Positions 1 through 64,000 of a stretch of 64,000 nucleotides of DNA are shown here, in pieces (positions within the stretch are counted from its first letter, which is position 1; each line of letters opens with the position of its first letter). The position numbers and the translations under genes were made by a program. The notes below the pieces were generated by a model, which did not search any database, was not told the DNA's origin, and saw only the letters and a list, made by a program, of their open reading frames with translations. Source of the stretch: Rickettsiales bacterium (GTDB taxonomy: Bacteria > Pseudomonadota > Alphaproteobacteria > Rickettsiales > JABCZZ01); contig DASTXE010000001.1 of assembly GCA_035765535.1 (NCBI GenBank), positions 224,322-288,321 on the forward strand. The letters are read 5' to 3'.

Positions 1-3
1 ACA

Positions 4-372
4 GTGCAATTGCAGATTACCTGCATGATGCTGCAGCATGAAGGTTGCAACATGATTCGCAATGGTGATTCCGAAAAAGGCCTTATCATGCTGGAAGCAG
101 TGCGCAAGATGCGAGCTTCATTGGAGGAGCAGAATCAGGAGGTGCTGGACACTGCAGGACCCGATGAGCTATCTGGTTCTCAGCAGAGAACGGGCTTTAA
201 TAAAACATTGTATACGACAGTATCGGATGCCGTCATTAAGGATAATACGCTGTATTTTGATTTAGCGCGTCCGGCGGACCCTGCATATAAATGCGACGAT
301 ATCACTTGCAAGGCAAAAACATTCGCTCTGGCCCGTGAATACTTCCCGTCTTTTTACGAAAAAGCAGCCTAA
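4..372 (+). CDS. hypothetical protein, possibly 5'-truncated by the window edge
   Basis: 122-aa ORF starting 3 nt from the window edge. No motif recognised. Confidence 0.4.
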   Translation: MQLQITCMMLQHEGCNMIRNGDSEKGLIMLEAVRKMRASLEEQNQEVLDTAGPDELSGSQQRTGFNKTLYTTVSDAVIKDNTLYFDLARPADPAYKCDDITCKAKTFALAREYFPSFYEKAA

Positions 373-384
373 CTATTTCACTTA

Positions 385-924
385 TTATGTATCCAGGTGC
401 TTAAGCCCTGTCTTCAGGTAGGCGTAACCTGTCACGAGGGTGAGGAGCGCTGCTGCCCACAGCAGCAGTTCGCCCAGCTGTTCCAGCCATGGAAAGCCGG
501 GACCGAGCAGCAGCAGGAAGATTGCAACCATCTGCGCGGCGGTTTTATATTTTGCTAAAGTGGAAACAGGTACGCTGATACGCAGATCCGCCAGGAATTC
601 GCGCAAGCCTGACACCAGTATTTCGCGGCAAAGTATGGCCAGCGCAGGCAGAATATCGGCACGGCCTGACCCCACCAGCAGCATCAGGCAGCTTGCGATC
701 AGCAATTTATCCGCAATCGGGTCAAGGAAGCGCCCAAGCTTGGAATGGGCATGCCAGGCGCGGGCAAGATAACCGTCAAAGAAATCGGTAATGCTGGCGT
801 ACAGGAATAAGAGCGCGCATATCCAGTTGGAGATACTACCGTGAACATACAGGAACACCAGCACCAGAAGCGGGATAATCAGGATACGCGTATATGTCAG
901 AAAATTCGGAAGTTGTTTTTTCAT
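385..924 (-). CDS. pgsA: CDP-diacylglycerol--glycerol-3-phosphate 3-phosphatidyltransferase
   Basis: CDP-alcohol phosphatidyltransferase motif DGYLAR...G..LDPIADK. Start moved to internal ATG at 924 (MKKQLPNFLTYTRIL), the typical PgsA N-terminus; the tracked ORF extends to 1011. Confidence 0.85.
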   Translation of the reverse strand: MKKQLPNFLTYTRILIIPLLVLVFLYVHGSISNWICALLFLYASITDFFDGYLARAWHAHSKLGRFLDPIADKLLIASCLMLLVGSGRADILPALAILCREILVSGLREFLADLRISVPVSTLAKYKTAAQMVAIFLLLLGPGFPWLEQLGELLLWAAALLTLVTGYAYLKTGLKHLDT

Positions 925-1016
925 ACCGGCAAGAAGGACTGGATTCTTAAGTGCTAGTGATAGGATATTTGCAAGCATTTTACCAGAAATATCATTACTC
1001 TGCGTACACAACCTGC

Positions 1017-2840
1017 TTAGCGTCTGAAAAAGTGATAAATCTTTTCCGCGATCTTCTTGCTGATGCCCTCAACCTTTTCCAGCTCGGCGATCGTTGCCAT
1101 CTCCACACCTTTGCTTGAGCCGAAATGCTGCAGCAATGCACGTTTGCGTGCGGCACCTATGGCAGGAATTTGGTCGAGTGCGGATTCCCGTATTGCATTG
1201 CTGCGCTTGATACGATGCGAGCCGATGGCAAAGCGATGTGCTTCGTCCCGCAGCCGCTGAAGATAATGCAGCAGTGGATCGTCCTGTGGGAGCTGGAAAG
1301 GTAGCTGGCCCGGTATATGAATCCATTCCCGCCCTGCATTGCGATCTACTCCTTTGGCGATCGCTGCATAATTCAGTCCGGTGATTCCCAGCTCGAACAG
1401 AACTTGCGTAGCAACGCTGAGCTGCCCTTCGCCGCCGTCAATCAGTACGAGATCGGGCCATGATTCGCGTGTTTCATCTTCTTTCTGCAGACGCGTAAAG
1501 CGACGCGTCAGCACTTCGCGCATCATGGCATAATCGTCGCCCGGAGTAAGGTCGGTTCTGCGGATGTTGAAACGGCGGTAGTGTTTTTTCTCAAAGCCGT
1601 GCGGGCTCGCGCAGATCATTGCACCAACCATATGTGTACCGGCGATATGGCTGTTATCGTAAACCTCAATGCGCTGTGGTGGAGCATCCAGCCCAAAGCG
1701 ATCGGCCAGTTTTTGCAGCATGGCGAGATTGGTGGCATGCTCGGAAACATGGCGTGCAAGCGCTTCCCGCGCATTGATAACGGCACGGTCCATCACGCTT
1801 TTCTTCTCGCCGCGTGTTGCCTGCTGAATGGTGGTATGGAATGCTTCTTCGAGCAGTGTAGCGTCAGGCAGCTCATAATTGACCAGCACGGTTTCCGGCG
1901 CCAGCTGCTCAAGGTAAAACTGGCTGATAAAGGCGCTCAGTATCTCGGCGTCCGGCGCATCAGTACTGTGTGCCGGGAAGTAGGACTTGTTGCCGAAATT
2001 CTGCCCGCCTCGGAAGAAGAAAACCTGGATGCAGGAAATATCGCCCGTACGGTAAAGCGCAATAACATCCGCTTCCGGCAGACTTGCCGCGATAATACCC
2101 TGTTCATGTTGCACCCGGGAAAGCGCCTTGATGCGATCACGCAGTACGGCAGCTTCCTCATAGCGGTGGTTTTCACTGGCCTCCTGCATCTGCGCGGCTA
2201 TTTCTGCTTTGATGTCGTGGCTTTTGCCTTTCAAAAACTGCTGCGCCTGGCGGATGAGCTTGGCATATTCTTCTTTACTGATATACCCGACGCAAGGCGC
2301 AGAGCAGCGCTTGATCTGGTATTGCAGGCACGGGCGCTGGCGTGCCTTGAAGAAGCTATCCGTGCAGGGACGCAGCAAGAAAACTTTCTGAAGAATCGTG
2401 AGCGTTTCATTGACTGCCCCGGCGGAAGCAAACGGGCCGAAATATTCCCCTTTACGGTCACGTGCGCCGCGGTGTTTGGTGATCTGCGGATAGTCATGGT
2501 CCTTCGTCATCAGGATGAACGGAAAGCTTTTGTCGTCACGCAGCAGAATATTGTAACGCGGCTTGAGTTTCTTAATAAGATTAGATTCCAGCAACAGCGC
2601 TTCGGTCTCGCTGGATGTCGTGACGATTTCCATACTGGTGGTCAGCGAAACCATTTTCATGATGCGCGTGGAAAGGCCTGAGGCGCTTACATAGTTGCTG
2701 ACGCGGTTCTTAAGGTTCTTGGCCTTGCCCACGTAAAGCACATTGCCTTCTTCGTCCAGCATGCGGTAAACGCCGGGACTGACAGGCATGTCTTTCAGAT
2801 ATTCGCGTATAACGTCGGAACCGTTCATCTTCTCCGGCAA
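1017..2840 (-). CDS. uvrC: excinuclease ABC subunit C
   Basis: 607 aa. GIY-YIG N-terminus (GVYRMLDEEGNVLYVGKAKNLKNRV), UvrC middle region and C-terminal HhH. Confidence 0.95.
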   Translation of the reverse strand: MPEKMNGSDVIREYLKDMPVSPGVYRMLDEEGNVLYVGKAKNLKNRVSNYVSASGLSTRIMKMVSLTTSMEIVTTSSETEALLLESNLIKKLKPRYNILLRDDKSFPFILMTKDHDYPQITKHRGARDRKGEYFGPFASAGAVNETLTILQKVFLLRPCTDSFFKARQRPCLQYQIKRCSAPCVGYISKEEYAKLIRQAQQFLKGKSHDIKAEIAAQMQEASENHRYEEAAVLRDRIKALSRVQHEQGIIAASLPEADVIALYRTGDISCIQVFFFRGGQNFGNKSYFPAHSTDAPDAEILSAFISQFYLEQLAPETVLVNYELPDATLLEEAFHTTIQQATRGEKKSVMDRAVINAREALARHVSEHATNLAMLQKLADRFGLDAPPQRIEVYDNSHIAGTHMVGAMICASPHGFEKKHYRRFNIRRTDLTPGDDYAMMREVLTRRFTRLQKEDETRESWPDLVLIDGGEGQLSVATQVLFELGITGLNYAAIAKGVDRNAGREWIHIPGQLPFQLPQDDPLLHYLQRLRDEAHRFAIGSHRIKRSNAIRESALDQIPAIGAARKRALLQHFGSSKGVEMATIAELEKVEGISKKIAEKIYHFFRR

Positions 2841-2880
2841 TCATGTTCGAGCCGGATGCAAAATTCCGGCGTTGCCTGCG

Positions 2881-3246
2881 CTAATCTATTATTTCGGAAT
2901 CATCCACAGGGATTTCTTTAAGCTGGTCACGGAACCATTGACCGGCCTCCATCGTTTTGCCGTCCGGCTGGCGAATCAGGTAAGGCTTGCCGGTACGCTC
3001 ACAGGTGGAGCCCACTTTATTAATAAAATCCTCGACCGTAGTAACGCCCTTGGTCTTTTTGAGTTTCTCTTCCAGGTGCAGGCGTGCGGAAGCAGCGTCC
3101 ATGTCAACGCCATTGCGCACGAATACGATGTCCGAAGTGCTTAAGGTTTCAAGCAGCGCATCAATTCTTTGCTGGTCGCTGAGTTTCTCAGCGAATGCAG
3201 GAAATGCGAAGCATATGATAATCAGGAAACTGGCTATTTTGCGCAT
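2881..3246 (-). CDS. secreted DUF5329-like protein
   Basis: Signal peptide MRKIASFLIIICFAFPAFA. The pattern RNG...A..HL..K...SG/TGKPY resembles the DUF5329 family. Confidence 0.55.
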   Translation of the reverse strand: MRKIASFLIIICFAFPAFAEKLSDQQRIDALLETLSTSDIVFVRNGVDMDAASARLHLEEKLKKTKGVTTVEDFINKVGSTCERTGKPYLIRQPDGKTMEAGQWFRDQLKEIPVDDSEIID

Positions 3247-3368
3247 AAATATTCCACATATGGCGTTACCTTCATTGTATGAAATACATGAATGAGATGA
3301 AAATCAATACTTAAATTGTCTTGAGTGCAAGCCTTGCCTAAAACCGGCAACTGCGGTACAAAAAACAT

Positions 3369-4061
3369 ATGAGAGAAATTGCGCTAGATACAGAAACGAC
3401 AGGTCTTGATCCCTTAACGGGACATCGGGTAATTGAAATCGGTTGCGTGGAGATGTTCGACCGTATCCGCACCGGCAAGACTTTCCAGGCATATATCAAT
3501 CCTGAACGCGATATGCCGGAAGAAGCCTTCCGCGTTCACGGTATTTCTTTGGAATTCCTGAAGGATAAGCCTGTTTTTGCTAAAGTTGCGCAGGAATGGC
3601 TGGATTTCATCGGCGATAGCAGGCTGGTCATTCATAATGCCCAGTTCGATCTGAAATTCCTTAATTACGAATTGGGATTATTGAAATTACCTTCCATTTC
3701 AATGGATCGGGCGACAGACACCATCAATATCGCAAGGCGCAAGTTTCCGGGCGCACCAGCCAAACTTGACGCGCTTTGTAAACGTTTCAATATCGATCTT
3801 TCCGCGCGTACGAAACATGGCGCGTTATTAGATGCGGAACTGCTCGCTGATGTCTATCTGGAGTTGATGGGCGGAAGGCAGGAAGCCATGCTGCTGCAGG
3901 CCGAGCCGGCAAATGCCTCGCTCTCATCTGTCCTGGTGGAAACGGTGACAGAGATAATCACAATAGTAAAACGTGAATTCCCGCCTTCGGAAGATGAACT
4001 GGCCGCGCATGAAGAGTTCCTGAAAAAGATTAAGAATCCGCTCTGGAAAGTGGTTGCCTGA
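3369..4061 (+). CDS. dnaQ: DNA polymerase III subunit epsilon (3'-5' exonuclease)
   Basis: DEDDh exonuclease motifs: ALDTETTGLD, VIHNAQFDLKFL, HGALLDAELLADVY. Confidence 0.9.
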   Translation: MREIALDTETTGLDPLTGHRVIEIGCVEMFDRIRTGKTFQAYINPERDMPEEAFRVHGISLEFLKDKPVFAKVAQEWLDFIGDSRLVIHNAQFDLKFLNYELGLLKLPSISMDRATDTINIARRKFPGAPAKLDALCKRFNIDLSARTKHGALLDAELLADVYLELMGGRQEAMLLQAEPANASLSSVLVETVTEIITIVKREFPPSEDELAAHEEFLKKIKNPLWKVVA

Positions 4062-4089
4062 TTTCACTCCTTGATTGTAAAGTAAACGC

Positions 4090-4113
4090 TTCCTCCAACT
4101 TTCAATGGAGGAA
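4090..4113 (+). terminator. possible hairpin downstream of dnaQ
   Basis: 8-bp stem TTCCTCCA/TGGAGGAA with an 8-nt loop. The T-tail is weak. Confidence 0.3.
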
Positions 4114-4148
4114 TCCGCTTTATAATTCGTCAATCCAAGGAGGCTTAT

Positions 4149-4574
4149 ATGAAGACGCTATACACAGCACGTGCCAATGTCAGAGGCGGTCGCGAAGGAC
4201 ATGCCGAAACAGACGATAAGCAGATTTCCGTTAATCTGGCGGCGCCCGGTAGCGGCAAGCAGGGAACGAACCCGGAACAGTTATTTGCCTGCGGTTACGC
4301 AGCTTGCTTTGGCAGTGCTGTTCAACACGTGGCACGCCAGCAGAAGATCGACGCAGGTGATATCGATGTACAGGCGGATGTAAAGCTGAATCAGGATGAT
4401 CAGGGCTTTTCCATCGCCGTCGAACTCAATGTAACGCTCGCGAAAGTTGATGCCAAAACGGCAGAAAAGCTGGTAAACGACGCCCACCAGGTTTGCCCGT
4501 ATTCTAAAGCGACACGTGGAAATATTGAGGTCAAGCTGAAAGCTAACGGCCAGCAACTTGAAAAAGCGGCATAA
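4149..4574 (+). CDS. ohr: organic hydroperoxide resistance protein (OsmC/Ohr family)
   Basis: 141 aa. Both catalytic Cys contexts are present (FACGYAACF and VCPYSKA). Confidence 0.85.
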   Translation: MKTLYTARANVRGGREGHAETDDKQISVNLAAPGSGKQGTNPEQLFACGYAACFGSAVQHVARQQKIDAGDIDVQADVKLNQDDQGFSIAVELNVTLAKVDAKTAEKLVNDAHQVCPYSKATRGNIEVKLKANGQQLEKAA

Positions 4575-4582
4575 CGTTAAAG

Positions 4583-4604
4583 AGGAGCCCCAGACGGGGC
4601 TCCT
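4583..4604. terminator. bidirectional intrinsic terminator between convergent ohr and HIT genes
   Basis: Perfect 9-bp GC-rich stem AGGAGCCCC/GGGGCTCCT with a 4-nt loop. Flanking sequence is T-rich on both strands. Confidence 0.7.
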
Positions 4605-4979
4605 TTATCTTTCGTGTCCATCCCCCGGCAGTAACGCCCCCAGCGCCCTGCCACCTAGCAGATGCACATGGAAGTGCGGCACGCTTTGTGAAGCGTTCTT
4701 CCCGTGATTGGTGATCAGGCGGTACCCGCTTTCCTCCAGCTTCAGCTGTCTTGCTATCTTTGTGATAGTATTGAAAAAATAAGCAATAGCCTCCGGTGTG
4801 GTATTGCGGGTGAAATCGTCAAAGGAAATATATTCGCCCTTAGGCAGGATAAGCGCATGAGCCGGGGCAGCAGGCGCGATATCCTCAATGGCCAGAACCG
4901 ACTCATCTTCATAGATTTTTTTGCAGGGTATTTCGCCGCGGATTATTCTGGCAAATATATTGTTTTTATCGTATTTCAT
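4605..4979 (-). CDS. HIT (histidine triad) family protein
   Basis: Histidine triad motif HFHVHLLGG near the C-terminus; 124 aa. Confidence 0.85.
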
Positions 4980-5025
4980 AGGTTCCTCTAAAATATTCCA
5001 AACTTACGGCAAATATAAAAACCCT

Positions 5026-6444
5026 ATGGCGACCAGTAAATCGAAAAATACCAAAAAAGAAGCGCAGGCGAATCCCATGTGGGGCGGGCAGTTTGCCAGC
5101 GGTCCGGCGGAAATCATGGCGCGCATCAACGCTTCCATTGATTTCGACAGTAAGCTTTATTCGCAGGATATCAAGGGGTCGATCGCACATTGTACGATGC
5201 TGGCCGAAACAGGGATTATCACAAAGAAAGAAGCCTCTGCAATCATCAAAGGGCTGGAATCCATCAAAGTGGAAATCGAGTCCGGTAAATTTATCTTCAA
5301 GCAGGAGCTGGAAGATATACACATGAATATCGAAGCCCGTCTGGCCGAATTGATAGGGGACGTTGCCGGAAAGCTCCACACGGCGCGATCACGCAACGAC
5401 CAGGCCGTGCTGGATTTCCGCATGTTCGTGAGGGATGCCGCGCAGGCGATAGAGGAACTGCTTAAAGGACTTCAGGCGGCCTTGATTGCCCGTGCAGAAG
5501 AATATTGCGACACGATCATGCCGGGCTTCACGCATCTGCAGAGCGCTCAGCCTGTAACGCTTGGCCACCATATGATGGCGTATGTCGAGATGTTTGGGCG
5601 CGATCGCGGCCGTGTCAACGATTTGCTGGCGCGCCTGGACGAATGCCCTCTCGGTGCAGCGGCGCTCGCCGGGACTTCGTTCCAGACAGATCGTCACATG
5701 ACGGCAAAACTGCTCGGCTTTGCCCGTCCGACTGCTAACTCACTGGATTCAGTTTCAGATCGCGACTTCGCCTTGGAATTCTTAAGCGCAGCCTCTATTT
5801 CCGCCGTGCATCTTTCACGTCTGGCGGAAGAATTTGTCATCTGGTCGAGCGCACCGTTCGCATTTATCCGCTTTTCTGATTTGTTCACGACCGGAAGCTC
5901 AATCATGCCGCAGAAGCGCAATCCGGATGCTGCCGAACTTGTGCGTGGTAAAACGGGCCGCATTGTTGGTTCGCTTATGTCATTGCTGACTACGCTTAAG
6001 GGACTGCCGCTTGCATATAACAAGGACATGCAGGAGGACAAGGAACCCGTGTTCGATGCTTCTTTGCAATGGCAGATGGTGTTGAGTGCCACGGCCGGAA
6101 TGGTAGAAGATTTCAAAGCTGATAAACAGCGCATGCACGCGCTGGCGGGAGATGGCTATTCCACCGCGACCGATCTTGCCGACTGGCTCGTGCGCACACA
6201 AAAAATGCCATTCCGTCAGGCACATCATGCCACGGCGCGTATTGTGAAAATTGCTGCCATGAAGAAATGCCAGCTTTCGGAACTGGCGCTGGAAGATATG
6301 AAGTCTATTGAACCGGCCATCACGAAGGATATTTACAATTACCTAACAGTAGAGAAATCCGTGGCGAGCCGCACAAGTTTCGGCGGTACATCGCCGGTAA
6401 GGGTAAAGGAAGCGATTAAAGCTGCAAAGAAGAAATACCTATGA
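5026..6444 (+). CDS. argH: argininosuccinate lyase
   Basis: Fumarate-lyase signature [12 protein letters not shown] and N-terminus WGGQFASGP. Start moved to ATG at 5026, because the tracked ORF start at 4921 overlaps the HIT gene. Confidence 0.95.
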
Positions 6445-6644
6445 AAAAACTTGCATGGATAATGGCATTGTGCGTTTTGGTAAGCGGCTGCGGTATCAAA
6501 AAGCCGCTGGTACAGCCGGGACAGGAAAAGGGAAACGCAACGCAGCAGAAGAAATCTACAACGCCTGACGCGCAGCCTATAGCGCCGCAGCCGGATAACA
6601 GCAATCCGGATATACTGCCAAGCCAGAATGTCCCGCAGAATTAG
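6441..6644 (+). CDS. small lipoprotein, LptM/YifL-like
   Basis: Lipobox [11 protein letters not shown] followed by a Pro/Gln-rich tail. ATGA overlap with the argH stop. It sits upstream of lysA, as many proteobacterial homologues do. Confidence 0.6.
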
Positions 6645-6673
6645 AGATAACCTTATTTATTGAATACTGAACG

Positions 6674-7933
6674 ATGGATCACTTTACCTATAAAAATTCC
6701 GTACTTCACGCTGAAGACGTGGCGTTGAGCGAAATCGCTGCTGCTGTTGGCACGCCGTTTTACTGCTATTCCACGGCGACTCTGCAGCGCCACTATCGCA
6801 TCTTCAAGGATGCATTGGCAGAGCTTGACCCCCTTATTTGTTACGCGGTCAAGGCCAATACCACCATGGCCGTGCTCAAGACGCTCGCTCAGGAAGGCAG
6901 CGGCGCGGATGTGGTTTCCGAAGGCGAAATAAAAGCTGCGCTCGCCGCAGGCATTCCGCGCGAAAAAATCGTTTTCTCAGGTGTCGGCAAAACGCATGAC
7001 GAAATGGCTTATGCGCTTTCTCAGGGCATATTCCAGTTCAATGTGGAATCGGAGCCGGAACTGTATGTGCTGAGCCAGGTCGCGCACCATATGGGCAAAA
7101 CCGCGAATATTGCTTTGCGTGTGAATCCTGATGTCATACCGGATACGCATGCCAAGATTTCCACTGGTCAGAAGGAAAGCAAGTTCGGCGTTCCGTTTAT
7201 CGAAGCCACGGCGTTATATGCGAAAGCGGCCAAGCTTCCGGGCATCGGCGTGCAGGGCGTGTCCGTGCATATCGGCTCGCAGCTGACCAATCTTGCCCCG
7301 TTTGCAAGCGCGTTTGCGCGCGTAGTTGAGCTTGTGCGGGAACTGCGTGCCGCCGGGCACCAGATCACCACGCTCGATCTGGGCGGGGGACTTGGCATTC
7401 CTTACGGCAATCAGGCGGAGCCGCCATTGCCCGCGGCCTATGCGGATATCGTGAAAGAAGCGACCAAAGGCCTGCAGTGCAAGCTCATATTCGAGCCGGG
7501 ACGCCTGATTGCGGGTAATGCTGGCATACTTGTCAGCCGCGTGATTTACGTGAAGCACAGCGAATCCCGTGTGTTTGTGATTGTGGATGCTGGCATGAAC
7601 GATCTTATGCGCCCGACATTATATAGCGCATATCATGACATAGTGCCTGTGAAAGCCAGCGATTCCGGGGAAACCGAGACGGTGGACGTGGTCGGTCCGG
7701 TATGTGAAACGGGCGATATCTTTGCAAGCGCTAGACTGCTCAGGGTGCCGGAATCCGGGGATTTACTTGCTTTCCGCTCTGCAGGCGCGTATGGTGCGTC
7801 GATGGCGTCAACCTATAATTCCCGTCCGTTGCTGGCGGAAGTCATGGTAAACGGTGAACAATATGCGGTTGTCCGCCTCCGCCAGACCTACGAAGAACTG
7901 CTGAAACGCGACAGAATACCGGATTGGTTGTAA
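6674..7933 (+). CDS. lysA: diaminopimelate decarboxylase
   Basis: 419 aa, PLP-dependent group IV decarboxylase (YAVKAN, DLGGGLGI, CETGD). Confidence 0.95.
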   Translation: MDHFTYKNSVLHAEDVALSEIAAAVGTPFYCYSTATLQRHYRIFKDALAELDPLICYAVKANTTMAVLKTLAQEGSGADVVSEGEIKAALAAGIPREKIVFSGVGKTHDEMAYALSQGIFQFNVESEPELYVLSQVAHHMGKTANIALRVNPDVIPDTHAKISTGQKESKFGVPFIEATALYAKAAKLPGIGVQGVSVHIGSQLTNLAPFASAFARVVELVRELRAAGHQITTLDLGGGLGIPYGNQAEPPLPAAYADIVKEATKGLQCKLIFEPGRLIAGNAGILVSRVIYVKHSESRVFVIVDAGMNDLMRPTLYSAYHDIVPVKASDSGETETVDVVGPVCETGDIFASARLLRVPESGDLLAFRSAGAYGASMASTYNSRPLLAEVMVNGEQYAVVRLRQTYEELLKRDRIPDWL

Positions 7934-7937
7934 CTGA

Positions 7938-9812
<1,875 letters not shown>

Positions 9813-9832
9813 TCAAACTAGCCAAACATAAA

Positions 9833-9868
9833 AGGCAGGCGTGAGATTCACGCCTGCCTTTTTCTTTT
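9833..9868. terminator. strong intrinsic terminator after thiC, usable in both directions
   Basis: 11-12 bp stem AGGCAGGCGTG(A)/(T)CACGCCTGCCT followed by TTTTTCTTTT. The opposite strand also has a T-run. Confidence 0.8.
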
Positions 9869-9883
9869 CCAGCAAATTCTCAA

Positions 9884-10834
9884 TTACTGCTTCGCGGGCT
9901 GAGGCGCGAGCTGCGGCTTGGCTGGTGCTGCTGCGGGAGCCGGGGCAGGGGCCGCCGTCGCCGGAGCGGCAGAAGCAGCAGGTGCGGGCGCAGGCGTTGC
10001 AGCGGGGGCTGGTGTCGCCGTTGCCGGGGGCAACGGAGCTTCCTGCACGGGCGTTACCGCTGTTTCCACAGGTTTGCCAGCCGGAGCAGGCTGCGGAGCG
10101 GCCGCAGGGGCAGGCGCAGCCGGGGCTACGTTAGAGCGGATTTTCAGCATGCTGCTGTCATACCCGGCCTTGGTGCTGGTGATATGCGCCTCGTCGCATG
10201 GGATTTCGCTGTAAAGCTCCTTATAGGAGCCATTGGCTGCCAGCAGGATGTTCTTCTCCACCGCCGGGTCCGCATGGGCGACGCTTAGGCTCTTGCGCAG
10301 CGAACCCATGATAAGATCCAGGTCGCTTTCCTCCACGGCAGCGCATTTATGCAGGTAATAATACGTGATCAGCCAGGTCTCATAACGTTCTTTAAGGAAA
10401 TCGATATAAGCCTGCTGCTTCCCGTTCACCTCCTTGAATTCCGTAATATCGGAATAGGGGATGTCGGTGTTATTGGCGGGGATGGAATATTTGCCCGTAT
10501 CCACAGGCTTCTGCGGCGTGGGGTGCTGCGCGGCAATGGCAGGGGGCTCGGCGGCAACTGCGGCGGAGTCGGCCTGTTGCTGCGTTTTCAGGTCGCGCAC
10601 CTCATTGCCGACCAGCACGACCAGCAGCATCGTCGTCAGCCAGAAGATATGGACATTGCGCCGGTGCAGGATGCGGAGCAGCGCCGCGCTGATGGAAGAA
10701 TCATGGAATTTGCGGACTTTGATCTTGTCGCGGTAGATGCCGTAGGCAAGGCACAACCAGACCACGAGCAGAATCGCCCATTTCAGCAGCGAGAACATCA
10801 GCGTGGAGGAAAGCAGATCCTGTATCATATGCAA
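9884..10834 (-). CDS. membrane protein with Pro/Ala-rich C-terminal tail
   Basis: Two N-terminal hydrophobic helices, a central globular region, and a ~90-aa low-complexity APAPAA tail. Confidence 0.55.
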   Translation of the reverse strand: MHMIQDLLSSTLMFSLLKWAILLVVWLCLAYGIYRDKIKVRKFHDSSISAALLRILHRRNVHIFWLTTMLLVVLVGNEVRDLKTQQQADSAAVAAEPPAIAAQHPTPQKPVDTGKYSIPANNTDIPYSDITEFKEVNGKQQAYIDFLKERYETWLITYYYLHKCAAVEESDLDLIMGSLRKSLSVAHADPAVEKNILLAANGSYKELYSEIPCDEAHITSTKAGYDSSMLKIRSNVAPAAPAPAAAPQPAPAGKPVETAVTPVQEAPLPPATATPAPAATPAPAPAASAAPATAAPAPAPAAAPAKPQLAPQPAKQ

Positions 10835-11133
10835 GCCCGGGTACGTTGGAGGGATGGCGCATAGTCTAACCTACTGAAATATATGCCAGCTGAAAGCCGG
10901 GGGCAGCGCGTGCCTTTTCAATAGGTCCAAGACTTGTGTAGCCCAATGCGCCAAATTATGCAACCGCTTTGGGAAAATAGAAAATTTTCCGGTTATCAGG
11001 CACATTAATGATTGACAATTTTCGCTTTCTCCATATTTTTCCTACACGTCTTTTCGTTACGAAAGCGTGCGTAAAATGCCTTATCAAAGGCGCATTGTTG
11101 CCCTGCAGCAGATACGCATAGCGGTAATAGAAT

Positions 11134-11209
11134 GATCTGGTAGCTCAGTCGGTAGAGCACCTGACTTTTAATCAGGTTGTCGCGGGTTCGATTCCCGCCC
11201 AGATCACCA
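11134..11209 (+). tRNA. tRNA-Lys (anticodon UUU), CCA encoded
   Basis: Hand-folded cloverleaf: acceptor GATCTGG/CCAGATC, D stem GCTC/GAGC, anticodon stem CCTGA/TCAGG with loop CTTTTAA, T arm GCGGG-TTCGATT-CCCGC. Confidence 0.95.
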
Positions 11210-11219
11210 TTTTCCTCAA
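11164..11219. repeat. attL: left copy of the 56-bp direct repeat (3' part of tRNA-Lys plus 10 bp)
   Basis: Matches 17187-17242 with one mismatch, including 46 bp of perfect identity. The offset is 6023 bp. Confidence 0.85.
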
Positions 11220-12262
11220 GGATTTACCTCAATCAAATGGCAAAGCTGGTTAGCTGATTGTGCCGGAATCGTGTCTTGAAGCATGTTGTCTACGATCATT
11301 GCATGTTTCCCGAACTTCTCAGGAGCCAGATGTGCATAGCGTCTGACCATCTCGACAGACTCCCATGCCCCCATTTCCTGAATCACGTTCAGAGACACAC
11401 CACCTTGAGCTAACCAACTTGCCCAAGTATGCCGTAGATCATGCCAACGGAAGTCTTCAATTCCAGCTTCTTTTAATGCATTATACCAAGCTTTTGTTGT
11501 TACCTGACCAATAGGATTTCCCTTGTAGGTAAAAACCCGCTTTGGATGTTTACCCAACTGGTTCAGCAATACATCAATCGCCGTAGCATTAAGCGAAACG
11601 TGAATATCCCTTCCGCCCTTGGCTTGGTCTGCATATATCCACGCCACTTTACGCGGTATGTCTATCTGTGACCATTCCAATTCAAGCACGTTTGACTGGC
11701 GTAGTCCGGTAGCAAGTGAAAACCTTACTATATCGACCAGATGTTCTGGTAGTTTAGTAAGTAGTGTCAGCACTTGTTCCGGCGTTAGCCAACGGACACG
11801 CCTTTTAGGTTCAGGATAAAGCCGGATACGCGGAGCTTTATCAATCCATTCCCATTCAAAGGCAGCCCGGCGAAGGATAGAACGAATCAGAGCAAGAACA
11901 CGGTTTGCTGTAGCAGCACTGTTGTTCTCTTTCTTCTTAGCTCCAACCTCTGCAATCACGTCACGCGTTAGGTCTGTTAAAAGCTTGCCCCTAAAGAATT
12001 GTTGTAACCACCGTATAGTGTCCACATCCATCTGATGTGTTTTCTTATGCGAGGTTTCCTGCAACCATTTCAGGGCAGCTTCGTCCCAACTGCGTTTTGG
12101 CTTCTCTCCTAACTGCTCAGTCCGCCACGATTCGGCTTTTAGCTTGTCGTGGTATTCCTGAGCGGCTTTCTTGTCTTCTGTGCGAGCAGAGCATCTAATG
12201 CGCTGGCCGCTTGGTGTGGTGAAACTAATCCACCACGTGTTTCCGCGTTTAGTGAGTGACAT
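11216..12262 (-). CDS. int: tyrosine-type site-specific integrase (P4-like)
   Basis: C-terminal catalytic region HDLRHTWASWLAQGG...RYAH, and N-terminal SAM-like domain (GNTWWISF). Confidence 0.9.
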   Translation of the reverse strand: MSLTKRGNTWWISFTTPSGQRIRCSARTEDKKAAQEYHDKLKAESWRTEQLGEKPKRSWDEAALKWLQETSHKKTHQMDVDTIRWLQQFFRGKLLTDLTRDVIAEVGAKKKENNSAATANRVLALIRSILRRAAFEWEWIDKAPRIRLYPEPKRRVRWLTPEQVLTLLTKLPEHLVDIVRFSLATGLRQSNVLELEWSQIDIPRKVAWIYADQAKGGRDIHVSLNATAIDVLLNQLGKHPKRVFTYKGNPIGQVTTKAWYNALKEAGIEDFRWHDLRHTWASWLAQGGVSLNVIQEMGAWESVEMVRRYAHLAPEKFGKHAMIVDNMLQDTIPAQSANQLCHLIEVNP

Positions 12263-12468
12263 TCAGGGGTCTCCTTATACTGCACTCGCAACGCTTGCCA
12301 AGAAGGGTTATACCGGGAACGCAAGTATTCCGCAAGGTCGTCATCAATGAAGACCCAGCATTTGCCAGCCTTCGCACCGGGAATAACGCCTAACTTAGCT
12401 TTGCGCCGCACTTCTTCCGGGTGCATCTTGAGGAAGGTTGCAGCTTCTTTGAGGTTAAGCGTTATCAT
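12139..12468 (-). CDS. excisionase/AlpA-like helix-turn-helix DNA-binding protein
   Basis: N-terminus MITLNLKEAATFLKMHPEEVRRKAKLGVIPGAKAGKCWVFIDDDLAEYL fits the excisionase-family HTH pattern. The start at 12468 is coupled (TAATG) to the upstream ORF's stop. The 3' end overlaps int. Confidence 0.6.
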   Translation of the reverse strand: MITLNLKEAATFLKMHPEEVRRKAKLGVIPGAKAGKCWVFIDDDLAEYLRSRYNPSWQALRVQYKETPECHSLNAETRGGLVSPHQAASALDALLAQKTRKPLRNTTTS

Positions 12469-12698
12469 TAGTGATGCTCCGGATTGCATTGCCTGCAACG
12501 ACATTCATCTTGAGTCGTATCATGTGCTATACAAGGCTCAAACTTATGGCATGGATATAAGGCTTGCGTGCCAGCATTTATAAAATGAATTTGAAACAGT
12601 GTTTTATAATCGGTCGCATAACCAGCCTTCATGCATGTAAAGCAGGTACAAAGAACTTTTTTGCCTGAGGGAGTTGTATAAAAGGTGGTACTACTCAT
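12468..12698 (-). CDS. small Cys-rich protein (possible zinc-binding)
   Basis: 76 aa with clusters CTCFTC and CRCRQC. It overlaps the neighbouring genes at both ends, which suggests translational coupling. Confidence 0.45.
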   Translation of the reverse strand: MSSTTFYTTPSGKKVLCTCFTCMKAGYATDYKTLFQIHFINAGTQALYPCHKFEPCIAHDTTQDECRCRQCNPEHH

Positions 12699-13599
12699 GA
12701 CTACCCTCCACCGGAGAGAGTTTACGAGGAGAATTTAAAATCAGATGAAGGTAGATATCGTCATTGATCGTGGAAATATCAAAAGGCAAAACATCAAAAC
12801 TGCTTATTTCAGCCTGTTGTAATCGCAATGTAGATAAATCCAGCACAAATGGGCTACGGAAGGAATAACCAATGGTTTCATTATACCAGTAGCCAGCAAA
12901 GCGCTTTTTTACTCTATCACCAACCTCCGTTATTTTGCGAAGCCATGCATCCAATGACCAGTAATGTGCTATAGCCCTTGCATAAGATGAAATTCCAGAG
13001 AAACCATATGTTTTAGCACCCTTGGGATACTGACAATGTTTGCTTTCCCACTTACTGAGATATTTTGCCATGTAACTGGATGGATTTCTTACCCACTTCA
13101 CATTGCTAGAGCCATGCTTCCACCAACCTTGTTTATCAGGCATTGGCGGAGTGATACCGGAGGGTAGAAAGATAGCCAAATGGTAATGGGGTTTGCCCGA
13201 TCTCATAAGTTCCATTACCCAGACGACTTTTAACTTTATCCTACGGGTACGAGCCCAAGACCTATAACAGTCCTGAAGACGTTTTATGTCGTAAGGATGA
13301 TAAGCTGCATCCGGTCGATAAGTGAGAGTAACAAAGGCGCATTTACTTTTATCTTCCCCGCATTCAGAAGCGCACTGCAACAACACGTGAAAAACGATGC
13401 GCGAGATCTTACTAAGTCTTCGTCTTTGATTAAGTCCGTCTAAGACATTATCGGAGTATGATGTGGTAGAGGAGTGTGAGCTAGTTTTCATAAACTCTCT
13501 TTCCATAAGGTTTACCCAATCGCCGACCGGCGCATTGGTGAACCGCATTGAGAGAAATGATGAACAGCCCAAGCAGTTCCTATGTGGTAACTTTATCAC
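12691..13599 (-). CDS. HUH rolling-circle replication initiator (phiX174 gpA / P2 gpA-like)
   Basis: Motif I FVTLTY, motif II (HUH) PHYHLAIF, motif III with two tyrosines YMAKYLSK. The exact start is uncertain. Confidence 0.7.
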   Translation of the reverse strand: MIKLPHRNCLGCSSFLSMRFTNAPVGDWVNLMEREFMKTSSHSSTTSYSDNVLDGLNQRRRLSKISRIVFHVLLQCASECGEDKSKCAFVTLTYRPDAAYHPYDIKRLQDCYRSWARTRRIKLKVVWVMELMRSGKPHYHLAIFLPSGITPPMPDKQGWWKHGSSNVKWVRNPSSYMAKYLSKWESKHCQYPKGAKTYGFSGISSYARAIAHYWSLDAWLRKITEVGDRVKKRFAGYWYNETIGYSFRSPFVLDLSTLRLQQAEISSFDVLPFDISTINDDIYLHLILNSPRKLSPVEGSHE

Positions 13600-13652
13600 A
13601 CATAGGAGCGGTAATCAATCACGTTTGACGAGATTAAATCCCGCTTAATGAA

Positions 13653-13991
13653 TTATTTTAATTTTTCAACCTGATTAGTGCGTATGCCCGGAATATGGCC
13701 GCTTACTGCTTTCCAGAAATTTGAAGCTTTTTGAGCGAGCTTCCATGCAACTGATTTATCTGATAATTCCCCAACTTCAGGTAAAACATCCCGGAATTCT
13801 ATACCAAGTATCTTTTCATACTTTCTAAGGGTTTTCTTATCGTGCATGAGTAATAAAGGTTTCCAGCCAACATGACGGCCAAAGACTAAGGCGCCTATAG
13901 CAGTCTCCATCTCCGTGCATATCCCGGAGAAGTCTTTAGCAGCGGCATCAATGATTTTTAATAGCTCTTTATCATTCATGGGGGGCTCCAT
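13653..13991 (-). CDS. hypothetical protein, first gene of the element's leftward operon
   Basis: 112-aa ORF on the same strand as Rep/Xis/Int. No motif recognised. Confidence 0.45.
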   Translation of the reverse strand: MEPPMNDKELLKIIDAAAKDFSGICTEMETAIGALVFGRHVGWKPLLLMHDKKTLRKYEKILGIEFRDVLPEVGELSDKSVAWKLAQKASNFWKAVSGHIPGIRTNQVEKLK

Positions 13992-14227
13992 AAGCGAGTA
14001 CCAACACCGCTTATACTACGTTATCAAGAAGCAAAAAGCTATTAAATGATACTAGAGGACACAAACGAGCAATAACACGAGCTGATGTATTACTTGTTAC
14101 AATAAGAGACAAGCCCAGCACTTGCTAGCCGCCGTCCTCACTCCGTTGCGGGCGGGGCGCAAGAAAGTACTGGCAATTTACTGATTGATAATTAATATTT
14201 GATACCTAAATAACTAATTGTAATTTT

Positions 14228-16300
14228 ATGACTGAAGAAAGAAATCCTCAACAGCATATAATTAATATCCTTAAGAATACCAAGGAACACCACCCTAATT
14301 TTGCATTGTTTTTAGGGGCCGGAGCTAGTGTTACTAGTGGCATTCCATCAGCTAAAACTATGATTGAGGATTGGAGAAAACAATATCAGGATCGTACGCC
14401 ATCGACTGACATTAAGAGCAAACCGTGGTATGAAGATGAACAAGAATATTCAACGCTTTTTGAATTATTGTACGATCAGCCTAGCCAGCGTAGAGAATAT
14501 ATAGAAAAATGTGTTAATAACGCTACCCCTTCTTGGGGATATATCTACCTAGTTAATCTATTACAAAAAGTTTTTAACACTGTTTTTACGACTAATTTCG
14601 ATGATTTGCTAAACGAGGCTTGTTATCTGTATTCAAACTCAACTAGGCCAATTGTATGCGCGCATGATTCAAGTATTTACTCAGTTAGAATAACTACCAA
14701 ACGCCCCAAAATAATAAAGCTTCATGGAGATTTTTTATTTGATAACATTAAGAACACCTCTCGAGAACTAGAAACTCTTGAAGAGAATATACGAAATAAA
14801 TTTAAACAATATGCGTCAGAATTTGGCTTAATTGTTATAGGTTATGCAGGCCATGATAGATCGGTCATGGATACGTTGAATGCTCTCTTACGTACAGAAA
14901 CAAACTTTCCTCATGGTGTTTATTGGTGCGTTAGGAAAGGCAGCAAACTAAGTAAGAAAGTGGAAGATTTAAACAGGTTTCCTCAATTTCATATTGTTGA
15001 GATTGAAGGCTTCGACCAGTTTTTTGCTGAATTGCATTCACAATTAGACATGTCTTTGCAAAAAGAAATGTCGGATCCTTATAATGCACTTACAGAAAGA
15101 TTAAATAATTTAATAAATAGTGCCAATATACCTGTTGGCTTAGAAAATAATCCTAATAAAAAATCACCAACACATTCAATTATTGCTTCAGATATTGCTA
15201 AATTAGTTGAGCAAATAAAAAGCAGCTTTGTAGGCGATTCTAATAAATCTCGGGAAGTACCTGCCTCTTCAGTAGCCCAACAAGCTTCACCACCATACCA
15301 ATTAATGGCTCAGCAACAATGGCAAAAAGGTGAAGTTACTGAAGCTAAGAAGACAATTATCAAGCAACTTGAGACGCAACCAACTATAAGCGCTTTTAAT
15401 ACAGCTTTTGAGCTATTAAATATCGTTTGGGATGATGTTACAGGGCAGCATGTTATAAAAGTTCTTAAGGAACGGGAAGATATTATAGCAAGTAATCCAA
15501 ATTGCGTGCACAATTTTGCGGTCAGCTTAATTAATACACAACAGTTTTCATATGCTGAAGAGGTTTTAAATATAGGCTTTGAAGTCGATAGAAGAAATAA
15601 GCAATCCTTATTTAACAAGGAATATTTTTATCTTAATAAAGCACAAATTTGTTTATGGTCTCAAAAGCCTATCGATCCGTCATTAAAAGAAAATATTGAA
15701 ATATTACAAAATAGTGCAAAAAAAGATATACGGCTAGGAGCTTCAATAATTCTTGGCCAGTATGAGGAAGCAAAAAATATTCTTCTTGCTTACAGCAAAA
15801 ATGAATTTATGAGCAAAATCGTCTGGCCTATTCTTTTATTTATTCCTGAGGATATTCAGGCAGAGATACTGAAAAAACAAATTTACTTATGCGATAATCC
15901 TAATAATGCATTTTATTATGCTATTTATTATATAAAATTTAAGAGATTCAAATTAGCTGAAACAGTGCTAAAAATAGCCTACGATTGTAATCAAAAAGGG
16001 CTTACCAAAGTTCCTTTGGATAATAATTATTATCTTCTGAATAAAGCTCAGATAAAATTACATCAAAGTAAAAAGTTACCACCAGCAGAAGTAGCCAAGA
16101 TACAAGAATTGCTGACTTCACCGGAACCACTTGTGCGGATAGGAGCTCATATAGTCCTTGGGCAGACTGAGCAAGCTGAAAATCTATATAAAGAGGTTAA
16201 AAATGAGGCAATCAGACAATGGCCTATTTTCCAGCTCTTAAATAAGAATATGCAAGCCCCAGTACCTAAAAAACCAGAATTAATTAAGAGTAACAAGTAA
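14228..16300 (+). CDS. SIR2-family (SIR2_2-like) NAD-binding domain protein with duplicated helical C-terminal region
   Basis: Motifs GAGAS (aa 30-34), TTNFD (N123), KLHGD (H166) and IGYAGHD. The C-terminal ~330 aa are helical, with two paralogous ~115-aa modules. Confidence 0.8.
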   Translation: MTEERNPQQHIINILKNTKEHHPNFALFLGAGASVTSGIPSAKTMIEDWRKQYQDRTPSTDIKSKPWYEDEQEYSTLFELLYDQPSQRREYIEKCVNNATPSWGYIYLVNLLQKVFNTVFTTNFDDLLNEACYLYSNSTRPIVCAHDSSIYSVRITTKRPKIIKLHGDFLFDNIKNTSRELETLEENIRNKFKQYASEFGLIVIGYAGHDRSVMDTLNALLRTETNFPHGVYWCVRKGSKLSKKVEDLNRFPQFHIVEIEGFDQFFAELHSQLDMSLQKEMSDPYNALTERLNNLINSANIPVGLENNPNKKSPTHSIIASDIAKLVEQIKSSFVGDSNKSREVPASSVAQQASPPYQLMAQQQWQKGEVTEAKKTIIKQLETQPTISAFNTAFELLNIVWDDVTGQHVIKVLKEREDIIASNPNCVHNFAVSLINTQQFSYAEEVLNIGFEVDRRNKQSLFNKEYFYLNKAQICLWSQKPIDPSLKENIEILQNSAKKDIRLGASIILGQYEEAKNILLAYSKNEFMSKIVWPILLFIPEDIQAEILKKQIYLCDNPNNAFYYAIYYIKFKRFKLAETVLKIAYDCNQKGLTKVPLDNNYYLLNKAQIKLHQSKKLPPAEVAKIQELLTSPEPLVRIGAHIVLGQTEQAENLYKEVKNEAIRQWPIFQLLNKNMQAPVPKKPELIKSNK

Positions 16301-16346
16301 ATCAATATTAGGAATAATTGTTAATAGAATAATAAAAAGACTTAAT

Positions 16347-17060
16347 ATGGCAGTAAAACTACGAAATAGCATAATAAAAAGCATATATAACCATCTTGAG
16401 ATATCAGGCTTTTCCCTCCGAGACTTCAAAATAAATACAGATCACGGACAATATTTGGCACATATTGTATTTATTCCAAAGCCCGAGTATGAGTTTATTA
16501 TTACAGAAAAGGACTATGCAGCTAAAAGTATTGCTAGCATTGTGAGTCTTACTACGCAGCCAGAAGATTTAAAATTAACTACAGTTGAATCACCGGGAGA
16601 ATACAAAACAAGAGAAGTAACAAAACATAGTACTATTCATGAATGCATCAATAGAATCCGTGACTGGTGCCAAAATATAAAAGAAGATTTAGCGACTAGA
16701 ATTCCTCTTCAAAAAGAGCTAGACGAATTTGAAATTGAAATTGAGCAGCGAATTAATGATGCCGCTGGCAATAGTCAGGAGCATTTTTCTGAGTCAGAAG
16801 TTAATAATTTAAATAATAAATTAGATAATTTCTTGGCAAAATTTGAAGAGCTTGAGAAAGCCAAAACAATTACAGAAAAAGAACTAAAAGAAATAAAAGC
16901 AGAACTGGAAAGATTAAAACGCACACTGCCTATGTATCAAAAAGATATTTGGTACAAGACTGCAGGCCATTCTCTTTTAGATATGACAAAAAAAGTATTT
17001 AAAACAAAGGAAGGAAGAGAATTTCTTTTTGACGCAGCAAAAAAATTCTTTCTTGAATAG
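16347..17060 (+). CDS. hypothetical protein with C-terminal coiled coil, partner of the SIR2 gene
   Basis: 237-aa ORF lying 46 nt downstream on the same strand with the same AT-rich composition. Heptad-like segment KFEELEKAKTITEKELKEIKAELERLKRTL. Confidence 0.6.
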   Translation: MAVKLRNSIIKSIYNHLEISGFSLRDFKINTDHGQYLAHIVFIPKPEYEFIITEKDYAAKSIASIVSLTTQPEDLKLTTVESPGEYKTREVTKHSTIHECINRIRDWCQNIKEDLATRIPLQKELDEFEIEIEQRINDAAGNSQEHFSESEVNNLNNKLDNFLAKFEELEKAKTITEKELKEIKAELERLKRTLPMYQKDIWYKTAGHSLLDMTKKVFKTKEGREFLFDAAKKFFLE

Positions 17061-17186
17061 ACGTGCCAATCTTGTGTCATCGCATTATTAAAAATATAAT
17101 GTTTGATATGTATTTGAGATTGGAATGGCACACTGGCAAGCGTCACAAGTATATGAATAATAATAAATATAGGTTTTATTCTTCAA

Positions 17187-17242
17187 ACTTTTAATCAGGT
17201 TGTCGCGGGTTCGATTCCCGCCCAGATCACCACTTTCCTCAA
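17187..17242. repeat. attR: right copy of the direct repeat (partial tRNA-Lys 3' end)
   Basis: 55 of 56 bp identical to 11164-11219. It lacks the 5' half of the tRNA. Confidence 0.85.
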
Positions 17243-17281
17243 TCTCCATAGTTCAGCTTCCTTCATCTAGAAAGATTATCA

Positions 17282-18004
17282 ATGAATAATGATTCCATAA
17301 GTTATGAACAAATTTTAGTTGAAGTTGAGGATGTATTAAGAACAGCACCGGACAAAGCAACATTTCGCCATGAAACAAATGAAAATTACCAATGGTTAGG
17401 GCGGGCGGCTGCTGTAATCGAGGTATGGAATCCTAATAAGCTTGTACAACTGAGAACAATAATGGGATTATATCAGAGTCCTATGGGAGCTCCATCTATA
17501 CAAGGATTTCGAGAAATTATGGTGCTCTTGCATCAAGCAAGAAGTGATCTGCGTATGCGAACTACAGGTCCAACTAATGTAGCTATTGGACAAGGACAGG
17601 TGTTTGAATATTTTGACGAAATCCGGAAGAATATTGAATTAGCAACACAGGAAGTGTTTTTTATTGATCCGTATCTTGATGCCGATTTTGTTTCGCGCTA
17701 CCTCCCACTTATAAAAACTGGTGTTAATGTTAAGCTTCTTACTGCCAGAAACAAACTTACAACTCTGCTACCAGCGATCGATTTATTTATGCAGCAGCAT
17801 GGACATGCAATCGGTGTACGTTCAACGACAGGATTGCATGATAGATTTCTGTTCATCGATAAAGGTAGTTGTTATCTTTCGGGGGCTTCATTTAAGGATG
17901 GTGCGAAAAACGCTGGAACAATAATTACACAAATTACTGATGGGTTTACTTCTATGTGGAATACATATGATAAGCTTTGGAGCGCTGCAAATATAGAAAG
18001 GTAA
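17282..18004 (+). CDS. PLD-superfamily / MIT_C-like domain protein
   Basis: The C-terminal half carries FFIDPYL ... GLHDRFLFIDKGSCYLSGASFKDG. This resembles the DPY/HDR variant of the phospholipase D-like fold. The N-terminal ~115 aa are unassigned, and the gene is AT-rich. Confidence 0.45.
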   Translation: MNNDSISYEQILVEVEDVLRTAPDKATFRHETNENYQWLGRAAAVIEVWNPNKLVQLRTIMGLYQSPMGAPSIQGFREIMVLLHQARSDLRMRTTGPTNVAIGQGQVFEYFDEIRKNIELATQEVFFIDPYLDADFVSRYLPLIKTGVNVKLLTARNKLTTLLPAIDLFMQQHGHAIGVRSTTGLHDRFLFIDKGSCYLSGASFKDGAKNAGTIITQITDGFTSMWNTYDKLWSAANIER

Positions 18005-18158
18005 GACATCTCGTTTATTGGTGCCGCTAAAGTGTGGCTATGTCTCTACAAGAGAGACTTAATTGCCGTAAGCGATGGCGCTGGCAACCTTATGAATTTG
18101 CTTAGGTTGAATGCCACCGCTCGACAATCCCCCGATAACCTGCTATTATGCCTATATT

Positions 18159-18509
18159 ATGTTCAGCCTGCGCACATTGTTAGCAGCCATTTTGACCATA
18201 GCGATTGCCGTGGCTGGGGTGCCTGTGTATGCGGGTTCAAGCTGCGCCATGAAGTCCGGCGCGCATCAGATGATGAAGGACTGCCCGGATTGCGCCGATC
18301 ACGCAGATAGCAAAGGCGAGAACAAGGAATGCGGCAAGACGGATTGTGCCGTCAACTGCTCCTCTGCCGTCAGCCTGAGCGCCTCTCCCGCTATCGCTTC
18401 TGTCTTCCTGCCGGTGGTTTATACGGTGGCTGCCTTCCACCCAGCGGACGATATGGTGATTTCATTCTTCTCCCAGACCCAGGAACGCCCTCCCAAACAC
18501 CTTGCTTAA
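18159..18509 (+). CDS. secreted 6-Cys protein (DUF2946-like?)
   Basis: Start set at MFSLRTLLAAILTIAIAVAG (signal peptide). Six Cys are present (SSC, DCPDC, ECG, DCAVNC), followed by a hydrophobic segment and a C-terminal RPP. Confidence 0.45.
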   Translation: MFSLRTLLAAILTIAIAVAGVPVYAGSSCAMKSGAHQMMKDCPDCADHADSKGENKECGKTDCAVNCSSAVSLSASPAIASVFLPVVYTVAAFHPADDMVISFFSQTQERPPKHLA

Positions 18510-18568
18510 ATTTACCTGACTGTTCGGGCTCCGCCTGAGTAGCCGTAGTTCATTTTAAGCGAGGAGTT

Positions 18569-19237
18569 ATGTCTGTATTCCCAATACTGAAAGCCTTGCC
18601 CCCGGTAATCTTAGGGGCGTCATGCGCGGCGCTTGTGCTGGCCGGCAGCGTGTATGCCAAGCCGATTTCCTATGTGGGCGGCACCATGATCATGCAGGAA
18701 AACGACGAAACCGGCCATACCGTCTCTCTGGATTATACACTCGATCCGCATTACGCGGTCGGCTGGTATGATAAATGGGAGGAGCATGAGCGGGACGGCA
18801 GGGATTTCTCCGTGCACGGCCCGGAAGTGAATACGCTGATTCACCGCTGGAACCTGCCGGATGGGCAGGCTAACATCTTCAATTCCACAGGGGCAGGGCT
18901 CGCGGTGGGGGATGGCAAGACGCGCAACGCTGCCTGGACATCCTTCCTCGCGGATTATGAGACAAGGCGCGTTTTCAGTTCTTACGAAATACGCGGCATG
19001 TATGCGGATACGATCAGCGAGAGCCTCTGGCAGCGCGCGCGCATAGGCATCGCTCCTTATAAGGCTGGGTACGACGATGTTTCGACATGGTTCATGCTGC
19101 AGGTGGATGACCACCCGAGCAAAACCAATACCTGGGTCGTCACGCCGCTCGTGCGTTTCTTCTATAAGACCACTTTGGTCGAGGCCGGGTACAGCAGCAA
19201 TCATCACATCATGTTGAACTGGGACTTGCAGTTCTAA
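18569..19237 (+). CDS. putative outer-membrane beta-barrel protein
   Basis: Signal peptide, alternating aromatic/polar pattern, and a C-terminal ...NWDLQF with terminal Phe. Confidence 0.45.
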   Translation: MSVFPILKALPPVILGASCAALVLAGSVYAKPISYVGGTMIMQENDETGHTVSLDYTLDPHYAVGWYDKWEEHERDGRDFSVHGPEVNTLIHRWNLPDGQANIFNSTGAGLAVGDGKTRNAAWTSFLADYETRRVFSSYEIRGMYADTISESLWQRARIGIAPYKAGYDDVSTWFMLQVDDHPSKTNTWVVTPLVRFFYKTTLVEAGYSSNHHIMLNWDLQF

Positions 19238-19246
19238 GGAGGAATT

Positions 19247-19531
19247 ATGAAAAAACTTTTGATACTGACCATGATTATGGCAACGTTCTCACAGACTGCT
19301 TATGCTGGAACGATCACGGCCTCCGTCAACGGGCTGGTCTGCGCTTTCTGCGCGACCGGGATCGAAAAGACATTTCGCAAACAGCCCGCCGTCGACCGGA
19401 TCAAGGTCGATCTGGAAGATAAGCGCGTGACGATCGACACAAAAGCAGGGCAGGATCTGGACGATGCGACCATCACAAAGCTCCTGACCGACTCAGGCTA
19501 CAGCGTCACCGGCATTGTGAGGCAGCAATGA
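19247..19531 (+). CDS. periplasmic heavy-metal-associated (HMA) domain protein, MerP-like
   Basis: Signal peptide MKKLLILTMIMATFSQTAYA, then GLVCAFCATGIEK (the CxxC metal-binding loop). Confidence 0.75.
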   Translation: MKKLLILTMIMATFSQTAYAGTITASVNGLVCAFCATGIEKTFRKQPAVDRIKVDLEDKRVTIDTKAGQDLDDATITKLLTDSGYSVTGIVRQQ

Positions 19532-19905
19532 TGGGCAAAAAGAACGGAATCCTCTCCACGCTGACGCTGTTTGCCTCTTTCAGCACGCTGGTCTGCTGCG
19601 CATTGCCCGCGCTCTTTGTGGCGCTGGGAGCGGGCGCGACGCTGGTAAGCCTGCTGAACACTGTGCCGCAACTGATATGGCTCTCCGAACATAAGGTGAT
19701 GATCTTTATCTTCGCAGGCGCGATGCTGACGCTCTCCGCTATCGTCCGCTACCTGAACCGCAACGCCCCATGCCCCATAGACGAGCATCAGGCGCGGGCG
19801 TGCATGCAGTTGCGGCGGATAAGCGGCCTTATTCTCTATCTATCTATAATTGTATATGGAATCGGCTTCTTTTTCGCGTTTATTGCGCCTTACCTGCTGA
19901 AATAA
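19528..19905 (+). CDS. MerT-like metal transporter membrane protein
   Basis: 125 aa with three predicted TM segments. There is a vicinal CC in TM1 (LVCCALPALFVALG) and a second Cys pair in the loop (CPIDEHQARAC). ATGA overlap with the HMA gene. Confidence 0.6.
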   Translation: MMGKKNGILSTLTLFASFSTLVCCALPALFVALGAGATLVSLLNTVPQLIWLSEHKVMIFIFAGAMLTLSAIVRYLNRNAPCPIDEHQARACMQLRRISGLILYLSIIVYGIGFFFAFIAPYLLK

Positions 19906-20044
19906 GGCGGTTGTGCCTATGGCACCAGATCAATTTATAATTGTATAATAGTGGGTTGCTATACAACCGCGCTTCTCATAATTTGCCGTATTCCCAGAAT
20001 TATGTTAATAATCATAAAGTCTTTTTATGTATTAAAATGGGAAT

Positions 20045-21100
20045 ATGCCGGAATTAGAGGCTGCCAAACCCAATTACGATGCTGCCGCCTCCTATGTACA
20101 GGGGATGGCTGCGACGCTGACTTATTTACCCCGAATCATAGAACAACAGCCGCCTGACGGGCAAGGCTTCGGCGATCTCGAAACCATAATCAAAGGCGAT
20201 CCGGAGCGCCTCAAAGAGGCAGTGCACAAAGCGCGTATCGCAAGCAATCAGGGCGTCATCAACATATCCCAGAAACTGGCCGAGCATGACTGGGGCGGAT
20301 GGAGAGTCAAATCCATTGAGGCAGATGGAATTGCCAGGGCGCTGGTGTTCAAAACACCGGAAAATAATACGCTCGTCAGTTTTCGCGGCACGCAGCCGAC
20401 GCATCTGAAACAATGGGCGAAAGATGCTGAATTCCTGCTGCAGGAGATGAAGCTGCCGTCCGGAGACCGGTGCCGTGGGCATCCGGGCTTCCTGGAGGAA
20501 CTGGGGATGATCAGCCTCCCGCTGACGCGCGAACTGGAAGAAGGCAGGTTTGCCATGACAGGTCATAGTGCTGGCGGTGCAATGGCAGTCATGTACGGCT
20601 TGCAGCAGCCGGAAAAGGACAAAGTGGAAGGGATTATCACACAGGGCCAGCCGCGGGCATTGGACAAAGAGGGCGCCGAGTTGGTCAAAGCTTACTTCCC
20701 CGACTATTTCCGCGTGGTAAACGGGAACGATATCGTACCCTACCTGCCGCCGAATCTGACCGTGCCGGTCCCGCTGCTCAACAGGATTGCATTAAATCAG
20801 ACAGATTATTTTCACGCAGGGACGGAGATTGCGTTCAGGAACGGCCTCAGAGTGGAAGAATCCCCCGAAGCGCGCGCAACGATACAGCAGGCGCTCATTT
20901 CGGTTATGGGCAGGCTCAGAGTCCTGCATGAGGTGGGAGACCATTCACCCGGCAACTATCTCGAAAGCCTGAGACGGGATATGGAGCGGGGTTCTCTCAT
21001 CATCGCGCAGGAGCATGATATTACAGACCCGCCCGTATCCGGGCTGAATGCTTCTGCCAAAGCGCCTCGTCAGCAAACAAAGCCGCCCGGATTAGGGTAA
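20045..21100 (+). CDS. class 3 lipase family protein
   Basis: FRGT..., nucleophile elbow GHSAGG, and NGNDIVPYLP. No N-terminal signal peptide is apparent. Confidence 0.75.
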   Translation: MPELEAAKPNYDAAASYVQGMAATLTYLPRIIEQQPPDGQGFGDLETIIKGDPERLKEAVHKARIASNQGVINISQKLAEHDWGGWRVKSIEADGIARALVFKTPENNTLVSFRGTQPTHLKQWAKDAEFLLQEMKLPSGDRCRGHPGFLEELGMISLPLTRELEEGRFAMTGHSAGGAMAVMYGLQQPEKDKVEGIITQGQPRALDKEGAELVKAYFPDYFRVVNGNDIVPYLPPNLTVPVPLLNRIALNQTDYFHAGTEIAFRNGLRVEESPEARATIQQALISVMGRLRVLHEVGDHSPGNYLESLRRDMERGSLIIAQEHDITDPPVSGLNASAKAPRQQTKPPGLG

Positions 21101-21108
21101 AGATTTCC

Positions 21109-22575
21109 TCACTGCGTTCTGACATTGGAGCCGCTGGGGCTGACCACGCCGCCCATCGGTTTGGGGGCCTGATTACCGTAAGCGGTGGCGCTTGCAATCT
21201 GGTTTGTAAAATTAATCAGGCTGAATGCCAGGCTGTGATTGCCGCTCTCAACCAGTTTATTGCTGTTGAACTTTCCATTGGTGACGGCCCCTACATTGAT
21301 TACCGTCCATGAAGAGAGGTAGCCTTTCGTGCGGGTGATGATGGTGTTGTTGCTGACATCTGGCGCATTGATGGCACGGGCGCTGTTGAATACATCAAGC
21401 CCCCTGGCGACCGGGTCGTCATATGTCACATTGCGCGAATAACCATTATTGCAGCGTATGCTGGAGCCGACAGTGAAGTGGATGACCTTGGCGCCCTCAA
21501 TACCGGAGCCACTCTCGCCAAGTCCGGTATAGAAGCCGTAAGTGTCGGTATTTTCCCATAAGCCTGTCTGCGTATTGGTGCGGGCGACAGGCTTGGTGCT
21601 GCCGATCAGCGTAACGCCGGGGTGAACGCGCACGGTTGCGGTGGAACCGGCCGTGTTATTGCCGATTCCTTTCACAAAACCGGATGCATCGATATATCCG
21701 CCCAGCACATCCAGCGAACCGGTAGTGTTGCCTTCCCACGAGATGCAGTTGAAGTTTTTCTTGCCCACATCGGTCTTTGCACTGACTGGTGTGAAATCAG
21801 CCGCTTTGGTCACAACCACATTGCTCAGTACATTGGTGCCGGACTGGTATTTGGCGCAGCGCCGCGTATTACCGTTATAAACAACTTTGAGATTATTAAC
21901 GGTGCCGCCCGCATTGTTGATGTTGACCTGAAAACTGTCGGCTTCTTCGGCGTCGCTTCCCGTCCAGTCGACCAACACATTGCCAAGCTGGTAAGGCCCG
22001 CTATTGATCATCATAATGCCGCGCGCAGCGCCGATATTATCACCGATAGTGTGGTCGCCAAGGGCATTAAGGTGAGCGGCCGTGAAATTATTGCCGTGAA
22101 TCGAGGTGACGCCGTTGAGCATCAGGCCAGCGACGATATTGTTCGGCATGCGGGTGCGGGAGCCGATATGGTCGACAGTAATCGTGTTAAAATTAAGCGT
22201 GCCGCCATCCATATGCACGGCCTGCTGAACTATACCTTTCCCATCGATGTTGAGGTGAATGAAATTAAAATTGCAGTTATGGCATGACAAAAGCGCGTCC
22301 GCATATCCTGCCGGTTCCCAGACCGAACCCGGTGCGAAATTAATGGTAAGGGTTCTTCCGGAAAGGGTAATACCCTGTGTCCGCACTGTGCCTCTGAAGT
22401 AATAGGTTCCGTCCTTCGAAAGTAACGCGCTGATCTCTTTGGTCTGGTCGGCGCCGTTGCCGGTGAAAGTTATAGCTCCGGTTGCAGAGCCGGTGCAGGG
22501 GATGGTTACAACCATACATAAAAACAGGCAGGCAAGCAGCATGGCTCTCAGGCAATAAGGCATAGTATAATCCAT
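21109..22575 (-). CDS. secreted right-handed beta-helix repeat protein
   Basis: N-terminal hydrophobic signal. It is Asn/Gly/Thr-rich, with periodic repeats typical of parallel beta-helix (pectate-lyase-like) folds. Confidence 0.5.
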   Translation of the reverse strand: MDYTMPYCLRAMLLACLFLCMVVTIPCTGSATGAITFTGNGADQTKEISALLSKDGTYYFRGTVRTQGITLSGRTLTINFAPGSVWEPAGYADALLSCHNCNFNFIHLNIDGKGIVQQAVHMDGGTLNFNTITVDHIGSRTRMPNNIVAGLMLNGVTSIHGNNFTAAHLNALGDHTIGDNIGAARGIMMINSGPYQLGNVLVDWTGSDAEEADSFQVNINNAGGTVNNLKVVYNGNTRRCAKYQSGTNVLSNVVVTKAADFTPVSAKTDVGKKNFNCISWEGNTTGSLDVLGGYIDASGFVKGIGNNTAGSTATVRVHPGVTLIGSTKPVARTNTQTGLWENTDTYGFYTGLGESGSGIEGAKVIHFTVGSSIRCNNGYSRNVTYDDPVARGLDVFNSARAINAPDVSNNTIITRTKGYLSSWTVINVGAVTNGKFNSNKLVESGNHSLAFSLINFTNQIASATAYGNQAPKPMGGVVSPSGSNVRTQ

Positions 22576-22737
22576 TGATTAAGATGAAATGAGAGGGGTA
22601 AGATAAATATAATTTATTATCAAATCGTTAAGACGAGGCAAATTTATTGTGCCGGAATAAAACGATTACTCCGGTGCACGTAAATAACGATGGGATAATA
22701 GTGGCGTGTTTGGTTGGAACAACTTTAGGTTTTATGC

Positions 22738-24084
22738 CTACTGGTTTTTTATTTCAACCTGTTTTGTTTGCCACCGCTTCGTATCGGCAATAAAATTTTT
22801 GGCAAGTGCATGGTAAAGCGAGAGCGGGCATAACATCCGCCCGAGTGCGGCGGCGATAAGTGCCACGGCGATGAGTGGAACGGCGGTTGTGGCTTTTCCG
22901 GTAATTTCCAGCACGATGACAAAGGCCGTAATCGGAGCCTGCGTAACGCCTGCAAAATAGGCGGCCATGGAAAGCAGGATAATCCCCTGTATCGGCGTAT
23001 GAGGAAACAGGGCGGCAAGCTCGCCACCCATCGCCGCGCCGACGGAAAGACTCGGAGAAAAGATGCCGCCCGGCATGCCGGTGATGGCGCACAACGCTGT
23101 AACGAAAAGCTTGGCCGGAGCCTGCCACCAGGCGGGATCGAGCGTGCCGTGCAGCAGGGAATAACCCATATCGTAGCCGGTACCGTAAGTAATGCCTTTG
23201 GTCAGGATGCCGATGGAAGCAATGATGAGACCGCATAATGCAGAAAATTTAATCGGATTACGGCTGCCAAACTGGTGATAAAGCTGTTTGACGAATTTTC
23301 CGCCGTGAATGATCAGGACTGTGAACAGGCTGCCGAACAATCCGCCTGCAACGCCCAGCACGGCAATCGCCAGCCAGTCACGGTTGATGGAGAGCTCAGC
23401 CATAGTATAGCCGAAATAATTGTAATTGCCGGAAATGGACATGGCCGCCGCGCCGGAGAATACAATCGCAGCCAGCACTATTGAGCTGTTACGGTGCTCG
23501 AATGCTCTTGCCATCTCCTCGATCGCAAATACGATACCGGCCAGTGGCGTATTGAATGCAGCCGCCACGCCTGCGGAAGCGCCCGCAAGCACAATGCCGC
23601 GTTCGGCGCTTAAGCCCCCAAGTTCGGCAAATAATAATAAAAGCGCGGCACCGACCTGCACCGTCGGGCCTTCACGGCCGATAGAAGCACCGGCAAGCAG
23701 TCCAATGATGGTAATGAGCATCTTTCCTACGATCACGCGCGGGCCGACAAGATAGCGTCGGCTCTGCGCATCACGCAGGAAACGCGCTGCCATAGCCTGC
23801 GGGATTCCGCTGCCGGGAATGGAGGGAAAATATCTAAGCGTGATCCAGGTACAGAATGCAAAAAGAGTAGGGCTCACAATCAGCGGCAGCCATGGGGAGT
23901 GCTTCACCATGCTGTTGAATGTATGTTGTGCCCAGTCTGCCAGCAGTGCGAAATAGGAGGCCACCAGCCCCACAAGAATGGCGCCCATCCAGAAGACAAG
24001 ACGCTTACGCCAGAGCGAGCGGGAAAGCAGCATCCGTTTGGCCTTGCGGATATAGGCGCGATCGTTTTGAAGGCCTGTATGCAT
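22738..24084 (-). CDS. ClC family voltage-gated chloride channel/transporter
   Basis: Selectivity motifs GSGIPQ and GREGPTVQ. It is a multi-pass membrane protein. Confidence 0.9.
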   Translation of the reverse strand: MHTGLQNDRAYIRKAKRMLLSRSLWRKRLVFWMGAILVGLVASYFALLADWAQHTFNSMVKHSPWLPLIVSPTLFAFCTWITLRYFPSIPGSGIPQAMAARFLRDAQSRRYLVGPRVIVGKMLITIIGLLAGASIGREGPTVQVGAALLLLFAELGGLSAERGIVLAGASAGVAAAFNTPLAGIVFAIEEMARAFEHRNSSIVLAAIVFSGAAAMSISGNYNYFGYTMAELSINRDWLAIAVLGVAGGLFGSLFTVLIIHGGKFVKQLYHQFGSRNPIKFSALCGLIIASIGILTKGITYGTGYDMGYSLLHGTLDPAWWQAPAKLFVTALCAITGMPGGIFSPSLSVGAAMGGELAALFPHTPIQGIILLSMAAYFAGVTQAPITAFVIVLEITGKATTAVPLIAVALIAAALGRMLCPLSLYHALAKNFIADTKRWQTKQVEIKNQ

Positions 24085-24100
24085 TTATTTCTCTATGGTG

Positions 24101-24241
24101 CTATTCATCATCCCTGAGAATGCGTTCGGCATTTCCTTTGGGATCATCAAACTGTTCATTCCGTAGCGCCCAGAAGAAAGCGATTAACGCAATAGACCCC
24201 AGCAAAAGGGCTAATGGAATGAGATACAGCAGAACACTCAT
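24101..24241 (-). CDS. ccoS: cbb3-type cytochrome oxidase maturation protein CcoS/FixS
   Basis: 46-aa ORF absent from the supplied track, hand-translated as MSVLLYLIPLALLLGSIALIAFFWALRNEQFDDPKGNAERILRDDE. ATGA overlap with the fixI stop. Confidence 0.75.
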   Translation of the reverse strand: MSVLLYLIPLALLLGSIALIAFFWALRNEQFDDPKGNAERILRDDE

Positions 24242-26424
24242 GACTTTTGCTTGCCTATACGATTGAGCCTCAGGGCATTGGCAATGACTATAATCGAGGA
24301 AGAGGACATTGCAAGCGCCGCAATCAGCGGAGTCACCTGCCCGGCAATCGCGAGCGGTACGGCGATAATGTTATAGAGGAACGAAAGGACAAAGTTCTGT
24401 TTCACCAGTCTGCCGCTTGTGCGTGCGATATGAAGCGCGTCAATCACCGGCATCAGATGTTCGCCCTGGAACACGACATCGGCCGCATTCTGGGTAATAT
24501 CAATTGCCGAGGAGGGGGAGATGGAAACATCCGCTGCCGCAAGCGCCGGAGCATCGTTTAATCCGTCACCTACCATGAGAACTTTTGCGCCTTTTTCCTT
24601 CAATGCATGGATGCGCGAGCTCTTATCCAGCGGCGTTATATGCGCGGTGAAGTCCGCAATCTCGAGTGCCTGTGCAACAGCTTTTACAGCTGGTTCGCGG
24701 TCGCCGGAAAGCAGCACGATATTGCATCCCCTGCGCTTGAATTCGCGGACGACGTCTGCGGCATCCGGCCGCAGTATATCCGTAAAGGTAAAGCGCACTG
24801 GCGATTTTTCCGACGTGTTCAGCCATAGCTCCAGTGCCGCATCCTGCGATGCGCTTTCATCGCCGCACCAGCCGCGCCGCCCAAGCCTCACGTTTTTGCC
24901 CTGATATTCAGCGCTGAGCCCGTCTCCGGGAACTTCCTGAATCGTAAGCTTGAGCAGTTCACCGTTCCACGCCTGATGGATAGCGCGCGAAAGCGGGTGT
25001 TTGCTGTGCGCTGCCAGCGAGGCGGCCAGTTGCAGATCCTGCAGCATATAACTGCCGGCATTTTCGAGTTGCGGTTTGCCGAGCGTGAGCGTACCGGTTT
25101 TATCAAACACGACCGTATCAATCACGGCAAGGCGTTCCAGTGCATCGCCGGACTTCAGCAGCATGCCCTTCTTGAACAGAAAGCTGGAAGCGACCACCTG
25201 CACCGCTGGAACAGCAAGCCCCAGCGCGCACGGACAGGTGATAATCAGAACGGTAGTGGCAATCATAAGGGCTGGCTGCCAGGCAATCCCCATTGCAAAA
25301 ACCCAGAATAAAAAAGTACCTCCTGCAAGCAGATGCACGACCGGAGTATAATAGCCCGCCACTTTATCGGCGACGCGGACATATTTTGCCTGCCCCTGTT
25401 CGGCATTTTCCATCAGCCGCACAATATCGGCCAGCAGGCTTTGTTCGCTCGCAGCGGAAACGGTGAGTTCCAGCGGTGCGGAAATATTGATCATACCGGC
25501 AAAAAGCTTCTGCCCTTCGGCTGCACGTTGCGGAACGGTTTCGCCGGTAATCAGACTTGTATCAATGTCAGAAACGCCCTTGGCCACGATACCGTCCGCA
25601 GCCACTTTTTCTCCCGCCGCGACCAGCAGGCGCATGCCGGGCAGAATATCGCGTATGGCGATACTACGTGTTTTGTCGCCTTCACGCAGCGTCGCTGTGC
25701 CTTGCATCATCGCGAGCAGGTCCTGCGCCGCTGCACGCGCTTTCCCGCGTGCTCTTTTATCCAGATACCGCCCGACCAGCAGCAGGAACAGCAGCATGAC
25801 CGAGGAATCGAAATACACATACGGCCCGCGACGTACGGTCTCAAAAAGGCTCATCCCGGCGGCGAGCAAAACGGCAAGCGAAATGGGCACATCCATATTG
25901 GTATGGAAACTGCGCAGTGCTTTTAGGGCGGAAGCGAAATAAGGGCGGCCCGAATAAGCAACGGCGGGCAGGGCGATCATGGCGGAAATCCAGTGGATAA
26001 GATCGCTTGTTGCCGGTCCCATCGCATCGCGCGAAGTGGACCACAGCGCAAACGAGAACAGCATGATATTGCCAGCCGCAAATCCTGCCACCGCGATGCA
26101 TTTGAGCAGGAAACGTTCTTCGTTCGCTTCGGCATTGTTCTGGCTGCTCGCATCGAAAGGCAGGAATTTGAAGCCGAGATCAGCAGCCTTGGCCACAAGC
26201 GCATTACCGCGTGCAGTATCGCCTTTCCAGTTCAGCACCATGCGGTTGGTCGAAAGATTAACGCGCGCATTGACATCGTGTTCACTGTTCAGCGCCGATT
26301 CGATACGCCATGCGCAGGAAGCGCAGCGCATCCCTTCCACCATCAGATTGATACTATGAGAGTCTTCTTCCTTACCGGGCTGTACGAAGCTCGAAAAGTC
26401 TATCTCAGGCGAGTGCGTATTCAT
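24238..26424 (-). CDS. ccoI: heavy-metal (copper) translocating P-type ATPase, FixI/CcoI-like
   Basis: N-terminal HMA domain (GMRCASCAWRIE), CPC motif (ITCPCALGLAVP), DKTGTLT and GDGLNDAP. It is followed by ccoS. Confidence 0.85.
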   Translation of the reverse strand: MNTHSPEIDFSSFVQPGKEEDSHSINLMVEGMRCASCAWRIESALNSEHDVNARVNLSTNRMVLNWKGDTARGNALVAKAADLGFKFLPFDASSQNNAEANEERFLLKCIAVAGFAAGNIMLFSFALWSTSRDAMGPATSDLIHWISAMIALPAVAYSGRPYFASALKALRSFHTNMDVPISLAVLLAAGMSLFETVRRGPYVYFDSSVMLLFLLLVGRYLDKRARGKARAAAQDLLAMMQGTATLREGDKTRSIAIRDILPGMRLLVAAGEKVAADGIVAKGVSDIDTSLITGETVPQRAAEGQKLFAGMINISAPLELTVSAASEQSLLADIVRLMENAEQGQAKYVRVADKVAGYYTPVVHLLAGGTFLFWVFAMGIAWQPALMIATTVLIITCPCALGLAVPAVQVVASSFLFKKGMLLKSGDALERLAVIDTVVFDKTGTLTLGKPQLENAGSYMLQDLQLAASLAAHSKHPLSRAIHQAWNGELLKLTIQEVPGDGLSAEYQGKNVRLGRRGWCGDESASQDAALELWLNTSEKSPVRFTFTDILRPDAADVVREFKRRGCNIVLLSGDREPAVKAVAQALEIADFTAHITPLDKSSRIHALKEKGAKVLMVGDGLNDAPALAAADVSISPSSAIDITQNAADVVFQGEHLMPVIDALHIARTSGRLVKQNFVLSFLYNIIAVPLAIAGQVTPLIAALAMSSSSIIVIANALRLNRIGKQKS

Positions 26425-27415
26425 GGAGATACCATTCTACAGTGCTTTCGAGCCCTGCCTCAAAGTCGTATTTACGGCGGAAACCGAGTTGCTGCTGCGC
26501 TTTTGTATCATCAATTGCGTAGCGGTAATCATGGCCGAGCCGGTCGCGCACGAAGGTGATTTGCGAAGCATAAGAAGCCCCGCTTTTTGCCGGGCGCAGC
26601 CGGTCAAGAATGCGGCAGATCTGGTTGACGACTTCGATATTGCGCCGCTCGCTATTGCCGCCGAAACAGTAAGTCTCGCCAGGGATCCCTTTGCCGAGCG
26701 CGAGTGCAACGCCATCGCAATGATCTTCCACATGAATCCAGTCCCGGATATTGCTGCCGTTACCGTAAACCGGCAGAGGCTTGCCGGCGAGTGCATTCGT
26801 AATAGTCAGCGGAATAAGTTTTTCCGGAAACTGGCGCGGTCCGTAATTATTGCTGCAGTTGGTAATGATCGTGGGCAAACCATAAGTCGCAAACCAGGCA
26901 TGGGCCAGATGGTCGCTCGCCGCTTTGGAAGCGGAGTAGGGGGAGCTGGGTTTTTTGGGAGTATTCTCATCGAACTTTCCCGTTTCGCCGAGTGCGCCGT
27001 AAACTTCATCCGTAGAGACATGAATGAAACGGAACTGCTCTTTCTTTGTTCCTTTCAGCTCATTCCAGTATTCACGCGCTGCTTCCAGCAGCACATAGGA
27101 GCCGACGATATTGGTCTCAATAAAAGCAACCGGCTTGCTGATAGAGTTATCGACATGCGATTCCGCAGCGAAATGCACGATGGCGTCGATGGAATGTTTG
27201 CGCAGGAGAGAATCTACGAGCGGACCGTCTGCAATATTTCCGACCACAAGCTCATAGCCTGCAGGATCGATCCATTCGAGATTAGAGCGTCTTCCGGCAT
27301 AAGTCAGCGCATCAAGCACGATGACTTTTTGTCCGCGCTCCACAGCCTGGCCGACAAACGCACTGCCGATAAAACCAGCGCCGCCGGTGACAAGAATTGT
27401 AGGGTGTCTGAGCAT
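26405..27415 (-). CDS. rfbB: dTDP-glucose 4,6-dehydratase
   Basis: GGAGFIGS Rossmann motif and YSASKAASDHL catalytic motif; 336 aa. Confidence 0.9.
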   Translation of the reverse strand: MLRHPTILVTGGAGFIGSAFVGQAVERGQKVIVLDALTYAGRRSNLEWIDPAGYELVVGNIADGPLVDSLLRKHSIDAIVHFAAESHVDNSISKPVAFIETNIVGSYVLLEAAREYWNELKGTKKEQFRFIHVSTDEVYGALGETGKFDENTPKKPSSPYSASKAASDHLAHAWFATYGLPTIITNCSNNYGPRQFPEKLIPLTITNALAGKPLPVYGNGSNIRDWIHVEDHCDGVALALGKGIPGETYCFGGNSERRNIEVVNQICRILDRLRPAKSGASYASQITFVRDRLGHDYRYAIDDTKAQQQLGFRRKYDFEAGLESTVEWYLHEYALA

Positions 27416-27428
27416 TATTTATCCATCA

Positions 27429-28262
27429 TTATTGCAGCGTGAAGCTGACGGGAATCTCAAATGCAAGTTCACTGTCTTTGGGGTAGTTGGCAGGAACAGC
27501 AGGCACGGGATCGGAAGCATGTACCATCGCCATAGCAGCCTGGTCAATAAGGGCGCTGCCGGAAGAACTGCTGATTCCGCTGTAAAGGATACGGCCCTGA
27601 CGGTCGATGCGGATGTGCACGACGACGGTGCCTTGAAGCATCTGCCGCTTTGCATCCTCAGGGTATACTTTATGCTGCGTTAGCCACAGAGAGATTTCCT
27701 GCCCATAATTGGCAATGATTTCCTGGCCTTCCTTCGTGCCTTTCATTGTCGTGCCGTTTCCAGTGCCTTTACCGTTCTTGGAAAACATCGCTACGTCATT
27801 CTCACGCACATATTTCTTAGGCTGGAGGAGCGCATGATTGCGGGCGGGATGAGGCTGCTTCTCACCGGTCTGGGAAATAATGGAGATCAGTGGCTTCGCA
27901 TCTTTGGCTTGCGCGCGCGGGGGAGCTTTAGGAGGTGCAGGCGGATTCGGTTTAGGAGCTTCGCGAACCTGGATGACAGGTTTTTCCGGTTCCACCACGG
28001 GCGGCGGCGGGGGCTGATACCCCGGCATGGATTCAGGCTTGGGCATATCGAGCCCGGCGGCGCCGCTGTCGAGCTTGATATTCAATGCGCGCACGGGAAT
28101 GATCAGTGGCATTTCATGCGGCGACAGGGAATATATAAAGACGATGAACCCATGCAAAAGCATGGCGGCGGCCACCATCAGCATAAAGTGTCGCGACTGC
28201 AAATGTGAGCCGAACTCCGAATACTGGCTTAACGTCTTGACTTTAGGCGGCGCAAAAAACAT
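27429..28262 (-). CDS. tonB: TonB family energy transducer
   Basis: N-terminal TM anchor, Pro-rich spacer (PPPPPVVEPEKP...PNPPAPPKAPP), and a C-terminal TonB-like domain. Confidence 0.75.
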   Translation of the reverse strand: MFFAPPKVKTLSQYSEFGSHLQSRHFMLMVAAAMLLHGFIVFIYSLSPHEMPLIIPVRALNIKLDSGAAGLDMPKPESMPGYQPPPPPVVEPEKPVIQVREAPKPNPPAPPKAPPRAQAKDAKPLISIISQTGEKQPHPARNHALLQPKKYVRENDVAMFSKNGKGTGNGTTMKGTKEGQEIIANYGQEISLWLTQHKVYPEDAKRQMLQGTVVVHIRIDRQGRILYSGISSSSGSALIDQAAMAMVHASDPVPAVPANYPKDSELAFEIPVSFTLQ

Positions 28263-28274
28263 AAAGCTTCGAGT

Positions 28275-28676
28275 TTAAAAAGGCGTTGTAATAAGGGAAA
28301 TATTATCTCCCCCGGCTTCCTTGATCTGGTTCATGATGGAAATCATGAAAGTGGCAGGCAGGCGGTTATCAGCTTTGAGCGATATAACTCTGTGCTGATT
28401 ACCGGAGAGCCGCTCTTTCATCGTTGCCAAAAAGTCAGGCGGCTGGATGAAATCGTCATCCACAATGATTTCACGATGCTCACCCAGCATTACGACAACC
28501 TGGCCGTCTGTAAGGCGTTTGCCGTTTTTGGCAACGGGAAGCTCCATTTTAATAACGTCGAATTTCTCAATGGACCCGGCCACAAGAAAAAACACAAGCA
28601 GCAGCAGCACCACATTGATCATAGGGATCAAACCGGGCTCACGTGCGCCCTGTTTATTGCGAGGTATATCAACCAT
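28275..28676 (-). CDS. exbD: ExbD/TolR family biopolymer transport protein
   Basis: The N-terminal LIPMINVVLLLLVFFLV helix is typical of ExbD. Start moved to internal ATG at 28676. Confidence 0.8.
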   Translation of the reverse strand: MVDIPRNKQGAREPGLIPMINVVLLLLVFFLVAGSIEKFDVIKMELPVAKNGKRLTDGQVVVMLGEHREIIVDDDFIQPPDFLATMKERLSGNQHRVISLKADNRLPATFMISIMNQIKEAGGDNISLITTPF

Positions 28677-29139
28677 TAGCGGCCTTCTGCTCCGGTGGTT
28701 TAGGAGGAACGGTGACGGAAGGCGGCAGGATCCAGTCTGCCACAGCGATATTACGTCCACCAGCGGTATAGATACGGTCCATCACGCGCACCAGCACCTG
28801 CACAGGCACTTTGGAAGCGCTCAGCACCAGCACGCCGCGATCCGGAGTCTGCGTGAATATGCCATGAAGATCGCGCACCATATCCTGCTCATTGATGCTC
28901 TTATTTTCAAGGAATGTCTCGCCGACATCGGAGATATAGATATGCAGCGTTTCCTCGGCATCCTTCCTGATATTATGCGCAGTCGGTGGAGCTGATGGCG
29001 GCAGCAGGAGCTCAAGCGATTCCGTCTTGGTAAAACTGGTCGTCAGCATGAAATAAATCAAAAGCTGAAACACAACGTCGATCAGCGATACAAGCGGTAT
29101 CGATTTCGCCTTGCGTGTCTGCCTCTGGATGTCAATCAT
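28669..29139 (-). CDS. exbD: ExbD/TolR family biopolymer transport protein (second copy)
   Basis: The PLVSLIDVVFQLLIYFML helix and overall ExbD layout. Confidence 0.8.
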   Translation of the reverse strand: MIDIQRQTRKAKSIPLVSLIDVVFQLLIYFMLTTSFTKTESLELLLPPSAPPTAHNIRKDAEETLHIYISDVGETFLENKSINEQDMVRDLHGIFTQTPDRGVLVLSASKVPVQVLVRVMDRIYTAGGRNIAVADWILPPSVTVPPKPPEQKAANG

Positions 29140-29154
29140 ACGGCGCGGCTTTCC

Positions 29155-29943
29155 CTAGAGAACGGAATAACGCGGATTGAGCAGGTGAAGCGTGCTGCTG
29201 TTTTGCGGTGTGGAACGGGTGTTGCTGGCTGAGTTCTTCACACGGTCTTCCAGCTCGCGCATTTCGATTTCACGCTTCACGGCTTCCTTACGCTTGATTT
29301 CTTTTTCATTGCGCTTGAATTCATCCTCGAGCGCCAGAATCTGAATGGAAACGTCGCGCATCGTTGAGCGTACACGTTCAATCAGCGCATCGATGGCGTA
29401 ATAGGCGCCGATGGCAGGAATCGCCACCACCAGGCCAGCCACAGTGCTCAGGAACGCTTCCCAGATACCGCCTGCAAACAGTGAGGGATCAACGCGCGCG
29501 CCAGCGGCTTCCAGTTTGGCGAATGCCGTCACCATCCCCATCACGGTGCCGAGCAGCCCAAGCAGCGGCCCCACGTTGGCGATCATTTCCAGTCCGCGCA
29601 GATGCGATTCAAGATAGCGTATATCCGCAGCGCCGACGCGTGCGATTTCAGCTTCTTTGCTGCGCTGTGAGATTTCGCGGTTGGCTACGCAATCCAGTGC
29701 TACGCGCATGATACGGGCCACCGGGCCTTTGACGGTGGAAAGAATGCGCGAAGCTTTGACGATATCGCCCTGGCGGATCTGGTGCACTGCCTGTTCGATA
29801 TAGTTATCGCGTGCAAACAGACCGGCATTCCAGAACTGGTAGATCTTGAACATGATGACTGCGACGCCGTAAATCGAAAGGCAGAGCAGCACATACATGA
29901 CGGGCCCGCCTCTGTGAAAAAAATCTAAAATATTCACGGTCAC
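29155..29943 (-). CDS. exbB: MotA/TolQ/ExbB proton-channel protein
   Basis: Three TM segments and the conserved GLLGTVMGM motif. A charged C-terminal extension is present. Confidence 0.85.
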   Translation of the reverse strand: MTVNILDFFHRGGPVMYVLLCLSIYGVAVIMFKIYQFWNAGLFARDNYIEQAVHQIRQGDIVKASRILSTVKGPVARIMRVALDCVANREISQRSKEAEIARVGAADIRYLESHLRGLEMIANVGPLLGLLGTVMGMVTAFAKLEAAGARVDPSLFAGGIWEAFLSTVAGLVVAIPAIGAYYAIDALIERVRSTMRDVSIQILALEDEFKRNEKEIKRKEAVKREIEMRELEDRVKNSASNTRSTPQNSSTLHLLNPRYSVL

Positions 29944-30160
29944 CTCATTGGTTTATAATAACATTTTACAATCGGAATGATCTGCGCAAAAGCTGCAGAT
30001 ATTCCAAAAAAATATCTTAAATTAGTAAGTTAGTGCCATTGCTCGTGTGGGTAGTTTTTGCTACCGTTGGGGGAAATGACGCCACGCAAATCTAGCCGAT
30101 CAGGCCCATGGTCGCAATGAAAAATATTGCAATAATGTGGCGTCGTAAACAGCGCTCAGC

Positions 30161-30736
30161 CTAGCCGGCAACCATTTTCAACGTATGCAGTTGTTCAAGC
30201 GCGCGTTTTTCATCTATCAGGTCAATCACGAAGGTCGGACCTTCTGCATGGTTGAGCTGCTGAGGAGCCGCCTCGGGGATTTTGTCGCCCGGCTTGACGG
30301 CGGAGATATGGTAGTCATCTTCCTTGGGATTCTTCGTGCTTGGAACGCCGGAAGAGGCAAATAATCCGAGGACGGAGCTGTCATTGGGAACGATTTGGAT
30401 GTAATAAACCTGATCGGGCTGGACATTTTGCAGCACAAGCTGCGTGGGGGCGCTGCCGTCGCAGCGGGAAGCGGCAACAGGAAGCCTGCCTGGAGTTACA
30501 TCATACAGTGAGAAGGTGCCGCTTTTGAGCGTGCAGCCGCTTCTGGCGCCAAGCGAAAGATTGACATCCGTATCTTTCCAGAAGTGTGATGCGGGATAAT
30601 AAACGGCAATACGCGCCATACCGGGTTTCGGATGCATCATATCCGTTACGGAATCATGGACATAAGACGGCTTGTCGGAAGAACAGCCTGTAACAACCAG
30701 TAAAAGAATACCAAAGAGAACCTGTTTTATGCGCAT
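30161..30736 (-). CDS. putative lipoprotein
   Basis: Lipobox LLLVVTGCSS; 191 aa. The family is not confidently recognised (possibly DUF2846-like). Confidence 0.5.
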   Translation of the reverse strand: MRIKQVLFGILLLVVTGCSSDKPSYVHDSVTDMMHPKPGMARIAVYYPASHFWKDTDVNLSLGARSGCTLKSGTFSLYDVTPGRLPVAASRCDGSAPTQLVLQNVQPDQVYYIQIVPNDSSVLGLFASSGVPSTKNPKEDDYHISAVKPGDKIPEAAPQQLNHAEGPTFVIDLIDEKRALEQLHTLKMVAG

Positions 30737-30817
30737 TATATCCCTCGCGATTTATGCCCTGGCAGAGGCGAAGATGACATTGTAACGATGCAAATGCAGT
30801 TGTCATCCATAAAGAAC

Positions 30818-30892
<75 letters not shown>

Positions 30893-30913
30893 TTTTTCTC
30901 AAAACAGGAGGGC

Positions 30914-30941
30914 AATATAGACAGCTATCACCATTTTGCAA
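30914..30941 (-). promoter_or_regulatory. candidate sigma70 promoter for tRNA-Gly
   Basis: On the minus strand, TTGCAA-N16-TATATT lies about 21 nt upstream of the mature tRNA 5' end. Confidence 0.35.
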
Positions 30942-31040
30942 GCATTTCTTCACGATAAAATCGAACTATTTTTCAGCGTGTTTTATTTGCACGCGTAGCA
31001 CCGCCGGTATGGACCGGTCACTGCTCGATAAGGTAAAGAA

Positions 31041-31274
31041 TTATGCCGGCGCGGAGGTCTTCAGGGCAAGCGCATGCAGTGTACCGCCCATATTGCCTTT
31101 GAGGGCATTATAGACCAGCTGGTGCTGCGCCACACGCGACTTTCCGCGGAACTGCTCGGAAACGATGCTGAGCTCGTAATGATCATTGTCGCCTGCCAGA
31201 TCGACAAGCTTCATCTGCGCATCAGGGAACGCTTCCTTGATCATCGTTTCAATAGCCTGTGCCGACATCCCCAT
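31041..31274 (-). CDS. BolA family protein
   Basis: 77 aa. Pattern DDHYELSIVSEQFRGKSRVAQHQLVY...HALALKT is typical of BolA/IbaG. Confidence 0.8.
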   Translation of the reverse strand: MGMSAQAIETMIKEAFPDAQMKLVDLAGDNDHYELSIVSEQFRGKSRVAQHQLVYNALKGNMGGTLHALALKTSAPA

Positions 31275-31277
31275 GGT

Positions 31278-33506
31278 TTACGCTCCCATGTAGCTCGGAA
31301 GCCAGGACTCATTAACCTTCTTCAGGTTTGCCACGTCTTCCTCAAACTGTCCGGTAACGCAGAGCTTACTGCCCCCGGTCTTGCCTAACTGCAGAGCCGG
31401 AATTCCCTGTTTTGCAGCGACTTCCAGAACAGTCTTGGTTTGTTGCGGCTGGGTAGCGATAAGGTAGCGTCCCTGATCTTCACCGTAAGCGAACGCATAA
31501 GCGGGCAGGGAAGCGGGGAAGGTTACCGTGGCGCCGACATTGCGTGCGAAGCACATTTCAGCAAGGGCAACCAGCAGGCCGCCGTCGGAAAGGTCATGGC
31601 ATGCGCCAACCTTGCCATCCTGAATCAGGCCGCGCACGAAATCGCCATGCAGCTTTTCTTTTGCCAGATCAACCGGCGGCGGTGCACCGTCTTCGCTGCC
31701 TGCGATTTCACGTAAGTAAAGCGAACTTCCCAGATGCCCCTTGGTTTCACCGATAAGCACGATATCCAGCTCTTCAGCGGTAAAGCTGTTGCCGACGCGT
31801 TTGGTGATATCCGTGAGGATGCCTACACCGCCAATAGCCGGGGTCGGCTGCACGGCGGAGGCATTGTCACCAATGGCGGTTTCGTTATAGAGCGAAACGT
31901 TGCCGGAAACGACGGGGTATTCAAGCGCAAGACAGGCGTCGCGCATACCTTCAAGGCAGCCGACGATCTGGCCCATGATTTCCGGTTTCTGCGGATTGCC
32001 GAAATTCAGGCAGTTTGTGATCGCCAGCGGTTTCGCACCGACAGCGGTCAGGTTGCGCCACGATTCTGCCACAGCCTGCTTACCGCCTTCGGTCGGATCG
32101 GCATAGCAGTAACGCGGTGTGCAATCGGTCGTAATCGCCAGCGCTTTCTGTGTATCATGAACACGTACGACAGCAGCGTCACCACCGGGGCGCGCTACAG
32201 TATCATTCATAACCATATGGTCGTACTGTTCCCAGATCCAGCGCTTGCTGGCAAGGTCGGGGCAGCCGAGCAATTTTTTGAGGGAATCGGCAAGTGCAGG
32301 CTGATTGCCAGCCAGCTTTTCCTGCCATTTATCGCCTGTAGCAGGCTGTTTCTTTACGTACGGGCGAGAATAAACCGGCGCATCCGTGCTGATCGGGGCC
32401 ACGGGAAGGTCGGCATAGGTTTCGCCGTGCATTTTGAGCACGATATTGCCCGTATCGGTGATTTTTCCGATAACGGCGAACGACAATTCCCATTTCTCGA
32501 AAATAGCGCGCGCCATCGCTTCTTTTTCCGGCTTCAGAATCATCAGCATGCGTTCCTGCGATTCGGAAAGCATGATTTCATATGGTGTCATGCCGGATTC
32601 GCGCATCGGAACCTTATCCAGCTCCAGCTCAATACCCGTACCGCCTTTGCCTGCCATTTCCAACGAGGAGGAGGTGAGACCTGCCGCGCCCATATCCTGA
32701 ATGGCGATAATGGCGTCCGTAGCCATCAGTTCAAGGCAGGCTTCAATGAGAAGCTTCTCCGTGAACGGATCGCCCACCTGAACGGTTGGGCGTTTCTCTT
32801 CGGAATCTTCGCCGAAATCAGCCGAAGCCATCGTTGCACCATGAATGCCGTCGCGTCCGGTCTTGGAGCCGACATAGACCACCGGATTGCCGACACCTGC
32901 GGCTGCGGAATAAAATATCTTATCTGTATTGGCTACGCCCACCGTCATAGCGTTGACAAGGATATTACCGTTATAGGAGGAGTGGAATGTGCACTCGCCG
33001 CCGACTGTCGGAACGCCGACACAGTTGCCGTAACCGCCGATACCAGCCACAACGCCAGCCACCAGGTGGCGGGTTTTGGGATGATCGGGCGAGCCGAAAC
33101 GCAGCGCATTCATATTGGCCACAGGGCGTGCGCCCATCGTGAATACGTCGCGCAAGATACCACCTACGCCCGTTGCCGCGCCTTGATAAGGTTCGATATA
33201 GGAAGGATGGTTATGCGATTCCATCTTGAAGATAGCTGCCTGTCCGTCACCGATATCGATCACGCCAGCGTTTTCACCGGGACCGCAGATCACATGCGGA
33301 GCTTTCGTTGGCAGAATACCGAGCCACTTACGTGTGGTCTTATAAGAGCAATGTTCGCTCCACATAACGGAGAAAATACCCAGTTCCGTGATATTCGGCG
33401 CACGGCCAAGGATGGCGAGGATTTTCTGGTATTCGTCCGGCGTCAGCCCATGTTCGGCGACGACTTCCGGGGTGATGGAGATTTTTGCGTGGGCAGTAGC
33501 GGTCAT
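31278..33506 (-). CDS. purL: phosphoribosylformylglycinamidine synthase subunit PurL
   Basis: 742 aa. Conserved FGAM synthase II sequence throughout (SHNHPS, GGxGN motifs). Confidence 0.95.
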
Positions 33507-33518
33507 AACAGGCTTTCT

Positions 33519-34202
33519 TTATGCAGCGGCAAGCAGGCTTTCAAACATCGCGCGGCCATCGATATTGCCGACGATTTCCTCGGAGTGGCGCTCAGGATGC
33601 GGCATCATGCCAAGGACATTCTTTTCCTTGTTGTAAACCCCGGCGATATTACCGAGCGAACCGTTCGGATTCGCTTCTGCAGTGATATTTCCGGCTTCAT
33701 CGCAATAGCGGAACGCAACCTGCTTATTGTCTTCCAGCGCTTTGATCGTGTCGGCATCGGCAAAATAATTACCGTCATGATGGGCGACCGGAACATTGAT
33801 CACCTGATTCTTGCCGTATTTGGAGGTGAAGCGGGTATCGTTCTGCTCAACGCGCAAATACACTTCACGGCAGATGAATTTAAGCTTGGCATTGCGCATC
33901 AGCGTGCCAGGCAGGAGACCGGACTCAGTCAGTATCTGGAAGCCGTTACAGATACCGAGCACGAGACCGCCGCGCTTCGCATGAGCGATCACTTCCCGCA
34001 TAATGGGGGACTGAGCCGCCATTGCGCCGCTGCGCAGGTAGTCGCCATAGGAAAAGCCGCCGGGAACGACGACCAGATCGGAAGCGGGCAGGACGGAGTC
34101 GCCATGCCACACCATTTGCGGCTTGCAACCCGTGAGCTTGAGAATGCTGAAAGCATCGCGGTCACAGTTTGAGCCGGGAAATACGATTACGGAAGATTTC
34201 AT
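33519..34202 (-). CDS. purQ: phosphoribosylformylglycinamidine synthase subunit PurQ (glutaminase)
   Basis: 227 aa. GATase1 with nucleophile context GICNGFQIL and MPHPER. Confidence 0.95.
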
Positions 34203-34322
34203 ACGGCTCTCTATATCCTATATAAGCGGCCTATTATCAAGTATTTTATAAGGCGTCTTGCAAGCTTAGGCGCTTTATTTTATGGTTGCGGCCTAGTCTA
34301 TGTAAATTAAAGGATAAAAATC

Positions 34323-34781
34323 ATGACCATCGACGCCAAACTCTCCTCTTTGGGCCTTTCGCTTCCGGCTGTCAGCATGCCCGCTGCAAACTACGTTCCG
34401 TATGTGATTTCCGGAAATCAGGTTTATTTTTCCGGCACTTTGCCCATGCAGGACGGAAAACCGCAGTTTGTCGGCAAAGTCGGCAAGGAATTCACGATCG
34501 AGCAGGGCCAGGAATGCGCTCGCCTGTGCGTGCTGAATATTCTTTCCCACCTGAAAAACGCGCTGGGTGGCGATCTTGGTAAGGTTAAACGTTTGATCCG
34601 CCTTGGTGTTTTTGTGAACTCCGCTGCCGGGTTCACTGACCAGCCCAAAGTTGCCAACGGTGCTTCCGACCTGATGGTCGCCCTGTTCGGGGATAACGGG
34701 AAGCATGCGCGTTTTGCCGTAGGCGTCAGTGAGCTGCCCTTCGGTGTGGCAGTCGAAGTCGATGCTACGTTCGAGATATAA
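34323..34781 (+). CDS. RidA/YjgF family protein
   Basis: 152 aa, YjgF/chorismate-mutase-like pattern (...SGTLP...GVFVN...ARFAVGV..LP....VEVD). Confidence 0.8.
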   Translation: MTIDAKLSSLGLSLPAVSMPAANYVPYVISGNQVYFSGTLPMQDGKPQFVGKVGKEFTIEQGQECARLCVLNILSHLKNALGGDLGKVKRLIRLGVFVNSAAGFTDQPKVANGASDLMVALFGDNGKHARFAVGVSELPFGVAVEVDATFEI

Positions 34782-35556
34782 GCAGGCAGCGACTTTCTTA
34801 AATAACAATGCCGCCGTTTTACTCAACGGCGACAGCCTTAAAGTAATGCGTAATATGGGGGATGAAAGCGTAGATCTGATCTTCGCCGATCCCCCGTATT
34901 TCCTCTCCGGAGGCGGGATAACCTGCGCTTCCGGCAAAGTATCCTGCGTGAATAAAGGGGTGTGGGATAAGCCCATTTCCCTTCAGAAGCTTCATGCTTT
35001 TAACCGGCGCTGGCTCAAGGAATGCAGGCGCCTGCTGAAGCCAGAAGGCACGATTTTCATCAGCGGCACAAGCCACAATATCTATAGTATCGGTTTTGCT
35101 CTGCAGCAGCTGGGCTTCAAGATCATCAACGATATTGCATGGTTCAAGGTCAACCCGCCGCCTAACTTAAGCTGCCGCTGTTTTACGCATTCCACTGAAA
35201 CCATCCTCTGGGCAAAGAAAAGCGGGCAGGCCAAGCATGTTTTTAACTATGAAACCATGCGTGAAATGGGCGACCCTACGCCGGGGCGACAGATGCTGAG
35301 CCTGTGGCATATCACCCCGCCCAAGGCTACGGAGAAAAGATACGGCAAACACCCCACCCAGAAACCGGAAGCCTTGCTGAACCGCGTAATCCTGGCTGCC
35401 AGCCGCGAAGGCGGCGTGGTGCTGGACCCGTTTTGCGGCAGTGGAACGGCGGGCGTTTGCGCGGTAAGGAATAACAGGAAATTTATTGGTATTGACCTTA
35501 GCGCGGAATATCTGCACATTGCCCACAAGAGAATTGAAGATGCATGCGCACATTAA
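34762..35556 (+). CDS. site-specific DNA methyltransferase (beta-class; N6-adenine predicted from DPPY)
   Basis: Motif IV IFADPPY lies N-terminal to motif I LDPFCGSGT, and HPTQKPEAL is present. Start chosen at ATG 34762; the tracked ORF starts at 34729. Confidence 0.8.
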   Translation: MLRSRYKQAATFLNNNAAVLLNGDSLKVMRNMGDESVDLIFADPPYFLSGGGITCASGKVSCVNKGVWDKPISLQKLHAFNRRWLKECRRLLKPEGTIFISGTSHNIYSIGFALQQLGFKIINDIAWFKVNPPPNLSCRCFTHSTETILWAKKSGQAKHVFNYETMREMGDPTPGRQMLSLWHITPPKATEKRYGKHPTQKPEALLNRVILAASREGGVVLDPFCGSGTAGVCAVRNNRKFIGIDLSAEYLHIAHKRIEDACAH

Positions 35557-36661
35557 AAAAGCCAAACGCTTAGTAATCAAGGTCGGAACCTCCATTCTGA
35601 CCGGCGGCAAGGGAACCGTCCGGCGGGATTGGATGAAAGCCATTGCCCGGGATATTGAAGCGGCTAGAAAACGCGGTACGCAGGTTGTTGTGGTCACGTC
35701 CGGCGCGGCGGACCTTGGGCGTAAAATGCTTGGCATGACGGATAGCAAGCTGAAGCTGGAAGAAAAACAGGCCGTCGCTGCATGCGGGCAGATATTGCTG
35801 ATGCAGGCCTGGCGCGAGAGTTTGCTGGAAGTCGGAATCGACGTAGCGCAGGTGCTACTCACAATTGATGACAGCGAAAACCGCAGACGTTACCTGAATG
35901 CGCGTGGCACGCTGGAAACATTGCTGGCCAATAACATTGTGCCCGTTATCAATGAAAACGACACAGTAGCAACGGCGGAGTTAAAATTCGGTGATAACGA
36001 CAGGCTGGCGGCGCGTGTGGCACAAATGGTCAGTGCCGATTGCCTTGTATTATTCTCGGATATTGATGGCCTTTATACCGGCAATCCCCATACGGATAAA
36101 AACGCGACATTGATTCAGGAAGTGCGGGAAATCACGCCGCAGATTATCGCCATGGCGGGCGCGCCGACTTCAGGTGTAGGCTCCGGCGGCATGATCACGA
36201 AAATAGAAGCGGCTAAAATCGCCCTTTCCGCGGGCTGCCACATGGCCATTGCCGCAGGGAAAGAGCTGAATCCATTACGTAAACTGGAAGAATCTAATCA
36301 TTGCACATGGTTCATCGCATCTTCCACGCCGATCAGCGCGAGGAAAAATTGGATTGTAGGCTCCATCGCGCCCGCCGGCGTCATTATTGTCGATGACGGT
36401 GCTGCTCAGGCGCTTGGCCAGGGCAAAAGCCTGCTGCCTGCGGGTGTGAAGCAGATAGAAGGAAAGTTTGAGCGCGGGGACACAGTGCTGATCCGCAATC
36501 TGGAAAAGAAAGAACTGGGGCGTGGACTTATTGCTTACTCAAGCGAAGATGCGGTGCGCATTATAGGTCACAAAAGTCAGGAAATCGAAAAAATCCTCGG
36601 CTTCAAAGGCAGAACCGCGATCATACATCGGGACGATCTGGTGTTGGGTGGAAATCGGTAG
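35540..36661 (+). CDS. proB: glutamate 5-kinase
   Basis: Amino-acid kinase N-terminus (LVIKVGTSILT) and C-terminal PUA domain. Start moved to ATG 35540. Confidence 0.9.
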   Translation: MHAHIKKAKRLVIKVGTSILTGGKGTVRRDWMKAIARDIEAARKRGTQVVVVTSGAADLGRKMLGMTDSKLKLEEKQAVAACGQILLMQAWRESLLEVGIDVAQVLLTIDDSENRRRYLNARGTLETLLANNIVPVINENDTVATAELKFGDNDRLAARVAQMVSADCLVLFSDIDGLYTGNPHTDKNATLIQEVREITPQIIAMAGAPTSGVGSGGMITKIEAAKIALSAGCHMAIAAGKELNPLRKLEESNHCTWFIASSTPISARKNWIVGSIAPAGVIIVDDGAAQALGQGKSLLPAGVKQIEGKFERGDTVLIRNLEKKELGRGLIAYSSEDAVRIIGHKSQEIEKILGFKGRTAIIHRDDLVLGGNR

Positions 36662-36662
36662 T

Positions 36663-37151
36663 ATGAAGCGTGTCGCAGCTTCTGTGCTGGCTTGGATTAT
36701 ATTGACTCCATATTCCCATATAGCTTGTGCCGTTGAAGGCATAGAAAGAAACACCACCAATATACAAGAAGCTTCCCCTGATCTGACGGCTGATGAAGTA
36801 AATGCTATAATGCAGCAAGTGCAAAAATGCTGGGAGGTTCCAGAAGAGGCTTGGAAAATGGATCATCCCTCCGTCATATTAAAAATGGAAGTAAGCCGGA
36901 CAGGAAAAATAAGTAATATAAAACTTGTCGAAGATACTGCCCGTGCTAAGTCCAGCGCATCTTACCGAAAGTTGGTGGCTGCAGCCATACACGCTATGTC
37001 GACTTGCAGCCCCCTAAAGAAATTACCGCCTCAAAAATATGAGACATGGCATGAGATGGAAATGAACTTTGATGCAAGCACATTCGATCCTCCGCCATCT
37101 GTGATGGAAAACCATTCTGGAAGCAAAATACTGAATTTCCTGTTACGTTAA
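36663..37151 (+). CDS. hypothetical secreted protein (TolA/TonB C-terminal-like?)
   Basis: Signal-like MKRVAASVLAWIILTPYSHIACA. The family is uncertain. Confidence 0.4.
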   Translation: MKRVAASVLAWIILTPYSHIACAVEGIERNTTNIQEASPDLTADEVNAIMQQVQKCWEVPEEAWKMDHPSVILKMEVSRTGKISNIKLVEDTARAKSSASYRKLVAAAIHAMSTCSPLKKLPPQKYETWHEMEMNFDASTFDPPPSVMENHSGSKILNFLLR

Positions 37152-37180
37152 TTCAGGCAGTAAATTACTTTCTTTCCAAC

Positions 37181-37801
37181 TCAGGCGCTTTCCGCCAAAC
37201 GCGTATGGTTCAGCTTGCGGTAAAGCGTGGAACGCCCAATGCCGAGGCGGCGGGCAACTTCCGTCATCCTGCCATCGTAATGTTTAATGGCGCGGTTGAT
37301 TGCTTCCTGTTCCAGTTCCTGGATCTGACGCACATTTCCATCATCATTCAGGAGCGAAAAGCTCATCACGTCATCTGCGTTGTTATACAGCGATGGGGTG
37401 GGCTTTCCGTTCTTGGCGGAGTAGATACGGCTCAGGATCAGCACATTGCGGAACGTAATATACATGCGCTCAAGTGCCACGGGCTTGGTCAGGAAGTCCT
37501 GCGCGCCGGAATTGACCGCGATCATGGCAGATTCATAATCCGCATATTTCGTCATCGCGATCAGCGGAATATGATGGCTGGCCATTTTGACTTCGGCGAT
37601 TTTCTGGCTGAAATGAGTGATGCTGGAAATATCGAACAGGATAAGGTCTGGCCGCTCTTTCTGCGGAGAAACCAGGAAGTCGATAGCTTCGGCTTCATTG
37701 GCGCATTCCAGTACATTATAGGAAAGCTTATCCTTGATAACTGCACCTAGCATGGCGCGTTCTGTGGCATCTTCACCGATAAGAAGTATAGTTTGTGTCA
37801 T
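37181..37801 (-). CDS. response regulator with Fis-type HTH and no AAA+ domain
   Basis: Receiver domain (ILLIGED..., LILFDIS, K in MTKYAD) plus C-terminal HTH (EVARRLGIGRSTLYRKL). Start at ATG 37801. Confidence 0.75.
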   Translation of the reverse strand: MTQTILLIGEDATERAMLGAVIKDKLSYNVLECANEAEAIDFLVSPQKERPDLILFDISSITHFSQKIAEVKMASHHIPLIAMTKYADYESAMIAVNSGAQDFLTKPVALERMYITFRNVLILSRIYSAKNGKPTPSLYNNADDVMSFSLLNDDGNVRQIQELEQEAINRAIKHYDGRMTEVARRLGIGRSTLYRKLNHTRLAESA

Positions 37802-37929
37802 TACGAATCTCCCAATATTCTTAAGGTAGTAGATATACAATTAATTTACTACCACGAGGTTGACTAGTGGGCAAGAAAAAATCATGCTTCAGAATTAGAT
37901 AACAAATAATATCTAGAGCATAATTAGAA

Positions 37930-38589
37930 TCAGAATCGATATAAGGATTCTATATTGTTTTGATATTGGGCAGGGTTTCCTTTAAAAACAGCCGCGCCTG
38001 CGACAAGCACGTCCGCCCCCGCAGAAATCACCTGTTTCGCCGTTTCAGGATTAATTCCGCCATCAACCTGCAAGTCGATGGTTCTTCCCGTTGCCTCAAT
38101 CATTGAGCGAACTGTGCGGATTTTGCTCAGTTGGGAAGAAATGAAACTCTGGCCGCCAAAACCGGGATTCACAGTCATAACGAGAATAAGATCCACCATA
38201 TCCATCACATATTCAAGCGCGGATGGCGACATCGAAGGAACAATGGAAACACCGCATTTTTTACCGGTGGCTTTGATGTTCTGCAACGTCCGGTGCAGAT
38301 GGGTGCAGGCTTCCGCGTGAACGGTGATAATATCTGAGCCCGCTTCGGCAAAAGCGTTGATATATTGATCCGGATTGGAGATCATCAGATGCGTATCGAA
38401 CGGCAGGCTGCTGTATTTGCGCACAGCCTTAACGATCATCGGCCCGATAGTGAGGTTCGGCACGAAATGCCCGTCCATAACGTCGATATGGATATAATGC
38501 GCGCCAGCTTCGCTGACAGCCTTGATCTCATTGCCGAGATTGGCAAAGTCTGCGGACAGAATAGAGGGGGCGATACGAACATTCTGCAT
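37930..38589 (-). CDS. rpe: ribulose-phosphate 3-epimerase
   Basis: IAPSILSADFANLG, HIDVMDGHFVPN and VDGGI motifs. Confidence 0.95.
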   Translation of the reverse strand: MQNVRIAPSILSADFANLGNEIKAVSEAGAHYIHIDVMDGHFVPNLTIGPMIVKAVRKYSSLPFDTHLMISNPDQYINAFAEAGSDIITVHAEACTHLHRTLQNIKATGKKCGVSIVPSMSPSALEYVMDMVDLILVMTVNPGFGGQSFISSQLSKIRTVRSMIEATGRTIDLQVDGGINPETAKQVISAGADVLVAGAAVFKGNPAQYQNNIESLYRF

Positions 38590-38592
38590 AAA

Positions 38593-40083
38593 TTATACTG
38601 CTTCCGCTTTAAATGCCTTGCCGAGCTTGCTGTTGAACTGGCTGTAGAGAAGATAGACGACGATACCGGCGACGAAATAAAACCACAGCGTCACGAAAAC
38701 GGTCTTGCCGACGCCGTAAATGAGGTAACCGCACGCAAGAATGCCAAGCAGCGGTATGAACGGCATAAAGGGGGTACGGAAGCTGCGCGGCAGTTCCGGA
38801 TGCTTATAATGCAGGTACAATACACTGAAGCAGACGATGCAGAATGCAAACAGCGTGCCCATGCTGACAAGATTCCCCAGTACGCTGATAGGCGTCACGC
38901 TTGCAGCAACGCCCACAATCAGGCCTACCAGAATCGTGTTGATGTAGGGAGTCCTGAACTTGGGATGCAGTTTGCAGAAAAGCTGCGGAATCAGACCATC
39001 CTTACCCATCATATAGAAAATGCGGGTCTGGGAATAAAGCAGCACCAGCATCACAGAGCTTAAGCCCATGACCGCGCCGAGCTTGATCAGCATCGGCAAT
39101 ACACGCCAGCCGCCGAAGGTGAGCCAGGGAACATTGATGCGATCGATAGCAACGGCCATCGGGTCAGGAACATTCAATTCCTTATAAGGAACGATACCCG
39201 TAAGTACGGCGGAAACAATCATGTAAAGCAGCGTGCAAATCAACAGAGAGCCGAGAATGCCGATCGGCATGTCGCGCTGCGGATTCTTGGCTTCCTGCGC
39301 GGCCGTGGAAACGGACTCAAAACCGATATAGGCGAAGAAGATAACGCCCGCGCCTTTCAGGATGCCATCAAAACCGAATTTACCCGGCCCCGTATTCTCT
39401 GGGATGAAGGGATGCCAGTTTGCAGTATCGATATAGCAGGCGCCGATGGCGATAAAAGTAAGCACAACGAAAAGCTTCACGAACACTATGACGTTATTCA
39501 CTTTTGCGGATTCACTGACGCCGATGACCAGCAGCGAGGTAACGGCCATGATGCCGATAAGCGCGGGAAGATTGAAATGTCCCGTTGCGACCAGTGCGTC
39601 ATTCGGCCCGGAAAGGTCGAAATAAGGTTGTGAAAGCGCAGGCGGAATGACAACGCCAAAATCTTTCAAAAAGCTCACGATATAGCCTGACCAGCCAACC
39701 GCCACCGTTGCGGAGGCTAAGCCATATTCAAGAATAAGTAACCAGCCCATTGCCCAGGCGATTGTTTCGCCGAGTGTGGCATAGGCATAGGTGTAAGCGC
39801 TGCCGGAAACGGGCAAGGCGGATGCAAGTTCTGCATAGCACAGCCCTGCAAACGTGCAGGCAAGGCCGGAAAGAATAAAGGAAAGAACGATGGCCGGTCC
39901 GGCATGCTGGGCGGCGGCCTGGCCGGTAAGAACGAAAATACCTGCACCGATAATGCAGCCTATACCAAGGCTGACAAGGTTGACGGCATTAAGGGTGCGC
40001 TTGAGTTCGTGATTGGCGCTTTCTTCTTGGATCGCAGCCATCGGTTTACGAATGAAATACCGTGCAAGGCTCACTATTTTCAA
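38593..40083 (-). CDS. APC family amino acid permease
   Basis: 496 aa, 12-14 TM segments, with N-terminal GAGIFVLTG signature. Confidence 0.85.
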   Translation of the reverse strand: MKIVSLARYFIRKPMAAIQEESANHELKRTLNAVNLVSLGIGCIIGAGIFVLTGQAAAQHAGPAIVLSFILSGLACTFAGLCYAELASALPVSGSAYTYAYATLGETIAWAMGWLLILEYGLASATVAVGWSGYIVSFLKDFGVVIPPALSQPYFDLSGPNDALVATGHFNLPALIGIMAVTSLLVIGVSESAKVNNVIVFVKLFVVLTFIAIGACYIDTANWHPFIPENTGPGKFGFDGILKGAGVIFFAYIGFESVSTAAQEAKNPQRDMPIGILGSLLICTLLYMIVSAVLTGIVPYKELNVPDPMAVAIDRINVPWLTFGGWRVLPMLIKLGAVMGLSSVMLVLLYSQTRIFYMMGKDGLIPQLFCKLHPKFRTPYINTILVGLIVGVAASVTPISVLGNLVSMGTLFAFCIVCFSVLYLHYKHPELPRSFRTPFMPFIPLLGILACGYLIYGVGKTVFVTLWFYFVAGIVVYLLYSQFNSKLGKAFKAEAV

Positions 40084-40179
40084 GCTCCCTAAAAGATTAC
40101 ACCAGATACTTAACTAACGTTTAATGCACAGAAAGTACATCAATTTATGTGCTCTTTCTGTACGAAGTGCATAACAGGG

Positions 40180-40986
40180 CTAAACCCCGATCATGCCGCC
40201 GCTTTTAACCGGTTCTATTCCCGTCGCAAGTCCCGTTTTATCGTCGGTTTCCACGATAACCCCGCACACAGTTGCTTCACCGGATGCTGCAACCATACGG
40301 TTGTGTTTGCTGATCTTGCTGGTAAAGCGTTTGAGGGGAGCGGCTTTTTCCATGCCGATCACGGAATCGTAGTCACCGCACATGCCCGCATCTGTCTGGT
40401 AAGCCGTGCCTTTGCGAAATATTCTTGCGTCACTTGTGGGTACATGCGTATGACTGCCGATGACGGCGCTAACACGCCCGTCAAGATGATGGCCCAGCGC
40501 CATTTTTTCTGAATTAGCTTCGGCATGGATATCCACCAGTATGGCCGAAACATTCGCGCCAAGCGTGTATGACTTCAGTGCGTTGTCTGCACAGGCGAAC
40601 GGACAGGGGAGATGTTCGTGCATGAATACCTGGCCCTGCAGGTGTAGCACCAGCAGGCTTTGACCCTTAGCGTTCGTAGCCAGATGCATACCCGTGCCAG
40701 GAGTGCCTTCAGGGTAGTTATGCGGGCGCAGCACGCGGCTGTCCTTGGAGAGGCGGGGAATGATATCTTGCTGATCCCAGACATGGTTTCCAGTGGTGAG
40801 GACATGAGCACCGGCTTTGAAGAAGTCATCGCAGATGGCAGGGGTGAGCCCGAATCCGCCAGCGGCATTCTCGGCATTCACAACAATAAAGTCGAGGTTA
40901 TGCTTGTTGCGCGCATGGGTGATATAAAGACAGGCGGCTTCTCGTCCGCTGCGTCCCACTACATCCCCAAGAAACAAAATTTTCAT
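40180..40986 (-). CDS. YmdB-like metallophosphoesterase (TIGR00282 family)
   Basis: MKILFLGDVVGRSGR..., VNAENAAGGFG and GNHVWD motifs. Confidence 0.85.
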   Translation of the reverse strand: MKILFLGDVVGRSGREAACLYITHARNKHNLDFIVVNAENAAGGFGLTPAICDDFFKAGAHVLTTGNHVWDQQDIIPRLSKDSRVLRPHNYPEGTPGTGMHLATNAKGQSLLVLHLQGQVFMHEHLPCPFACADNALKSYTLGANVSAILVDIHAEANSEKMALGHHLDGRVSAVIGSHTHVPTSDARIFRKGTAYQTDAGMCGDYDSVIGMEKAAPLKRFTSKISKHNRMVAASGEATVCGVIVETDDKTGLATGIEPVKSGGMIGV

Positions 40987-40998
40987 ATAACTTACTGC

Positions 40999-41343
40999 TT
41001 AGTGCCCTACAGGCGTGTCCTGAAAAATAAAATAGGCCGCTGCAATCATGCAGCAGGATGCATAGAGGAAATTGAGGGTAAGCGCTTTTTCCATATAAAA
41101 ATAGGAAAAACCCGCAAACACACACATAGTGATGATTTCCTGGATGATTTTCAACTGGCCTAAGCTGAACACCCGGTAGCCGATACGGTTAGCCGGGACC
41201 TGCAGTACATATTCAAAGAACGCAATGCCCCAGCTCACTAAGATGGCGAAAATCAGGGGCTTGTGGTTCAGATTTTTTAGATGGCCGTACCAAGCGAATG
41301 TCATGAAGATGTTCGAGCCGATCAGCAGAAGTATGGTTTGCAT
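40999..41343 (-). CDS. DMT superfamily small membrane protein (DUF486-like)
   Basis: 114 aa, four TM segments, N-terminus IGSNIFMTFAWYGHLK. Confidence 0.65.
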   Translation of the reverse strand: MQTILLLIGSNIFMTFAWYGHLKNLNHKPLIFAILVSWGIAFFEYVLQVPANRIGYRVFSLGQLKIIQEIITMCVFAGFSYFYMEKALTLNFLYASCCMIAAAYFIFQDTPVGH

Positions 41344-41369
41344 AATAAACCCTTTCAGAGGGGCAGCCG

Positions 41370-42596
41370 TTAGCTGCGGTAACTTCCGTTAATATCGATA
41401 TAACCATGCGTCAGGTCGCACGTATAAACGCGGGCACGCCCGGTGCCCATGGCAAGCCCGACAACGATTTCGATATACTGGCCCTTCATATGAGCATTGA
41501 CGGGAGTTTCATCGTAGCCCGGCGCGCGTGCACCGTCCTTGGCTACCGTAACTCCACCGATCATCACGCTGATGCGTTCCTGTTCCACTTTTTCGCCGGA
41601 TTTGCCCACCGCCATAACGATGCGGCCCCAGTTGGCGTCTTCCCCGGCGATTGCGGTTTTCACGAGCGGGGAATTGGCAATGGTCATGGCGATGTTATGC
41701 GCGGCCTTGTCGGAATCCGCACCTTCCACGGTAATAGCGATGAGCTTCTGCGCGCCTTCACCGTCTTTTACGATCTGTATGGCCAGATCCGTCAGCACTT
41801 CCGTAAAGGCCGTTTTGAAGCTATCAATTCGCGGGTCCTGCAAAGAAGCGACAGGTTTATGCGCGGCTTTGCCCGTGGCAAAAGCAATAAGTGTATCGTT
41901 CGTGGAAGTATCGCTGTCTACCGTAATTGAATTGAACGAAGCCTGATTAGCCTGCGCCACCAGCTCCTGCAATAGGGAAGCGGGGATGCTGGCGTCCGTA
42001 AATACGAAGCTCAGCAACGTCGCCATATTCGGTGCGATCATGCCGGAACCTTTGGCGATGCCGTTGATGGTGATCTTAACACCGTCAATCTCAGCCGTTG
42101 CCGTAGCGACTTTCATGAATGTGTCGGTCGTCATGATCGCGCGGGCAGCGGTCTCCCATGCACCGGCGGATAAAGCATTCTGGAGCGAGGGAAGTGCGCC
42201 GGTAATTTTATCGTCAGCCAGCGGTTCGCCGATGACACCTGTGGAGGCAATCATAACCTCATGCGGCAGGCAGGAAAGAATGGAAGCAGCGGTGGCGGTG
42301 ACGCGTTCAACGGACTCCATGCCGATTTTGCCGGTGAAGGCGTTTGCATTGCCGGAATTAACGATCAGCGCACGTGCCATACCGGAAGCAAGGGACTGCC
42401 GGCACCATTGAACGGGAGCGGCGGCAGTCAGGGAGGTTGTGAACACTCCGGCGGCTTGCGTGCCTTCGTCGAGCGTTACAAGCAGTACGTCGGGACGGTT
42501 CTTATAACGGATATTGCATTCCGCCGCAGCCAGCCTCACCCCGGAGATAGACGGCAGGCTGGGGTAAGAGGCTGGTGCGAGCGGTGACAGTTTCAT
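41370..42596 (-). CDS. argJ: bifunctional glutamate N-acetyltransferase / amino-acid acetyltransferase
   Basis: Autoprocessing site context ATLLSFVFTDA and the TVDSDTSTNDT motif. Confidence 0.95.
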   Translation of the reverse strand: MKLSPLAPASYPSLPSISGVRLAAAECNIRYKNRPDVLLVTLDEGTQAAGVFTTSLTAAAPVQWCRQSLASGMARALIVNSGNANAFTGKIGMESVERVTATAASILSCLPHEVMIASTGVIGEPLADDKITGALPSLQNALSAGAWETAARAIMTTDTFMKVATATAEIDGVKITINGIAKGSGMIAPNMATLLSFVFTDASIPASLLQELVAQANQASFNSITVDSDTSTNDTLIAFATGKAAHKPVASLQDPRIDSFKTAFTEVLTDLAIQIVKDGEGAQKLIAITVEGADSDKAAHNIAMTIANSPLVKTAIAGEDANWGRIVMAVGKSGEKVEQERISVMIGGVTVAKDGARAPGYDETPVNAHMKGQYIEIVVGLAMGTGRARVYTCDLTHGYIDINGSYRS

Positions 42597-42598
42597 AG

Positions 42599-43501
42599 TT
42601 ACTCAGCAGCAGCCGGCTTGCTGGGAGCTGCTTCAGGAGCCGGAAGCGCTGGAAGTTCACGCGATTTGCCGCTGGCATCATACGCGGTAACTTTTTCGCC
42701 CTTCATCAGGTCGTTGATATAGTCGCCGACGACCTTGTTGCCCAGTTCCTGCGCCAGATGCGATTTCATCTGGTCAAAGCTCGGCGGTGTGGATTGACGG
42801 CGGCCTTCAACCTTTATGATATGCCAGCCGAAATCGCTTTTAATCGGATCGGAAACCTGACCGGGCTTAAGCGAGAAAGCAGCCTGCGAGAATTCCGGCA
42901 CCATTTTGTCTTTGGTGAACCAGCCCAGATCGCCGCCGTTATTAACGCTGGAAGGATCGGTAGAATTCTTCTTCGCCAATTCTTCGAAGTTTGCGCCTTT
43001 CTTCAATTTCTTTTCAAGAGCTTCTGCTTCTTCCTTGGTCTTTACCAGGATATGAAGTGCATGTACTTCTTCTTCCGGTGTCTTCGTGCGTTCAGCATAA
43101 AGCGCCTTAAGCTTGTCGTCGGTAACGAGCTGTTTGGCTTTCTGCTTCAGGAATTCCTGGATAACGATCTGCTTTTCAGCAGCGGCAATGCGTTCTTTCA
43201 CTTCCGGATCATTCTGAACGCCAGCCTTTTCAGCTTCCTTCTCCACAATATGTTCGCTCGCAACGCCGCGAAGCACATTGTCTTTTATTTTCTGTTCGAA
43301 TGTGTCGAAATCGGGCGGGTTGCCACCGGGGAAAATGCTTTTCCACACCGCATCCACTTCCGAGCGTTTAATGTCGTCGCTGCCAACTTTCAGGATCACG
43401 TAATCCTGCTTTGTCTTTTCGGCATGGGTTGTATCCTGTGCATGTGCCGGAAGCGCGAACAGAAGCGCGGCGGCGGAAAGCGTAAGAACGGTATTCTTCA
43501 T
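42599..43501 (-). CDS. parvulin-type peptidyl-prolyl cis-trans isomerase (SurA/PpiC-like)
   Basis: Signal peptide plus parvulin core HILV...GGDLGWF...FGWHIIKV. Confidence 0.8.
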   Translation of the reverse strand: MKNTVLTLSAAALLFALPAHAQDTTHAEKTKQDYVILKVGSDDIKRSEVDAVWKSIFPGGNPPDFDTFEQKIKDNVLRGVASEHIVEKEAEKAGVQNDPEVKERIAAAEKQIVIQEFLKQKAKQLVTDDKLKALYAERTKTPEEEVHALHILVKTKEEAEALEKKLKKGANFEELAKKNSTDPSSVNNGGDLGWFTKDKMVPEFSQAAFSLKPGQVSDPIKSDFGWHIIKVEGRRQSTPPSFDQMKSHLAQELGNKVVGDYINDLMKGEKVTAYDASGKSRELPALPAPEAAPSKPAAAE

Positions 43502-43591
43502 GGAATTCCCTTTTTATATTTAGAAAATCTGCCCGGAGGCGGGGAAGCATTTATGGCATAGTCATAAAGTGATTTCAAGCCCTCAAAGCAA

Positions 43592-44857
43592 TCACTTGAT
43601 AACCTCAAGCCCGCCCATGTATGGACGCAAAGCGTCGGGCACGCGAATGCTGCCGTCTTCCTGCTGGTAGTTCTCCAGAATGGCGACCATCGTCCGGCCG
43701 ATAGCAAGGCCTGAGCCGTTCAGCGTATGGACGAATTGCGTACCTTTGGCATCCTTCACACGAAAACGCGCTTTCATACGCCGCGCCTGGAAATCGCCGC
43801 AATTGGAGATGCTGGAAATCTCACGGTAAGCGTTCTGCCCCGGCAGCCAGACTTCAATGTCATAGGTCTTGCGCGAGCTGAATCCCATATCGCCCGTGCA
43901 AAGCTGCATCACGCGGTAATGCAGGCCGAGGCGCTTCAATACTTCTTCCGCGCCTGCCGTCATGCGCTCATGTTCCGCGTCGGACTGATCCGGATGCGCG
44001 ATGCATACCATTTCTACTTTGGTGAACTGGTGCTGGCGGATCATGCCGCGCGTATCCTTACCCGCAGACCCCGCTTCCGAACGGAAACACGGCGTATAAG
44101 CGGTCAGGCGCATTGGCAACTCGGTTTCAGCCAGGATTTCATCGGCCACGAGATTGGTGAGCGACACTTCGGACGTGGGGATGAGCCAGTGACCCGTGGT
44201 AGTCTTGAACAGATCTTCGGAGAATTTAGGCAACTGCCCGGTACCAAAGACGGCGTTATCCTTCACAAGCATCGGCGGCACGACTTCCGTGAAACCGAAA
44301 TCCTTTGTATGGATATCGAGCATGAAGTTTGCAAGCGCGCGCTCGAGCCGCGCAAGCGGGCCTTTAAGCGCAACGAAGCGTGCGCCGGAGATTTTTGCTG
44401 CGCGTTCAAAATCCATCATGCCGAGTTTTTCACCAAGGTCGAAATGCTCCTTTGGTGTAAAGGAAAATACAGGCTTGCTGCCATGTTCACGGATCTGCAC
44501 GTTATCATGTTCATCCTTGCCGACAGGCACATCTGCGGCAGGTAGATTTGGCAAGGATGCCAGCGCTGCCGTCAGCGCATCTTCTTCATTGACCGACTTC
44601 TCCAAAGAAGCGATGCGTTCATTCACGTTTTTGGACTCAGCCATGATCGTGCTGACATCTTCACCTTTGGCTTTAGCCTGGCCGATCGCTTTGGCAAACT
44701 GGTTACGCTGTGCAAGCAGTTCCTGCAGTTCGGTTTGCTTGGCGCGTTTTTCTTCATCCAGCTTAAGAAAATTGGCAGATTGCGGTGCGAGTCCACGTTT
44801 CTCTAATCCCTTGTCGAACACTTCGGGATTTTCGCGGATGAATTTTATATCGTGCAT
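43592..44857 (-). CDS. serS: serine--tRNA ligase
   Basis: N-terminal coiled-coil arm and class II motifs ([15 protein letters not shown]). Confidence 0.95.
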
Positions 44858-44858
44858 A

Positions 44859-45626
44859 TTACTGTTCCGGTTGCGGTTTGTTAGCTTCGATTCTTCTACA
44901 GCATAGAATGCTGATTTCGTAAAGCAGATAGAGAGGGATGGAAAGGCCGATCTGGCTTAATACGTCGGGCGGTGTCAGGAAAGCCGCCACGATGACGATG
45001 GCCAGTATCGCATAACGCCTGCCTTTGGCGAGAACGCGGGAATTTGTAAGACCGACACGTGCCATCAGCGTCAAAATAACGGGTAACTGGAATGCCAGTC
45101 CGAACGCGATCAGCACATGCATCACAAGCGATAGATATTCGCTTACACGTGCTTCCAGCTGGATGCGCACGCCACTGCTTTCCGTGGTTTCAAAACTCAG
45201 GAAAAATTTCCATGCCATCGGGAAGATATAGTAATAGGCGAGTGCTGCGCCTGCAAAAAACAGCAGTGGCGAGACAACCAGATACGGCATCACGACCTTG
45301 CGTTCGGTCTTATACATTCCCGGGGCGAGGAACATATAGAACTGATAAGCAATCACCGGAAACGCAAGGAAAAGTCCTGTAAAAAGTGAAAGATGCACAT
45401 ACGTCATGAAGGCTTCGGTAAGCCCGGTGTAAATCAGCCGCCGCGATTCCGGATCGGGATAAGCGCTGGCCAGCGGCTGTACAAGAAAGGAATAGATCCG
45501 TTCGGAAAAATAATAGCTGATGGAAAAGCCCGCAAGCAGCGCCCAGCAGCATTTAACCAGCCTTGAGCGAAACTCGACAAGGTGGTCCATCAACGGGGCG
45601 CGGCTATGTTCTATTTCCTCATCCAT
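44859..45626 (-). CDS. tatC: twin-arginine translocase subunit TatC
   Basis: N-terminus [13 protein letters not shown] and six TM segments. Confidence 0.9.
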
Positions 45627-45630
45627 TGGC

Positions 45631-46155
45631 TCACTTCGGTGCGATCATCATGACCAGTTGACGGCCTTCCATGCGCGGTGACATCTCGATCTTTACCGTA
45701 TCCGCTAAATCCGCCTGGATCTGCTCGAGCAGCTTACGGCCGATTTCCTGGTGGGCGATTTCGCGGCCACGGAATTTCAGCGAGAACTTCACCTTGTCGC
45801 CTTCTTCAATGAACTTGTGAACAGCGCGCATTTTGACATCAAGATCGTGCTTGTCGATGGTCGGACGCAGCTTGATTTCCTTAATGACAATGACTTTCTG
45901 CTTCTTGCGCTGGTCAGCAGCCTTCTTCTGGGCTTCGTACTTATATTTGCCGTAATCCATGATCTTGCACACGGGCGGTTCGGCATTTGGCGAAATCTCG
46001 ACAAGGTCAAGCCCGGCATCTTCGGCGGCGCGAATACCTTCCCTGGCCGACACAACACCAACCATATTTCCCCTGGCATCAATCAACCTGATGGAGGCAG
46101 TCCTGATTTCGTGATTGATACGCGGTTCGTCGTTATTGGGTTTTTGTGTCGTCAT
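45631..46155 (-). CDS. infC: translation initiation factor IF-3
   Basis: [15 protein letters not shown]... N-domain and a C-domain with [13 protein letters not shown]. Confidence 0.9.
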
Positions 46156-46243
46156 AGTATTCCTTTGATTGGTTGATAAGAATAGGTAAAGCCCACCGGG
46201 TTAAGGGCGGGCGATGAGATACCCAGGCATATATGCCGGGAAA

Positions 46244-48154
46244 TCATAGCGGTGATCTGGCTTCAAGGCTCAGCGATTCAGCCGCTTGTTCGAGCGACAT
46301 CACTTCCTGCTTGTCCGAGCCGATGCGGCGGATGGAAACGGTCTTTTCCGCCTTCTCGCGTGCGCCCAGCGCAAGGATCACGGGGATCTTCGCATTGGAA
46401 TGCTCGCGGATCTTATAATTGATCTTGTTATTACTAATATCGAGCTGAACGCGCAAGCCCGCTTTTTCAAGCGCGGCTTTCACTTCCTGCGCATAATCGT
46501 CCGCTTCGTTCGTGATAGTGGTCACAACGGCCTGCACAGGAGCGAGCCACAGCGGGAATTTACCGGCATATTCTTCGATCAAAATGCCGATGAAACGCTC
46601 CAGCGAGCCGAGGATCGCGCGGTGCAGCATAACCGGACGGTGCTTGGCACCATCAGCGCCGACATATTCCGCATCAAGGCGTTCTGGCAATACGAAGTCC
46701 ACCTGCAGCGTGCCGCACTGCCAGTCACGGCCGATGGCATCACGCAGCACGAATTCCAGTTTCGGCCCATAGAAGGCGCCTTCGCCTGGATTGATTGTAT
46801 AGGGCAGGCCTGCCGCTTCCACGGCGGACTTTAAAGCGCTCTCGGCCTTATCCCATGTTTCATCCGTACCAGCGCGTTTGGCGGGACGGTCGGAGAACTT
46901 TACACTGATGCTGGTAAACCCGAAATCCTTGTAAACCTGCTTTAGAAGCTCGCAGAACGCCACTGTCTCAGAGGTGATCTGGTCTTCCGTGCAGAAAATA
47001 TGAGCGTCGTCCTGCACGAAGCCCCGCACGCGCATGATACCGTGCAGCGCGCCGGAAGGCTCGTTACGGTGGCAGGTGCCGAATTCGGCCATACGCAGCG
47101 GCAGGTCGCGGTAACTCTTGATGCCCTGACGGAAAATCTGCACGTGGCAGGGGCAGTTCATGGGTTTCAGCGCGAGAATGCGTTCTTCGGATTCTGCCGT
47201 GAACATGTTTTCGCCGAACTTTTCCCAATGGCCGGAAGCTTCCCACAGGCTGCGATCCACAAGAATAGGGGTCTTGACCTCAATATAGCCTTTGCCGCGG
47301 ATCTTCGTACGGATGTAATTCTCAATCGTGCGGTAAAGCGTCCAGCCCTTATCGTGCCAAAAGACCTGGCCGGTCGCTTCTTCCTGGATATGGAAAAGCC
47401 CAAGCTCACGACCAAGCCTGCGGTGATCGCGCTTTTCGGCTTCTTCCAGCATATGAAGATATGCCTTGAGCTGTTTTTCGTCCGCCCATGCCGTGCCGTA
47501 AATACGCTGGAGCATGGCGTTATTGCTGTCGCCGCGCCAGTAGGCACCGGCAACTTTCATCAGCTTAAATGCTTTTACATGCGCTGTGCTCGGGGCGTGG
47601 GGGCCGCGGCACAGATCCATAAATTCGCCCTGGCGGTACAGGCTGATGGTCTGGTCGGCCGGGATGCTGGAGATAATTTCAGCTTTATAGTCTTCGCCGA
47701 TCTTTTTGAAGAATGCCACTGCGTCGTCGCGCTTCCATTCCTCGCGGCGTACGGGCTCGGCGCGCTGGCTGATTTCCTGCATACGCTTTTCGATTACTTC
47801 CAGATCTTCGCTGGAAAAAGGTTTATCGCGCGCAAAGTCATAATAGAAACCGTTTTCGATCGCCGGACCGATGGTCACCTGCGTATCGGGGAAAAGCTCT
47901 TTCACCGCTTCCGCCATCAGATGCGCAGCGTCATGACGGATAATCTCCAAACCTTCTTCCGATTGCGGCGTGATGATTTCAATTTTGGCGTCATGCCCGA
48001 TAGGGAGATAAAGATCGCGCAATTCACCATCAACTTTGACGGCAAGCGCAGCCTTCGCCAGGCTTTTGCTGATCGATGCGGCTATCTGTTCACCGGTTGC
48101 AGAGGATTCATACTCACGGATGTTGTTATCGGGAAAAGTAATCTTGATGGCCAT
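46244..48154 (-). CDS. thrS: threonine--tRNA ligase
   Basis: 636 aa with TGS, editing, class II core and anticodon-binding domains conserved. Confidence 0.95.
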
Positions 48155-48210
48155 GCGTGTAGCGCTTTAATCCTCTAAATTATTGGGGAATATATTTTAT
48201 ATGGAATGCT

Positions 48211-48966
48211 CTAACTGTCAATGCGAAAAAAGCCGTTTTCCAGCCAGGGATGGAACCAGCTTTGCAGGCCGGCCAGTATATCGGCCTCATAAGCGGGGTG
48301 CTTGCCGATAGCCTGCACAAGAGCGTCTTCAACGGGATGCCCCAGGGCAAGCTCCGAAAGCAGCGCGTAACCGGCAGCGCTTAGTTCATGCCTGTGCACA
48401 TTATTCTTGTGGCGCACTATGCAGACATAACTGGCTTGCGGCGCGGGCGAGGGAGGGGCATTATTTTCGGCGCGCATCGTATCCAGCCACCCGTTGACAG
48501 GGTAATCAAAATGCAAAAGGCGGAATGCTTTGCGTGGCAGCAGCCGCAGGGCGGCAAGCGATTCGGGGGCGAGTGTTTGTAGTATTTCCGGACTGAGTGG
48601 CGCACTGTCTTCAGCCATGAAAACGGTGGCTATGGCATGTTCCAGCAGGGCGACTTCAACTGCAAAACGGTTTTGCAGCTTCTCACACAGAAAAGTGCAG
48701 AATCCATGCGGATAGCGGTCCAGATTGTAGTCTTGCGAAGGACACTGGGCGATAAATTCAAGCGCCAGGCGATCAAACTCTTTCTCCCCCAGCAATGCAG
48801 CCAACGAAGGATAGTCATCTTCCAGTGCCTGTGAAAGGCGGATGCGGTAGCCTTCGGCATAAACATCGAAATGGCCGCCTGGCTTAATGTCGGATGTGAC
48901 CGCATCCGCATTATTGCTGACAATAGCGGTCTGAAAATGCTTTAATATGCGAAGGGGAAGCGTCAT
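48211..48966 (-). CDS. DUF2063 domain protein (BufC/HvfC-like MNIO partner)
   Basis: N-terminal pattern Y..GYRIRL..AL..DYP....LLG...F..LA..F and an ATGA overlap with the upstream DUF692 gene. Confidence 0.7.
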
Positions 48967-49832
48967 GCGGCGATGCTCTGTGGATCAGCGGCGATTTGAC
49001 GGGCTTTGTCGAGTTCTGCCAGCAGCACGGGAAAATCCGGGATATTTCCATCCCATTCAACCATAGTAGAGATCAACCCACTGCGCTTCAGAACATAACA
49101 ATATAATTCCCAGACTTCGCGGATAACATGATTATCATGCGTATCCACAATGTGAGTGCCGAGATTACGGTGCCCCGCAAGATGGATCTGGACAATGCGT
49201 TCCGCAGGAATCGCATCGATATAGCGGCGCGCGTCATAGCCGTGATTGAACGCGTTCACATACACATTGTTGACATCCAGCAGCAAGCCGCAATCGGCTT
49301 CCTCCGCCATGCGGGCGATAAATTCCCATTCCGGTATGGAGGAGGCATTGAATTCAACATAGGTTGATGGATTTTCCAGCAGAATACGCCTGCCCAGTAT
49401 ATCCTGCACCTGGCGGATGCGAGTCACGATATGCTGCAGCATCGCCTCAGTATAAGGGACGGGAAGCAGGTCATGCGTGTTTATACCGTTTGTGCCAGTC
49501 CAGCACAGATGGTCTGAAATCCATGGTGGTTGGAGAAAATCCGCCAGCAACCTGAGCTTGTCCAGATAATCGGCATTCAGCTGATCTGGCGAGCCGATGG
49601 AAAGCGAAACCCCATGCATGACGATAGGGTAATCCTGCCGCAGGTCGGCCAGAAAGTCCCAGTAGCCGCGATGCGATTCGAGGAAGTTTTCCGAGATGAT
49701 TTCGAACCAGTCAACGCTTTTGGGACGGGTTTCGAGAATCGTATCATAATGCGGCGTCCGCAGCCCGAGGCCGAAACCAAGAGCGGGATATCCAAAAATA
49801 TTTTTTGCTGCATTTTCTGTTTGTGTTTGCAT
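48963..49832 (-). CDS. DUF692 / MNIO family enzyme (BufB/HvfB/MbnB-like)
   Basis: Motifs [57 protein letters not shown] and EWD. Confidence 0.85.
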
Positions 49833-49928
49833 GGATTTAGCTTTAACAGAGTGGGAGATTGCTGTCTAATATTTACGGCATCGTTTCACTTCATCAATGG
49901 AAGGCAGAAAGGTCTGTTGACGGAAGCC

Positions 49929-51650
49929 ATGTGCAGGAAGATTTTTGAGCGGTCATGGGCCAATTGGGTAGCGATTGCACTGCTGGCGGCGGTGCTGTTC
50001 GGCATTGGGCTTGGCGGCAGGCCATATTCCGCGCCAAGCGAATCGCGTTACATTGAGATTGGCCGCGAAATGGCCGAATCTGGTGATTATGTGACGCCAC
50101 GCCTGGATTACGTAAAGTATTTTGAAAAACCCGCCCTATTTTACTGGGTGCAGGCGGCATCGAGCAAATATCTTGGAATAGACCCGTTTTCGGCCCGCGT
50201 TCCGACCGCTTTTTTTGCGGTATTGCTGTGTGTGCTAACGTATTTACTGGGCGAAATGCTGTATGACCGGCTGACGGGCTGGCTCAGCGCATCTATTCTT
50301 GCTACAACGCTGTATGTATTTGCGCTCTCGCGCATAGTGCTGGTGGATATGCCGGTAAGCGTTTTTCTGGTGGCGACGCTTTCAGCGTTTCTGTATGCGG
50401 CAACCCGGCCTGCTGGCAGTAAGCGCACGGTGGTTATATACGCAATGTATGCGGCGGCAGCCGGTGCAGTGCTGAGCAAGGGGCTTATCGGCATGGTGCT
50501 GCCCGGTGCTATCGTGCTGGTTTGGCTGGCGATGACGAAGAAGTGGAAATTGCTGGCAGAAATGCGTATTCCGACAGGCCTTGTGCTGTTCCTGTTGATT
50601 GCCGTGCCGTGGCATGTGCTGGTCGTGCAACGTAACGCGGATTTCCTGCAATTCTATTTCGTCCGCGAGCATTTTCAGCGTTATTTGACCAAAATCGAAG
50701 GGCGTTACCAGCCGCCTTGGTTTTTTGTCACCGTGCTGGTGGCGGGTTTATTCCCGTGGGTAAGCTTTGCATGGCAGGGAGCGAGCAGCGGTCTCAAAGG
50801 TTTCTGGGAAGCGCGTAAAACGGATGGCGTCCAGCTTTTTCTGGTCATCTGGATGGTATTTATTTTTGTATTTTTCTCACTGTCGGATTCCAAGCTGATT
50901 CCCTATATCCTGCCTATCTGGCCGCCGCTGACGGTGTTGATAGGCCGTTATTTTGCCGGGATCTGGCGCGAGCAGGAAGTGAAAGGCTTCGGTATCGGGT
51001 TTGCGGTGTTGCTGCTGTTACTGGCTGCCACAGCTATTATGCCTTCCGTATTTGCCGGTACGATGGATCGTAGCAGCAAGGTCATGGTGGCGATAGAGCA
51101 AGGTGGGGACGACGTCCGCAACTTCTCGCTTGTCGCGATGTTTCTGGCGGCTTCACTGCTAGTGACTTACATTCAGGGCAAGCGCCATCATCTTGTGATT
51201 GCTATGATTGTGGCGGCGGGGGTACTGGTGCAGATGGGCGATATGGTAGCCTCGCACTATAATAAGGACTCCATGGAGAAAATTGCCGGCGCGATCAAGC
51301 AGCTCGATAAACCCGGTGATGAGGTGGTGCTGTTTGATGAATATTATCAGGATCTGCCGATCTATCTGGCGCGCAAGGTCTCCGTGGTCTCGTGGCAGGG
51401 AACAGAACTGACTTTCGGCGCCACGCATGGCGATACTGCCGGCTGGATGATCAATGATGAGGAATTCTGGAAACGCTGGCTGAAAGACGATCACCTGATG
51501 TTTGTTGTTATGCGTGAGGAATCGTACAAACGCGTGACCAAGGATAAAAGCCCGCAGGAGCTGCACCTGTATGGTGTAACGCAGAGCGGCCGTAATATTC
51601 TTTTCATGAACCAGTTATCGAACAATACTGTAGGAATGGTTAAAAAATGA
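49929..51650 (+). CDS. arnT: GT39/GT83-type lipid-A aminoarabinose-transferase-like glycosyltransferase (ArnT-like)
   Basis: Polytopic membrane protein with the N-terminal loop motif SPSESRYIEIGREM...YFEKPALFYW. Start set at ATG 49929; the upstream part of the tracked ORF is antisense to the DUF692 gene. Confidence 0.7.
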   Translation: MCRKIFERSWANWVAIALLAAVLFGIGLGGRPYSAPSESRYIEIGREMAESGDYVTPRLDYVKYFEKPALFYWVQAASSKYLGIDPFSARVPTAFFAVLLCVLTYLLGEMLYDRLTGWLSASILATTLYVFALSRIVLVDMPVSVFLVATLSAFLYAATRPAGSKRTVVIYAMYAAAAGAVLSKGLIGMVLPGAIVLVWLAMTKKWKLLAEMRIPTGLVLFLLIAVPWHVLVVQRNADFLQFYFVREHFQRYLTKIEGRYQPPWFFVTVLVAGLFPWVSFAWQGASSGLKGFWEARKTDGVQLFLVIWMVFIFVFFSLSDSKLIPYILPIWPPLTVLIGRYFAGIWREQEVKGFGIGFAVLLLLLAATAIMPSVFAGTMDRSSKVMVAIEQGGDDVRNFSLVAMFLAASLLVTYIQGKRHHLVIAMIVAAGVLVQMGDMVASHYNKDSMEKIAGAIKQLDKPGDEVVLFDEYYQDLPIYLARKVSVVSWQGTELTFGATHGDTAGWMINDEEFWKRWLKDDHLMFVVMREESYKRVTKDKSPQELHLYGVTQSGRNILFMNQLSNNTVGMVKK

Positions 51651-52783
51651 GTGAAGCCCCTTTTCTCCCTTTTGCACGCCCCACGCTAAGCGAAGAGACT
51701 TATGCGGATGTGGAAGCAGTGCTGCGCTCCGGCTGGCTGACCACGGGCCCGCGCGTCGCGCAGTTTGAGCAGGATCTTTCGGCTTATTTTGGCGGTCGCG
51801 CCGTGCGCTGCCTTGCTTCGGCAACAGCAGGGCTGCAGCTGGCTTTAATGGCGATCGGTTTAAAACCGGGCGATGAAGTCATTACTACGCCGCTCACATT
51901 CGTAGCGACGCTTAACACGATTGTGCAGGCAGGCGGTAAGCCCGTGCTGGTGGATATTGACCCTGACACGCGCAATATGGATGTAAAACAGCTGGGGCGT
52001 GCCATCACGGCTAAAACCCGTGCAATCATGCCGGTACATTTCGCAGGGCTTCCGGTGGATATGGATCCGGTATATGAACTGGCAAAACAATACGGTCTGC
52101 GCGTGATTGAAGATACGGCGCACGCGATCGGCGCGGAATATAAAGGCAAGCGTATCGGCAGTTTCGGCGATATTGCTGTGATGAGCTTCCACCCGAACAA
52201 AAATATGACCACGGGCGAAGGCGGTGCGGTGGTGACGGACGATAAGGAAGTGTTGCGCCAGATTGAGCGTCTGCGTTTTCATGGCATCGACCGCGAAGCA
52301 TTCAACCGTTTCAGCAAAGGCGGCAGCCAGCATTACGATGTCGTCCTGCCGGGCTTCAAATATAATATGATGGATATCCAGGCGGCCATCGGCCTGCGCC
52401 AGCTTCCGATGCTGGACGGGTTTATCGACAGTCGTAAGGTGCTGGTGGAAGAATACCGCAAGCGGCTCTCCGGCATCAAAGCTCTTTCCCTGCCCACCGA
52501 TCCGTCTTACAGCCACCGCCATGCATGGCATTTGCTGACGGCGCTTGTGCCGGAGCGTGATGCATTCATCGAGAAAATGAAGGAAAAGAATATAGGGATC
52601 GGGATGCATTATGTCAGCGCGCACCTGTTTACCTATTACCGCGAAACGTTCGGCTTCAAACAGGGAGACTTTCCGAATGCGGAACGCGTAGGCTCGCAGA
52701 TTTGCAGCCTGCCGCTGTTCCCGCGCATGACACAGGAAGAGCTGGACCGTGTCGTAAAAGCGATTGAAGAAACATTATCATAA
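51647..52783 (+). CDS. arnB: DegT/DnrJ/EryC1/StrS aminotransferase (ArnB-like)
   Basis: 378 aa, PLP-lysine context SFHPNKNMTTGEGG. It overlaps the arnT stop. Confidence 0.8.
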   Translation: MSEAPFLPFARPTLSEETYADVEAVLRSGWLTTGPRVAQFEQDLSAYFGGRAVRCLASATAGLQLALMAIGLKPGDEVITTPLTFVATLNTIVQAGGKPVLVDIDPDTRNMDVKQLGRAITAKTRAIMPVHFAGLPVDMDPVYELAKQYGLRVIEDTAHAIGAEYKGKRIGSFGDIAVMSFHPNKNMTTGEGGAVVTDDKEVLRQIERLRFHGIDREAFNRFSKGGSQHYDVVLPGFKYNMMDIQAAIGLRQLPMLDGFIDSRKVLVEEYRKRLSGIKALSLPTDPSYSHRHAWHLLTALVPERDAFIEKMKEKNIGIGMHYVSAHLFTYYRETFGFKQGDFPNAERVGSQICSLPLFPRMTQEELDRVVKAIEETLS

Positions 52784-52797
52784 ATCATGGGTAGGAT

Positions 52798-53730
52798 ATG
52801 TATTTAAGCGTCGTCATTCCCGTCTATAACGAATCCGCAAATCTTGACCATCTCTGTTCGAGGCTGCTGCCCGTGCTGGATGCGCTGGGGAAGTCGTATG
52901 AAGTCATCATGACCAATGACGGCAGCAGGGACGATTCTCAGGCGATCCTGAACCGTCTGCACGCTGCACGTCCCGATGTCATCAAGGTGATCCAGTTTGC
53001 GCGCAATTACGGTCAGCACCCGGCGATTATGGCGGGCTTCCAGCTTTCCAAGGGTGATGTAGTCGTGACCATGGATGCCGACCTGCAGAACCCGCCGGAG
53101 GAAATCCCGAAGCTGCTTGCGCTGATCGATGCCGGTCATGACGTAGTCGGCGGTTACCGCGGAACACGTCTGGATTCAGCCTATCGCAAGTTCGTCTCCA
53201 AAATGTCCAACATTGTGCGCGCCAAGATTACGCGCATCGAGATGAAAGATCAGGGCTGCATGCTACGCGCTTACCGCCGCAATATCATCGACCTTATCCT
53301 TGAAAGCGATGAAAGCACACCCTTCATCACGGTGCTTGCGCAGTATTTCGCTAATAACCCCACAGAGGTGGAAGTGGCGCATGAAGAGCGTCATGGTGGC
53401 GTGTCAAACTATAATCTTTACAAGCTCATCCGCTATAACTTTGACCTGATGACAGGTTTTTCGCTTGTGCCGCTGCAGTTATTCACGATTCTGGGGATTG
53501 TGCTCTCCGGCATGAGCGGCATGCTCGTGATCGTGCTGGCGCTGAGGCGCATCTTCATCGGGCCGGAATCGCAGGGAGTGTTCACGCTTTTTGGCATTTT
53601 ATTCCTGCTGGTGGGGGTGGCCATTACCGGGCTGGGGCTGATCGGCGAATATGTAGGACGTATTTATCTTGAAGTGCGCAAGCGTCCGCGCTATGTGATA
53701 CGCAAGGTTTTGGGACAGGATAATCAATGA
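52798..53730 (+). CDS. arnC: GT2 polyprenyl-phosphate glycosyltransferase (ArnC-like)
   Basis: SVVIPVYNE..., the DGSRD and DADLQNPPE motifs, and two C-terminal TM helices. Confidence 0.8.
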   Translation: MYLSVVIPVYNESANLDHLCSRLLPVLDALGKSYEVIMTNDGSRDDSQAILNRLHAARPDVIKVIQFARNYGQHPAIMAGFQLSKGDVVVTMDADLQNPPEEIPKLLALIDAGHDVVGGYRGTRLDSAYRKFVSKMSNIVRAKITRIEMKDQGCMLRAYRRNIIDLILESDESTPFITVLAQYFANNPTEVEVAHEERHGGVSNYNLYKLIRYNFDLMTGFSLVPLQLFTILGIVLSGMSGMLVIVLALRRIFIGPESQGVFTLFGILFLLVGVAITGLGLIGEYVGRIYLEVRKRPRYVIRKVLGQDNQ

Positions 53731-54761
53731 AAATTCTTATACTCGGCGCTAACGGCTTTATCGGCAGTAATCTGATTGAACATATTGTGGCCAATCGGCC
53801 GGACTGGCAAATTACCGCGTTGGATATCGCCACGGATAAACTGGGCGATCTGGTTTCCAATCCGCGTGTAGGCTTCATTCAGGCCGATATGCGTGAAAGC
53901 CGCGCATGGATTGCCGATCAGGTGAAGCAGGTGGATGTGGTGCTGCCGCTGGTTGCGATTGCGACTCCCGCGACCTATGTCAGCGACCCGATTTCGGTAT
54001 TCGAGTTGGATTTCGAGGCGAATCTCGCCGTAGTGCGCGATTGCGTCAAATATAAGAAGCGCCTGATATTTCCCTCCACTTCAGAAGTTTACGGCATGAG
54101 CGACGATCTGCCGTATGATGAAGAGGAAAGCCGCCTGGTGACAGGGCCGATTCACAAGCAGCGCTGGATCTATTCCTGCAGCAAGCAGATGATGGATCGT
54201 GTGATCTACGCTTATGGTGCACGCGGTGACTTGCAGTTCACGCTGTTCCGTCCGTTCAACTGGATGGGACCGAAACTGGACAATGTCTGGTCGAACAAGG
54301 GCAAGAGCAGCCGCGTTGTTTCGCAGTTCTTAAGCGACATCTTTCATGATCGTGACATCCAGATCGTAGGCGATGGCAGCCAGCGCCGTTGTTTCCTGTA
54401 TATTGACGACGCAATCGAAGCGATGATGAAAATCATCGAGAATAAAGATGGTGTTGCGGATAGCCAGATCTTCAATATCGGCTGCCCTGAAAACGAAGCC
54501 TCCATCATGGAGTTGGCGCAGCAGCTGCTGGCGGCGGCGAAATCCTATCCGGAATTCGCAAACGTTAAAACGCAGATTCGCACCACCACAGCCGATGCGT
54601 ATTACGGCAAAGGTTATCAGGATGTGGACCGCCGCGTACCCAGCGTAAAGAAAGCCAACACCATATTAGATTGGCATGTAAAGACCAGCTTTGCCGACGC
54701 ACTGAAGAAAACCGTGGATTATTACATCAGCAATAAACCTGCTGCAGAGCAATCAGCCTAG
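53727..54761 (+). CDS. UDP-glucuronate decarboxylase, ArnA C-terminal-domain-only homologue
   Basis: Long collinear match to the E. coli ArnA dehydrogenase domain as I recall it (VVLPLVAIATP, FELDFE.NL, FPSTSEVYGM, RWIYS.SKQ, LQFTLFRPFNWMGP.LDN). No formyltransferase domain is present. Confidence 0.85.
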   Translation: MKILILGANGFIGSNLIEHIVANRPDWQITALDIATDKLGDLVSNPRVGFIQADMRESRAWIADQVKQVDVVLPLVAIATPATYVSDPISVFELDFEANLAVVRDCVKYKKRLIFPSTSEVYGMSDDLPYDEEESRLVTGPIHKQRWIYSCSKQMMDRVIYAYGARGDLQFTLFRPFNWMGPKLDNVWSNKGKSSRVVSQFLSDIFHDRDIQIVGDGSQRRCFLYIDDAIEAMMKIIENKDGVADSQIFNIGCPENEASIMELAQQLLAAAKSYPEFANVKTQIRTTTADAYYGKGYQDVDRRVPSVKKANTILDWHVKTSFADALKKTVDYYISNKPAAEQSA

Positions 54762-55765
54762 CTTTTTTGTAAGGTTAATACAGCATTGCTGATAAGCAGC
54801 GCGGGAGGAATCACGCCGGATTTGATCTCTTTCTCCGTACGCAGCAACAGCGTGAGCGATTGCGATATTCGGGCGGGCGACAGCCGAGAAAGCGCGCGTT
54901 CTATAATCGGTACGGATTTAAAAAAGACCGGCGGCCGCAGCATTTTAATCGCCTGTTCGCGGCTCTGACCCGAAGCAATATGGCCGTGAGCGATATCAAG
55001 CCGCTGGAAATAACGTATCAGTGAGCGGACGATTGCCACAGGCTGTGTTCCCTCATTGAGCAAGTGCGCAAGCAGCTTTCCTGAGTCTTCGGACTTGCCA
55101 AGTGCAATACTATTGCATAAATCGTCAATGCTTTCCGAGGCGTTATTTCCTGTAAGCTGCATGGCGATGGGGAGCGTCACTTCTTTCTCATTGCCCATAT
55201 AAAGCGCGAGCTTCTCCAGTTCGCTGCGCGTGACCATTCTGTCATTGCCGAGATTATCCGTCAGATACATCAGCGCATCCCGGTTTACGTTTAGGCCAAA
55301 CCCGGTAAGAGTGGTGCGGATAAGTTCTTCCAGCCCGCGTCCTTCCTCAAGATAGCAAGCGATAGCGGCAAAATAATCTTCCTTCTCGAAAAGCTTGCGT
55401 AGCGCTGAGCTTGTTGGCAGTTCCTCCGCTTCGATGATCAAATAGGTAGAGTTTTTCCGTTCGAAAGCAGATTTGATAATCGGTTCGATTTTTTCTATCG
55501 GATCGCGCACGATCACCACGCGGTTTCCGCCCATCAGGCTTAAGGCATTGAGCTCGTCCAGCAGAAGTGCCGGATCGGACTTGATCTGATTGCCATTCAG
55601 CTCGATACGGTTAAGCGGGTCCGGATTCTTTCCAAGAATAGTGGCGGCGATTTCTCGTGAACGTTCCCGCACCAATCCGCTATCCGGGCCATATAGCAGG
55701 GCGGCCTGTGTCTGCCGGTCCGGCTGCTTCAGGAAAGCTGCTATATCTCGCGGGGTTATTTTCAT
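54758..55765 (-). CDS. holA: DNA polymerase III subunit delta
   Basis: 335 aa with N-terminus LLYGPDSGLVRE. It lies downstream of lptE, the conserved leuS-lptE-holA order. Confidence 0.85.
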   Translation of the reverse strand: MKITPRDIAAFLKQPDRQTQAALLYGPDSGLVRERSREIAATILGKNPDPLNRIELNGNQIKSDPALLLDELNALSLMGGNRVVIVRDPIEKIEPIIKSAFERKNSTYLIIEAEELPTSSALRKLFEKEDYFAAIACYLEEGRGLEELIRTTLTGFGLNVNRDALMYLTDNLGNDRMVTRSELEKLALYMGNEKEVTLPIAMQLTGNNASESIDDLCNSIALGKSEDSGKLLAHLLNEGTQPVAIVRSLIRYFQRLDIAHGHIASGQSREQAIKMLRPPVFFKSVPIIERALSRLSPARISQSLTLLLRTEKEIKSGVIPPALLISNAVLTLQKS

Positions 55766-56280
55766 TCTTTTCCGGCAAAATATCCTGACAGACGCAGCAT
55801 GTAATCTTCGGCAAGCTCTTCAATGCTGCGCTTAATCACATCCTGTTCTGCTTCATAAGTGGCGAAGTTAGCGTTAACCGTGACGTTATAGCTGCCGGTA
55901 CGTTCCATATGGCCGGTTAGCAGCAATTTATTATCTGCTGTACGCAGGAGTTTGAAATCGGATTGGATCTTTACGTTATAACGCTGAATAGTGCCGTCAC
56001 TCTGCACAACTGCGGGAATGAGCGCTCTGGAAATCCCTATCTGTAAGCGATAATCCGGAGTGGCCGTGCGTTGACCTTCCGGATTAAGCTTGTCTTCCAG
56101 TGAGTTCTTCAGCATCTGCCCTTCATGCCCCGGAATGGGATCAATAGCCAGGTTGCCGGAAAGCGGGCTATCGGAGCTGAGACCAGAATGCTGGCCGTAC
56201 ATCGGCTGGAATCCGCAACCAGCCAAAACCAGAAAACAGGCTATAAAAGATACGCTGACAGCTTTACGCAACGACCACAT
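55762..56280 (-). CDS. lptE: LPS-assembly lipoprotein LptE
   Basis: Start set at [24 protein letters not shown] (lipobox). Its position between leuS and holA supports the call. Confidence 0.7.
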
Positions 56281-58789
56281 TGACGATTTTCCCCGGTACA
56301 AAGATGATTTTTTTGATCTGTTTGTCCTGGATGGAATCCTGCACGTTTTTGGTGGCCATTGCAAGCGCTTCGACTTCCTCTCGCGGTGCGTTGGCTTTGC
56401 AGGAGATGGTCGTGCGCAGCTTTCCATTCACCTGCACGGCAATCGTGATCTCATCTTCCACGCACAAAGCGGGGTCTGCTTTAGGCCATGAGCGCAAGCA
56501 AAGCATGTCCTGATGACCGGACTGCAGCCATAATTCCTCCGCCAGATGCGGCATGAACGGAGCAATAAGGTGCATAAGGGTTTCACGCGCTTCCTTCAAC
56601 GCTTCAGCCGAAGCCTGCAAGGACTTTTCCAGCAGATTGCTTAGTTCTCTAATGCGGGCGATAGCCTTATTGAAATGAAAACGTTCGATATCTTCCGTGA
56701 CGCGCACAATGGTGCGATGCGTTTCCTGCTGAAGCTTGAATGAAACGCTTTCGTCGATAGCGCCTTGCGTTCCTGTATTCTCCAGCAGCACGCGCCATAA
56801 TTTATTCACGTAACGCCAGGAACCTTCAATCCCTGCTTCCGTCCATTCAAGGTCACGGTCCGGCGGGGAATCGGATAGCATGAAAAGGCGGGCCGTATCC
56901 GCACCGTATGCGGTGATGATAGCGCGCGGATCGACCGTATTTTTCTTCGACTTGCTCATCTTTTCGGAGCGGCCGACAGTGACAGGTTTGCCGTTCTTTT
57001 TATCAACCAGCGCATCGCCCTGCTTAACGATATCTTCCGGATAGAGCCAGTTTCCTGCGGCATCCTTATAGGTTTCGTGGCAGATCATGCCCTGTGTCAT
57101 GAGGCCCTTGAACGGTTCCTCCACATCCAGATATCCGCAATGTTTGAGCGCACGCGTGAAGAATCGGGCGTAGAGCAGATGCAGTACGGCATGTTCCACA
57201 CCGCCGATATATTTATCCACCGGCATGAAGCGTTTGATCGCTTCCGCATTAAGCGGAACCTGTTCGGAAGGCAGGCTGCAGAAGCGCGCGAAATACCAGG
57301 AAGACTCGAAGAACGTATCGAAAGTGTCGGTCTCGCGGGTGGCTGCTTTGCCGCAGGTCGGGCAATTCACATGCTTCCAGGTCGGGTGATGCGCGAGCGG
57401 ATTGCCGGGTTTGTCGAAAGTCACGTCTTCCGGCAGCTTCACCGGCAGGTCTTTATCCGGCACGGGAACGGCGCCGCATGCATCGCAATAAATGATCGGA
57501 ATCGGGCAGCCCCAGTAACGCTGGCGTGAAATACCCCAGTCGCGCAGGCGGTAATTGATCGTCTTTTCTCCTGCACTGAGCTTCACGAGCTCTGCAATCG
57601 CTTTTTCCTTGGCTTCAGCTACATCCAGTCCGTTGAGGAAGCCAGAATTGATGATTTTTCCGTCACCCGTATAGGCTTCGGTAAGTGTTCCGCCATCGCC
57701 AACAACCGGAATAATCGGGAGACTGTATTTTGTGGCGAAGTCAAAGTCGCGTTGGTCATGCGCTGGGCAGCCAAAAATAGCGCCCGTGCCATATTCCATG
57801 AGCACAAAATTAGCGACATAGACCGGATGTTCACGACCCGCTTCAAACGGATGCTGGACTTTCAGGCCGGTGTCGAAGCCTTTCTTCTCAGCCTTCTCAA
57901 TGGCTTCTTCGCTTGTGCCAATACGGTTGCATTCTTCAATGAAAGCGGCAAGCTGTGGATTGGAAGCTGCGAGTTCCTGCGCCAGCGGATGATTCGGCGA
58001 AATGGCGCAGAATGACATGCCGAACAACGTATCCGGCCTGGTGGTGAAGACTTCAATATCTTGCGCCTTATTGTCGGCCACTTTGAATGTCAGCTTTGCG
58101 CCGATGGATTTTCCGATCCAGCGTTCCTGCATCGTGCGGACTTTTTCCGGCCAGTCGGAAAGCGTGGTCAGGCCTTCCAGTAGCGCATCTGAAAAGTCAG
58201 AGATTTTTAGGAACCACTGGGAGAGCTTTTTGCGTTCTACCAGTGCGCCTGAACGCCAGCCGCGCCCTTCAATTACCTGCTCGTTAGCGAGTACAGTGTT
58301 ATCGATTGGGTCCCAATTAACGAAGGATTCCTTGCGATAGGCTAGGCCCTTTTTCAAAAACTCGATAAAGAATTTCTGCTCATGGCGATAATAATCCGGA
58401 TCGCAGGTCGCCAGTTCACGCGCCCAGTCATAGGAAAGCCCGATGGTTTTGAGCTGATCGCGCATCGTAGCGATATTCTGGTAGGTCCATTTGCCCGGGT
58501 GGATACCACGTTCAATCGCAGCGTTTTCCGCTGGCAGTCCGAAAGCGTCCCATCCCATCGGGTGCAATACGTCGAAACCGCATGCTCTCTTATAACGTGC
58601 TACAACATCGCCGAGCGTATAATTGCGCACATGCCCCATATGGATATTGCCGGAGGGGTAGGGGAACATTTCCAGCACATAGTAAGAAGGGCCTTGCATT
58701 GCCCCCGCACTAAAAACCTTTTTTTCTTCCCACAGCTTCTGCCATTTCTGTTCGGTTTCGCGGAAATTATAACGGGGCGCTTCTGACAT
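56264..58789 (-). CDS. leuS: leucine--tRNA ligase
   Basis: 841 aa with HMGH (PSGNIHMGH) and KMSKS motifs. Confidence 0.95.
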
Positions 58790-58813
58790 ATGCTGGTGAT
58801 GATAGAAAAGAGC

Positions 58814-59329
58814 TTATTTAGGCTGGGCGATGCGCAGTTCCCGCGCACGGGTCAGGATAGCATCTTCCAGATCATGCGCCATGCCGGGGGTGACATCAAT
58901 ATCGCGCCACACGCCTTTATTGTCGCGACGCTGCTTGAAGACGCTGACGCGAATGGCATCCGCGCGCAATGCGCTGTCCGTGATAAGCGCGTTGACTTTG
59001 TAACGCTCACCCCTGGCTTTGGGATCTTCATACCAGTCGGTAATGATGACGCCGCCGAACGGGTCGGCAGAGGCAAGCGGCATGAAGGAGAGCGTATCGA
59101 GCGTAGCGCGCCACAGATAGCTGTTCACGCTGATGCCCGGGACACCGCTGCTTTTATCGCCGGAAGAGAACAGACCGGCGCCGCCCGTAAGGCTGCCGCG
59201 GCTTTCCTTCAGTTCGAGGTTGGAATTGACAGGGGCTTCCGCCTTGCCGTTCGCAAACAATCCGCATCCACTGACAAGTAGCAGGAGAGCAGCGCTTGCG
59301 CAGGAATTTATGAGTGGTTTTTTGTTCAT
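58814..59329 (-). CDS. lipoprotein, DUF3576-like
   Basis: Lipobox LLVSGCGLF. It sits upstream of leuS, as I recall for alphaproteobacterial DUF3576 genes. Confidence 0.55.
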   Translation of the reverse strand: MNKKPLINSCASAALLLLVSGCGLFANGKAEAPVNSNLELKESRGSLTGGAGLFSSGDKSSGVPGISVNSYLWRATLDTLSFMPLASADPFGGVIITDWYEDPKARGERYKVNALITDSALRADAIRVSVFKQRRDNKGVWRDIDVTPGMAHDLEDAILTRARELRIAQPK

Positions 59330-59386
59330 GGAATATGTATATAAGCAATACTAAACCTTAGATCAATAAATTAGATATAACGAACG

Positions 59387-60649
59387 ATGAAAATTCTTGT
59401 CATAGGTTCCGGCGCCAGGGAACATGCGATTGCATGGCGCATCAAACAGTCTCCGCTTGTCTCTCAGGTGTTCTGCGCTCCCGGTAACGGCGGGATCGGG
59501 CTGGACGTGACGAATGTTGCCATTTCAGCGCAGGCGGAAATAGTGGCTTTCTGCCAGAAAGAAGGAATCGGCCTGGTCGTAGTGGGGCCGGAAGTGCCGC
59601 TTGTGGAAGGGTTGGCGGATACTTTGAATGCAAATAATATCCCTGTCTTTGGCCCCTCTGCCAAGGCGGCGCAGCTGGAAGGCTCCAAAGGCTTTACCAA
59701 AGATATCTGCCGTAAATATAATATTCCCACGGCAGATTATGAACGATTCACCGCGCTCGCTCCGGCGGTAGATTATATAAAGCAAAAAGGCGCGCCGATT
59801 GTTGTTAAGGCGGATGGGCTTGCAGCGGGCAAAGGGGTTGTAGTGGCCATGACGCTGGAGGAGGCGGTTGCAGCCGTAACGGATATCATGGGCGGCAAAT
59901 TCGGCGAGTCCGGCGCTTCCGTTGTGATTGAAGAGTTTCTGGAAGGTGAGGAAGTGAGTTTCTTTGCGCTGACGGACGGCGAGGAAGCCATTGAGTTCGG
60001 CTCTGCGCAAGACCATAAACGCGCCTATGATGGCGACAAAGGACCGAATACAGGCGGCATGGGAACCTATTCACCCGCACCCATCATGACGGATGCCATG
60101 CGCAAGCGCGTGATGGATGAGATCATCCATCCTACAGTGAAAGCCATGGCGGCGGAAGGCATGCCCTATAAAGGTGTGCTGTTCGCAGGACTTATGATGA
60201 CAAAAAACGGACCGAAGCTGATCGAATATAATGTGCGTTTTGGTGATCCTGAAACCCAGTCGCTCATGATGCGCCTGGAAAGTGATCTGGTGCCGGCGCT
60301 GATGGCTTGCGTTAAAGGCGGCCTGGATAAAGTGGATATCCGTTTTAAGCCCGAAGCAGCGCTCTGTGTCGTCATGGCGGCAAAGGGTTACCCGGAAGCC
60401 TATGAAAAAGGTAGCGTGATTAACGGACTCGATGCCGTATCGTCTATGCCGAACGTGAAGGTATTTCATGCAGGCACGCAGGCTAATGGCGGCAATGTGA
60501 TTGCCATCGGCGGACGTGTTCTGGGCGTGACGGCGTTGGCACCGACCATAGCCGAGGCACAGACGCGCGCCTATGAGGCGGTAGATAAAATACACTGGCC
60601 GCAAGGCTTCTGCCGCAGGGATATCGGCAGCAAAGTGGTAGGTAAATAA
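59387..60649 (+). CDS. purD: phosphoribosylamine--glycine ligase
   Basis: [14 protein letters not shown]..., ATP-grasp core, 420 aa. Confidence 0.95.
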
Positions 60650-62107
60650 ATGATGGCCGAACCGGAAGTCGTCAGCCTGCAACATAACCAGTTCGCTTAC
60701 AGTGTCAGCGAGATTTCGACGGCGCTGAAGCGGGTGGTCGAAGATAATTTCGGCCAGGTGCGCGTGCGGGGTGAAATTTCCGGCTGGAAACTGGCCAGTT
60801 CAGGCCATGCTTATCTAAAGCTTAAAGACGCCAATGCGGTGCTCGACGCGGTATGCTGGAAAGGTATTGTCAGCAAATTGCCATTCAGGCCGGAAGATGG
60901 AATTGAAGTCATCTGTTCCGGTAAAATTACGACCTATCCGGGCCGCTCCAATTATCAGATCGTAATCGATTTCATGGAACCCGCCGGGGCAGGGGCCCTG
61001 ATGGCGCTGCTCGAAAAACGCAAAAAAATGCTGGCGGCAGAGGGCTTGTTCGATGAAAAGCGCAAGAAGCCGTTGCCGTTCATGCCGCAGGTTATAGGTG
61101 TGGTAACATCCCCGACAGGGGCTGTGATCCGCGATATACTGCACCGCCTGAGCGACCGTTTTGCATGCCATGTGGTGGTCTGGCCAGTGGCCGTACAGGG
61201 CGAGGGCGCAGCAGAACAGGTTGCCCGTGCGGTAGAAGGATTTAATAAGTATGGAATCCAGATAGCAGGCAATGGCTTTCAGGTGAATTTATGCGAAGGG
61301 GCAGAGCAGGGGGCTGATCTCTTTAGTGGAAACGGCATCGCTCCAACCTCTATCAAGCCTGACCTTATTATCGTGGCGCGCGGTGGCGGTTCGCTGGAAG
61401 ATTTATGGGCGTTTAACGAAGAAGTGGTCGTGCGCGCGGTCGCTGCCTCCGCCATTCCGGTGATCTCAGCCGTAGGGCATGAAACCGATACCACGCTGAT
61501 CGACTATGTTTCCGACCGGCGCGCGCCCACTCCCACGGCGGCAGCGGAAATGGCGGTGCCGGTGCGGGCTGAACTGATCCTGGCGATCAACGAGCTTGAA
61601 AAGCGTATATCCGTGGCGGCGTTGCGGACGGTGCAGGTGCGTGAGGACAGGGTAAGCGGGCTTGCAAGGGGATTGCCTAATCCCGTAGTCCTGCTGGAAA
61701 CCGCAACCCAACGTCTGGACGATTGGAGTGAGCGTCTTGCTGGGGCGCTGCCAGCTTCTCTTAATGGCAAGAATCAGCAACTGGCTGTTGCGGCCGCAAA
61801 GCTGCAGCCGGGGAATCTGCTTACTCATATTAAAAATGACACGGCAAAGTTGGAAGAAGCAGGAGGACGCATGGCGCGCCTGATGCTGCGCGGCATCGAA
61901 GACCGGGAAAGCAAGCTTGAAGCGATGGGTAAATTACTGAATTCATTGGATTATAAAAGTGTTTTGGAACGCGGATTTGCGGTGGTACGCAATGAAAATG
62001 GACAGGTTATAACGCGTGCTGCTGCGCTGCAGCAACAAGAGAAGCTTGAGTTAGAGTTTTTTGACGGTATAAAGACTATAGCAAATTGTGTTATAAGGGA
62101 AAACTGA
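60650..62107 (+). CDS. xseA: exodeoxyribonuclease VII large subunit
   Basis: OB-fold N-terminus (VRVRGEISGW...SGHAYLKLKD), ARGGGSLEDLW and HETD motifs. Confidence 0.9.
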   Translation: MMAEPEVVSLQHNQFAYSVSEISTALKRVVEDNFGQVRVRGEISGWKLASSGHAYLKLKDANAVLDAVCWKGIVSKLPFRPEDGIEVICSGKITTYPGRSNYQIVIDFMEPAGAGALMALLEKRKKMLAAEGLFDEKRKKPLPFMPQVIGVVTSPTGAVIRDILHRLSDRFACHVVVWPVAVQGEGAAEQVARAVEGFNKYGIQIAGNGFQVNLCEGAEQGADLFSGNGIAPTSIKPDLIIVARGGGSLEDLWAFNEEVVVRAVAASAIPVISAVGHETDTTLIDYVSDRRAPTPTAAAEMAVPVRAELILAINELEKRISVAALRTVQVREDRVSGLARGLPNPVVLLETATQRLDDWSERLAGALPASLNGKNQQLAVAAAKLQPGNLLTHIKNDTAKLEEAGGRMARLMLRGIEDRESKLEAMGKLLNSLDYKSVLERGFAVVRNENGQVITRAAALQQQEKLELEFFDGIKTIANCVIREN

Positions 62108-62109
62108 CA

Positions 62110-62622
62110 TTGAAAACGCTCTATCTGTTACGCCACGCCAAAGCCGAGCCCGCCAGCAGCAAGGGAGAAGATATCGACAGAAAGCTCGCTCCGCGTGGAC
62201 GTGAGGCGTGCGGCACGATCGGTGAATACATGAAACGCAAAAATTATCATCCCGGCCTTGTGCTCTGCTCCGCAGCCGCACGCACGCATGAAACCTTTGA
62301 GCTGGTAATGGAAGCGGCCGGGCTCTCACCCAAACATATATTCGAAAAAGATCTGTACTATTGCAGTGCGGAAGAAATCATTACCCGCCTTCATGATATT
62401 GAGGATGAAGTAGACTCTGTCATGATTGTAGGGCATAATCCGGTCATGCACCATCTGGCGCTGGTGATGGCCCAGCCTGTGAGCAGCGACCTGCATGCGG
62501 AACTGGAGCTGAAATACCCGACCGGTTCGCTGACGGTCCTGCGTTTTGCGGAAGGTTCCTGGGCGGATGTCAGGCCGGGAAGTGGCGAACTTGCTGATTT
62601 TGTAACCCCTTCGGGTTCATAA
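62110..62622 (+). CDS. histidine phosphatase family protein (SixA-like)
   Basis: LYLLRHAKA catalytic RHA motif and GHNP. A TTG start at 62110 directly follows the xseA stop; the alternative is the ATG at 62086. Confidence 0.7.
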   Translation: MKTLYLLRHAKAEPASSKGEDIDRKLAPRGREACGTIGEYMKRKNYHPGLVLCSAAARTHETFELVMEAAGLSPKHIFEKDLYYCSAEEIITRLHDIEDEVDSVMIVGHNPVMHHLALVMAQPVSSDLHAELELKYPTGSLTVLRFAEGSWADVRPGSGELADFVTPSGS

Positions 62623-62640
62623 GGATGAGCGGAAATTCAT

Positions 62641-63105
62641 ATGGCAAAAAAACCGGCCGACCCTTCAGCGAATAAGTCTAAAAGAAGAATGGGCATCCTC
62701 ATGGCGCTTTCGATTGCGGGCGCAGGGGTGCTGAAAATGAGTTTCCTCTTCTTTTTCATCGGCATGATTCCCGCCATGGTGGCCTATATCGTGGACCATG
62801 ATCCGAAGAAATATACTTCCTATACCGTCGCCGCGCTTAACTTTGCCGGTATGTTTCCGTATATGATGGACGTTTACGCGCAAGGGGGCACACTGCTCGC
62901 TATTAAAGACCGGCTGACCGATCCGCTAGTCTGGTTCGTCATGTATGGCTCGGCCGGGCTCGGGTGGGTGATTGTGCATTGCAGTCCGCTGATTGCAGCC
63001 GTGGTGCTCGACGGCCTCTATAAAGGCCGCATCCTGCATCTGGAAATACAGCAGAAAAGAGCCATCGAGGATTGGGGCAAGGAAGTGGTCGGACGCGAGG
63101 AATAA
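62641..63105 (+). CDS. hypothetical membrane protein
   Basis: 154 aa with 3-4 hydrophobic helices. No motif recognised. Confidence 0.45.
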   Translation: MAKKPADPSANKSKRRMGILMALSIAGAGVLKMSFLFFFIGMIPAMVAYIVDHDPKKYTSYTVAALNFAGMFPYMMDVYAQGGTLLAIKDRLTDPLVWFVMYGSAGLGWVIVHCSPLIAAVVLDGLYKGRILHLEIQQKRAIEDWGKEVVGREE

Positions 63106-63189
63106 CCGGGTTTACAATTGCCTTTTCGGGTATTAGTCTGCGCTCGCGCACCTGCACAATCATTACCATTAATAGATTTGAGTGAAACG

Positions 63190-64000
63190 ATGTCGGAACA
63201 AATGCATAACACGGATATAGTCATAATTGGCGCTGGGCCGGTCGGACTGTTTGCCGTTTTTCAGGCTGGGATGCTAAAGATGCGCTGCCACGTGGTGGAT
63301 ACGCTGGATATGATTGGCGGTCAGTGCGCGGCCCTCTATCCTGAAAAGCCGATTTACGACATTCCGGGTTATCCGGCGATTGACGCGGCCGATCTCGTTA
63401 AGAAACTCGAAGAGCAGGCGGCTCCTTTCGCTCCCGTCTACCATCTGGGCCAGCGCGTAGAGAAAGTGGCTGAAACACAGGCCGGTGCTTATACGGTGAC
63501 CACTTCCACCGGAACAAAGATCCAGTGCAAGGCCATCATCATTGCGGCGGGCTGCGGTGCATTCGGGCCGAATCGTCCTCCGCTGGACGGTCTTGAACAA
63601 TATGAAGGCAAGAGCGTATTCTACATGGTCGCTCGGCGCGAGGATTACCGCGATAAAACCATCGTAATCGCAGGCGGTGGCGATTCCGCTGTGGACTGGG
63701 CGATTTCCCTGGCTCCGCTGGCAAAGAAAGTTTACGTCATCCACCGCCGCCCTAAATTCCGCTGTGCGCCCGAAAGCGCTGCAAAGCTGGATGCGCTTGC
63801 TAAAGATGGCAATGTAGAGCTTGTGATCCCATATCAGCTTGCCGCACTGAAAGGTCATAATGGAAAATTAAGCCATGTTGTGGTTGAAACGCTGGACGGC
63901 GAGAAGCGGGAGCTGGAAGCGGATGCATTGCTGCCATTCTTTGGTCTGGCAATGGAGCTGGGACCGATTGCGGAATGGGGGCTGGGTTTAAGCGGCAGCC
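63190..64000 (+). CDS. thioredoxin-reductase-like ferredoxin--NADP(+) reductase (3'-truncated by window end)
   Basis: Not in the supplied track because it has no stop in the window. Hand translation gives MSEQMHNTDIVIIGAGPVGLFA... with FAD (GAGPVG) and NADPH (IAGGGDSAVDWA) motifs. Confidence 0.8.
   Translation, partial: MSEQMHNTDIVIIGAGPVGLFAVFQAGMLKMRCHVVDTLDMIGGQCAALYPEKPIYDIPGYPAIDAADLVKKLEEQAAPFAPVYHLGQRVEKVAETQAGAYTVTTSTGTKIQCKAIIIAAGCGAFGPNRPPLDGLEQYEGKSVFYMVARREDYRDKTIVIAGGGDSAVDWAISLAPLAKKVYVIHRRPKFRCAPESAAKLDALAKDGNVELVIPYQLAALKGHNGKLSHVVVETLDGEKRELEADALLPFFGLAMELGPIAEWGLGLSGS

Follow-up and report, generated by a model that had tools for sequence, protein, structure and literature searches.

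The window, meaning the whole 64,000-nt stretch of DNA analysed here, contains an intact tRNA-Lys gene with a repeat of its 3′ part located downstream, and the genes lying between the two repeat copies form a unit of 6,023 bp (Table 1). The 5′ part of the tRNA gene is chromosomal, and from tRNA position 31 on, at the 5′ edge of the anticodon loop, the gene lies inside the first repeat copy, which ends 10 nt beyond the CCA. Both copies stand in direct orientation and are identical at 55 of their 56 positions, differing only in the base that follows the CCA, which is T at 11210 and C at 17233. A 25-mer taken from the repeat occurred exactly twice in the window when up to three mismatches were allowed, with zero occurrences expected from 100 shuffles. 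Moreover, no third, degenerate copy was found to the right or left of the element or inside it, where the best local alignments fell within the shuffle range. A tyrosine integrase beside the tRNA, the 3′ part of that tRNA repeated at the far end and a tRNA gene left intact are among the marks of a tRNA-targeted genomic island, and these were found. An earlier note on this DNA had claimed a complete tRNA-Lys(UUU), a repeat with a single mismatch at a distance of 6,023 bp and an attL/attR signature of integration that regenerates the tRNA; ARAGORN and Rfam agree on the first, the repeat search recovered the second, and the third is supported by the identity block together with the intact tRNA.

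Table 1. Features of the tRNA-Lys locus (positions in the window).
Feature	Position	Strand	Evidence
tRNA-Lys(UUU), anticodon ttt, intact	11134-11209	+	ARAGORN; Rfam RF00005, 79 bits
attL, 56-nt repeat copy	11164-11219	+	Repeat search
Tyrosine integrase (Int), 348 aa	11216-12262	-	PF00589 2.2e-32; phrog_1 2e-66
Excisionase/AlpA-like HTH_17 protein (Xis), ORF of 121 aa	12139-12504	-	PF12728 5.8e-9; phrog_2907 excisionase 1e-13
76-aa ORF in the rep–xis interval, questionable as a gene	12468-12698	-	No family match
Rep, HUH rolling-circle initiator of inovirus gpII type, 271 aa	12691-13506	-	PF23343 6.8e-28; phrog_2969
p112, conserved backbone protein, 112 aa	13653-13991	-	97 homologues
Putative replication origin (nick or Rep-binding site), GGGCTTGTCTCTTATTGTAACAA	14094-14116	-	Only match in window
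Cargo 1, SIR2-TPR protein, 690 aa	14228-16300	+	PF13289 8.7e-15
Cargo 2, p237, coiled-coil protein, 237 aa	16347-17060	+	Weak coiled-coil matches only
attR, second repeat copy (3′ tRNA fragment and 10 nt)	17187-17242	+	Repeat search

The GC content was 0.53–0.58 in the flanks versus 0.43–0.46 at 11–14 kb and 0.32–0.37 at 14–17 kb, and the region bracketed by attL and attR was the only strongly low-GC block of the window. A non-coding stretch of 126 nt (17061–17186) directly precedes attR. Past attR, low GC values (0.38–0.42) extend for about 790 bp, to about position 18030, and one gene outside the repeats (17282–18004) lies within this stretch; a decayed third att copy was considered as its explanation and rejected, as no alignment exceeded the shuffle level. 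The chromosomal neighbours of the site are thiC, a gene for an Ala/Pro-rich protein and metal-handling genes. Nothing but the tRNA was returned by the Rfam scan, and the promoter and terminator scan gave nothing above chance.

The backbone of the element is a minus-strand operon in the order p112-rep-xis-int. The integrase retains its catalytic residues (R188, H274-x-x-R277, W300 and Y309), and its reading frame ends 7 nt past the 3′ end of the tRNA, with the stop codon within the attL repeat; given its strand, it adjoins the tRNA, as had been claimed, though it is convergent with it. The excisionase gene, with its probable start at M13 (12468), is read in a different frame from the integrase gene, and its 3′ end extends 124 nt into the start of the latter. 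Across residues 12–121, with the overlapping part counted, this protein shows 67–71% amino acid identity to its counterparts in two related elements (L161 and L216), while the 76-aa ORF had no tblastn match in any related locus. In Rep, whose ATG lies at 13506 within an open frame that continues to 13599, the three motifs of two-tyrosine HUH initiators are intact, i.e. motif 1 (xTLTY) as TLTYR (residues 60–64), the HUH motif as HYH (107–109) and the Y-x-x-K-Y motif as Y145-x-x-K-Y149, all of them being invariant columns of a 30-sequence alignment. Consequently, the earlier description of int, xis-like and rep genes as intact stands, with the catalytic residues of both Int and Rep kept. Furthermore, none of the 97 homologues of p112, up to 73% identical to it, has a Pfam domain; its AlphaFold2 model (pLDDT 94) is all-alpha, and the predicted fold had no match in the PDB or BFVD.

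A conserved motif with the consensus GGGCTTGTC-N-AACAAG lies on the rep strand in the intergenic region between the SIR2 gene and p112, the copy in the window carrying an inverted repeat CTTGT/ACAAG. It was reached through a conserved ‘GLVxxxTS’ peptide that persisted out of frame, whereas plain k-mers shared by the non-coding parts of the small circles described below did not reveal it. The codons of the motif are invariant, and conservation at the DNA level holds even where it is out of frame and interrupted by stops. Of 74 distinct Rep loci, 61 had the motif, compared with three matches in 3.04 Mb of unrelated DNA, and it is placed 336–384 nt upstream of the PDKQGW codon. Since folding around the motif was no better than that of shuffled sequence (z from −0.3 to −0.9), it is treated as conserved in sequence and not as a proven structure. 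We read it as the putative origin for this Rep, and the pair probably functions as a rolling-circle replicon. The motif, p112 and the low-GC gene beyond attR are additions to what the earlier note described.

Both cargo genes, about 3 kb in total, are on the plus strand and have a much lower GC content than the backbone. The first encodes a SIR2_2 domain followed by a C-terminal helical-repeat region, and the catalytic Asn and His that together with this domain define defence-type SIR2 NADases by sequence are present (N123 in TTNFDD, H166 in KLHGD). Its PADLOC matches were the SIR2 models of pAgo-associated systems (3e-70) and PDC-S65 (3e-33), the latter being the nearest whole-protein model and listed as a candidate only, and more than 2,130 homologues were found. 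Two assignments were rejected: Thoeris ThsA, for which there were only weak N-terminal matches (4e-6), no SLOG domain and no TIR gene, and SPARSA (pAgo-associated SIR2-APAZ), for which the PADLOC match covers the SIR2 part only (residues 64–288) and the element has no Argonaute gene. An anti-phage NADase is the likely nature of the SIR2-TPR protein. The second cargo protein, p237, had no curated family match and is represented by 368 cluster representatives, mostly full length. A two-gene system of SIR2-TPR and p237 was also rejected, as different genes adjoin the homologues of SIR2-TPR and one homologue of p237 lies beside AAA_15/DUF4276.

At least five other elements of 4.5–8.5 kb were found to share the backbone, with different cargo, at other tRNA genes and with perfect or near-perfect repeats. 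These lie between direct repeats of tRNA 3′ parts and are inserted at tRNA-Thr (L085, 49-nt repeat, 5,527 bp), tRNA-Phe (L161, 45-nt repeat, 5,321 bp, integrase 73% identical), tRNA-Lys(CUU) (L199, 46-nt repeat, 4,968 bp), tRNA-Thr(GGU) (L216, 50/52-nt repeat, 8,518 bp, integrase 75% identical) and tRNA-Pro (L086, 25-nt repeat, 4,457 bp). The repeats of sister elements with the same integrase type also begin at tRNA position 31–32. Their cargo, for which a backbone search had been suggested, includes AbiL (AbiLi/AbiLii), a KAP NTPase, NERD, PDC-S49 and others. The view of the earlier note that the unit is a minimal vehicle for the SIR2 cargo fits this shared backbone with exchanged cargo, and its remark that structural, packaging and conjugation genes are lacking was borne out by Pfam, PHROGs, NCBIfam and PADLOC searches of the element. 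In the closest backbone relative (L216), a 448-aa protein without a Pfam match replaces Rep and the motif is absent, so that the replication module is exchangeable and the family is not tied to replication of the inovirus type. By these comparisons, the element belongs to a family of very small elements with cargo that has not been described before, spans several bacterial lineages and tRNA targets and probably requires a helper for its spread. A search of annotated phages and plasmids with the whole element returned tRNA, integrase and SIR2 fragments only.

The replication module led to two further groups of sequences, filamentous phages and very small circles. Zot is encoded at 47 of the 123 distinct loci with Rep, and almost all of these 47 also have the motif; a single locus (L095) holds both Zot and an integrase. 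Rep was 29% identical to gpII of the integrative filamentous phages of Xanthomonas (Cf1c/Lf), and the same motif occurs in environmental relatives. Unlike those prophages, the element has no Zot/pI (PF05707), coat or adsorption genes: of the features that mark an inovirus it has the gpII-type initiator, and no ORF of the element matched the Pfam model of Zot/pI. On the other hand, the same Rep and motif were found in circular metagenomic replicons of 1.1–1.6 kb (1.13–1.64 kb), with the order ori-p112-rep shared by three circular contigs (L149, L160 and L171; 1,482–1,643 bp), and Rep was 28–40% identical to that of plasmids of 1.45–1.6 kb in PLSDB (Acinetobacter towneri, Halomonas and Sulfuricurvum), which belongs to the same family. 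Neither the metagenomic circles nor these plasmids have the integrase, att site and cargo of the element. The ori-p112-rep replicon would also exist free, among the smallest circular replicons known. Besides the small circles, p112 appeared in nine integrase-bearing loci and in none of the 48 Zot-encoding loci; being specific to Zot-less forms, it points to a separate adapted lineage and not to random decay.

The 6,023-bp unit is best explained as a site-specific integrative element that combines a rolling-circle replicon of very small size with an integration module and with cargo of about 3 kb, and that is excisable and dependent on a helper (probability of about 0.7). That it is an integrative mobile element of some kind is very probable. 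The insertion may be recent, as the earlier note suggested. Int and Xis would excise it as a circle, and Rep would nick at the GGGCTTGTC...AACAAG motif and copy it by rolling-circle replication via a single-stranded intermediate. Since it cannot build a particle or a mating pore of its own, it would have to travel with a helper, and helper-dependent transfer is considered likely. Initiators of the HUH type, for instance phiX174 A and Ff gpII, should give rise to single-stranded circles of unit length. As Rep would do the same, and as the Rep/origin pair is that of inoviruses, a filamentous phage would be the likeliest helper, a suggestion that we put forward tentatively. A Zot HMM had no match anywhere in the 64-kb window, which also contains no second Rep, and no packaging signal was recognised in the element. 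The SIR2-TPR protein would most likely act as an NAD+-degrading abortive-infection effector, by which the host is repaid for keeping the element.

Such a life style would resemble that of RS1 and TLC, the satellites of the filamentous phage CTXphi of Vibrio cholerae, which have an initiator (RstA) and an origin of inovirus type, lack morphogenesis genes, replicate as single-stranded circles and are packaged by the helper filamentous phage. The element likewise has an inovirus-type Rep and a putative origin without morphogenesis genes. RS1 and TLC encode no integrase and rely on the XerCD of the host, acting at dif, whereas the element has its own tRNA integrase. We know of no defence cargo on RS1 or TLC. 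A further step, which we regard as doubtful, would be an undescribed class of integrase-bearing filamentous-phage satellites, in which an inovirus-derived ori-p112-rep replicon of 1.5 kb has acquired a tRNA integrase and carries anti-phage genes, the DNA is packaged single-stranded in the helper filament and p112 is a factor specific to the satellite by which the helper is controlled or exploited.

Phage satellites and small islands are known carriers of defence genes. To our knowledge, those studied in detail (P4-like elements, PICI, PLE and PICMI) are all dependent on tailed phages and use primases or helicases for their replication, while here the same minimal carrier design is built on the replication module of filamentous phages. 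If the helper is an inovirus, defence-carrying satellites would extend to single-stranded DNA phages, and the element, with an essential part of about 1.5 kb, would offer a simple system in which to follow the origin of hitchers from viruses. The motif and the p112 family may serve as practical annotation markers for such elements, which current tools, being designed to detect Zot, primases or capsid genes, miss.

In its way of working the element would be like a PICMI or RS1, but it is a member of neither. Among the alternatives, a satellite of a tailed phage of the PICMI or VEIME type, excised upon helper induction and packaged as head-to-tail double-stranded concatemers that fill a capsid of normal size, is not very likely. 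The resemblance to the PICMI of Vibrionaceae (PMC10803314) is close: about 6 kb (6.0 kb compared with 6.1 kb in PICMI115), an integrase of one of the defining families (PF00589, PF00239 or PF07508), an AlpA/HTH_17-type regulator (PF05930 or PF12728, here PF12728) that abuts or overlaps int, only one gene for replication, defence genes numbering one or two, a lack of genes for capsids or packaging and, for the element, a probable dependence on a helper. However, replication would rely on an HUH rolling-circle initiator (PF23343) and not on the PICMI-defining primase with DUF3987 (PF13148) or DUF5906 (PF19263), the insertion is in tRNA-Lys instead of beside fis, the host belongs to the uncultured alphaproteobacteria, and the helper would more likely be a single-stranded DNA phage. 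VEIMEs from marine samples (PMC9618062) share this gene logic, being small (<5 to 16.8 kb) and integrative, with an integrase, an excisionase and plasmid-like replication genes and without capsid genes; they are defined, however, by their occurrence as double-stranded concatemers in tailed-phage particles, and the main text of that paper makes no mention of inoviruses. Given PICMI and VEIMEs, small size alone is not new. The Pseudomonas islands I23, I44 and I55 (PMC12595487) are tmRNA/tRNA defence islands and are also alike in having a tyrosine integrase where a small RNA gene ends (3′), direct repeats, alpA, a protein described as ‘inovirus Gp2-like’, defence cargo and no transfer genes; they are transduced by a jumbo phage, but are larger (23–55 kb) and have many more core genes (RadC, YqaJ and others). 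What weighs against a tailed-phage helper is that the unit-length single-stranded circles expected from Rep would be a poor substrate for headful or cos packaging, that Rep and the motif are common to Zot-encoding inoviruses and were found in no tailed-phage genome, and that no pac- or cos-like feature was found. A P4-like satellite or PICI was rejected, as no gene for capsid-size redirection, a terminase small subunit or a primase-helicase (sid, psu, delta, alpha, terS, ppi or cpm) was detected (Pfam, PHROGs and NCBIfam) and the element, smaller than P4-like satellites as had been remarked, has 6 kb compared with their 10–15 kb.

It is quite unlikely that the unit is an integrative mobilizable element, in which the HUH Rep would be a relaxase and the motif an oriT, with the single strand exported via the type IV secretion system (T4SS) of a co-resident conjugative element. 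Relaxases do use the same chemistry as HUH initiators, the relaxase family MOBT derives from rolling-circle Rep proteins (reviewed in PMC11389934), and int, xis and a conserved motif resembling a nick site are all present; yet no match to a relaxase of a recognised MOB family, a coupling protein or a T4SS family was obtained, and PF23343 is not a known MOB family. Furthermore, the small plasmids with this Rep are non-mobilizable by PLSDB typing, and this Rep and motif also serve whole inovirus genomes and otherwise empty circles, which marks the two as a vegetative origin and its initiator.

A decayed integrative filamentous prophage that lost its morphogenesis genes, became fixed in the chromosome and later received the SIR2 gene is likewise of low probability. 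The inovirus-type replication module, the coexistence of Zot and integrase in L095 and the fact that no mobility was observed would agree with it, but at least six independent elements, at different tRNAs and flanked by perfect or near-perfect repeats, have this minimal architecture, no backbone gene is interrupted and the catalytic residues are kept, the att copies have hardly diverged, and p112 is absent from the Zot-encoding relatives.

The preferred reading of an integrative, helper-dependent element relates to a host represented by a metagenome-assembled genome labelled Rickettsiales bacterium, an uncultured alphaproteobacterium known from a single sample. Searches for exact copies of the flanking proteins led back to that sample alone, and in a ThiC-based contig scan the relatives were 65–79% identical in ThiC (76–79% in the nearest genomes, which showed no synteny), with no tRNA-Lys beside thiC. 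In Logan, the element forms a separate contig of 6,037 bp that corresponds exactly to window positions 11180–17216, the k=31 unitig predicted between the repeats; it was rejected as evidence for a circle, as its length equals that prediction and k=31 cannot separate integrated from excised forms. That an element of another organism was threaded into this contig via the shared 46-nt tRNA segment, as the metagenomic source and a unitig joined to its neighbours only via the repeat might suggest, is scarcely credible, given that the deposited contig spans both junctions, that the low-GC gene beside attR indicates a real insertion hotspot and that the element-side copy matches the chromosome at 9 of 10 bases past the tRNA end, in a sequence not conserved between species, as would be expected only if attP were adapted to this locus.

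The tRNA-Lys gene proposed in the earlier note as the insertion site was recovered by both ARAGORN and Rfam (79 bits), the Rfam scan giving nothing else. Moreover, a repeat finder returned the claimed att repeats as a 56-nt direct repeat, with copies 6,023 bp apart and 55 of 56 positions identical, the single mismatch being the first base past the CCA end (T at 11210 vs. C at 17233). A 25-mer of this repeat had exactly two occurrences in the 64 kb when up to three mismatches were allowed, and none in 100 shuffles. Within the tRNA, the repeat begins at position 31, a single base 5′ of the anticodon loop, and it ends 10 nt past the tRNA. The sole strongly deviant composition within the 64-kb window is enclosed by these repeats, with G+C contents of 0.43-0.46 at 11-14 kb, 0.32-0.37 at 14-17 kb and 0.53-0.58 in the flanks. 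Low values (0.38-0.42) run on for ~790 bp past attR (17243-~18030), spanning one further gene. The DNA of this gene has 38-42% G+C vs. about 55% for the host, and its product matched the PADLOC candidate PDC-S05 (1e-16) and the NCBIfam VPA1262 N-terminal domain, and showed a PLD-like HxR/GS motif (HDRFLFID). The gene looks like what is left from a previous insertion at this tRNA, although no third att remnant was detectable in the low-GC stretch searched right of attR.

Features of the integrative element and its borders (positions in the window)
Feature	Position	Strand	Remarks
tRNA-Lys	11134-11209	+	anticodon UUU
attL	11164-11219
Tyrosine integrase, 348 aa	12262-11216	-	stop codon within attL
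HTH_17 excisionase-like gene	12504/12468-12139	-
76-aa ORF, doubtful		-	between Rep and excisionase genes
Rep	13506-12691, open frame to 13599	-	PF23343 (Replication-associated protein ORF2/G2P), 6.8e-28
p112, 112-aa backbone protein	13991-13653	-	first gene of the minus-strand set reading towards the tRNA
Origin-like motif	14094-14116	-	exactly one copy, in the SIR2/p112 intergenic region
SIR2-TPR, 690 aa	14228-16300	+	cargo
p237, 237-aa coiled-coil protein	16347-17060	+	cargo
attR	17187-17242
240-aa gene	17282-18004	+	just outside attR

The genes that had been described as intact were found to be so: R188, H274-x-x-R277, W300 and Y309 are all retained in the integrase, and TLTYR, HYH and Y145-x-x-K-Y149 in Rep, where they occupy invariant columns of a 30-sequence alignment. 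Initiators of the phiX174 A type are marked by two tyrosines in the form Y-x-x-K-Y, as seen in Rep. The excisionase gene overlaps the start of the integrase by 124 nt (12139-12262) in a different frame, and the overlap must be real coding sequence because it is conserved in two related elements, L161 and L216, at 67-71% amino-acid identity; one public gene call (Logan) leaves this gene out. The gene calls for Rep also conflict, with 171 aa at NCBI (P0001, beginning after motif 1), 271 aa in Logan and an open frame of 302 aa, but the shortest of them is too short, as the alignments with homologues begin at residue ~53 of the 302-aa frame. Furthermore, no virion, packaging, relaxase or secretion gene was detected with Pfam, PHROGs, NCBIfam or PADLOC, in agreement with the earlier claim.

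The proteins of the window's genome, a MAG, were found in one sequencing run only (SRR25158471) by exact-sequence look-ups. In the Logan assembly of this run, the element is a 6,037-bp contig corresponding exactly to window 11180-17216, the unitig necessarily formed between two 46-nt exact repeats in a de Bruijn graph with k=31, and the right-hand chromosomal contig begins at 17203 for the same cause. These contigs being k=31 unitigs, a circular form is therefore neither supported nor excluded by them. The nearest genomes in a species-level collection had a ThiC identity of only 65-79%, and no synteny with the window was found in them.

Related elements were found by placing the Rep and p112 homologues in their genomic context, and the small backbone proved to recur at other tRNAs, in other hosts and with other cargo, flanked by intact repeats, as expected for the vehicle proposed from the sequence. 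No other evidence available speaks as strongly for mobile vehicles, and against remnants, as this recurrence. In addition to the loci tabulated, partial copies were found at L198 (cargo PDC-S49/KAP NTPase), L195, L177, L182 and L184.

Related elements with their insertion sites and cargo
Locus	tRNA	Direct repeat	Spacing or size	Cargo or remarks
L085	Thr(UGU)	49 nt, perfect	5,527 bp	NERD + HTH + TPR protein
L161	Phe	45 nt	5,321 bp	YfiR-like + unknown
L199	Lys(CUU)	46 nt	4,968 bp	AbiLi + AbiLii (PADLOC 1e-89, 1e-22)
L216	Thr(GGU)	50/52 nt	8,518 bp	1,340-aa protein + HTH + DUF2726
L086	Pro	25 nt, at T-loop	4,457 bp	different integrase type
L087		none found	6,555-bp unitig	ORC/Cdc6-like ATPase + DUF2726

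Where the integrase was of the window's type (four elements), the block of identity opened at tRNA position 31-32 whichever the tRNA. Such a boundary is consistent with strand exchange in the anticodon loop, one of the sublocations for which tRNA-targeting integrases have a known preference. The identities to the window were 73% (integrase), 67% (xis) and 55% (p112) for L161, and 75%, 71% and 70%, respectively, for L216. Integrases 73-75% identical (window 11216-12262, L161 12862-13911 and L216 11084-12109) thus have Lys-UUU, Phe-GAA and Thr-GGU as targets, and therefore target switching occurs at small sequence distance. In L216, the closest backbone relative, the place of Rep is taken by a protein of 448 aa that had no Pfam hit (9545-10891; also in L217), and the origin motif is absent. 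The replication module has apparently been swapped there for an unrelated one, so that such modules are exchangeable, as they are in other satellite families. At L086, the start of a 490-aa cargo gene (12100-12300) consists of ten 15-nt tandem repeats encoding a lysine-rich N-terminus (KKKTAKKKVG), and the protein had no family hit.

Among annotated proteins, Rep came closest to gpII of filamentous phages of Xanthomonas (29% identity) and to the Rep proteins encoded on plasmids of 1.45-1.6 kb (28-40%). Most Reps have in common a peptide GLVxxxTS ~50 residues before motif 1, the equivalent stretch in L085 and L087 lying upstream of the start codon and being broken by stop codons. At the DNA level, the origin-like motif reads CTGGGCTTGTC, followed by 7-10 variable bases and AACAAGT (in short form, GGGCTTGTC-N-AACAAG), with invariant codons and inverted arms CTTGT/ACAAG. 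Of the 74 distinct Rep loci with sufficient upstream sequence, 61 had the strict form GGGCTTGT-N5-14-ACAA on the rep strand, usually 336-384 nt before the PDKQGW codon, while its background was three occurrences in 3.04 Mb of unrelated loci. The fold predicted at the motif was weak, no better a hairpin than in shuffles. The motif is a putative recognition and nick site of Rep.

A total of 123 distinct Rep loci were classed with HMMs built for this analysis, Pfam Zot (the inovirus morphogenesis ATPase) being confirmed on six. Of those, 47 encoded Zot and are true inoviruses, many of them circular at 4.7-7.6 kb and nearly all with the motif, 15 had an integrase and no Zot, one (L095) had both, 12 were circular contigs of 1.13-1.64 kb with Rep only or p112 and Rep, and 48 were fragments or unclassified. 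L095, the sole locus where Rep is accompanied both by a Zot gene and by a tyrosine integrase, is possibly an integrative inovirus of the kind ancestral to the Zot-less elements. The ori-p112-rep order is common to the window and to the complete circles L149, L160 and L171 (1,482-1,643 bp), so that a complete free replicon has its counterpart in ~1.45 kb of the element (12691-14117). The metagenomic circles of 1,128-1,643 bp, which encode Rep or p112 and Rep besides the origin motif and nothing else, are among the smallest replicons imaginable; small-circle loci are L137-L142, L148, L149, L152, L154, L160, L170, L171, L192, L201 and L214, and plasmids of 1.45-1.6 kb with the same Rep appear in PLSDB. 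Moreover, p112 was found in nine integrase-bearing loci and in the small circles, whereas all 48 loci encoding Zot lacked it. None of its 97 homologues had a Pfam domain, and its confident all-helical model (pLDDT 94) matched no fold when compared with PDB and BFVD; as the first gene of the operon, p112 may encode a regulator.

In the mechanism proposed, Int and Xis would excise the 6,023-bp circle and Rep would nick the motif, driving rolling-circle replication, and transfer would require a helper. No helper is present within the 64-kb window, and no packaging signal was identified. HUH initiators of Rep's type yield unit-length single-stranded circles, which filamentous-phage assembly and conjugation use as their substrate and tailed-phage capsids do not. 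Because of this product, and because the Rep/origin pair of the element is that used by the Zot-encoding inoviruses, the favoured helper would be a filamentous phage, with an RS1-like dependence (probability of about 35%). A PICMI-like transfer through tailed phages, to whose capsids such circles would be foreign, was considered unlikely, and conjugative mobilisation, for which they would be suitable, more improbable still. Finally, no transfer at all was less favoured than the filamentous-phage helper.

PICMI (PMC10803314) is the closest functional analogue, having 6.1 kb, int, alpA, one replication gene and defence cargo, and its essential gene overlapping int resembles the xis/int overlap described here. 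However, both the PICMI-defining DUF3987/DUF5906 primase and the fis site are missing, so the element is not a PICMI. Other small integrative hitchers are the VEIMEs (PMC9618062), and Gp2-carrying ones are tmRNA islands that were moved by a jumbo phage and that encode an 'inovirus Gp2-like' protein (PMC12595487). In the full texts searched, no description was found of integrase-bearing Zot-less elements on an inovirus Rep/origin, nor of p112 or the motif. Overall, the observation and the interpretation of the earlier note both stood. The island on its own is nothing out of the ordinary, being one of the defence islands integrated at tRNAs. Its backbone is a new variation on the theme of minimal hitchers, and it has a link to filamentous phages that can be tested.

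Regarding the cargo, its G+C content is 10 points below that of the backbone, which in turn is 10 points below the host, and these steps suggest that cargo and backbone were acquired stepwise. The SIR2 domain (PF13289) of SIR2-TPR has the Asn (N123, TTNFDD) and His (H166, KLHGD) with which defence sirtuins hydrolyse NAD+ (DSR/ThsA literature, e.g. PMC10973363), and the protein would protect the host through NAD+ depletion. PADLOC matched it only to the SIR2 part of pAgo-associated proteins and to the candidate model PDC-S65. Its family comprises >2,130 proteins, usually of 550-600 aa, in varied mobile contexts, including an 8.8-kb island whose integrase is of another type (L224-226) and loci beside a Cap4 nuclease (L227-230). 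The p237 family (368 cluster representatives) is unannotated and without a link to SIR2 at other loci; SIR2-TPR and p237 were therefore treated as separate cargo genes. A p237 homologue (48% identical, L231) adjoins an AAA_15/AAA_21 ATPase and a DUF4276 protein, which together form a pair of the defence type. The SIR2-TPR family is also present in Vibrio and E. coli genomes, and two phage records from Vibrio cyclitrophicus 'PE' (PQ189330.1 and PQ189367.1; hits H30 and H31) contain DNA ~67% identical to the SIR2-domain part of the cargo gene.

Follow-up and report, generated by a model that had tools for sequence, protein, structure and literature searches.

A SIR2-TPR protein, candidate stand-alone sensor-NADase, and an adjacent cassette gene in a 6-kb tRNA-Lys element of a Rickettsiales bacterium

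The window examined in this study, a 64,000-nt stretch of DNA from a Rickettsiales bacterium, contains an integrative element at a tRNA-Lys gene in which two AT-rich genes, ORF1 and ORF2, follow one another. An earlier reading made from the letters alone (the sequence-only reading) took the pair for an undescribed two-gene SIR2 defence module, which raises the question of whether the two genes form one system or are separate cargo that share an element. The features on which the answer depends are listed below, numbered from the first position of the window.

The tRNA-Lys element and its cargo

11134 to 11209, plus strand: tRNA-Lys(ttt), the gene targeted for integration (ARAGORN)
11164 to 11219, unstranded: attL, a 56-nt direct repeat over the 3' part of the tRNA-Lys (repeat search)
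11216 to 12262, minus strand: tyrosine integrase (Pfam Phage_integrase, 2.2e-32)
12139 to 12504, minus strand: HTH_17 (AlpA/excisionase-type) DNA-binding protein (Pfam HTH_17, 5.8e-9)
12691 to 13599, minus strand: inovirus gpII-type initiator of rolling-circle replication (Pfam REP_ORF2-G2P, 6.8e-28)
13653 to 13991, minus strand: 112-aa ORF, divergent from ORF1 (ORF list)
14228 to 16300, plus strand: ORF1, a 690-aa SIR2-TPR protein and candidate stand-alone sensor-NADase (ORF list, domain searches, AF2)
14228 to 15082, plus strand: SIR2 domain of ORF1, aa 1-285, with GAGAS at 30-34, N123, and H166 (Pfam SIR2_2, PDB SIR2-APAZ)
15296 to 16246, plus strand: TPR-like alpha-solenoid of ORF1, aa ~357-673, the presumed sensor (AF2, Foldseek)
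15530 to 15877, plus strand: internal duplication of ORF1, unit 1, aa 435-550 (local self-alignment)
15932 to 16273, plus strand: internal duplication of ORF1, unit 2, aa 569-682 (local self-alignment)
16347 to 17060, plus strand: ORF2, 237 aa, of an uncharacterised stand-alone family and probably an independent cargo gene (ORF list, family searches, structure model)
17187 to 17242, unstranded: attR, which repeats the 56 nt of attL at 98% identity, with 1 mismatch (repeat search)

The spacing of the att repeats gives an element of 6,023 bp with both ORF1 and ORF2 inside, and the 26-nt 3' end of the tRNA occurs in two exact copies in the 64-kb window, compared to zero expected by chance. The replication initiator is 28-29% identical to gpII of the Xanthomonas filamentous phages Lf, Cf1c, and XacF1, and no virion genes were found in the element. 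The 112-aa ORF had no match in Pfam, PADLOC, or NCBIfam. Both cargo genes lie on the plus strand, separated by 46 nt, and have a far lower GC content (34% for ORF1 and 33% for ORF2) than the flanking DNA (54-55%); coordinates, composition, and att repeats therefore agree with the earlier description of two co-oriented AT-rich ORFs inside a 6-kb element. The absence of a visible Shine-Dalgarno sequence was likewise confirmed, with GGAG, AGGA, and GAGG all missing from the 25 nt that precede each of the two start codons. That the two genes are the only cargo holds between the att sites; however, another AT-rich gene lies just past attR. This third gene (17282-18004), a PADLOC PDC-S05-like candidate, begins 40 nt outside the repeat.

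Because ORF1 and ORF2 point in the same direction, lie within 46 nt of each other, and have no predicted terminator between them, they are probably co-transcribed, and they may therefore be functionally coupled locally, in this tRNA-Lys element alone.

Architecture of ORF1 and comparison with known SIR2 systems

The N-terminal part of ORF1 matches Pfam SIR2_2 above the gathering score (E=8.7e-15). The motifs read earlier, GAGAS at aa 30-34, N123 (nt 14594-14596), and H166 (nt 14723-14725), are borne out by this match, by the PDB, and by an alignment of 15 homologues in which G30, A31, G32, S34, N123, and H166 are invariant. The only close solved relative found in the PDB is the SIR2 domain of the SPARSA SIR2-APAZ protein (entries 8in8 and 8jkz; PMC10474274, PMC10781750), which the single ORF1 sequence matches from aa 25 to 272 at E=2e-27 and the family profile matches at 2.4e-33; the catalytic Asn and His of the two domains line up. 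The Aga_SIR2 models of PADLOC also match ORF1, down to 3e-70, and are confined to aa ~20-290. The CxxC motif of the Cys4 zinc ribbon of canonical sirtuins is absent from ORF1, whose SIR2 part has only four, scattered cysteines. These features support the assignment of ORF1 to the defence-type SIR2 proteins (SIR2_2, 'SIRim' subfamily), and both catalytic residues, Asn and His, are intact.

A linker of ~70 aa connects the SIR2 domain to a C-terminal region for which the AF2 model is all-helical (pLDDT 87.9, pTM 0.84) and the top Foldseek matches in the PDB are TPR proteins only (BBS4/8, Tom71, CTPR, OGT, and PEX5). Residues 435-550 align with residues 569-682 at 36% identity (score 160, z=25 against shuffles), so the earlier description of this region as all-helical and internally duplicated stands, with a repeat of ~115 aa. 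The second unit is present in only two of the 15 aligned homologues (P0004 and P0016), and those of the listed homologues that are ~550-590 aa long lack it. The two parts of the protein differ in conservation, with 62-70% identity among homologues across phyla in the SIR2 part and 16-33% in the TPR part. Neither a Walker A motif nor a transmembrane segment was found in ORF1, and the Pfam and PADLOC searches agree with the sequence-only reading that SLOG, TIR, HerA, STAND NTPase, APAZ/pAgo, and Macro modules are missing.

Given this SIR2 domain, ORF1 could be the decayed part of a SPARSA system, that is, a SIR2-APAZ protein whose short pAgo partner has been lost. The best PADLOC and PDB matches are indeed pAgo-associated SIR2 proteins, and a Vibrio homologue in PQ189367 is annotated 'pAgo__SIR2APAZ'. 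However, the pAgo-type matches end with the SIR2 domain at about aa 290 (the longest at aa 392), no PIWI or pAgo gene adjoins ORF1, and its C-terminus is an all-alpha TPR solenoid, unlike APAZ, which is a mixed alpha/beta domain. ORF1 is also no remnant, because its family is large and conserved in length and architecture, and decay from SPARSA is thus considered very improbable. Membership in an intact SPARSA system fails on both defining features. The Aga_SIR2-PNTD1-PNTD2/pAgo-fusion models align mainly to SIR2 (the longest to aa 392) with only their first ~300-400 profile positions, ORF2 has no pAgo or Piwi match in Pfam or PADLOC, and the rest of the element consists of the integrase, HTH, and replication genes and two small ORFs, of which the one that was searched gave no match. 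The SPARSA SIR2 domain is therefore the closest known relative of that of ORF1, with ~250 residues aligned, but ORF1 has a TPR solenoid in place of APAZ and no pAgo gene. Lacking both, ORF1 cannot be activated in the guide- and target-nucleic-acid-dependent manner of SPARSA.

The other named SIR2 systems fare no better. For Thoeris, ThsA matches are weak and limited to the SIR2 N-terminus (4e-6, aa 3-170), and SLOG, Macro, and TIR domains are absent from ORF1 and ORF2. For SIR2-HerA, the HerA matches of ORF2 (E=0.007-0.05) fall in its coiled-coil region amid SMC and coiled-coil noise, and this 237-aa protein has no Walker A motif. Avs and SIR2-STAND proteins are excluded by the lack of an NTPase Pfam match or Walker A motif in ORF1, where just ~70 linker residues separate SIR2 from TPR. 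PANGU, which pairs a nucleoid-associated-protein sensor with an effector (preprint 10.64898/2026.04.06.716658), was rejected as well, since ORF2 and 54 members of its family gave no YejK-like or other nucleoid-associated-protein domain, nor any other genuine Pfam domain, only coiled-coil noise.

The nearest likeness in overall plan is to DSR2, a protein of ~1,000 aa that likewise joins an N-terminal SIR2 domain to a C-terminal helical-repeat sensor in a single polypeptide. For ORF1 this is an architectural analogy only: the protein has 690 aa (~555 aa in the family) and no MID domain, and its SIR2 domain falls in the pAgo-associated clade. No Dsr model was among the PADLOC matches at E<=0.1, which excludes ORF1 from DSR1/DSR2; in addition, no DSR2 chain was found in the PDB at E<=1 with the single sequence or E<=0.01 with the profile, or in the top 50 Foldseek matches of the C-terminus. 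The earlier claim that ORF1 fits none of Thoeris, DSR1/DSR2, SIR2-HerA, SPARSA, or Avs thus stands in that each fails on a defining feature, but needs qualification in that its SIR2 domain is placed nearest to the pAgo-associated SIR2 of SPARSA.

Among the models of PADLOC-DB v2.0.0 (2023), the reference set for named systems, no full-length match to ORF1 was identified, and the matches cover essentially the SIR2 domain. The single-gene SIR2 candidate PDC-S65 (model PDLC05061) matches at 3e-33 over aa 21-386, where ORF1 covers profile positions 29-400 of 592; full-length relatives of ORF1 likewise cover the N-terminal part only. The library searched contained no paper naming SIR2-TPR proteins of the ORF1 type and none mentioning PDC-S65; those combining SIR2, TPR, and defence were limited to papers on DSR2, Avs5, SAMD9, FAM118, and SIRim.

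Genomic settings of the two families

The ORF1 family comprises more than 2,130 homologues, typically ~555 aa long, which come from prophages, from bacteria of many phyla, and from at least one MAG of an archaeon; none of the closest relatives in the databases searched exceeds 50% identity. In mobile elements, these genes occur as single-gene cargo. One is the single gene adjoining the integrase of a Vibrio Vinavirales element, another lies between CI and Int in a 186-like Vibrio prophage, and a third sits directly 3' of a CI-type repressor in an E. coli lambdoid prophage, a slot which we take to be the rexAB position. A search of 5,426 complete E. coli genomes gave no match to this E. coli homologue. 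P0004, the nearest homologue with the duplication, lies in an integrase island, where the gene after it is a convergent SNase gene. Relatives were also found on 41 IMG/VR contigs, and the neighbours in the 14 that were scanned are lambdoid immunity and early genes. Location directly after CI-type repressors resembles that of cI-proximal exclusion genes of the lambda rexAB type. In 11 full-length genome loci, no recurrent neighbour was identified from gene size and order or from pooled family counts. Chromosomal full-length relatives are surrounded mostly by housekeeping genes, with few RM or MADS genes, so the defence-island signal around them is weak.

These chromosomal settings, amid housekeeping genes and with few defence neighbours, would also fit a role for ORF1 outside immunity. 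It might be an addiction toxin by which the element is maintained, or a regulatory sirtuin (a deacylase or ADP-ribosyltransferase) whose target, a protein of the host or of the element, is brought in by the TPR, which is a general protein-binding module. Such a role is nevertheless judged unlikely. The SIR2 domain is of the SIR2_2 'SIRim' type nearest to the SPARSA NADase, without the Cys4 zinc ribbon of canonical sirtuins, and it is this subfamily that shows enrichment in the vicinity of defence systems (preprint 10.1101/2024.09.18.613514). In prophages, relatives are located where morons and immunity genes lie, and no conserved candidate antitoxin was seen next to the family.

ORF2 belongs to a different, uncharacterised family. 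The sequence-only reading had described an unassignable N-terminal half and a heptad-like coiled coil. In the structure model, an N-terminal alpha/beta domain (aa 1-95) is followed by six helices, which resemble a set of hairpins more than a single extended coiled coil. Foldseek found no significant match in the PDB (best E 0.59, to Pur-alpha, cystatin, and the DnaK lid) or in BFVD (best E 0.026, to an uncharacterised phage protein), and profile searches of the PDB, Pfam, and PHROGs with 54 family members returned coiled-coil noise only; PADLOC likewise contains no relative. The family has 747 cluster representatives; the best 150 of these are mostly ~220-245 aa long and match over their full length without fusion to another domain, apart from a few that are truncated. 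None of the closest relatives in the databases searched is above 60% identity, and no relatives were detected in GenBank phages (tblastn) or IMG/VR (pattern scan).

ORF2 relatives are found in a range of contexts. A P2-like prophage has one in the space from gpA to the portal gene (the gpA-gpQ hotspot), an interval described as the P2 anti-phage hotspot (Rousset 2022, PMC9122126), in a position like that of the P2 old/tin cargo. Another is a single-ORF cassette between VCR/attC repeats of a Vibrio integron; others lie behind a Dam methyltransferase gene where a prophage ends, beside the toxin-antitoxin pair YoeB/YefM, as tandem paralogues at one locus, or, in some cases, between housekeeping genes. 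Rex, Old, and Tin have no sequence relationship to ORF1 or ORF2, and the likeness is in position and presumed role only. The ORF2 family, of soluble ~230-aa proteins, moves as a one-gene unit through prophage hotspots, integron cassettes, and small islands. Judging from these locations, our best guess is that ORF2 has an independent anti-phage or anti-MGE function. It is possible, though doubtful, that the family represents a new class of stand-alone anti-phage (or anti-MGE) one-gene cassettes and that the element is a mini defence island of two systems, the other being the unnamed SIR2-TPR NADase; in a weaker variant, ORF2 has come to modulate the SIR2-TPR protein in the tRNA-Lys element only.

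The linkage of the two families bears directly on the question posed at the outset. With the ORF2 HMM and tblastn, ORF2 relatives were found in 0 of 126 ORF1-family loci (80 genome loci, 41 viral loci, the loci of the closest full-length homologue, and two Vibrio phage records), and with the SIR2 HMM, SIR2 proteins were found in 0 of 21 ORF2-family loci; these counts rest on relatives no closer than 50% (ORF1) or 60% (ORF2) identity and so describe longer rather than short evolutionary distances. Each family occurs as single-gene cargo. A two-gene module is thus not supported, because linkage between ORF1 and ORF2 is not conserved, a result that the sequence-only reading had itself named as refuting its proposal.

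A two-gene abortive-infection system, with a coiled-coil ORF2 that assists the SIR2-TPR NADase as a sensor, a scaffold, or a regulator, would account for the co-orientation, 46-nt spacing, common AT content, and lack of a predicted terminator. ORF2-family genes elsewhere often lie ~100-140 nt 3' of varied genes, for instance one for a protein with a weak Nuc_deoxyrib_tr match (L001) and one for a DUF4145 protein (L011), a pattern that could be read as swappable effectors with a constant partner. However, these upstream genes share no similarity, ORF2 relatives stand alone in single integron cassettes and between housekeeping genes, ORF1 relatives stand alone in prophage immunity regions, and the reciprocal partner counts are zero, all of which makes such a system improbable. 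The element rather appears to carry two independent, merely adjacent cargo genes, and we consider it fairly probable that ORF1 acts by itself as a SIR2-TPR sensor-NADase, with a logic like that of DSR2.

Proposed mechanism and meaning

As a stand-alone protein, ORF1 would combine sensor and effector in one polypeptide, with a strongly conserved SIR2 NADase domain joined through the ~70-aa linker to a fast-evolving TPR solenoid, which in this copy has been lengthened by tandem duplication of one ~115-aa unit. In DSR2, the sensor binds a phage protein, the tail tube, and NAD+ depletion is thereby switched on (PMC11850899). If ORF1 works as DSR2 and other SIR2 defence proteins do, its solenoid would bind a protein or peptide made by the phage, and the SIR2 domain would in consequence either be freed from autoinhibition or be made to oligomerise. 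Hydrolysis of NAD+ by the activated domain would abort the infection and so protect host and element alike. ORF1 is most likely, on these analogies, a one-gene anti-virus suicide switch.

If active, proteins of the ORF1 type would constitute a compact (~555-690 aa) and widespread SIR2 sensor-NADase. Annotation tools recognise just an orphan "SIR2-APAZ" fragment in them, and therefore no system is called. If the proposal is true, a SPARSA-type SIR2 effector has been re-wired from nucleic-acid sensing to what is presumably protein sensing, through replacement of APAZ and pAgo by a TPR solenoid, and this fast-evolving, duplication-prone solenoid would offer a tractable model for the evolution of trigger specificity. 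Gene adjacency within a small mobile element is weak evidence of a multi-gene system. ORF2 and its relatives offer a lead of their own, as uncharacterised cassette genes met repeatedly in known anti-phage hotspots.

The tRNA-Lys element and its cargo

The pair of 56-nt repeats at tRNA-Lys(ttt), the 26-nt core of which occurs exactly twice in the window (0 occurrences expected by chance), defines an integrated element of 6,023 bp. The GC content is 0.54-0.58 in the flanks versus 0.29-0.39 over 14000-18000.

Features of the tRNA-Lys element and its right flank
11134-11209, tRNA-Lys(ttt)
11164-11219 (attL) and 17187-17242 (attR), 56-nt direct repeat, the 3' part of tRNA-Lys, one mismatch between copies
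11216-12262, minus strand, tyrosine integrase
12139-12504, minus strand, HTH_17 AlpA/excisionase-like protein
12468-12698, minus strand, 76-aa ORF
12691-13599, minus strand, rolling-circle Rep of the inovirus gpII type (Pfam REP_ORF2-G2P)
14228-16300, plus strand, ORF1, 690 aa
16347-17060, plus strand, ORF2, 237 aa, 46 nt from ORF1
17282-18004, plus strand, 240-aa gene, GC 0.39, starting 40 nt past attR and so outside the element

The minus-strand genes (11216-13991) comprise the integrase, the AlpA-like HTH protein and the Rep, which is 28-29% identical to gpII of Xanthomonas Lf, Cf1c and XacF1; a 112-aa ORF on this strand has no match, and coat and assembly genes are absent from the element. 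The element appears to be of inovirus origin, an integrative element either satellite-like or degenerate that serves as a cargo carrier. The observation in the sequence-only reading of two closely spaced ORFs within the element was confirmed, and the 25 nt upstream of each contain no Shine-Dalgarno-like motif. Its statement that these are the only non-maintenance genes of the element holds between the att sites, with one correction: a third AT-rich gene (17282-18004) is located just outside attR. The product of this gene matches the PADLOC candidate PDC-S05 (1.3e-16) and NCBIfam VPA1262_N_dom (9e-12) and contains a PLD-like HxR(4)D motif (HDRFLFID at aa 186), and no relative was found in the PDB. 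An earlier insertion at this tRNA-Lys hotspot may have left the gene behind as a remnant; alternatively, it may be an independent candidate defence gene.

Distribution of ORF1 and ORF2 relatives

More than 2,130 homologues of ORF1 were identified, while ORF2 searches returned 14 homologues with a single sequence, 37 with a profile, and 747 cluster representatives in an exhaustive profile search. The best 150 of these 747 representatives are mostly full-length, unfused matches of ~220-245 aa, with a few truncated. For ORF2 relatives 21 loci were fetched and for ORF1 relatives 126, the latter consisting of 80 genome loci, 41 from IMG/VR, 3 loci of the single closest full-length homologue and 2 GenBank phage records. 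The ORF2-family HMM and tblastn detected no ORF2 relative in the 126 ORF1-family loci (positives occurred only in loci fetched for ORF2), and the ORF1 HMM detected no SIR2 protein in the 21 ORF2-family loci; the window's own ORF2 was recovered as a positive control. The upstream neighbours of ORF2 relatives are unrelated to each other. Since the closest relatives share at most 50% (ORF1) and 60% (ORF2) identity, the linkage test is valid at the family level only. The proposal that ORF1 and ORF2 form one undescribed two-gene system is not supported, as neither family has the other as a partner across the fetched loci, and the neighbour co-occurrence check, named beforehand as refuting if negative, revealed no conserved linkage.

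Relatives of ORF1 are single cargo genes. One (L105, 1354-3228, in PQ189367.1) adjoins the integrase of a Vibrio Vinavirales prophage element of 14 kb, from which pAgo is absent despite the depositors' note 'pAgo__SIR2APAZ' on the homologue; HMM-based defence annotation registers the family only as an orphan component of SPARSA (short pAgo plus SIR2-APAZ). Another lies between CI and Int in a 186-like Vibrio prophage (L106, 5842-8839), and in an E. coli lambdoid prophage (L154, 3640-6429) a CI-type repressor (HTH_3 plus Peptidase_S24) is followed by an ORF1 relative and then kilR, gam and recT, the slot directly after CI being the rexAB position. In both prophages the ORF1-family gene is immediately downstream of, and co-oriented with, the CI-type repressor, as genes expressed in lysogens typically are. 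Neighbours in 14 IMG/VR contigs include CI, CII, YdaS/T, O/P, N, Gam, RecT and RusA, and the homologue P0004 lies within an integrase island, followed by a convergent SNase gene. Chromosomal relatives in 11 genomes have mainly housekeeping neighbours, with a few type I/IIG RM, MADS and DISARM-type components, and no recurrent partner was found there by gene size and order or pooled family counts.

Relatives of ORF2 are likewise single units. One sits in the gpA-portal interval of a P2-like prophage, with ParDE, UmuDC and Bro-N alongside; this interval is the P2 anti-phage hotspot (PMC9122126). Another comes after a Dam methyltransferase where a P2-like tail module ends. In Vibrio sp. Vb2354 (L100, 5252-6263), a 242-aa homologue (5396-6124) forms a single-ORF cassette between VCR/attC-type repeats of a chromosomal integron; the array comprises at least 18 of these repeats, and a ParE toxin cassette is another of its members. 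Single loci place relatives next to YoeB/YefM and between chorismate synthase and ferrochelatase, and one locus (L001, 2282-4765) holds two tandem paralogues (25% identical) near Fic/RhuM. Upstream of these paralogues are the Fic/RhuM gene and a protein of 252 aa that weakly matches nucleoside-deoxyribosyltransferase. The AF2 model of ORF2 (pLDDT 78.5, pTM 0.45) has an alpha/beta domain made of a helix and five strands (aa 1-95) and, after it, six helices, with no significant match in the PDB or BFVD; profile searches of 54 family members against Pfam, PHROGs and PDB gave only coiled-coil noise, and ORF2 has no transmembrane segment or P-loop. Its assignment as a PANGU-type nucleoid-associated protein was rejected. 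ORF2 belongs to a separate orphan family recurring in known hotspots, and our best guess from these locations is an independent accessory or defence role.

Architecture and proposed role of ORF1

The first ~285 residues of ORF1 form a SIR2_2 domain (Pfam 8.7e-15), and the motifs read by eye were found where reported, with N123, H166 and the glycine motif invariant among homologues. The strongest PADLOC matches are Argonaute-associated SIR2 models (down to 3.3e-70). Nearly all these alignments stop close to the C-terminal boundary of the SIR2 domain, and the longest, to a pAgo-fusion model, extends to residue 392; nine relatives of differing architecture show the same coverage. By sequence, the only related solved structures are 8in8 and 8jkz (2e-27 with a single sequence and 2.4e-33 with a profile, over ~250 residues), both SPARSA SIR2-APAZ chains (PMC10474274, PMC10781750), while DSR2 (defence-associated sirtuin 2), ThsA, SIR2-HerA and Avs5 chains were unmatched in the PDB searches. 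ORF1 lacks a CxxC zinc ribbon and a Walker A motif. Residues 285-690, modelled from a 48-sequence alignment, are all helical (pLDDT 87.9, pTM 0.84), and Foldseek against the PDB returned TPR proteins only (BBS4/8, Tom71, consensus TPRs, OGT and PEX5). This region contains a tandem duplication (residues 435-550 versus 569-682; 36% identity, z=25), the second unit of which is missing from most of the homologues listed (550-590 aa) and, among the 15 aligned, shared only by P0004 (693 aa) and a second homologue, P0016 (682 aa). Identity across homologues is 62-70% in the SIR2 domain but only 16-33% in the TPR part, as is usual where a conserved effector is joined to a diversifying sensor.

Membership of SPARSA was ruled out by the absence of both APAZ and pAgo; Thoeris, SIR2-HerA and Avs were rejected, as were DSR1 and DSR2 by sequence, and the PADLOC candidate PDC-S65 is matched only in part. 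No paper naming a single-gene SIR2-TPR system was found in the literature searched; a phylogeny legend (PMC12700824) includes TPR in its list of fusion domains of SIR2_2 proteins. On these grounds ORF1 is rated as a variant of the SIR2 effector with a repeat sensor and is not categorically new. The loci L040-L094 contain a large class of ~850-890-aa proteins with the same SIR2 domain (45-53% identity; e.g. L047, 5941-8523, and L068, 5953-8571) in Bacteroides, Pseudomonas, Acinetobacter, Stenotrophomonas, Marinobacter and others. PADLOC models span only the SIR2 part in the two members scanned, and for most members no partner gene is evident; the class is apparently another unnamed SIR2 architecture.

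Only the anatomy and genomic contexts of ORF1 are demonstrated; its activity, trigger and outcome we infer. ORF1 probably acts as a stand-alone sensor-NADase, in which the TPR solenoid would recognise a phage-made protein or peptide, relieving autoinhibition of the SIR2 domain or driving its oligomerisation, and the SIR2 domain would then deplete NAD+ and abort the infection. This proposed logic matches that of DSR2, whose alpha-solenoid C-terminal domain is described as binding the tail tube protein (PMC11850899), and it agrees with the broader finding (preprint 10.1101/2024.09.18.613514) that the immune subfamily is SIR2_2/'SIRim'. As a candidate for a single-gene SIR2 defence protein, ORF1, from a large family unplaced in named systems, is solid but not surprising.
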